Shown piece by piece: positions 1-12,624 of a stretch of 12,624 nucleotides of DNA. Position 1 is the first letter of the stretch; every line of letters starts with the position of its first letter. The DNA is from Candidatus Hodarchaeum mangrovi (GTDB lineage: Archaea > Asgardarchaeota > Heimdallarchaeia > Hodarchaeales > Hodarchaeaceae), in NCBI GenBank assembly GCA_016839515.1, contig JAEOUE010000035.1, forward strand, positions 1 to 12,624. Reading direction: 5' to 3'. Below the pieces are notes generated by a model. The model searched no databases. It saw only the letters and a list, made by a program, of their open reading frames with translations, and was not told where the DNA came from. Made by a program: the position numbers and the translations under genes.

Positions 1-2
1 CC

Positions 3-347
3 CAAACCGTCTCTGAAGTTCTACAAAAATTCATTGAATCCACAGAAGAGCTTTCAGGGATAGCGCTGTATACAGATGAAGGTTTACCTGTTTTTGAAGA
101 GGGTGATCTTGCTGATTCCATTTTAATCCCTGCAAACCTGTGGTTAAGCAATTTAGACCGTATTCAGGATGAATTCAAGACTTCCAACACGTACAAAACT
201 TATCTTGAAACAGATGATTTGATTTTTGTCTGTGAAAGACTTAAATCTGAAATAATTCTCACAGGAATTGCAATAAAAGTTGAACCTTTACAATATATCC
301 TCATTAAAATGGAAGAGGTAGCTAATGCCCTGAAAGATATTGTATAA
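3..347 (+). CDS. Roadblock/LC7 (MglB/LAMTOR-like) domain, 5'-truncated; stand-alone roadblock or C-terminal domain of an upstream Rag-like GTPase
   Basis: Not in the ORF track. Frame 3 is open from the window edge to TAA at 345-347 (114 codons): QTVSEVLQKFIESTEELSGIALYTDEGLPVFEEGDLADSILIPANLWLSNLDRIQDEFKTSNTYKTYLETDDLIFVCERLKSEIILTGIAIKVEPLQYILIKMEEVANALKDIV*. The pattern helix, 'GIALYTDEGLPV' hairpin, helix, three strands, terminal helix is typical of roadblock domains. Confidence 0.8.
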   Translation, partial: QTVSEVLQKFIESTEELSGIALYTDEGLPVFEEGDLADSILIPANLWLSNLDRIQDEFKTSNTYKTYLETDDLIFVCERLKSEIILTGIAIKVEPLQYILIKMEEVANALKDIV

Positions 348-389
348 TCACTTTAACTAATCCAAACAATCAATTCATAATTTATAGAG

Positions 390-3300
390 ATGATATTATC
401 TTTGGTTACTATAAAATCTAGAATTTATTCTAATTTTAATTTTATTTTTTTGATATGTATTTTTTTTGGCAGTCTCTTATTAACAGATTATTCAACTCAG
501 ATTGATAATACTCAAGAATCATTTAATTTGTTAAATAGACTTATGCGAAGTTTTGGATTAATTAAAGAGAATTTAAAGGAACCAACAAGATTTTCAAGAC
601 ACGTTAATCGTCTAATTGCTCCAACACAAGATTCAACAAATAACTGTACCAGCATATTTCCTAGTGGGATAAACGCCAAGATAATTGATTCACATGAAGA
701 TTATGTCGATAATAATGTCTCAAATATAGATGGAGTAACAGATAAGGGTAGTCACTCAAATTTTGACAATCAAAAAACTGGACCAGATAATTTCTATGAT
801 GTGTTAAGTGAAACAGATGTCAATACGGTAAATCAATTGAATTTGTCTGTTGACTCATGGGATATTACACGAAATAAGTGGGCAAAGACAGGAGCTTCAC
901 CGTATTTGGATAATCAAACTATACCATCTGTAAATGAGGTTCATACAGTCGCAAACGCAGTCGGGAGTAAAAATGGTGATGAAATTGGAGATTTTGGATT
1001 TCAAGATGTAAATTTGAGTGGAACTTTAATCTCGGTAAAATTAAGTGTATATGGCCATGCTAATCCATCTTATCCGACAGATGCTTATTTTTCTGTTCAT
1101 TTATGGAACGGAAGTATCTGGATTGAAATAATGAATTTTTCAGGGGAACCAAATTTTTGCTGGAAAGAGGTAGATGTTAGCACTTACATAAATACTTGGG
1201 AAAAAGTTAATGGGACTAAGATATTCTTAAGAACTGAAGACCTTGGAGGAAATAAATATGGAGAACAGCTGTGTGATTTGGCAATTTTAGAAGTTAATTA
1301 CCTTCCTCTGCCAAATTACAATATTGATGTAGAATTACAATGGACTTCTGCTATTTTCACAAAACCAAATGCTCAGTTAGCAATTTATACAGGAAATTTA
1401 GGTACAGAAGGATTAAGAGTGGATGTGTGGAACGGATCATGGATTATTATAATTCCAAATTTGATAACGGATTCATGGAACAATGTAAGCATTGAAAATT
1501 ATTTAAAATCATCAATTTTTACTATTCGATTTAAGGGGACAGAAGAAAGCTCTGATACAACACAAGATCAATGGAATATTGATGTTACATTACTTCATAC
1601 GTGGGATAATGATATTACTCCTCCAACAATTAATGATTTTGGGGTGGACGATCTAGGGACAGGAGTGGGAATTTTTTGGGCGAATATCTCTGATTCTCAA
1701 TCTGATGTCGATGAAGTCACACTCCAAGTGAACTCATCACAATATGCCATGGTTTATAATGGTTCTCCAAGTGAATTAGGGTTTTGGGTAAAACAGATTG
1801 CTGTTAATTTTAATGGGTATTATTCGTATCAGATTATAAATGCTTCAGATTCAGCAGAGAACTATATTTCAGTTCCTTCAGAAATAAGAAACCATACATT
1901 TAATCTTGATACTACAGCTCCCATAATCGAAAACTGGGAATATTTTGCAGATATTGGAGTCAATGGGACATTTAATGCTAACATCACCGATAATTGGGGA
2001 GAACTAGACACCGTTATTGTAAATGTAACTGAAATAGATGGTATTCCCCAAAATAATTTATGGGCAATCATGGTTCCTACTCCATTTGGTTTCGTTAACG
2101 ATACTCTCTTCATGGATAAAGATCAGGTGTTTAATTTTTCTATTTTTGCTAATGATACTTCGGGGAATTCTTTCATTTCGTTAAAACACATTGGAACTGG
2201 TCCGAATCATCCACCAGAAGCAACTAACCTATCTATTTCGGTTAATCCAAGAACAAATGAATCTTTACTAGCTGATTGGATTTTTAATGATGTAGATGGG
2301 GATGGCGAAAGTGGGTCTTTAATCCGCTGGTATAAGAATGGAGTCTTAGTTCCAGCTTATAATAATCTTAAGACAGTTCCTTTTGGTGCGACAAGTAAAG
2401 GTCAGGTTTGGAATTATACACTCCAAGTATTTGATGGCGATGATTATTCAACTCTCTATTATTCGCCTATCACAACCATTATTAATACTCCTCCTGAAGC
2501 TAGTAGTGTAACACTTACACCTACACCAACAAGTAGTGACGAAATAGTGGCAGGATGGATTGCATCTGATATAGACGGTGATAACCCAAATAATTTTTTG
2601 AATGTAACAATAATTAGATGGTATCAATGGGTTGGAACATGGATAGAAATTCCAGAATGGATGAACTCCACTTATATCACACCTGATGACCTAACAAGAG
2701 ATGAGATATTTCGTTTTGAAATCCAGCTTTTTGATGGAGAGGAATATTCTCAAGTCTATATCTCTCCAAATACGACAATCTTGAATTCATTACCAATATT
2801 AACAACTATTCCATCTTTTAATAAAACAACAGGTATAACTACTTCCGATAATATCAATATTACATATCTATATAATGATGAAGATGGGGATGTAGAAGTA
2901 GTAGGGGAGAGAATCATTTTTTGGTATCGAAATGGGCAATTTAATTCAACAAAAACAAATGATACAATCCTATTAAGTTCTGAAACAGCCTCTGGAGAAA
3001 CATGGCAATATATAATCCGAGTTTATGATGGTTTTGAATATAGTATAAATTATACCTCTATCTTGATTTCAATTGATTCATATACCAATACCATCCCTGA
3101 GGTTCAAAATATTCTATTATCTGGTAATACAAATTCTACAATTGAAACTCTTATTGCAAGTTACAATTTTTATGATGCTGATGGGCATCAACAGGTTGAA
3201 AAACACATCCGTTGGTATATGAACGGTACCCTACAATCTAGTCTCAATAATTCCTTTACGGTGAATCCCAGCCTTACAGTTAAAGGCCAAATTTGGAATT

Positions 3301-6300
3301 TTACTATTAGAGTTTTCGATGGTCTAAATTGGTCTCTACAATATAATTCTAGTAAATTAACCATTCGAAATTCTATTCCGCAAGTCAATAATATACAAAT
3401 TACCTCTAATACGACAACTATATCTAATTTAATTATAGATTGGGATTTTAGTGATTTAGACGGGGACAATCAGGAAAGATTTGATCTTAAATGGTATATT
3501 AATAATATTTATAACAGTTCTTATGATGATTTAACTGAGATAGATTCAACTCAAACAAAAAAGAACCAAAATTGGATATGTTCAATAAGAATCTTTGATG
3601 GTGAAAATTATTCATCATGGTTTAACTCATCTAGAACTTTTATTTTTAATACTCCTCCTTCTCTCCAAAATTTAGGTCTTCAAGGAGGAAAAAATACAAG
3701 TCAGAACATTACTCTGGTATATAATTTTGTTGATGTTGATAACGATAGTGAAGATACAGAGAATACTATAATAAACTGGTTTTTCATTAATGGATCCATC
3801 ATTCTGGGTCAAAATACTATAGAACTCGCTAATGAGTATTTTGTTGCAGGGAATATCCTTTATGCGAAAATCACTCCCAATGATGGTGAAGATTCTGGCA
3901 CTACTTATCAAACTGGATATTTACAAATAGGAAATGCAAAACCCACAATTATTGGTCTTCCAAATATTGTTGGATTTAATGATAGTGCTATATATTTTGC
4001 TGCTGTTTCACTTTCCGTCAATTATACAGCCCAAGACTTAGATCATCCCTTTTTCATCTATGATATTGATGTTGATGAGAATGGTCTTGTAGTTGGCTCA
4101 AATTATCGTTGGTATAAAAATGGGCAAATTATGAGCGATCTAACTGGACCAATAGTCTTACCCTTTTATTTATCAAAAGGTGATCTATGGATGGTAAGCG
4201 TCCAGCCAAAGGACAGATATGGTGATCTAGGTTCTTGGATAAATTCCTCAGAAATACTTATTGGTAACACCCCTCCAGAGATATTATCATTTTCATGGAC
4301 CACCACTTCCCCAACTGTTCAAAACGACCTTTCTTTTACTTATACTTTTTATGACCTTGATTTTGATTCTGAATGGCAGAATCAAACTAAAATTTATTGG
4401 TATAGGAATAGTATAGAAATCTCTGTGGCAAGAAATCAAAGTACTCTTTCCAAATTATTGTATGTAAAGGGAGACTCTATTAACCTGTCAATTCGATTAT
4501 TTGATGGGACAAATTATAGTCTTTTATATAGATCTACATCAGTAACTGTTGTTAACTCAATTCCTGAAGCTCAAAACATCGCTATTCTTCCCACTAAACC
4601 ATATACATACGATTCGTTACAGGTCAAATATGATTTTTTCGATTATGATACTGATAATGAAAGTTCAAATCGGATTATTCAATGGTTTCGTAATGGAATT
4701 CTTGTCCCAGAATTGACAAATAGCTCAAGAGTAAATTCAACGTATACATCATCAGGAGAAGTCTGGATCCTTCATTTAAAAGTCTCTGATTCCCTTAGTT
4801 ACAGCCAAGAATATATTTTACCTCCTGTAATTATTTTAAATTCGCCTCCAAGAATATTAGGAATTTCACTTGAAGGAAATATTAATTCAAGCTTTGCTGA
4901 TTCAAGTCTTACTTTTAATCTAAATGAGGATATTATAGTTTATGATCCAGATCAGGATGTGATTATTAGTTATTCAATTTCTTGGTTAAAAAATTTTGAA
5001 TTTCAATATATCTATACTGGCCAACCAATAATTCCTGAATCTGAACTCATTAAAGGAGATATCTGGTTTGCGATTGTACGAGTCTTTGATGGTAAAGACT
5101 GGTCAGGAAATCAATCTTCTCAAGAAATCCTAATTATCAATAAAGCACCAGAAATCCTGAATCTTTGGTTAATAAACAATTCATATTCTGAATTCTTATT
5201 GGAAAATGAGAATATTTCATTAGTTTATGATTTCCAAGATATTGATGATGACTTGGATGATTCCATAATATACTGGTATCAGAATCAGATTTTTCTACCT
5301 GAATTTACCAATTCAAGTCAGATACCAGCTGAAGAAACTTTTCCAGGAGATAGTTGGTATGCTGAAATTCTCCCCTATGATGGAGAATTATTTGGTCTAA
5401 AAGTGAATTTATCGATTTACATAGAAAGTCAACCAACAATTAATGAGGTTGGAGTCGATATCAATTCTGATAAGGAGGGTCATTATACTTTTTGGGCTAA
5501 TGTTACAGATCCACAAAATCCCATCACAGAGGTAATCTTTCGTTTTGATTTCCAAAATAACACCTTAGAACAAAGAAAATGGGCTGAATTTAATGGTACA
5601 ACATGGACATTAGATTATCAACTAGAGAACTATTCTTATCTTGGGAATTTGGTACGAATAGAAGTCACAGCAATATCTACTGTAAACCCATTATTATATT
5701 CTACTAGTTTTGAGATACTTACAGTTACAATGTTTGATTATGTAATGAATGATGAAGTTGCTCCTCGGATAAGGAATGCATACTTTACAAGAGATAATGA
5801 ATTAGATCCCAAATTTTTAACTTTTTATGCTGAAGTAGAAGAATTTGGTTTTGGTATTAGTCAAATTGTTATTTATTATTATTTTAAACCCTTTACTGAG
5901 GGAAATGGAGCCACTATTGCAGATTGGATGAGTTCTTTAATGATTTTTCAGAATCGTAATTTAACAGATAGTTACGAGCTCTGGTCTCTCGAAATAGATT
6001 TTCATCACAACAACTCAAATTACGAAATTCTATATTACATTTCCACCTCAGATAAAACAGGAAATGAAGATCCTTTAGCATTTGACATCAGAGCTTACCC
6101 TCAACGAATCATTGAGAATAGGTTTATTTATAAACCTCAAGGTTTACCCGAATGGATTTTATTAATTGCAGCTTTTGTAATTTTTCTGATATTCGTTGGT
6201 GCTATGGTGTATGTAAGGTTCATACGGAAACCTGAAATAATAGGTTTTGATAGAGACATAGTTATGAAAAATATAGAAAAAATAAGTGATACTGAAATAA

Positions 6301-6806
6301 ATGCTTCTCTAGATCTACATACACTTGGAGTTATTCTTTCTTATTTTGATCAAAGATCTGGACCTGTTCCCCTTATTGTAATTCCAGACTTATTACAGGA
6401 TAATATAACGCCTTTAATAGCCCTTTCAGATCGTTCATTCAACAGCTGTGGATTTGCAAATGATTTCACCTCAAAAACATTTTCAAGCTTTGATTTCTCT
6501 CTAGAAAGTCTTATACGCATTAGTTCGATGTCCTATGGATATTCAATAGCAAATAAGGAAGCAAGAGGGGGAGCAGAACATTATACTGTAAATTTACTCA
6601 TTATTCCAGAAATATTCCCATTAATTAATCAATTCAAAGAAGAACTTCAAACAGCTGTTCATGAAATTCATATGTTGATGACAAATGAACCTGAAAACAA
6701 GGATGCAATTCTAGAATCAGTAATTAATCTCAGGAAAAGAGTTTCATACATTGTTTTATCCTATAAGGATGTTTATAAAACTACAGAACTGATAAAAGAG
6801 ACCTAA
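390..6806 (+). CDS. Giant type I single-pass membrane glycoprotein (2138 aa): N-terminal beta-rich modules, 11 cadherin/Ig-like repeats, TM helix, cytoplasmic longin/uDENN-like domain
   Basis: Uninterrupted ORF. N-terminal hydrophobic stretch; DxxPPxI/DxxAPxI Ig-like domain boundaries; 11 repeats with NxxP...DxDxD...WYxNG...GxxW...FDG; TM WILLIAAFVIFLIFVGAMVYV followed by basic RFIRKP (positive-inside); cytoplasmic SYFDQRSGPVPLIVIP and EARGG motifs. The exact start codon is uncertain. Confidence 0.9.
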   Translation: MILSLVTIKSRIYSNFNFIFLICIFFGSLLLTDYSTQIDNTQESFNLLNRLMRSFGLIKENLKEPTRFSRHVNRLIAPTQDSTNNCTSIFPSGINAKIIDSHEDYVDNNVSNIDGVTDKGSHSNFDNQKTGPDNFYDVLSETDVNTVNQLNLSVDSWDITRNKWAKTGASPYLDNQTIPSVNEVHTVANAVGSKNGDEIGDFGFQDVNLSGTLISVKLSVYGHANPSYPTDAYFSVHLWNGSIWIEIMNFSGEPNFCWKEVDVSTYINTWEKVNGTKIFLRTEDLGGNKYGEQLCDLAILEVNYLPLPNYNIDVELQWTSAIFTKPNAQLAIYTGNLGTEGLRVDVWNGSWIIIIPNLITDSWNNVSIENYLKSSIFTIRFKGTEESSDTTQDQWNIDVTLLHTWDNDITPPTINDFGVDDLGTGVGIFWANISDSQSDVDEVTLQVNSSQYAMVYNGSPSELGFWVKQIAVNFNGYYSYQIINASDSAENYISVPSEIRNHTFNLDTTAPIIENWEYFADIGVNGTFNANITDNWGELDTVIVNVTEIDGIPQNNLWAIMVPTPFGFVNDTLFMDKDQVFNFSIFANDTSGNSFISLKHIGTGPNHPPEATNLSISVNPRTNESLLADWIFNDVDGDGESGSLIRWYKNGVLVPAYNNLKTVPFGATSKGQVWNYTLQVFDGDDYSTLYYSPITTIINTPPEASSVTLTPTPTSSDEIVAGWIASDIDGDNPNNFLNVTIIRWYQWVGTWIEIPEWMNSTYITPDDLTRDEIFRFEIQLFDGEEYSQVYISPNTTILNSLPILTTIPSFNKTTGITTSDNINITYLYNDEDGDVEVVGERIIFWYRNGQFNSTKTNDTILLSSETASGETWQYIIRVYDGFEYSINYTSILISIDSYTNTIPEVQNILLSGNTNSTIETLIASYNFYDADGHQQVEKHIRWYMNGTLQSSLNNSFTVNPSLTVKGQIWNFTIRVFDGLNWSLQYNSSKLTIRNSIPQVNNIQITSNTTTISNLIIDWDFSDLDGDNQERFDLKWYINNIYNSSYDDLTEIDSTQTKKNQNWICSIRIFDGENYSSWFNSSRTFIFNTPPSLQNLGLQGGKNTSQNITLVYNFVDVDNDSEDTENTIINWFFINGSIILGQNTIELANEYFVAGNILYAKITPNDGEDSGTTYQTGYLQIGNAKPTIIGLPNIVGFNDSAIYFAAVSLSVNYTAQDLDHPFFIYDIDVDENGLVVGSNYRWYKNGQIMSDLTGPIVLPFYLSKGDLWMVSVQPKDRYGDLGSWINSSEILIGNTPPEILSFSWTTTSPTVQNDLSFTYTFYDLDFDSEWQNQTKIYWYRNSIEISVARNQSTLSKLLYVKGDSINLSIRLFDGTNYSLLYRSTSVTVVNSIPEAQNIAILPTKPYTYDSLQVKYDFFDYDTDNESSNRIIQWFRNGILVPELTNSSRVNSTYTSSGEVWILHLKVSDSLSYSQEYILPPVIILNSPPRILGISLEGNINSSFADSSLTFNLNEDIIVYDPDQDVIISYSISWLKNFEFQYIYTGQPIIPESELIKGDIWFAIVRVFDGKDWSGNQSSQEILIINKAPEILNLWLINNSYSEFLLENENISLVYDFQDIDDDLDDSIIYWYQNQIFLPEFTNSSQIPAEETFPGDSWYAEILPYDGELFGLKVNLSIYIESQPTINEVGVDINSDKEGHYTFWANVTDPQNPITEVIFRFDFQNNTLEQRKWAEFNGTTWTLDYQLENYSYLGNLVRIEVTAISTVNPLLYSTSFEILTVTMFDYVMNDEVAPRIRNAYFTRDNELDPKFLTFYAEVEEFGFGISQIVIYYYFKPFTEGNGATIADWMSSLMIFQNRNLTDSYELWSLEIDFHHNNSNYEILYYISTSDKTGNEDPLAFDIRAYPQRIIENRFIYKPQGLPEWILLIAAFVIFLIFVGAMVYVRFIRKPEIIGFDRDIVMKNIEKISDTEINASLDLHTLGVILSYFDQRSGPVPLIVIPDLLQDNITPLIALSDRSFNSCGFANDFTSKTFSSFDFSLESLIRISSMSYGYSIANKEARGGAEHYTVNLLIIPEIFPLINQFKEELQTAVHEIHMLMTNEPENKDAILESVINLRKRVSYIVLSYKDVYKTTELIKET
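441..482 (+). other. Signal peptide / signal-anchor hydrophobic core
   Basis: Residues 18-31 FIFLICIFFGSLLL, preceded by basic K9 and R11. Confidence 0.65.
2205..5426 (+). repeat. Array of 11 tandem protein repeats (93-111 aa), cadherin-like/Ig-like, probably Ca2+-binding
   Basis: Repeat starts (NxxP) at 2205, 2484, 2784, 3087, 3369, 3648, 3933, 4266, 4554, 4839, 5139. Acidic loops: DVDGD, DIDGD, DEDGD, DADGH, DLDGD, DVDND, DLDH, DLDFD, DYDTD, DPDQD, DIDDD. Divergent at the DNA level. Confidence 0.85.
6153..6215 (+). other. Transmembrane helix of the 2138-aa protein
   Basis: 21 uncharged residues WILLIAAFVIFLIFVGAMVYV followed by RFIRKP. Confidence 0.9.
6315..6803 (+). other. Cytoplasmic longin/uDENN-like domain (FLCN/SMCR8/NPRL2-like) with candidate arginine finger
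   Basis: Strand-FDQRSGP-strand hairpin (6345-6365), helix LIALSDRSF, strands around YGYSIANKEARGGAEHYTVNLLI (Arg codon 6564-6566), then two C-terminal helices; this fits the longin secondary-structure order. Confidence 0.7.
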
Positions 6807-6845
6807 GAATATCACAGACCCTTTCACTATCAATCTAACACATTA

Positions 6846-6866
6846 TTTAATAAAGTTAAATAACTT
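6846..6866 (+). promoter_or_regulatory. Possible archaeal TATA box with overlapping short inverted repeat upstream of the GTPase
   Basis: TTTAATAAA at 6846-6854 in the 86-nt intergenic gap, and AAGTTA-AA-TAACTT at 6853-6866. Weak evidence in an AT-rich background. Confidence 0.3.
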
Positions 6867-6880
6867 GATTAATCTAAAAT

Positions 6881-6885
6881 AAGGA
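6881..6885 (+). promoter_or_regulatory. Possible ribosome-binding site for the GTPase
   Basis: AAGGA 7 nt upstream of ATG 6893. Confidence 0.35.
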
Positions 6886-6892
6886 CGAAAAC

Positions 6893-7843
6893 ATGCATTC
6901 TACTAATAATATCCAAAGTAAGAAATTAGTCTTATTAGGATTAGCAGAGACTGGAAAATCGACAATAATCAAAAATGCTCTAGAAGGTATCATAACAAGA
7001 CCTGGAGAAAAATATGATGCCACAATTAATTATCAAAGAAAAATCAAAAGGTTATGTGGACTTGAAATCATAATATTTGATTTAGGAGGACAAACAAGGT
7101 TTTTAGATAAATTTACTGGAGATCTTTCACGTTTTGTTTTTAGTGATATTGATGCATTTATCTTTGTTATAGATCCTCTCCAAACAGCTCTTTATTCTCG
7201 ATCAAAGTATTACTTGGAGCTTTCTTTAGAAAGGATGAAGATCTTCAGTTCAAATGCGGAAATATTTGTGTTCCTACATAAAATGGATCTTATTCCACGT
7301 CCAGATCGTAATATTATATCAGATAATCTAAAAAAATATCTTACTTCAGAAATTAATAATCCAATTCAATATTTCGAAACTTCAGTGTTTAATGAATCAA
7401 TCTATGAGGCAATTGGCTCTATTATTTCAAAAATTTTTGATTTAAAACGGATATTTAATAAAACTCTGATTGATTATATAACGAAAAATATAAAGACTAT
7501 TGTTGAAGTTCATCTTCTTACCCATGAAGGGATATTTCTCCTTCAAGCTTCTAATAATCACTTTAAAAACTCAATTCCCCATAAAAAAATTCGTAAATAT
7601 TTTATTTATGCGTTAGAACAAAAAATCCTTTTTAATAAAGAAAATACAGTTATTTCAGTTGAAGGGAAAAAGAATGTTTATCTTACATACTTCTTAGAAA
7701 GAGGGTTAGCAGTCTTAATTGCTGTCTCAAAACAAAATTTAACACAGGACGTAAAATTTTCATCTGAGATTTATGAAGACATTCTCAAGTTCGCATTTTC
7801 ATTAAATGAAAAATCAAATCTTTTGACAAAGGGAGGTAGATGA
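6893..7843 (+). CDS. Rag/Gtr-family small GTPase with C-terminal roadblock-like domain
   Basis: G1 GLAETGKS (6938-6961), G2 YDATI, G3 DLGGQ (7079-7093), G4 HKMD (7277-7288; His in place of Asn is the Rag/Gtr signature), G5 ETSVFNESIYEA (Rag-like TSI.D.S/T...A). The C-terminal ~125 aa contain IVEVHLLTHEGIFLL, a roadblock-type hairpin. Confidence 0.88.
   Translation: MHSTNNIQSKKLVLLGLAETGKSTIIKNALEGIITRPGEKYDATINYQRKIKRLCGLEIIIFDLGGQTRFLDKFTGDLSRFVFSDIDAFIFVIDPLQTALYSRSKYYLELSLERMKIFSSNAEIFVFLHKMDLIPRPDRNIISDNLKKYLTSEINNPIQYFETSVFNESIYEAIGSIISKIFDLKRIFNKTLIDYITKNIKTIVEVHLLTHEGIFLLQASNNHFKNSIPHKKIRKYFIYALEQKILFNKENTVISVEGKKNVYLTYFLERGLAVLIAVSKQNLTQDVKFSSEIYEDILKFAFSLNEKSNLLTKGGR
7832..7837 (+). 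promoter_or_regulatory. Shine-Dalgarno-like site for ORF 7848
   Basis: GGAGGT within the last GTPase codons, 10 nt before ATG 7848; the genes are 4 nt apart, consistent with an operon. Confidence 0.55.
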
Positions 7844-7847
7844 ATTT

Positions 7848-8225
7848 ATGCTTGATCAAATTCTCCAGGACTTAGAAAGTAGAGATGTAGAAATAATATC
7901 CAGAGGCTTAAAATTTTATATCACATCTGACGATCTATGGAAAAATAATCAGGCCCTAGACCAAATATTCAATCTTTTATATCATGAAGAATATGCTATT
8001 CGAGATAAAACAGTAGAAGTATTAAAATTCCTAATTCAGTTTAATAGTTCATTACACGAAACTCTTGCTATACACTTGCTCAAAATAATAGGTAATTTGG
8101 AATTAAACATTGAATTATGGTTCCGTTGCCTAGAACTCTTTACACTCTTACCAAAAAAGTCATTACCAAAAGAATTCATCATTAAAATTTTGATTCGGAT
8201 GGCAATTATGTTCAAGGATTTTTGA
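7848..8225 (+). CDS. HEAT-repeat protein, N-terminal part (probably one gene with 8222..10903)
   Basis: HEAT-like units LESRDVEIISRGL and LLYHEEYAIRDKTVEVL; overlaps the next ORF, which is in the -1 frame. Confidence 0.65.
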   Translation: MLDQILQDLESRDVEIISRGLKFYITSDDLWKNNQALDQIFNLLYHEEYAIRDKTVEVLKFLIQFNSSLHETLAIHLLKIIGNLELNIELWFRCLELFTLLPKKSLPKEFIIKILIRMAIMFKDF

Positions 8226-10903
8226 CATTTTTAATTCGTGAAAAGAAAGGTTATGGTACAATTATAGAAGAATTGATTAATTATATAGAAGAAAAACAAT
8301 TAGATATAAATTCTGATGCTAAAAAGTCCTTTATTTGGCTTTTTTGGAATAACAACTCAATTATTAGTCCAAGAGTCATAGATTTAATTTGTAAATTAAG
8401 CGAAGATGAAGATCGAGAGGTAAGAAGATTATCCTGCGAAATTTTAGTACAATTTGCGAATGATTCCAGATTTTCATATGCTATTTTTGAAACATTGGAG
8501 AAAAGAATAACGGATGAATCTTGGCGTGTTCAGAGAGTGGCAATTAAATGTTTGTTACAGAGTACGCAGAATATATATCAAGAAGACGAACATTTTTGGA
8601 CTAAAGTTGTAGGTTTGTTTTGGAATACAAGTGCATTGGTTCGAAAAAATGTATGTGAAACATTGCCACTCTGGATTCCTATTACAGAGGAAAAAAATAA
8701 AATTTTCTTAGAAATGATTGAGAATGCGCTTGCTGATGAAAATTGGGAAGTTCGAGAAAGTGCAGCAATCTCTTTAAATAAATTTTTAGATTTGGATCTT
8801 CAATATAAGAATCTTATCTATCCAATTATGAATTTAACTAACGATCCACATCCAGAAGTTAGAAAAACAAGTTGTCAAATCTTAATCGATAGGGATAATG
8901 CATTTAATAACAAAAACGACCTCCTCAAAATAATTATTGAATTATTAAATGATTCAAGCTTCATTGTCAGAGAAACTGCAATAAAAGGTTTAAAAAAGCT
9001 AATACATGAAGTAAATAGTGAAAAACTCTTTGATCTAATCTTAAAAATCCTTCTAAAACTATTAATTGATAATAATATTGAAGTTCGAGCGGAAGCATGG
9101 AGTTTTCTTTATGATTTGATGGGAGTTTTCCATGATTCTCATTTTGATTTATTAATATCTTCTATAATCAATTTTCAAAATCCCCTTGATCAAGACATTC
9201 AATTAAACATTTGTTCTTTTTTAAAAAAATGTAAAAAATTCATTTTGGAAAATAATCCACCTGTTTTTCATTTTCTAAAACCAATGTTAAAAGATAATAA
9301 TGAAGAAGTACTTGAAAATAGCTGGGAAATATGTAGAACCATCTTTCCTCAAGAAACTAGGGATTATATAGTAGAAATTTTACCTAACATTCAGGAAGAA
9401 AATGAATCAACCTCTAAGTTTTTAAAAGAGGTATTTTGGGCATCACATGAACTAAATTTAATAAAAACCAATCAGAATATCTCTACAATAACCATTCAAG
9501 TTCTTGAATCAAGTAATGATCAGGAATTACAAATTATAATTCTTAAAATTCTTTATAATTACGAAGATGACTTTATTTCTCCAGAGTTAATCCATAGCAT
9601 TATAAATCAAGGACGATGGATTGTCCAAGAGGCGTGTATTCCTTATATTATTCGATATTGTACTCAAGAGGATATTAAGGATCAAATCAAAACAAAATTT
9701 CTGAGAATGATCAACGAACTCCTTCGAAATCCTATTGATAGATTTGAATCCTTAAATACAGAGAGTTTAAAGGGACAAGATACGGAATATGAAAAGCTCT
9801 TTTTACCTGATAATATTAGTAATCTAATTGATTCTTGTAATGATGATCAGAGGCTTAAAAATTGGATATTACTTGAAAGAAAATTTGATTTCCTTCAAAA
9901 GACCAGTCATCCAATTTTTACTCAATTAACAGAGGATTTTTGTATAATTTTCTTGCCAGAATTAAGAAAGTATACGAAAAAGCTCAATTTAATAGGACGA
10001 ATTGGAGAAAAGAATGATATAAAGATGCTAATGTCTATATTGCAAATAATGATTATTCAACAAGCGCAATTACGAGAAAAGCTCTTAAATGAGATAATGA
10101 TTTCCTTTGATTTAATTAATCCAAAATATAAAAGTATCCGAAAACAAATTATTGAAAACCTACTGATTGATTCAATCCTTAATATTCGGACTATTTCGTG
10201 GAAAATTGTATTGGATTTCATATTCAAGCTCGATGAAACACAGTTATTAGATAACCTTCCGCTAATTGCAGACCATCTTGATAGTCAATTTGAAGATGCT
10301 CGAATTAGAGCATTATCTATTTTATTATCGGAAATAAATATTAGAGAATCATCATATGAATGGATTTTCAATAAAGTAATTCAAAAAATAAGTGATCCTA
10401 CTTTTTTTGTAAGAAGTCAAGTCTGGAATTATTTAAGGAAGAAGATTGATATATCTTACTCCCGATATGATTTATTGAAACTCAAAATTTTGGATCTTTT
10501 AGCAGATGCAAATATTGATATCAGAAATGAAGCTTTTATTTATTTTGATGAGAAATATGGGACTTTTAATGAAATTATTAGTGAATATTCACACAAATAC
10601 GAGGTTAAACACGCTATAGCTACGGTATTAGGGCAACAAGGTAAGCATGATGAAGCATTTTCCTTTTTTAAAGAAAATATAAAAAATAATCCAAGCAAAT
10701 TAGAAAGTTGGTTGGGACTAGTCCTAATTTATCTCTCAAAAAATGAAATACAAAATGCTACTAGAATTCTAAATAAATTACAAGACAAACACCCATTAGA
10801 AATTATAATTTATGAGCTTCTAATTGAATGTGCCATTGAAGCAAATGATTTGGATTTAAAAAAAATATATGAAGAGAAAAAGAGATTGTTAGAAATCCTT
10901 TAA
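8222..10903 (+). CDS. Alpha-solenoid HEAT-repeat protein with C-terminal TPRs
   Basis: HEAT motifs LSEDEDREVR, ITDESWRVQR, LADENWEVR, TNDPHPEVR, LNDSSFIVR, LIDNNIEVR, LKDNNEEV, LIDSILNIR, LDSQFEDAR, ISDPTFFVR, LADANIDIR. TPR-like tail IATVLGQQGKHDEAFSFFKENIKNNP...SWLGLVLIYLSKNEIQNA. The nominal start is TTG and the frame is already open from 8186. Confidence 0.85.
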   Translation: MTFLIREKKGYGTIIEELINYIEEKQLDINSDAKKSFIWLFWNNNSIISPRVIDLICKLSEDEDREVRRLSCEILVQFANDSRFSYAIFETLEKRITDESWRVQRVAIKCLLQSTQNIYQEDEHFWTKVVGLFWNTSALVRKNVCETLPLWIPITEEKNKIFLEMIENALADENWEVRESAAISLNKFLDLDLQYKNLIYPIMNLTNDPHPEVRKTSCQILIDRDNAFNNKNDLLKIIIELLNDSSFIVRETAIKGLKKLIHEVNSEKLFDLILKILLKLLIDNNIEVRAEAWSFLYDLMGVFHDSHFDLLISSIINFQNPLDQDIQLNICSFLKKCKKFILENNPPVFHFLKPMLKDNNEEVLENSWEICRTIFPQETRDYIVEILPNIQEENESTSKFLKEVFWASHELNLIKTNQNISTITIQVLESSNDQELQIIILKILYNYEDDFISPELIHSIINQGRWIVQEACIPYIIRYCTQEDIKDQIKTKFLRMINELLRNPIDRFESLNTESLKGQDTEYEKLFLPDNISNLIDSCNDDQRLKNWILLERKFDFLQKTSHPIFTQLTEDFCIIFLPELRKYTKKLNLIGRIGEKNDIKMLMSILQIMIIQQAQLREKLLNEIMISFDLINPKYKSIRKQIIENLLIDSILNIRTISWKIVLDFIFKLDETQLLDNLPLIADHLDSQFEDARIRALSILLSEINIRESSYEWIFNKVIQKISDPTFFVRSQVWNYLRKKIDISYSRYDLLKLKILDLLADANIDIRNEAFIYFDEKYGTFNEIISEYSHKYEVKHAIATVLGQQGKHDEAFSFFKENIKNNPSKLESWLGLVLIYLSKNEIQNATRILNKLQDKHPLEIIIYELLIECAIEANDLDLKKIYEEKKRLLEIL

Positions 10904-10930
10904 ATTTCTTCTACTTTTCCTCTTTTATTA
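10904..10930 (+). terminator. Possible archaeal T-rich terminator at the convergent gene junction
   Basis: ATTTCTTCTACTTTTCCTCTTTTATTA directly follows TAA 10903. Only 7 nt separate the two convergent stops and there is no hairpin. Much of the tract is also explained by Lys/Glu codons of the opposite gene. Confidence 0.3.
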
Positions 10931-12623
10931 ATTCTGTGGTCTGATAGATATTTTCATAACTTAAAATTATATAACTGATGAATTCACGCAGATTCTTTAT
11001 CATTCTATTAATTTCATCCATTTCTTCCTCTTTCTTATCCATGTGAAGATGAATCTTATGAACTTCTGTTTTGATTTCATCTTTAAATGATTCAACAAGA
11101 GGGAAAAGATCCTGATGAACAAGGATATTCAATGTTATATTTTCTTGACCACCACGAGAATTAGGTCTCTCTAAGGCATAACCATATGAAAGAGAACTAA
11201 TTCTAATCCCTTGACTTAATACAAAATCATAACTTGAGGGAATCTCAACCGAAAAGTTGTCAGCAAATCCACAGCTACTAAATGAACGGTCACTCAATTC
11301 GACTAATTTTGTGAAGTTATCCTTCAATATTTCAGGAAGTACAATTATAGGAATTGGTCCATGTCGTTGATCAAAGAAGGAAACAACTATACCAATAGTA
11401 TGCAGTTCCATCGTATTACGGACTTCTGTTTCAGTTACATCGCTAATTTTATTCAATACTAATTCCTTATCAAGGCCCACAATTTCAGGTTTTCGAATGA
11501 ATTTTACATACACCACAGCTCCTATGAATATCAACACCACCATTGCACCAGCAACTAATAAAACCCATTCTGGTAGACCAGGAGGAAGATATTTTATGAT
11601 ATTACGTTCAATGCTATCAGGGTCGTCTCGTTGGACATCCCAAGCTGTTGGGTTACTATTTCCAGCACTATCTAAGGTTGCAATACGGTAAATGACTTTC
11701 CAATCAGTTCCATTGGCATCAAAAGGTATAGTAACAGAATAAAGGGATGAGAGAGCAGAGGAGTTAAGAAGGCTCATAAAAACGCTGTATTCTGACTGCG
11801 AAAATGAGGCTCCCAATCCTGCTGGAGCAGCAGCGGATACTTCCTCAAAGTAGTAATACAAAGACACTTCACTGATCGCACTCCCATATTCCTGTAGCTC
11901 AGCATAAAAAGTAATACTGGTAGCGTTATAGATGAAATCAACACCTTTTACACGAGGAGCTACCGCATCTGTGATGGTAAAATTAAAGGTAAATGTCTGG
12001 TAGATCTCAAAAGTTTGATCATAATCAACTTGAGTGATGATTTTTATGTCAGCGATAATTAAACGGTTTAAAAGATCCTGGAACTGGGTAGGAGTGAGCT
12101 GATAATCAAGAGTCCATGTATTAGTCCCCTGGACTTCTTCCGCATATTTAGTACCTCCAATCGTATCATTGAATGAGTATTCAACAGCATAGATGGAATG
12201 GTAAGTGTCATTCACGGTTATAACAAAGGTATAATGGCCTTCCACATCTTCTTCGATTGTAATAATTTCTGATGCTAATGTACTGAGGGAGGGACGACTT
12301 TCAATGGAAATGATTGATGAATTCAGATGTGCCCAGGTGTATGTCCCATCAAAGGGGATGATTGAACAATACCACTTCTGACCTGGAAGGGTTGCCTCGG
12401 ATGGAATGACAGATTGGTTTTCAAATTCTACAGCTTCAAGCCAGGTGTTAGTGCCCTGATCGGTAAACCAGCGGATAGAGGCATTCGAGACGTCTCTGAT
12501 AGTATTAAAGTAGTAATTAATGGATAGATTTTCATCCTCGACATAAAATTCATCCACACGAATGTTAGGATCAACCTGACCTGTGAGATCAAAGCAATAC
12601 TCAATAGTGAGCTTTTTCGTGAA
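10911..12623 (-). CDS. Paralogue of the 2138-aa membrane protein (last repeat, two Ig-like domains, TM, longin/uDENN-like tail); 5'-truncated by the window edge
   Basis: The frame stays open past the GTG at 12557 to the edge (FTKKLTIEYCFDLTGQVDPNIR|VDEF...). Collinear with the C-terminal part of ORF 390..6806: IESRP/IESQP, EGHYTF, WTLDYQL, DAVAPRV/DEVAPRI, GLPEW-TM-FIRKPEI, FDQRHGP (11355-11375), SRGG (Arg codon 11154-11156), TTELIKE. Confidence 0.9.
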   Translation of the reverse strand, partial: FTKKLTIEYCFDLTGQVDPNIRVDEFYVEDENLSINYYFNTIRDVSNASIRWFTDQGTNTWLEAVEFENQSVIPSEATLPGQKWYCSIIPFDGTYTWAHLNSSIISIESRPSLSTLASEIITIEEDVEGHYTFVITVNDTYHSIYAVEYSFNDTIGGTKYAEEVQGTNTWTLDYQLTPTQFQDLLNRLIIADIKIITQVDYDQTFEIYQTFTFNFTITDAVAPRVKGVDFIYNATSITFYAELQEYGSAISEVSLYYYFEEVSAAAPAGLGASFSQSEYSVFMSLLNSSALSSLYSVTIPFDANGTDWKVIYRIATLDSAGNSNPTAWDVQRDDPDSIERNIIKYLPPGLPEWVLLVAGAMVVLIFIGAVVYVKFIRKPEIVGLDKELVLNKISDVTETEVRNTMELHTIGIVVSFFDQRHGPIPIIVLPEILKDNFTKLVELSDRSFSSCGFADNFSVEIPSSYDFVLSQGIRISSLSYGYALERPNSRGGQENITLNILVHQDLFPLVESFKDEIKTEVHKIHLHMDKKEEEMDEINRMIKNLREFISYIILSYENIYQTTELIKEEK

Positions 12624-12624
12624 G

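Follow-up and report, generated by a model that had tools for sequence, protein, structure and literature searches.

Folliculin (FLCN)–FNIP2, with the yeast counterpart Lst7–Lst4, is a longin-DENN GAP for RagC/D (Gtr2), and GATOR1 (NPRL2–NPRL3–DEPDC5) is the GAP for RagA/B. FLCN is soluble, contains a DENN domain and is paired with the GP-less longin of FNIP2. GATOR1, which has a longin with a catalytic arginine and a GP motif, is recruited by KICSTOR. Eukaryotic GAP longins in general are heterodimers with a GP-less partner, and they carry DENN or NPRL2 C-terminal domains. Rags are held by Ragulator through their C-terminal roadblock domain, and LAMTOR1/Ragulator plays this role on lysosomes. 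In animals, plexins span the membrane once and carry a cytoplasmic GAP domain that acts on Rap and is thought to be switched by ligand-driven dimerisation; they are a functional analogue of the receptors described here. In the available text of PMC12290439, the GP motif is reported next to the arginine finger in FLCN, NPRL2, SMCR8, and C9orf72, and is reported absent from FNIP2, NPRL3, and non-GAP longins. FLCN/SMCR8-type GP longins and NPRL2-like longins have already been reported from Asgard archaea (PMC12290439 and Liu et al. 10.1101/2020.10.19.343400, the available portions of both). According to these portions, the Asgard longins are stand-alone proteins, FLCN-like longin-DENN proteins, or fusions to two-component signalling domains; a GAP function was proposed for them, and it was asked whether the partner is a Rag or an ArfR. 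The one conserved operon described there contains a Rab-like GTPase, not a Rag, and the word 'transmembrane' occurs 0 times in the available text of PMC12290439. The receptor tails described below are from the same phylum and have the same GP and arginine pair, but on these descriptions they would stand apart. No description of a receptor-fused longin/Rag arrangement was found in the literature searched.

The window, meaning the whole 12,624-nt stretch of DNA that was analysed, is taken up by six ORFs (called under Table 11), five on the plus strand (3-347, 390-6806, 6893-7843, 7848-8225, and 8222-10903) and one on the minus strand (10911-12623). The intergenic gaps are, in order, 42, 86, 4, −4 (an overlap), and 7 nt, in agreement with the first-pass annotation, which had put them at 86 nt or less. 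The window, from a Hodarchaeales-like Asgard archaeon, carries two copies of a proposed receptor-to-Rag module.

Receptor A (390..6806, plus strand, 2138 aa from the ORF calls) has an N-terminal hydrophobic signal/anchor, an ectodomain of ~1900 aa, one TM segment, and a cytoplasmic tail with a predicted longin domain. Residues 605-1679 (2202..5426, plus strand) are eleven tandem repeats of ~96 aa with D-x-D-G-D and W-Y-x-N-G signatures; when one repeat was searched against the whole protein with jackhmmer, 11 domains were found (E 1.8e-42 to 1.1e-19). The TM segment (residues 1921-1943; 6150..6218, plus strand) was located by a hydropathy scan and from the sequence. Receptor B (10911..12623, minus strand) is a paralogue of receptor A (41% identity over 553 aa), with 570 aa visible and the 5' end beyond the window. 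Its visible part (AlphaFold2 pLDDT 83.4) consists of three modules related to the receptor A repeats, a TM segment modelled as a helix (residues 352-376), and a tail again with a predicted longin domain; the modules were modelled as beta-sandwiches and match FN3/Ig-like arrays. Each receptor has one hydrophobic segment with basic residues directly after it (RFIRKPE in receptor A, KFIRKPE in receptor B), so the earlier proposal of two copies of a single-pass receptor was borne out. N-x-S/T sequons are enriched in the ectodomain only: there are 68 in the ectodomain of receptor A (31.3 +/- 4.7 in shuffles) and 2 in its tail (1.6 in shuffles). Both receptors belong to the type-I single-pass surface proteins, and their very long FN3/Ig-like beta-sandwich ectodomains are probably N-glycosylated. 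Receptor A has orthologues in L002 (2120 aa) and P0001 (2122 aa), and, judging from sequence identity (70%), P0027 (2004 aa) is the probable orthologue of receptor B.

The cytoplasmic tail of receptor A (194 aa; 6222..6803, plus strand) was modelled as two juxtamembrane helices and a longin domain with the topology bb-a-bbb-a-a (AlphaFold2 pLDDT 92.6, pTM 0.88). The receptor B tail (10914..11498, minus strand) is 50% identical to it, and its model has strands at residues 409-418, 422-429, 461-468, 474-485, and 493-503, a helix at 431-451, and further helices after the last strand. In Foldseek, the matches of the receptor A tail with probability 1.00 and the highest TM-scores were the Lokiarchaeal longin 8yqg_B (TMq 0.56, TMt 0.68), FLCN (6ulg_N, 8dhb_J), GATOR1 (9v0j_A, 9o5a_H, 9o5d_D; GATOR1 chains at TMq 0.40-0.46), and the Lst4 longin 4zy8_D. 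E-values of the longin matches (several of them with TMq 0.40-0.56 and rmsd 3.7-9.4 Å) were only about 1e-3; the lowest E-values (2.6e-4) belonged to LOV/PAS proteins, though with TMq ~0.30 and rmsd 12-35 Å. By sequence, no Pfam, NCBIfam, or PDB match identified the tail as a longin, and no homology to FLCN, NPRL2, or SMCR8 was found by Pfam above the cut-off or by PDB sequence and profile searches. The only Pfam family touched was Folliculin, by 3 of 33 tails; even the best of these matches (E 5.2e-4) did not reach the cut-off. Atlas leads were NPR2 and Folliculin/LST7, and one nearby Atlas cluster had Pfam NPR2 on 19% of its members.

In an alignment of 119 tails, G47 (119/119, 100%), P48 (116/119, 97%), P50 (100%), and R115 (117/119, 98%) were conserved. 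The GP motif (G47-P48; 6360..6365, plus strand) opens strand beta2, which is where PMC12290439 (available text) places it in GAP longins. R115 (6564..6566, plus strand), a candidate arginine finger, is in a near-invariant Arg-Gly-Gly loop between beta4 and beta5 (residues 98-110 and 118-127 in the model), and is a candidate counterpart of FLCN R164 and NPRL2 R78. In receptor B, the GP is at 11355-11360 and the conserved arginine at 11154-11156 (minus strand); alignment A4 shows no variation at G422, P423, and R490. By its model, the tail resembles the longin domains of folliculin, NPRL2, and SMCR8, with GP at the beta1-beta2 turn, and the longin-like tail of the first-pass annotation is supported by the predicted fold.

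The ORF at 6893-7843 (plus strand) encodes a complete Rag/Gtr-family GTPase of 316 aa with a G domain and a C-terminal roadblock-type domain. It matches Pfam Gtr1_RagA (1.1e-29, 104 bits, cut-off 22), as do all 55 of its 55 relatives (PF04670), and its best PDB sequence match is RagA (2.2e-17), so its earlier assignment as a Rag-type GTPase stands. Its family profile matches RagA at 3.5e-36 over the G domain and C-terminal domain (profile positions 7-284 of 310), and it is nearer RagA/Gtr1 (128 bits) than RagC (76 bits). The motifs GLAETGKS (16-23), DLGGQ (63-67), and HKMD (129-132) were found by reading the sequence. The 114-aa product of ORF 3-347 (plus strand), which has no Pfam match on its own and Robl_LC7 as its Atlas lead, shares 90% identity with residues 187-300 of a protein of 300 aa from a syntenic locus (L002:3250-4152, Gtr1_RagA 8.4e-40). 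Therefore, on this homology, ORF 3-347 is the 3' part of a short Rag gene and what it encodes is a second Rag's C-terminal domain, of roadblock type, with the G domain left of the window. It is not a free-standing LAMTOR-like protein, which corrects the roadblock gene of the first-pass annotation, and no free-standing roadblock anchor gene is encoded within the window.

The two ORFs at 7848-8225 and 8222-10903 had been taken as alpha-solenoid. The solenoid assignment held, since the 893-aa product of the second ORF matches Pfam HEAT (2.7e-32) with a C-terminal TPR_19 (2e-4). From homology, the two ORFs are a single HEAT-TPR gene of about 1018 aa (7848..10903, plus strand) broken by a frameshift at about 8186-8192. 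The homologue in L006 (1033 aa) is unbroken, with residues 7-132 fitting one frame of the window and 132-1033 another, and 13 of 15 homologues outside the window are 912-1042 aa long. In L006 the gene also adjoins a Rag of the 6893-7843 type. Seven HEAT/Rag match pairs have identical longest-contig sizes, two of them just 4243 and 6265 nt. The HEAT-TPR gene is thus linked to one Rag subtype, not to the receptor family. The first-pass annotation had pointed to Raptor, the HEAT/ARM-containing effector of eukaryotes, but no Raptor-specific feature was found by Pfam.

The tail family has at least 149 representative relatives, in host proteins of 174 to 5809 aa. The tail ended within 40 aa of the protein C-terminus in all 118 of 118 full-coverage matches, and a TM-like segment was found within 70 aa upstream of the tail in 105 of 114. 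The architecture of ectodomain, TM segment, and C-terminal tail is fixed across the family. Linkage was surveyed in 49 Asgard loci. A Gtr1_RagA gene was the immediate neighbour in 12 by Pfam, and L010, which is cut by a contig end, brings this to 13. Rag genes made up 12 of 66 genes at ±1 from the receptor, 6 of 58 at ±2, 0 of 47 at ±3, and 6 of 192 beyond (Fisher p 1.7e-4, with loci that are not independent because many are orthologous). The Rag-adjacent receptors are spread over six separate, well-supported (starred) clades of the tail tree that differ in gene order, and the survey thereby lent support to the receptor-coupled arrangement of the first-pass annotation. Among the neighbour genes scanned, the only other small GTPase was a Ras-family protein in L026. 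No adjacent Rag was found in 36 of the 49 loci, including L001, where the closest tail (80%) is found amid metabolic genes. Giant Laminin_G_3/DUF2341 surface proteins are also frequent receptor neighbours. Some modules have cytoskeletal genes nearby: L006 encodes a gelsolin-repeat protein, and genes of tubulin/FtsZ type occur in L024 and L048.

The multimer prediction proposed alongside the original reading, run with two tails, the 316-aa Rag, GTP, and Mg, scored 0.71 (best control 0.08) and placed the interface at the nucleotide pocket of the Rag. The pass mark is reached by 116 of 157 solved complexes and 2 of 215 mismatched pairs; the custom alignments and riding ligand used here are conditions outside this calibration, and ligands carry no score. 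The pass may also stem from likeness to solved FLCN-Rag and GATOR1-Rag structures. The runs share at least 88% of contacts, with partner pLDDT of at least 87. Both tail copies touch the Rag, and the prediction brings the GP and Arg loops up to the P-loop and both switches (I and II). The interface comprises residues 42-48, 66, 70, 73-74, 77-78, 115-118, and 120 of the tail and 18-19, 40-51, 67-70, and 80-85 of the Rag. Among the 22 tail positions at least 85% conserved are 13 of the 18 interface residues (p 5.7e-11). R115 is not among the lowest-error residue pairs. The predicted 2:1 complex resembles the geometry of MglA-MglB from bacteria and archaea, in which a dimeric roadblock sits on one G domain (PMC10933270, available text). 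MglB differs in being a soluble roadblock protein that lacks an arginine finger and acts on MglA, not on a Rag.

Similar to FLCN-FNIP2, the tail has a longin-like fold with GP at the beta1-beta2 turn, a conserved arginine, a Rag-family client, and docking on the nucleotide pocket, the last two by prediction, and the FLCN and Lst4 longins are among its best structural matches. It differs in its setting: a single-pass protein whose ectodomain can reach thousands of residues has nothing but this longin on the cytoplasmic side, and GP and Arg are retained in receptors A and B alike. The DENN and NPRL2 C-terminal domains of eukaryotic GAP longins are absent. The GP and arginine are also shared with GATOR1, but the receptor is membrane-integral and its locus has no DEPDC5-like subunit.

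We consider it fairly probable that the receptor tails act as dimers on the neighbouring Rag, by GTP hydrolysis or state reading, and couple ectodomain contact to Rag-GTP. For GAP catalysis, tail dimerisation in vivo, the ligand, the signalling direction, and the HEAT-TPR role, we infer the following scheme. Two tails brought together as a dimer would sit on the G domain of the neighbouring Rag-family GTPase, where the GP and Arg loops, placed against the P-loop and switches I and II, would speed up GTP hydrolysis or, failing that, sense which nucleotide is bound. In this way, whatever the ectodomain binds or touches on the outside would determine how much Rag-GTP is present locally at the plasma membrane. 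The HEAT-TPR solenoid, as the conserved neighbour of the 6893-7843 Rag type, might then serve that Rag as a scaffold or effector. Plexins have a comparable layout, with beta-rich modules repeated along the ectodomain, a single TM helix, and GAP activity on the cytoplasmic side, a function that is putative for the receptors; their GAP fold is RasGAP-like rather than longin, their client GTPase is another one, and they are found only in eukaryotes.

The linkage and the predicted binding would suit a tether as well as a GAP. The tail might be a membrane tether or GEF-type platform for Rags that lack a lipid anchor, with a LAMTOR1/Ragulator-like role at the plasma membrane. Longin and roadblock dimers are mainly GEFs or platforms, as stated in the available text of PMC10933270, and the window lacks a roadblock anchor of its own. 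However, the prediction has the tail touching the P-loop and switches, not the Rag C-terminal roadblock domain, and GP with a conserved arginine is reported as a GAP-longin mark absent from non-GAP longins (PMC12290439, available text), and we regard a tether or GEF as rather unlikely. Switch I and II are read by effectors too, so the Rag linkage and the switch-region contact would also fit inside-out signalling. In that case the tail would be the effector-binding site of the Rag, and the Rag nucleotide state would govern how the receptor clusters, how strongly it adheres, or how it is turned over or sorted into protrusions or vesicles. The cytoskeletal genes near some modules (L006, L024, L048) would be in line with this, but the Arg-Gly-Gly loop and GP are catalytic-type signatures untypical of effector surfaces, and inside-out signalling is distinctly improbable.

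The receptors could also be plain adhesins or cell-envelope proteins with a generic dimerisation or PAS-like sensor tail, and the Rags syntenic without direct interaction. Such a reading would account for the LOV/PAS proteins that lead the Foldseek E-values, the 36 loci without an adjacent Rag, and the giant surface proteins that are also frequent neighbours. The PAS matches, however, superpose far worse than several of the longins, Rag adjacency recurs in six paralogue clades with differing gene orders, the complex prediction passed with controls at or below 0.08, and the most conserved tail residues coincide with the predicted interface. We consider mere synteny very improbable. Dimeric receptor tails acting on the neighbouring Rag remain our preferred explanation. 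The locus hints that nutrient sensing by the eukaryotic switch may have begun under the direct control of surface proteins.

The six ORFs predicted with translation table 11 fill the 12.6-kb window: g1 (3–347, plus strand, 114 aa, 5′ end open), g2 (390–6806, plus strand, 2138 aa), g3 (6893–7843, plus strand, 316 aa), g4 (7848–8225, plus strand, 125 aa), g5 (8222–10903, plus strand, 893 aa), and g6 (10911–12623, minus strand, 570 aa, 5′ end open). The intergenic gaps from g1 to g6 are 42, 86, 4, −4, and 7 nt, and a tRNA scan and an Rfam scan of the window gave 0 matches each. The two surface receptors, g2 (receptor A) and g6 (receptor B), are paralogs with 41% identity over 553 aa. Receptor A has an N-terminal hydrophobic stretch, eleven tandem repeats of ~96 aa (residues 605–1679), and a single hydrophobic segment (1921–1943) followed by RFIRKPE and a 194-aa tail (window 6222–6803). 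Its ectodomain contains 68 N-glycosylation sequons versus 31.3 ± 4.7 in shuffled sequences and its tail contains 2 versus 1.6, a distribution that fits an ectodomain outside and a tail inside. AlphaFold2 modeled the part of receptor B inside the window (570 aa, pLDDT 83.4) as three beta-sandwich modules, a TM helix (352–376), two short helices, and the tail domain. The beta modules matched FN3/Ig-like arrays of fibronectin, LAR, CD45, and contactins as well as the bacterial adhesin SiiE in Foldseek searches, and thus the term adhesin-like, used for these receptors in the first-pass annotation, is fair at the fold level.

The two receptor genes differ in composition. The G+C content of receptor B is 0.377 overall (10911–12623) and 0.405 in the ectodomain part (especially 11571–12623), with a GC3 of 0.36; all other genes in the window are at 0.28–0.35, and the paralog receptor A, at 0.325, is below receptor B. 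Possible explanations are that the gene was acquired recently by transfer, underwent gene conversion from another source, or is a chimeric join. Receptor A also contains three antisense ORFs of 79–93 aa on the minus strand (1862–2113, 3188–3469, and 3672–3911), which were treated as chance frames in AT-rich DNA.

The tail did not fall into any named family by sequence (0 Pfam and 0 NCBIfam matches). Against the PDB, phmmer gave one chance match to a Fab (E 0.1), and the profile of protein alignment A1 gave designed helical proteins only (E ≥ 0.063). When 1.84 billion representatives were searched exhaustively with HMMER, at least 149 relatives of the tail were obtained at E ≤ 1e-3, 70 of them at E ≤ 1e-30. 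The proteins that carry it are 174 to 5809 aa long, and the named ones are annotated as "hypothetical protein" or "DUF2341 domain-containing"; an A1 profile search among the 7999 best candidates gave 8 matches, all of them hypothetical proteins without Pfam domains. The position of the domain is constant: it ends at most 40 aa from the C-terminus in all 118 relatives that cover most of it, and a TM-like segment lies at most 70 aa upstream in 105 of the 114 relatives with enough upstream sequence. The tail model, built from a 33-row alignment (pLDDT 92.6), has two helices and then beta-beta-alpha-beta-beta-beta-alpha-alpha, which is the longin order. A fold search against the PDB returned longin, FLCN, GATOR1, and Lst4 structures with a probability of 1.00 and TMq of 0.40–0.56, supporting the earlier description of the tail as longin-like. 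The Foldseek matches with the highest TM-scores were the Lokiarchaeal longin 8yqg_B (TMq 0.56, TMt 0.68, rmsd 3.7), FLCN (6ulg_N and 8dhb_J), chains of GATOR1 entries (9v0j_A, 9o5a_H, and 9o5d_D), and the Lst4 longin 4zy8_D. LOV/PAS proteins had the lowest E-values in this search, yet their TMq was about 0.30 and their rmsd 12–35 Å, and a LOV/PAS reading of the tail was rejected on these two measures.

The most conserved positions among 119 tails, numbered from the start of the tail, are G47 (100%), P48 (97%), P50 (100%), R115 (98%), E119 (97%), and R171 (98%). G47-P48 opens strand beta2 (47–54) of the tail model. According to the sections of PMC12290439 on this motif, FLCN, NPRL2, SMCR8, and C9orf72 have a GP motif either in the loop that precedes the second strand or where this strand begins; the motif adjoins the arginine finger and is absent from FNIP2, NPRL3, and non-GAP longins, and some Asgard longins carry it. 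The arginine fingers of the eukaryotic proteins are FLCN R164, NPRL2 R78, and SMCR8 R147, and the candidate in the tail is R115, which is located in the beta4-beta5 loop. Given an antiparallel sheet of order 2-1-5-4-3, we infer that this loop and the beta1-beta2 turn lie on the same edge.

The tail differs from the eukaryotic GAP longins in several respects. FLCN and SMCR8 have a DENN domain downstream and NPRL2 has its own C-terminal domain, whereas the receptor tails have neither and the protein ends ~10 residues after the last longin helix. Moreover, the eukaryotic GAP longins have a longin partner without the GP motif, while both paralogs in the window keep GP and Arg. Folliculin was the sole Pfam family matched by aligned members of the tail family (3 of 33; best E 5.2e-4, below the cut-off); there was no match above cut-off to Folliculin or NPR2, and the window tail itself matched 0 families. 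Atlas leads for the tail were clusters bearing NPR2 and Folliculin/LST7. Membership in these families and the DENN or C-terminal domains are lacking, and the view that the tail works like FLCN/NPRL2 is better supported than the view that it is an ortholog of them.

The GTPase g3 matched Pfam Gtr1_RagA with 104 bits (cut-off 22; E 1.1e-29), and PF04670 is present in all 55 of its relatives, the closest of which is a 97% identical protein under the source name Candidatus Hodarchaeum mangrovi. Its motifs GLAETGKS (16–23, P-loop), DLGGQ (63–67), and HKMD (129–132) are intact and align to those of RagA; HKxD instead of NKxD is typical of Rag GTPases. Human RagA is its best solved relative: a profile of 48 g3 relatives spans RagA residues 5–282 of 313 (E 3.5e-36), and the match to RagC is weaker (E 2.7e-20). 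Because the match to RagA extends well past the G domain, g3 is predicted to have a roadblock-type C-terminal dimerization domain after it.

The roadblock gene of the first-pass annotation corresponds to the ORF at 3–347, and reading it as a free-standing roadblock protein does not hold. This ORF (g1) is open at its 5′ end and had no Pfam match, including none to Robl_LC7, of which an Atlas look-up gave just a hint. Its 114 aa are 90% identical to residues 187–300 of a protein from the related locus L002 that has 300 aa and matches Gtr1_RagA (8.4e-40). In L002 this protein is directly upstream of the orthologous 2120-aa receptor, the same place that g1 has before receptor A. Thus, judged by this identity, g1 probably represents the C-terminal domain of another Rag, the G domain of which would be encoded beyond the window edge; this Rag is distinct from g3, which shares 31% identity over 217 aa with the one in L002. 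The 5′-open ORF and the L002 match also argue against a stand-alone roadblock protein of the Ragulator/LAMTOR type. By the sequence evidence, the window appears to touch two Rag paralogs and no free-standing roadblock protein.

A family of long Rag proteins of about 560–755 aa was also seen in the related loci (L002:1135–2817, L005:10611–12806, L009, L012, L016, L017, L018, L024, L026, L036, and L048), with a shorter member of 648 aa at L033:2502–4448. Each begins with a Gtr1_RagA G domain, continues with a linker rich in Pro, Thr, and Ala, and ends with ~390 residues that have no Pfam match; the gene is usually divergent from that of a short Rag (300 aa, g1 type). The long and the short Rag may form a heterodimer. 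From the synteny with L002, a long Rag gene is probably just left of the window. Some genes next to the Rag modules are of cytoskeletal or signaling type; for example, a tubulin/FtsZ-family gene is beside the long Rag in two loci (L024:12996–14330 and L048:15623–16948).

The tail alignment (11 closer rows, A2) was used in one scan of species-representative genomes, which gave 49 loci, all from Asgard MAGs. Locus genes were taken as the longest non-overlapping ORFs, and all 174 neighbors within three genes were Pfam-scanned (133 + 41). A Gtr1_RagA gene is the immediate neighbor of the receptor in 12 loci (L002, L005, L009, L012, L014, L015, L016, L017, L018, L026, L033, and L036), and in L010 the neighbor is the C-terminal part of a Gtr1_RagA-type protein at the contig end, giving 13 of 49. 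By position, Rag genes account for 12/66 neighbors at ±1, 6/58 at ±2, 0/47 at ±3, and 6/192 further away (Fisher p 1.7e-4, the loci being non-independent). In a maximum-likelihood tree of 50 tails, the Rag-adjacent receptors fall into six separate well-supported clades. Their gene orders vary: a Rag pair is upstream of the receptor in L002 and the window, a convergent ~730-aa long Rag and a divergent short Rag are downstream in the L005 type, a long Rag is upstream on the same strand in L012 and L018, and a short Rag is 57 nt downstream in L014 and L015. The other 36 loci, including L001, whose tail is the closest to that of g2 (80%), have metabolic genes or genes for other surface proteins as neighbors. 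Of the linkages that the first-pass annotation suggested surveying, the one between receptor and Rag recurs (13/49 loci, six clades), and the one with the HEAT-TPR protein was found in L006 only.

Several of the 49 loci are orthologous among related MAGs, and the counts are thus not independent. Near-identical pairs (L010/L026, L014/L015, L029/L031, L033/L036, and L034/L035), with tail branch lengths of 0.005–0.06, mean that counts over loci overstate independence. These pairs are split between "Candidatus Heimdallarchaeota TM2S.58" and "Candidatus Thorarchaeota TM1M.79" MAGs, and at least one of these phylum labels looks doubtful. The L001 protein (9053–10585) is short and encoded among metabolic genes on a complete chromosome; its ORF has 510 aa, and the source lists it with 584 aa and marks it as "partial", so that this copy may have been truncated or be in decay. 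In L004, L007, L008, L019, L020, L028, L030, and L039, Rag-less receptor paralogs are accompanied, directly downstream or within three genes, by giant proteins that are secreted or at the surface and carry Laminin_G_3 and DUF2341 domains, with as many as 2607 aa visible; one receptor cluster is itself annotated as "DUF2341 domain-containing". Near the Rag module of L026 are genes for a WD40 protein of 705 aa and a GTPase of the Ras family (L026:14053–17136).

We predicted a complex of g3 (the partner, alignment A3) with two g2 tails (alignment A1), GTP, and Mg, a check suggested in the first-pass annotation. The outcome favored the pairing, with a score of 0.71 compared with 0.08 for the highest-scoring of 3 controls. 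In the calibration of the score mark, 116 of 157 solved complexes passed, as did 2 of 215 mismatched pairs; this calibration is rough here given our own alignments and the ligand. The runs agreed in at least 88% of contacts, with a partner pLDDT of at least 87. The confident interface comprises tail residues 42–48 (F-D-Q-R-S-G-P), 66, 70, 73–74, 77–78, 115–118, and 120, R115 among them, and Rag residues 18–19 (P-loop), 40–51 (switch I), 67–70 (switch II, from Q67), and 80–85; the second tail copy contacts the Rag through the same loops. Conservation of at least 85% in the family is reached at 22 tail positions, and 13 of these belong to the interface of 18 positions (2.0 expected, p 5.7e-11). 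The prediction supports binding of the tail to g3 without demonstrating it, and such a pass can also stem from memorized FLCN-Rag and GATOR1-Rag complexes that are already solved.

The explanation with the most support is that the receptor-fused longin acts on neighboring Rag GTPases at the plasma membrane, most likely as a GAP. Other relations between the two are less likely alternatives. The tail may be a tether or a GEF-type platform for the Rag, the direction may be inside-out, with the Rag controlling the receptor, or the Rag gene next to the receptor may be mere synteny. The pair of GP motif and arginine and the interface centered on the nucleotide pocket favor the action as a GAP.

The solenoid gene lies downstream of g3. 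The g5 protein matched Pfam HEAT (E 2.7e-32) and has a C-terminal TPR. Residues 7–132 of a 1033-aa homolog in L006 align in the frame of g4 and residues 132–1033 in that of g5. The frame changes in the window within a AAAATTTTG run near 8186–8192, where the homolog has KILDSDGNYVQG, and the 4-nt overlap of g4 and g5 lies downstream of this change (8186–8225). Among the HEAT-TPR homologs from outside the window, 13 of 15 are 912–1042 aa long (in a search limited to proteins of 568–1808 aa). The single-protein homologs and the two-frame alignment indicate that g4 and g5 are one gene with a change of frame that is genuine or comes from misassembly of the homopolymer. In Raptor the HEAT repeats are flanked by a conserved caspase-like domain at the N-terminus and WD40 at the C-terminus, whereas the Pfam scan of the HEAT-TPR gene (7848–10903) gave HEAT-type and TPR-type families only and none of these Raptor-specific features; the best PDB sequence matches were consensus TPR proteins and the PP2A A subunit.

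By phmmer, the HEAT-TPR protein was found in 1 of the 49 related loci, and a general link between it and the receptor family was dropped. That locus, L006, repeats the right half of the window, with a receptor resembling g6, three small genes, the HEAT-TPR gene, and a Rag of the g3 type (9e-84); a gelsolin-repeat protein is encoded between its receptor and the HEAT-TPR gene (L006:3460–3816). Seven HEAT-TPR matches and seven g3-type Rag matches share longest contigs of equal size, two of them only 4243 and 6265 nt long, and thus the two genes appear to be adjacent. This implies that the solenoid is a conserved partner of the g3-type Rag subtype and not of the receptor family as a whole. Ten receptor clusters compared by size with the Rag/HEAT contigs gave no match, so the evidence for co-occurrence of the receptor B lineage with these genes comes from two places, the window and L006.

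The portion of PMC10933270 (Tran et al.) on Asgard Rag proteins calls their role unknown, and it states that in MK-D1 operons shared by GTPase genes and roadblock or longin genes are generally lacking, so that genome layout does not reveal which regulator belongs to which GTPase. PMC12290439, in its part on GP-motif "GAP-type" Asgard longins, asked whether their partners are Rag or Arf-related GTPases, and this is the gap addressed here. The relevant passages of Liu et al. (10.1101/2020.10.19.343400) describe NPRL2-like longins fused to two-component domains and an operon with LAMTOR1-like, Rab-like, and DENN genes, the GTPase of which is expressly set apart from the Rags, and the available text of the Arf preprint 10.1101/2024.02.28.582541 nowhere mentions gene neighborhood, synteny, or transmembrane. 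A receptor-fused longin beside Rag genes was not described in the freely accessible papers and preprints searched in full text. The tail family is a concrete recurrent pairing of a specific longin with specific Rag subfamilies through a predicted interface, in which G47, P48, and R115 of the tail face the P-loop and both switch regions (I and II) of the Rag. Direct fusion to a transmembrane receptor is an architecture not known for any longin GAP, and it bears on the pre-eukaryotic origin of Rag/TOR-type signaling and of membrane identity.

A wider scheme is conceivable, although we consider it rather unlikely. Asgard archaea of the Heimdall/Hod lineage would run a full pathway at the plasma membrane from receptor to longin GAP to Rag to solenoid effector, two receptor tails and two or three Rag paralogs would form a 2:2 complex of longin dimer and Rag dimer like that of FLCN-FNIP2 with RagA-RagC, and folliculin and GATOR1 would descend from the cytoplasmic tails of surface receptors for contact or ligands. 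If this is true, Rag signaling began at the cell surface and shifted to an internalized membrane during eukaryogenesis.

Follow-up and report, generated by a model that had tools for sequence, protein, structure and literature searches.

A candidate GTPase-activating longin of the folliculin type at the cytoplasmic end of a giant surface protein of Candidatus Hodarchaeum mangrovi

Introduction

Which GTPases are the clients of the Asgard longins that carry the hallmarks of eukaryotic GTPase-activating proteins (GAPs)? Asgard longins of the FLCN/SMCR8 type with a GP motif and an arginine finger were published in 2025 (PMC12290439, Traffic, sections 2.4 and 2.6), with sequences taken from UniProt and AlphaFold DB (15 sequences, Data S1); that work leaves the partner GTPase open, i.e. 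Arf-related or Rag/Gtr, and the word 'transmembrane' is absent from its main text. The locus discussed here poses the same question in a concrete form. The window, i.e. the whole stretch of 12,624 nucleotides that was analysed, contains the gene of a giant surface protein with a short cytoplasmic tail and, downstream of it, the gene of a Rag/Gtr-family GTPase. The original prediction was that residue R2059 of the tail is a catalytic arginine finger and that the adjacent GTPase retains the glutamine needed for such a mechanism. The idea is less novel than was assumed there, as motif-bearing Asgard longins are already known (PMC12290439); the novelty lies in the receptor-like architecture and in the genes found nearby.

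Results

The giant gene (positions 390-6806, forward strand; ORF list and hydropathy) encodes a type-I protein of 2138 aa that consists of an N-terminal hydrophobic anchor or signal, an ectodomain of about 1885 aa, a single transmembrane helix and a cytoplasmic tail of 193 aa. Only two hydrophobic segments were found by hydropathy, namely a presumed signal peptide or anchor at residues 12-36 (423-497, +; peak 1.87 in a 19-residue Kyte-Doolittle window) and the transmembrane helix at about W1922-V1942 (6153-6215, +; peak 2.97), which is directly followed by the residues R-F-I-R-K, in agreement with a positive-inside orientation. The ectodomain contains 68 NxS/T sequons and gave zero Pfam family matches (1945-aa query); the product is a giant, single-pass surface protein that is probably glycosylated. 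The tail (residues 1946-2138; 6225-6803, +) starts with two short helices, followed by a longin of the FLCN/NPRL2/SMCR8 type according to AlphaFold2, VIA-align and hhalign. A transmembrane segment stands immediately N-terminal of the longin-tail domain in 107 of the 116 evaluable family members, and the domain forms the protein C-terminus in all 100 full-coverage relatives (0-16 residues beyond the domain); surface proteins with such a tail reach 5809 aa. Pfam and PDB searches gave zero matches for the nine members that lack such a segment, all of them short. A paralogous gene for a giant surface protein is also represented in the window, by its 3' part (10911-12623, reverse strand; translation and tail comparison), with its longin tail at 10920-11495 on the same strand; this gene is convergent with the HEAT gene described below.

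The AlphaFold2 model of the tail (pLDDT 93.8, pTM 0.89) has a longin fold with the topology beta-beta-alpha-beta-beta-beta-alpha-alpha-alpha (strands at tail residues 33-42 and 46-53, a helix at 55-75, strands at 85-93, 97-109 and 117-126, then helices). When this model was compared with 48,161 solved chains by VIA-align, the best match was an Asgard longin (8yqg_B, Z 13.2, rmsd 3.0, 141 aligned residues), and the rest of the top eight were chains from the FLCN-FNIP2, C9orf72-SMCR8, GATOR1/SEA and Lst4 entries (Z 11.5-9.3). The first of these, 6nzd_H from an FLCN-FNIP2 entry, aligns over 135 residues with Z 11.5, rmsd 2.6 and 16% identity, and others are 7o2w_A (Z 11.0), 8fw5_B (10.8), 8adl_S (10.2) and 6lt0_B (9.8). 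Longins from entries that are not known as GAPs (DENND1A, TRAPP, AP5, VAMP7) rank lower, with Z 8.7-7.4. Foldseek gave a probability of 1.00 and TM up to 0.64 for longin matches, including the same GAP-complex entries. The longin fold that had been predicted for this region is thus borne out by the model topology and by VIA-align Z values of 9.3-13.2. The longin is followed by neither a DENN domain nor an NPRL-specific module, as the protein stops 9 residues past the last predicted helix. A literature search tied none of the PDB entries 8yqg, 8yl2, 8zla and 9m28 to a paper.

Arginine fingers of eukaryotic GAP longins include FLCN R164 and NPRL2 R78. The translation of 6315-6803 (+) contains two motifs that resemble those of such proteins. 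The stretch GVILSYFDQRSGPVPLIVIP carries the GP motif G1991-P1992 (6360-6365, +; tail residues 46-47; alignment and AlphaFold2 model) at the start of strand beta2, which is the position given for FLCN, NPRL2, SMCR8 and C9orf72, where GP closes the beta1-beta2 loop or opens beta2 (PMC12290439, section 2.4; the SMCR8 finger R147 is named in the same paper). The stretch YGYSIANKEARGGAEHYTVNLLI, 68 residues beyond the Gly of the GP, carries R2059 (6564-6566, +), which is residue 84 of this translation, lies in the beta4-beta5 loop in the context ARGGxE[N/H] and is the candidate arginine finger by alignment and predicted interface. Both motifs and the codon of R2059 are where the original prediction had placed them. 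In the paralogue, GIVVSFFDQRHGPIPIIVLP and YGYALERPNSRGGQENITLNILV are the counterparts. Identity between the tails amounts to 50% over 192 residues, and the remark that RGG-x-E is shared while all seven residues preceding the Arg differ proved accurate.

The conservation of these residues was followed in a family alignment of 122 sequences, i.e. the query and those 121 of 149 database representatives that span query residues 35-125. G1991 and P1994 are present in all 122 sequences and P1992 in 119; R2059, whose conservation in homologues had been expected, is kept in 120 of the 122 (and is invariant in alignment A3), and E2063 in 118, the other 4 having Asp. This pattern is far beyond chance. 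A second invariant arginine, R2115 (118 of 118 ungapped positions), sits in the last helix.

The homology between the tail and Folliculin is remote and, in our sequence comparisons, detectable only at the profile-profile level. The tail of ORF 390-6806 gave zero Pfam matches at E up to 1 and none in NCBIfam; only 5 out of 43 tail-family members match PF11704 (Folliculin), weakly (best E 5.2e-4), and a paralogous tail on contig C289 of the same genome scores 15.2 bits, below the cut-off of 23.3 bits. FLCN, NPRL2 and SMCR8 were absent from the PDB sequence matches to the tail, with the single sequence as well as with profiles (chance helical matches only), and a search of the tail profile against proteins of similar length returned only unnamed 'hypothetical' proteins without Pfam domains. 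In the same genome, a 422-aa protein on contig C238 matches PF11704 with 29 bits, over the 23.3-bit cut-off. The family of this protein has the motifs FDEEHGP and ARG with the same 68-residue spacing as the tail, invariant across 37 sequences; its profile did not find FLCN in the PDB. Alignment of the tail family with this PF11704-positive archaeal family by hhalign gave a probability of 81.2% (E 1.2e-5, 125 columns), pairing FDQRSGP with FDEEHGP and ARGG with ARGK, so that R2059 stands opposite the invariant R94; the control, the tail against the GTPase alignment, gave 0.27% and E 0.22.

The gene downstream of the giant gene (6893-7843, +; Pfam, PDB, AlphaFold2, Foldseek) encodes a Rag/Gtr-family GTPase of 316 aa with a G domain and a C-terminal roadblock domain. 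ORF 6893 matches Pfam Gtr1_RagA with E 1.1e-29 (104 bits, cut-off 22 bits), and its best PDB sequence matches are RagA (2.2e-17) and Gtr1 (6.6e-15). In its AlphaFold2 model (pLDDT 86.4) the C-terminal half has the order alpha-beta-beta-alpha-beta-beta-beta-alpha, and Foldseek superposes it on Gtr1 and RagA with TM 0.81-0.85 over about 305 residues. The nucleotide-binding motifs are GLAETGKS at residue 16, FDLGGQ and HKMD at residue 129; HKxD instead of NKxD is typical of Rags. The glutamine of DxxGQ that the original prediction ascribed to the adjacent GTPase is indeed present, as Q67 of the switch II segment D63-L-G-G-Q67 (7079-7093, +; translation and alignment), and D63, G65, G66 and Q67 are invariant among 44 homologues of ORF 6893. 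GxxxxGK[ST], DxGGQ and HKxD are kept in all 11 GTPases examined, and ORF 6893 and eight further Rag-like ORFs, from tail-linked and own-genome loci, are all Gtr1_RagA-positive (E 1e-24 to 1e-38). Downstream of ORF 6893 lie a 125-aa ORF (7848-8225, +; ORF list) and the gene of an 893-aa HEAT/TPR protein (8222-10903, +; Pfam HEAT E 2.7e-32, TPR_19 E 2e-4).

Upstream of the giant gene, with a gap of 42 nt, is another gene of this kind (3-347, +; identified by ortholog identity), a short Rag/Gtr-like GTPase that is truncated on its 5' side by the contig end, which leaves the C-terminal roadblock-type domain. The piece alone matches Robl_LC7 weakly (E 0.13); in two other loci, L039 and L040, ORFs of 300 aa stand directly upstream of giant orthologues, and their C-terminus shares 90-92% identity with it; the L039 ORF matches Gtr1_RagA with E 2.1e-38. 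The stretch examined downstream of these two giant orthologues contains no GTPase gene. The order GTPase, 125-aa ORF, HEAT gene is present in 7 out of 7 orthologous loci (L085-L091), only one of which has a tail gene near the ORF 6893 orthologue. The 125-aa and HEAT/TPR genes are thus conserved operon partners of ORF 6893 and not of the tail, the adjacency of the tail and ORF 6893 is not conserved, and the genes that recur beside tail genes encode other Rag-like GTPases, one of them being the truncated gene at 3-347. Among 9 tail loci from two other families of the class, 8 have a GTPase gene directly downstream on the same strand, and short and long Rag-like genes also occur as divergent pairs beside tail genes; the C-terminal extension of the long form gave no usable Protein Atlas match. 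In five genomes, which are related and therefore not independent samples, a PF04670 match lies within 10 kb of 8 out of 28 tail genes, vs. 1.56 expected from uniform scatter, and 20 of the 28 have no Rag-family gene within this distance; this count replaces a figure of 14 linked loci out of 19 that came from best-scoring matches and was biased. As tail-type genes often stand beside Rag-like GTPase genes, the latter are candidate partners for the tail.

A complex was predicted from two identical tail copies, i.e. an assumed homodimer, with the G domain of ORF 6893 (residues 1-190), GTP and Mg. The ipSAE values were 0.78, 0.76 and 0.76, and the best of 3 controls reached 0.02; in the calibration, 58 of 80 solved complexes and 2 of 110 mismatched pairs attained the pass mark. 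Our run differs from this calibration in its user-made alignments and riding ligands, and close cousins of a true partner pass as well. The runs share at least 86% of the contacts, with a partner pLDDT of at least 85. On the tail side the predicted interface is made up of residues 41-47 and 114-117, on the GTPase side of residues 18-19, 40-49 and 67-70, and it would thus cover the P-loop, switch I and switch II of the GTPase, including Q67. In the model, G46 and P47 of the tail contact Q67, and G46 also contacts A18; both tail copies touch the GTPase, copy 1 with residues 114-117 and copy 2 with residue 114 of the R2059 loop, and R2115 lies outside the listed interface. The score may be a memory of the solved FLCN-RagC and GATOR1-RagA complexes, and the model indicates likeness rather than binding, i.e. 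it is consistent with docking and does not speak to the chemistry.

Discussion

We lean towards the view that the tail is a GAP longin of the folliculin/NPRL2/SMCR8 type, with R2059 as a putative arginine finger for GTPases of the Rag/Gtr family, as suggested by sequence comparison and predicted models. ORF 390-6806 would hold the domain on the inner face of the cell membrane, where the tail, most likely as a dimer, would engage Rag/Gtr-family GTPases through their G domain. In this arrangement switch II and the P-loop would face the invariant GP loop (G1991-P1992), and R2059, acting as an arginine finger, would enter the nucleotide pocket, resulting in faster GTP hydrolysis. Eukaryotic GAP longins act as heterodimers in which only one finger is used. 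We infer binding, catalysis by R2059 and the choice of substrate GTPase; conserved gene order points to the upstream short Rag-like GTPase (3-347) and its long partner as the likeliest substrates, and ORF 6893 is a possible substrate that is less well supported than these upstream-type GTPases.

The original prediction implied a narrower pairing, in which the tail is a GAP and ORF 6893 its specific, co-expressed substrate, and we regard this as possible but rather doubtful. Both genes lie on one strand, only 86 nt apart and with no oligo-T run between them, it is exactly the tail and ORF 6893 that were modelled (ipSAE 0.76 vs. 0.02 for the best control), and the 8 of 9 loci in two other families show the same order of tail gene and GTPase. 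However, the ORF 6893 orthologues keep to their operon with the 125-aa and HEAT genes (7/7) rather than to a tail gene (1/7), the giant orthologues in L039 and L040 have the short Rag-like gene upstream and no GTPase downstream within the examined stretch, an AT-rich, TATA-like stretch about 40 nt upstream of the ATG could be a separate promoter, and close cousins of the true partner would also reach the pass mark of the complex prediction. The original prediction is partly supported: a role of R2059 as an arginine finger agrees with the longin fold, the presence of R2059 in 120 of 122 sequences, its alignment with R94 and the predicted interface at the nucleotide pocket, whereas the pairing with ORF 6893 lacks a conserved neighbourhood. 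A different view is that the tail acts at the membrane as a tether or scaffold without catalytic function, for Rag-like GTPase dimers or for other roadblock/longin proteins, similar to the recruiters Ragulator and EGO at the lysosome or vacuole, and that the conserved Arg and GP serve binding or folding. We consider this unlikely. Ragulator holds Rags through their roadblock domains, and the interface predicted here lies at the nucleotide pocket, on the P-loop and the two switches, and not at the roadblock domains; moreover, the pair of GP and Arg is specific to GAP longins and missing from non-GAP longins (PMC12290439, section 2.4). The position of the domain after a transmembrane helix (107/116) and at the C-terminus (100/100) would nevertheless suit a tether, the complex model backs docking and not chemistry, and dimers of longin or roadblock domains serve widely as platforms for GTPases (PMC10933270, introduction).

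The tail has the GP and Arg motifs, its modelled contacts, with GTP in place, extend to Q67 and the P-loop, and the chains of GAP-complex entries (Z 9.3-11.5) score above DENND1A (Z 8.7) and TRAPP (Z 8.4), which makes a longin platform with a GEF or effector role, as in TRAPP, Mon1-Ccz1 and the DENN proteins, very improbable, even though these two also match the model and longin platforms are mostly GEFs (PMC12290439, section 2.4). We give hardly any credence to a small-molecule sensor of the PAS/LOV/GAF kind or to a longin that is unrelated to GTPases (SNARE-type or adaptor-sigma-type), both of which leave the GP/Arg conservation and the GTPase neighbourhood unexplained. Ranked by E-value (4.5e-4 to 7e-4), LOV and PAS chains do come first in Foldseek, but the PAS/LOV reading was rejected on account of the alignments themselves (rmsd 31-36 A, TMq 0.31), and the PAS and GAF domains that appear in VIA-align do so at Z 6-7, as compared to 9.3-13.2 for the GAP-complex longins.

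If the tail is indeed an arginine-finger GAP for Rag-like GTPases, the relationship between FLCN/GATOR1 and the Rags would be older than the eukaryotes and would have existed first at the cell membrane, and the chemistry of longin GAPs could be studied on the tail as a simple, soluble construct of one domain. Hodarchaeales, to which the labels of homologues assign the organism, are discussed as close to the eukaryotic stem. We speculate, with considerable doubt, that these proteins are Heimdallarchaeial receptor-GAPs, in which giant ectodomains would perceive contact or ligands and folliculin-type tails, gathered at the membrane, would switch off Rag-like heterodimers; the longin-GAP/Rag module would then have begun at the cell surface in the nearest relatives of eukaryotes and moved later to internal membranes such as lysosomes. 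A concrete and testable answer to the question left in PMC12290439, i.e. Arf-related or Rag/Gtr clients, is provided by this locus and its relatives, since they combine a membrane-tethered GAP-type longin, an enrichment of Rag/Gtr genes and a predicted docking on the nucleotide pocket.

It is instructive to set the tail beside known systems. Like the longins of PMC12290439, it is an archaeal longin, found notably in Heimdallarchaeia, with GP at beta2 or just ahead of it and a conserved Arg nearby, and a GAP role is proposed for it, as it is there for Arf-related or Rag/Gtr GTPases; unlike them, by their description in the main text, it is the C-terminal cytoplasmic end of surface proteins with Rag-family genes enriched nearby. 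With FLCN-FNIP2, the GAP for RagC/D, the tail shares the longin fold, the GP motif, an Arg in the 'ARG' context, a profile-level link via the PF11704-positive family and, putatively, a Rag-family client. Unlike FLCN, which is recruited by Rag-Ragulator, it is anchored in the membrane, has no DENN domain after the longin and scores below the PF11704 threshold; nor was an FNIP-like second subunit identified. GATOR1 (NPRL2-NPRL3-DEPDC5, the GAP for RagA/B) and C9orf72-SMCR8-WDR41 resemble it in structure (8fw5_B, 8adl_S, 7o2w_A, 6lt0_B), both being longin-dimer platforms with one arginine finger, and ORF 6893 is nearest to RagA and Gtr1 by sequence; unlike the tail, both are soluble heteromers with extra domains and subunits, of which the window shows none.

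Plexins are single-pass receptors of animals with a large ectodomain and a cytoplasmic Rap-GAP domain of RasGAP-like fold. They offer an analogy only, in that a single transmembrane helix joins the ectodomain to a cytoplasmic GAP that is possibly dependent on dimerisation; the folds are unrelated and no homology is implied. Among prokaryotes, MglB itself is not known to supply an arginine finger. It is the GAP of MglA, a dimer of the roadblock/longin superfamily that acts on a small Ras-like GTPase (PMC10933270, introduction), a role that is proposed for the tail; unlike the tail, it has a roadblock fold instead of a longin and no membrane anchor. Within the genome, the tail is also similar to the C238 protein of 422 aa (81% in hhalign; motifs FDEEHGP and ARG, spaced by the same 68 residues), which differs from the tail in being soluble and free of any surface-protein fusion, with about 270 residues past the longin that are possibly DENN-like.

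Motifs and fold of the tail

The original prediction placed a folliculin/SMCR8-type arginine-finger motif in the cytoplasmic tail (residues 1946-2138) of the 2138-aa giant protein (ORF 390-6806, + strand), and this observation is correct as written. Translation of 6315-6803 recovers both motif stretches quoted there, and the arginine in KEARGGAEH is residue 2059 of the ORF (codon 6564-6566). The tail of the convergent paralogue (10911-12623, - strand), 50% identical over 192 residues, has FDQxxGP and RGGxE in common with it, and all seven residues preceding the arginine differ. The glutamine attributed to the downstream GTPase, ORF 6893 (6893-7843, + strand, 316 aa), is present in D63-L-G-G-Q67. 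The interpretation as an arginine-finger GAP holds as far as computation reaches, with catalysis as a candidate function.

The AlphaFold2 model of the tail (43-row alignment, pLDDT 93.8, pTM 0.89) contains two N-terminal helices followed by beta-beta-alpha-beta-beta-beta-alpha-alpha-alpha, i.e. a longin topology, in which strand 2 opens with GP and the loop joining strands 4 and 5 carries R2059. The anticipated longin fold is also returned by Foldseek, with longin rows at probability 1.00 (8yqg_B, 6ulg_N, 4zy8_B, 8dhb_J, 9v0j_A, 9o5a_H), and by VIA-align, in which the model was compared with 48,161 chains (Z, rmsd, number aligned and identity in brackets): 8yqg_B, Lokiarchaeota Roadblock-Longin (13.2, 3.0 A, 141, 17%); 6nzd_H, FLCN-FNIP2-Rag-Ragulator (11.5, 2.6 A, 135, 16%); 7o2w_A, C9orf72-SMCR8 (11.0, 4.0 A, 152, 12%); 8fw5_B, GATOR1 (10.8, 3.4 A, 135, 10%); 4zy8_C, Lst4 (10.6, 3.1 A, 128, 9%); 8adl_S, SEA complex (10.2, 3.8 A, 139, 8%); 6lt0_B, C9orf72-SMCR8-WDR41 (9.8, 3.4 A, 131, 8%); 6ulg_N, FLCN-FNIP2-Rag-Ragulator (9.3, 4.0 A, 151, 10%); 6ekk_A, DENND1A (8.7, 4.3 A, 129, 10%); 7b6d_H, TRAPP (8.4, 3.1 A, 121, 5%); 8yah_C, AP5 (8.3, 4.3 A, 134, 8%); and 4afi_B, VAMP7 (7.4, 3.5 A, 114, 4%). 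The ranking favours GAP-complex longins, as a trend rather than proof, adjacent rows lying within about 1 Z unit of each other.

The tail domain family

When all 1.84 billion representatives were scanned with HMMER, 149 tail-family proteins were recovered at E <=1e-3, 117 of them at E <=1e-10 and 70 at E <=1e-30. Host proteins range from 166 to 5809 aa in length, and the domain is C-terminal in all 100 whole-domain matches, with 0-16 residues after it. Where enough upstream sequence is available, a transmembrane-like segment directly precedes the domain in 107 of 116 members. The other nine (P0039, P0059, P0061, P0072, P0075, P0077, P0079, P0081 and P0123) are short, 280-393 aa; their N-terminal regions (90-200 aa) gave no Pfam match, and these proteins may be either soluble versions or fragments produced by wrong gene calls.

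The original prediction expected the arginine to be conserved in homologues, and R2059 is kept in 120 of 122 aligned sequences, i.e. the query and the 121 members spanning query residues 35-125 (28 fragmentary members were left out). G1991 and P1994 are kept in 122/122, G1980 and F1986 in 121/122, P1992 in 119/122, G2061 in 110/122, E2063 in 118/122 (plus 4 Asp), and R2115 in all 118 ungapped sequences. The invariant positions are the same in a clean alignment of 28 sequences taken from genomic loci (A3).

Of the 83 genomes of the class, 51 carry the family, and within the window's genus a single genome can have as many as 10 copies. Among 141 genomes sampled across the phylum, strong matches outside the class occur in one further genome (G105, family f21; C4:38008-38565 and C13:32966-33517, E about 1e-60), for which lateral transfer or a problem of classification might be responsible; the other classes have weak matches only (E 1e-7 to 1e-10, in ORFs of 247-499 aa). 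Tail-bearing giant genes also occur in tandem, two on contig C289 of the window's genome (G000:C289:1-6211; loci L006 and L007), three in locus L049 and two in locus L054; in the last two arrays a GTPase gene follows only the last giant gene. A degraded copy in the window's genome (G000:C261:666-1130, - strand; locus L005), with one TAG and two TAA within the match, is probably a pseudogene remnant.

The window tail itself has no match in Pfam. Weak matches to PF11704 (Folliculin) were found in 5 of 43 tail relatives (best E 5.2e-4), and a PF11704 search of the whole genome picked up, on contig C238, a standalone protein of 422 aa that at 29 bits exceeds the cut-off of 23.3 and, on C289, the tail of another giant protein at 15.2 bits. 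The C238 protein (L092:2181-3446, - strand) carries FDEEHGP and DSRARG with a Gly-to-Arg spacing of 68 residues, as in the window tail, and F21, G26, P27 and R94 are invariant in its family (37 aligned sequences, most with a precomputed PF11704 assignment). Since hhalign matches the tail alignment to this family (81.2% probability, E 1.2e-5, 125 columns), pairing GP with GP and R2059 with R94, while the control against the GTPase alignment is negative (0.27%, E 0.22), the sequence profiles identify the tail as distantly homologous to a genuine folliculin-like family of archaea, and the two motifs line up. In the C238 protein the longin is followed by about 270 residues that may be DENN-like; one small ORF away from its gene there is a 160-aa ORF (L092:3835-4317, - strand) that looks roadblock-like by eye.

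Architecture of the giant protein

Hydropathy reveals only two strongly hydrophobic segments in the 2138-aa protein, residues 12-36, presumably a signal peptide or anchor, and residues ~1922-1942, after which comes R-F-I-R-K. Of the NxS/T sequons, 68 precede the second segment and 2 lie beyond it. Most simply, the protein would be a surface protein of type I whose residues 1946-2138 are cytoplasmic. No Pfam family matched the 1945-aa N-terminal part; by eye, the ectodomain (~1885 aa, window 390-6224) contains many repeats of roughly 90-100 aa each, with recurrent patterns such as W..NG and W.Y...FDG.

Rag-like GTPases and gene neighbourhood

ORF 6893 matches Pfam Gtr1_RagA (E 1.1e-29), and its best PDB sequence matches are RagA (2.2e-17) and Gtr1 (6.6e-15). 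Its model (pLDDT 86.4) has a G domain and a roadblock domain, and aligns with Gtr1 and RagA at TM 0.81-0.85 (about 305 columns). The segment at window 3-347 encodes the terminal roadblock part of another Rag-like GTPase; it shares 90-92% identity with the C-termini of Gtr1_RagA-positive ORFs of 300 aa found directly upstream of orthologous giant genes. GxxxxGK[ST], DxGGQ and HKxD are kept in all 11 Rag-like ORFs examined. A 97%-identical GTPase is labelled Candidatus Hodarchaeum mangrovi, and other homologues Hodarchaeales or Heimdallarchaeota.

Three layouts recur. Orthologues of the window's giant gene (+ strand) are preceded by a long (564 aa, - strand) and a short GTPase gene (300 aa, + strand); at paralogous loci, including C28 of the window's genome, the giant gene (+) is followed by a long (731-751 aa, -) and a short one (298-303 aa, +); and in two other families of the class a same-strand GTPase of 490-651 aa lies about 50-200 nt downstream, followed by an opposite-strand one of 407-409 aa, a downstream GTPase being present in 8 of 9 loci. 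The divergent pairs of short (298-322 aa) and long (564-751 aa) GTPases, both Gtr1_RagA-positive, occur at L039:879-4049, L057 (G000:C28:12572-15897), L043 and L047, and in genomes G057, G061 and G065, and may be RagA/RagC-like heterodimers; the C-terminal extension of the long member (about 370-560 aa) matched nothing in Pfam or Atlas.

An initial count gave a GTPase match in 14 of 19 fetched loci, a sample biased toward best matches. Counted without selection in five genomes, a PF04670 match lies within 10 kb of 8 of 28 tail genes against 1.56 expected from uniform scatter, and 14 of 43 Rag-family matches are near a tail gene; these genomes, being related, do not count as independent, and neighbours are missed where contigs are short. 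The link between tail and Rag genes is real but partial, and most paralogous tails are not beside a GTPase.

Predicted tail-GTPase complex

Two tail copies, the homodimer being an assumed input, were modelled with residues 1-190 of ORF 6893, GTP and Mg. The ipSAE came out at 0.78, 0.76 and 0.76, with a median of 0.76, against 0.02 for the highest-scoring of three controls; the runs share at least 86% of contacts, and the partner pLDDT is at least 85. In the calibration, 58 of 80 solved complexes attain the pass mark, as do 2 of 110 mismatched pairs; own alignments and riding ligands set the present model apart from that calibration. In tail-model numbering (46-47 = G1991-P1992, 114 = R2059) the predicted interface comprises residues 41-47 (F-D-Q-R-S-G-P), 65, 69, 72-73, 76-77, 114-117 (R-G-G-A) and 119 of one copy, 41-46, 62, 65-66, 69, 73 and 114 of the other, and residues 18-19 (P-loop), 40-49 and 51 (switch I), 67-70 (Q67, switch II), 80-81 and 84-85 of the GTPase; G46-Q67, P47-Q67 and G46-A18 are among the lowest-error pairs. 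Such a predicted geometry is what would be expected if the tail were an arginine-finger longin GAP. Because FLCN-RagC and GATOR1-RagA complexes are already solved, the model may owe its pass to having memorised them, and the score indicates likeness, not binding.

Proposed mechanism and alternatives

On balance we lean towards the view that the tail is tethered at the membrane, probably as a dimer, and would act as a longin GAP on Rag-like GTPases, with R2059 serving as the arginine finger. That its specific client within such a mechanism is ORF 6893 is doubtful: the orthologues of ORF 6893 (44-53% identity) form an operon with 125-aa and HEAT/TPR genes in 7 of 7 loci of the genus (L085-L091), a tail gene is near only one of them, and no GTPase was found downstream of the orthologous giant genes in loci L039 and L040. 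The giant gene does not have ORF 6893 as its conserved neighbour, and by gene order the upstream short Rag-like GTPase with its long partner are better substrate candidates. In the window the three-gene unit (6893-10903) consists of ORF 6893, a 125-aa ORF with a weak Adaptin_N match (E 0.016) and, overlapping the latter by 4 nt in a different frame, an 893-aa HEAT/TPR protein, the putative dedicated HEAT-repeat partner of the GTPase. The 86-nt spacer before ORF 6893 is without an oligo-T run and has, by eye, an AT-rich TATA-like stretch.

The tail might instead be a non-catalytic tether or scaffold, which we regard as unlikely; a GEF or effector platform is considerably less probable. A PAS-like domain, or a longin unrelated to GTPases, is the most improbable of these: LOV and PAS chains are the top Foldseek rows by E-value, but their rmsd is 31-36 A. 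If the tail is indeed a GAP, we speculate that the giant protein may be a receptor-GAP, in which clustered ectodomains would bring the longin platform together and turn off Rag-like GTPases at the surface of the cell.

The domain class has been published before. PMC12290439 describes Asgard longins of the FLCN/SMCR8 type that carry a GP motif and an arginine finger; it asks whether the partners of its Asgard longins are Arf-related or Rag/Gtr GTPases, and the word 'transmembrane' does not occur in its main text. In 10.1101/2020.10.19.343400, where that word is also absent, FLCN-like proteins (longin + DENN) are described from some Heimdallarchaea, along with NPRL2-like longins joined to two-component domains, and 10.1101/385732 mentions the folliculin N-terminal domain in Lokiarchaeia. 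PMC13037920 contributes nothing specific on the subject. According to PMC10933270, GAP/GEF matching in MK-D1 is difficult because GTPase genes are generally outside operons with roadblock or longin genes. Nothing in the literature searched describes surface proteins with a longin-GAP tail or the linkage of such a tail to Rag-like genes; the locus adds a receptor-like architecture and a neighbourhood of Rag-family genes. Judging from the recent Asgard structures 8yqg (Roadblock-Longin longin dimer), 8yl2 (LokiRagO tetramer), 8zla and 9m28 (both LokiRagM), experiments on archaeal Rag-longin systems are apparently under way.
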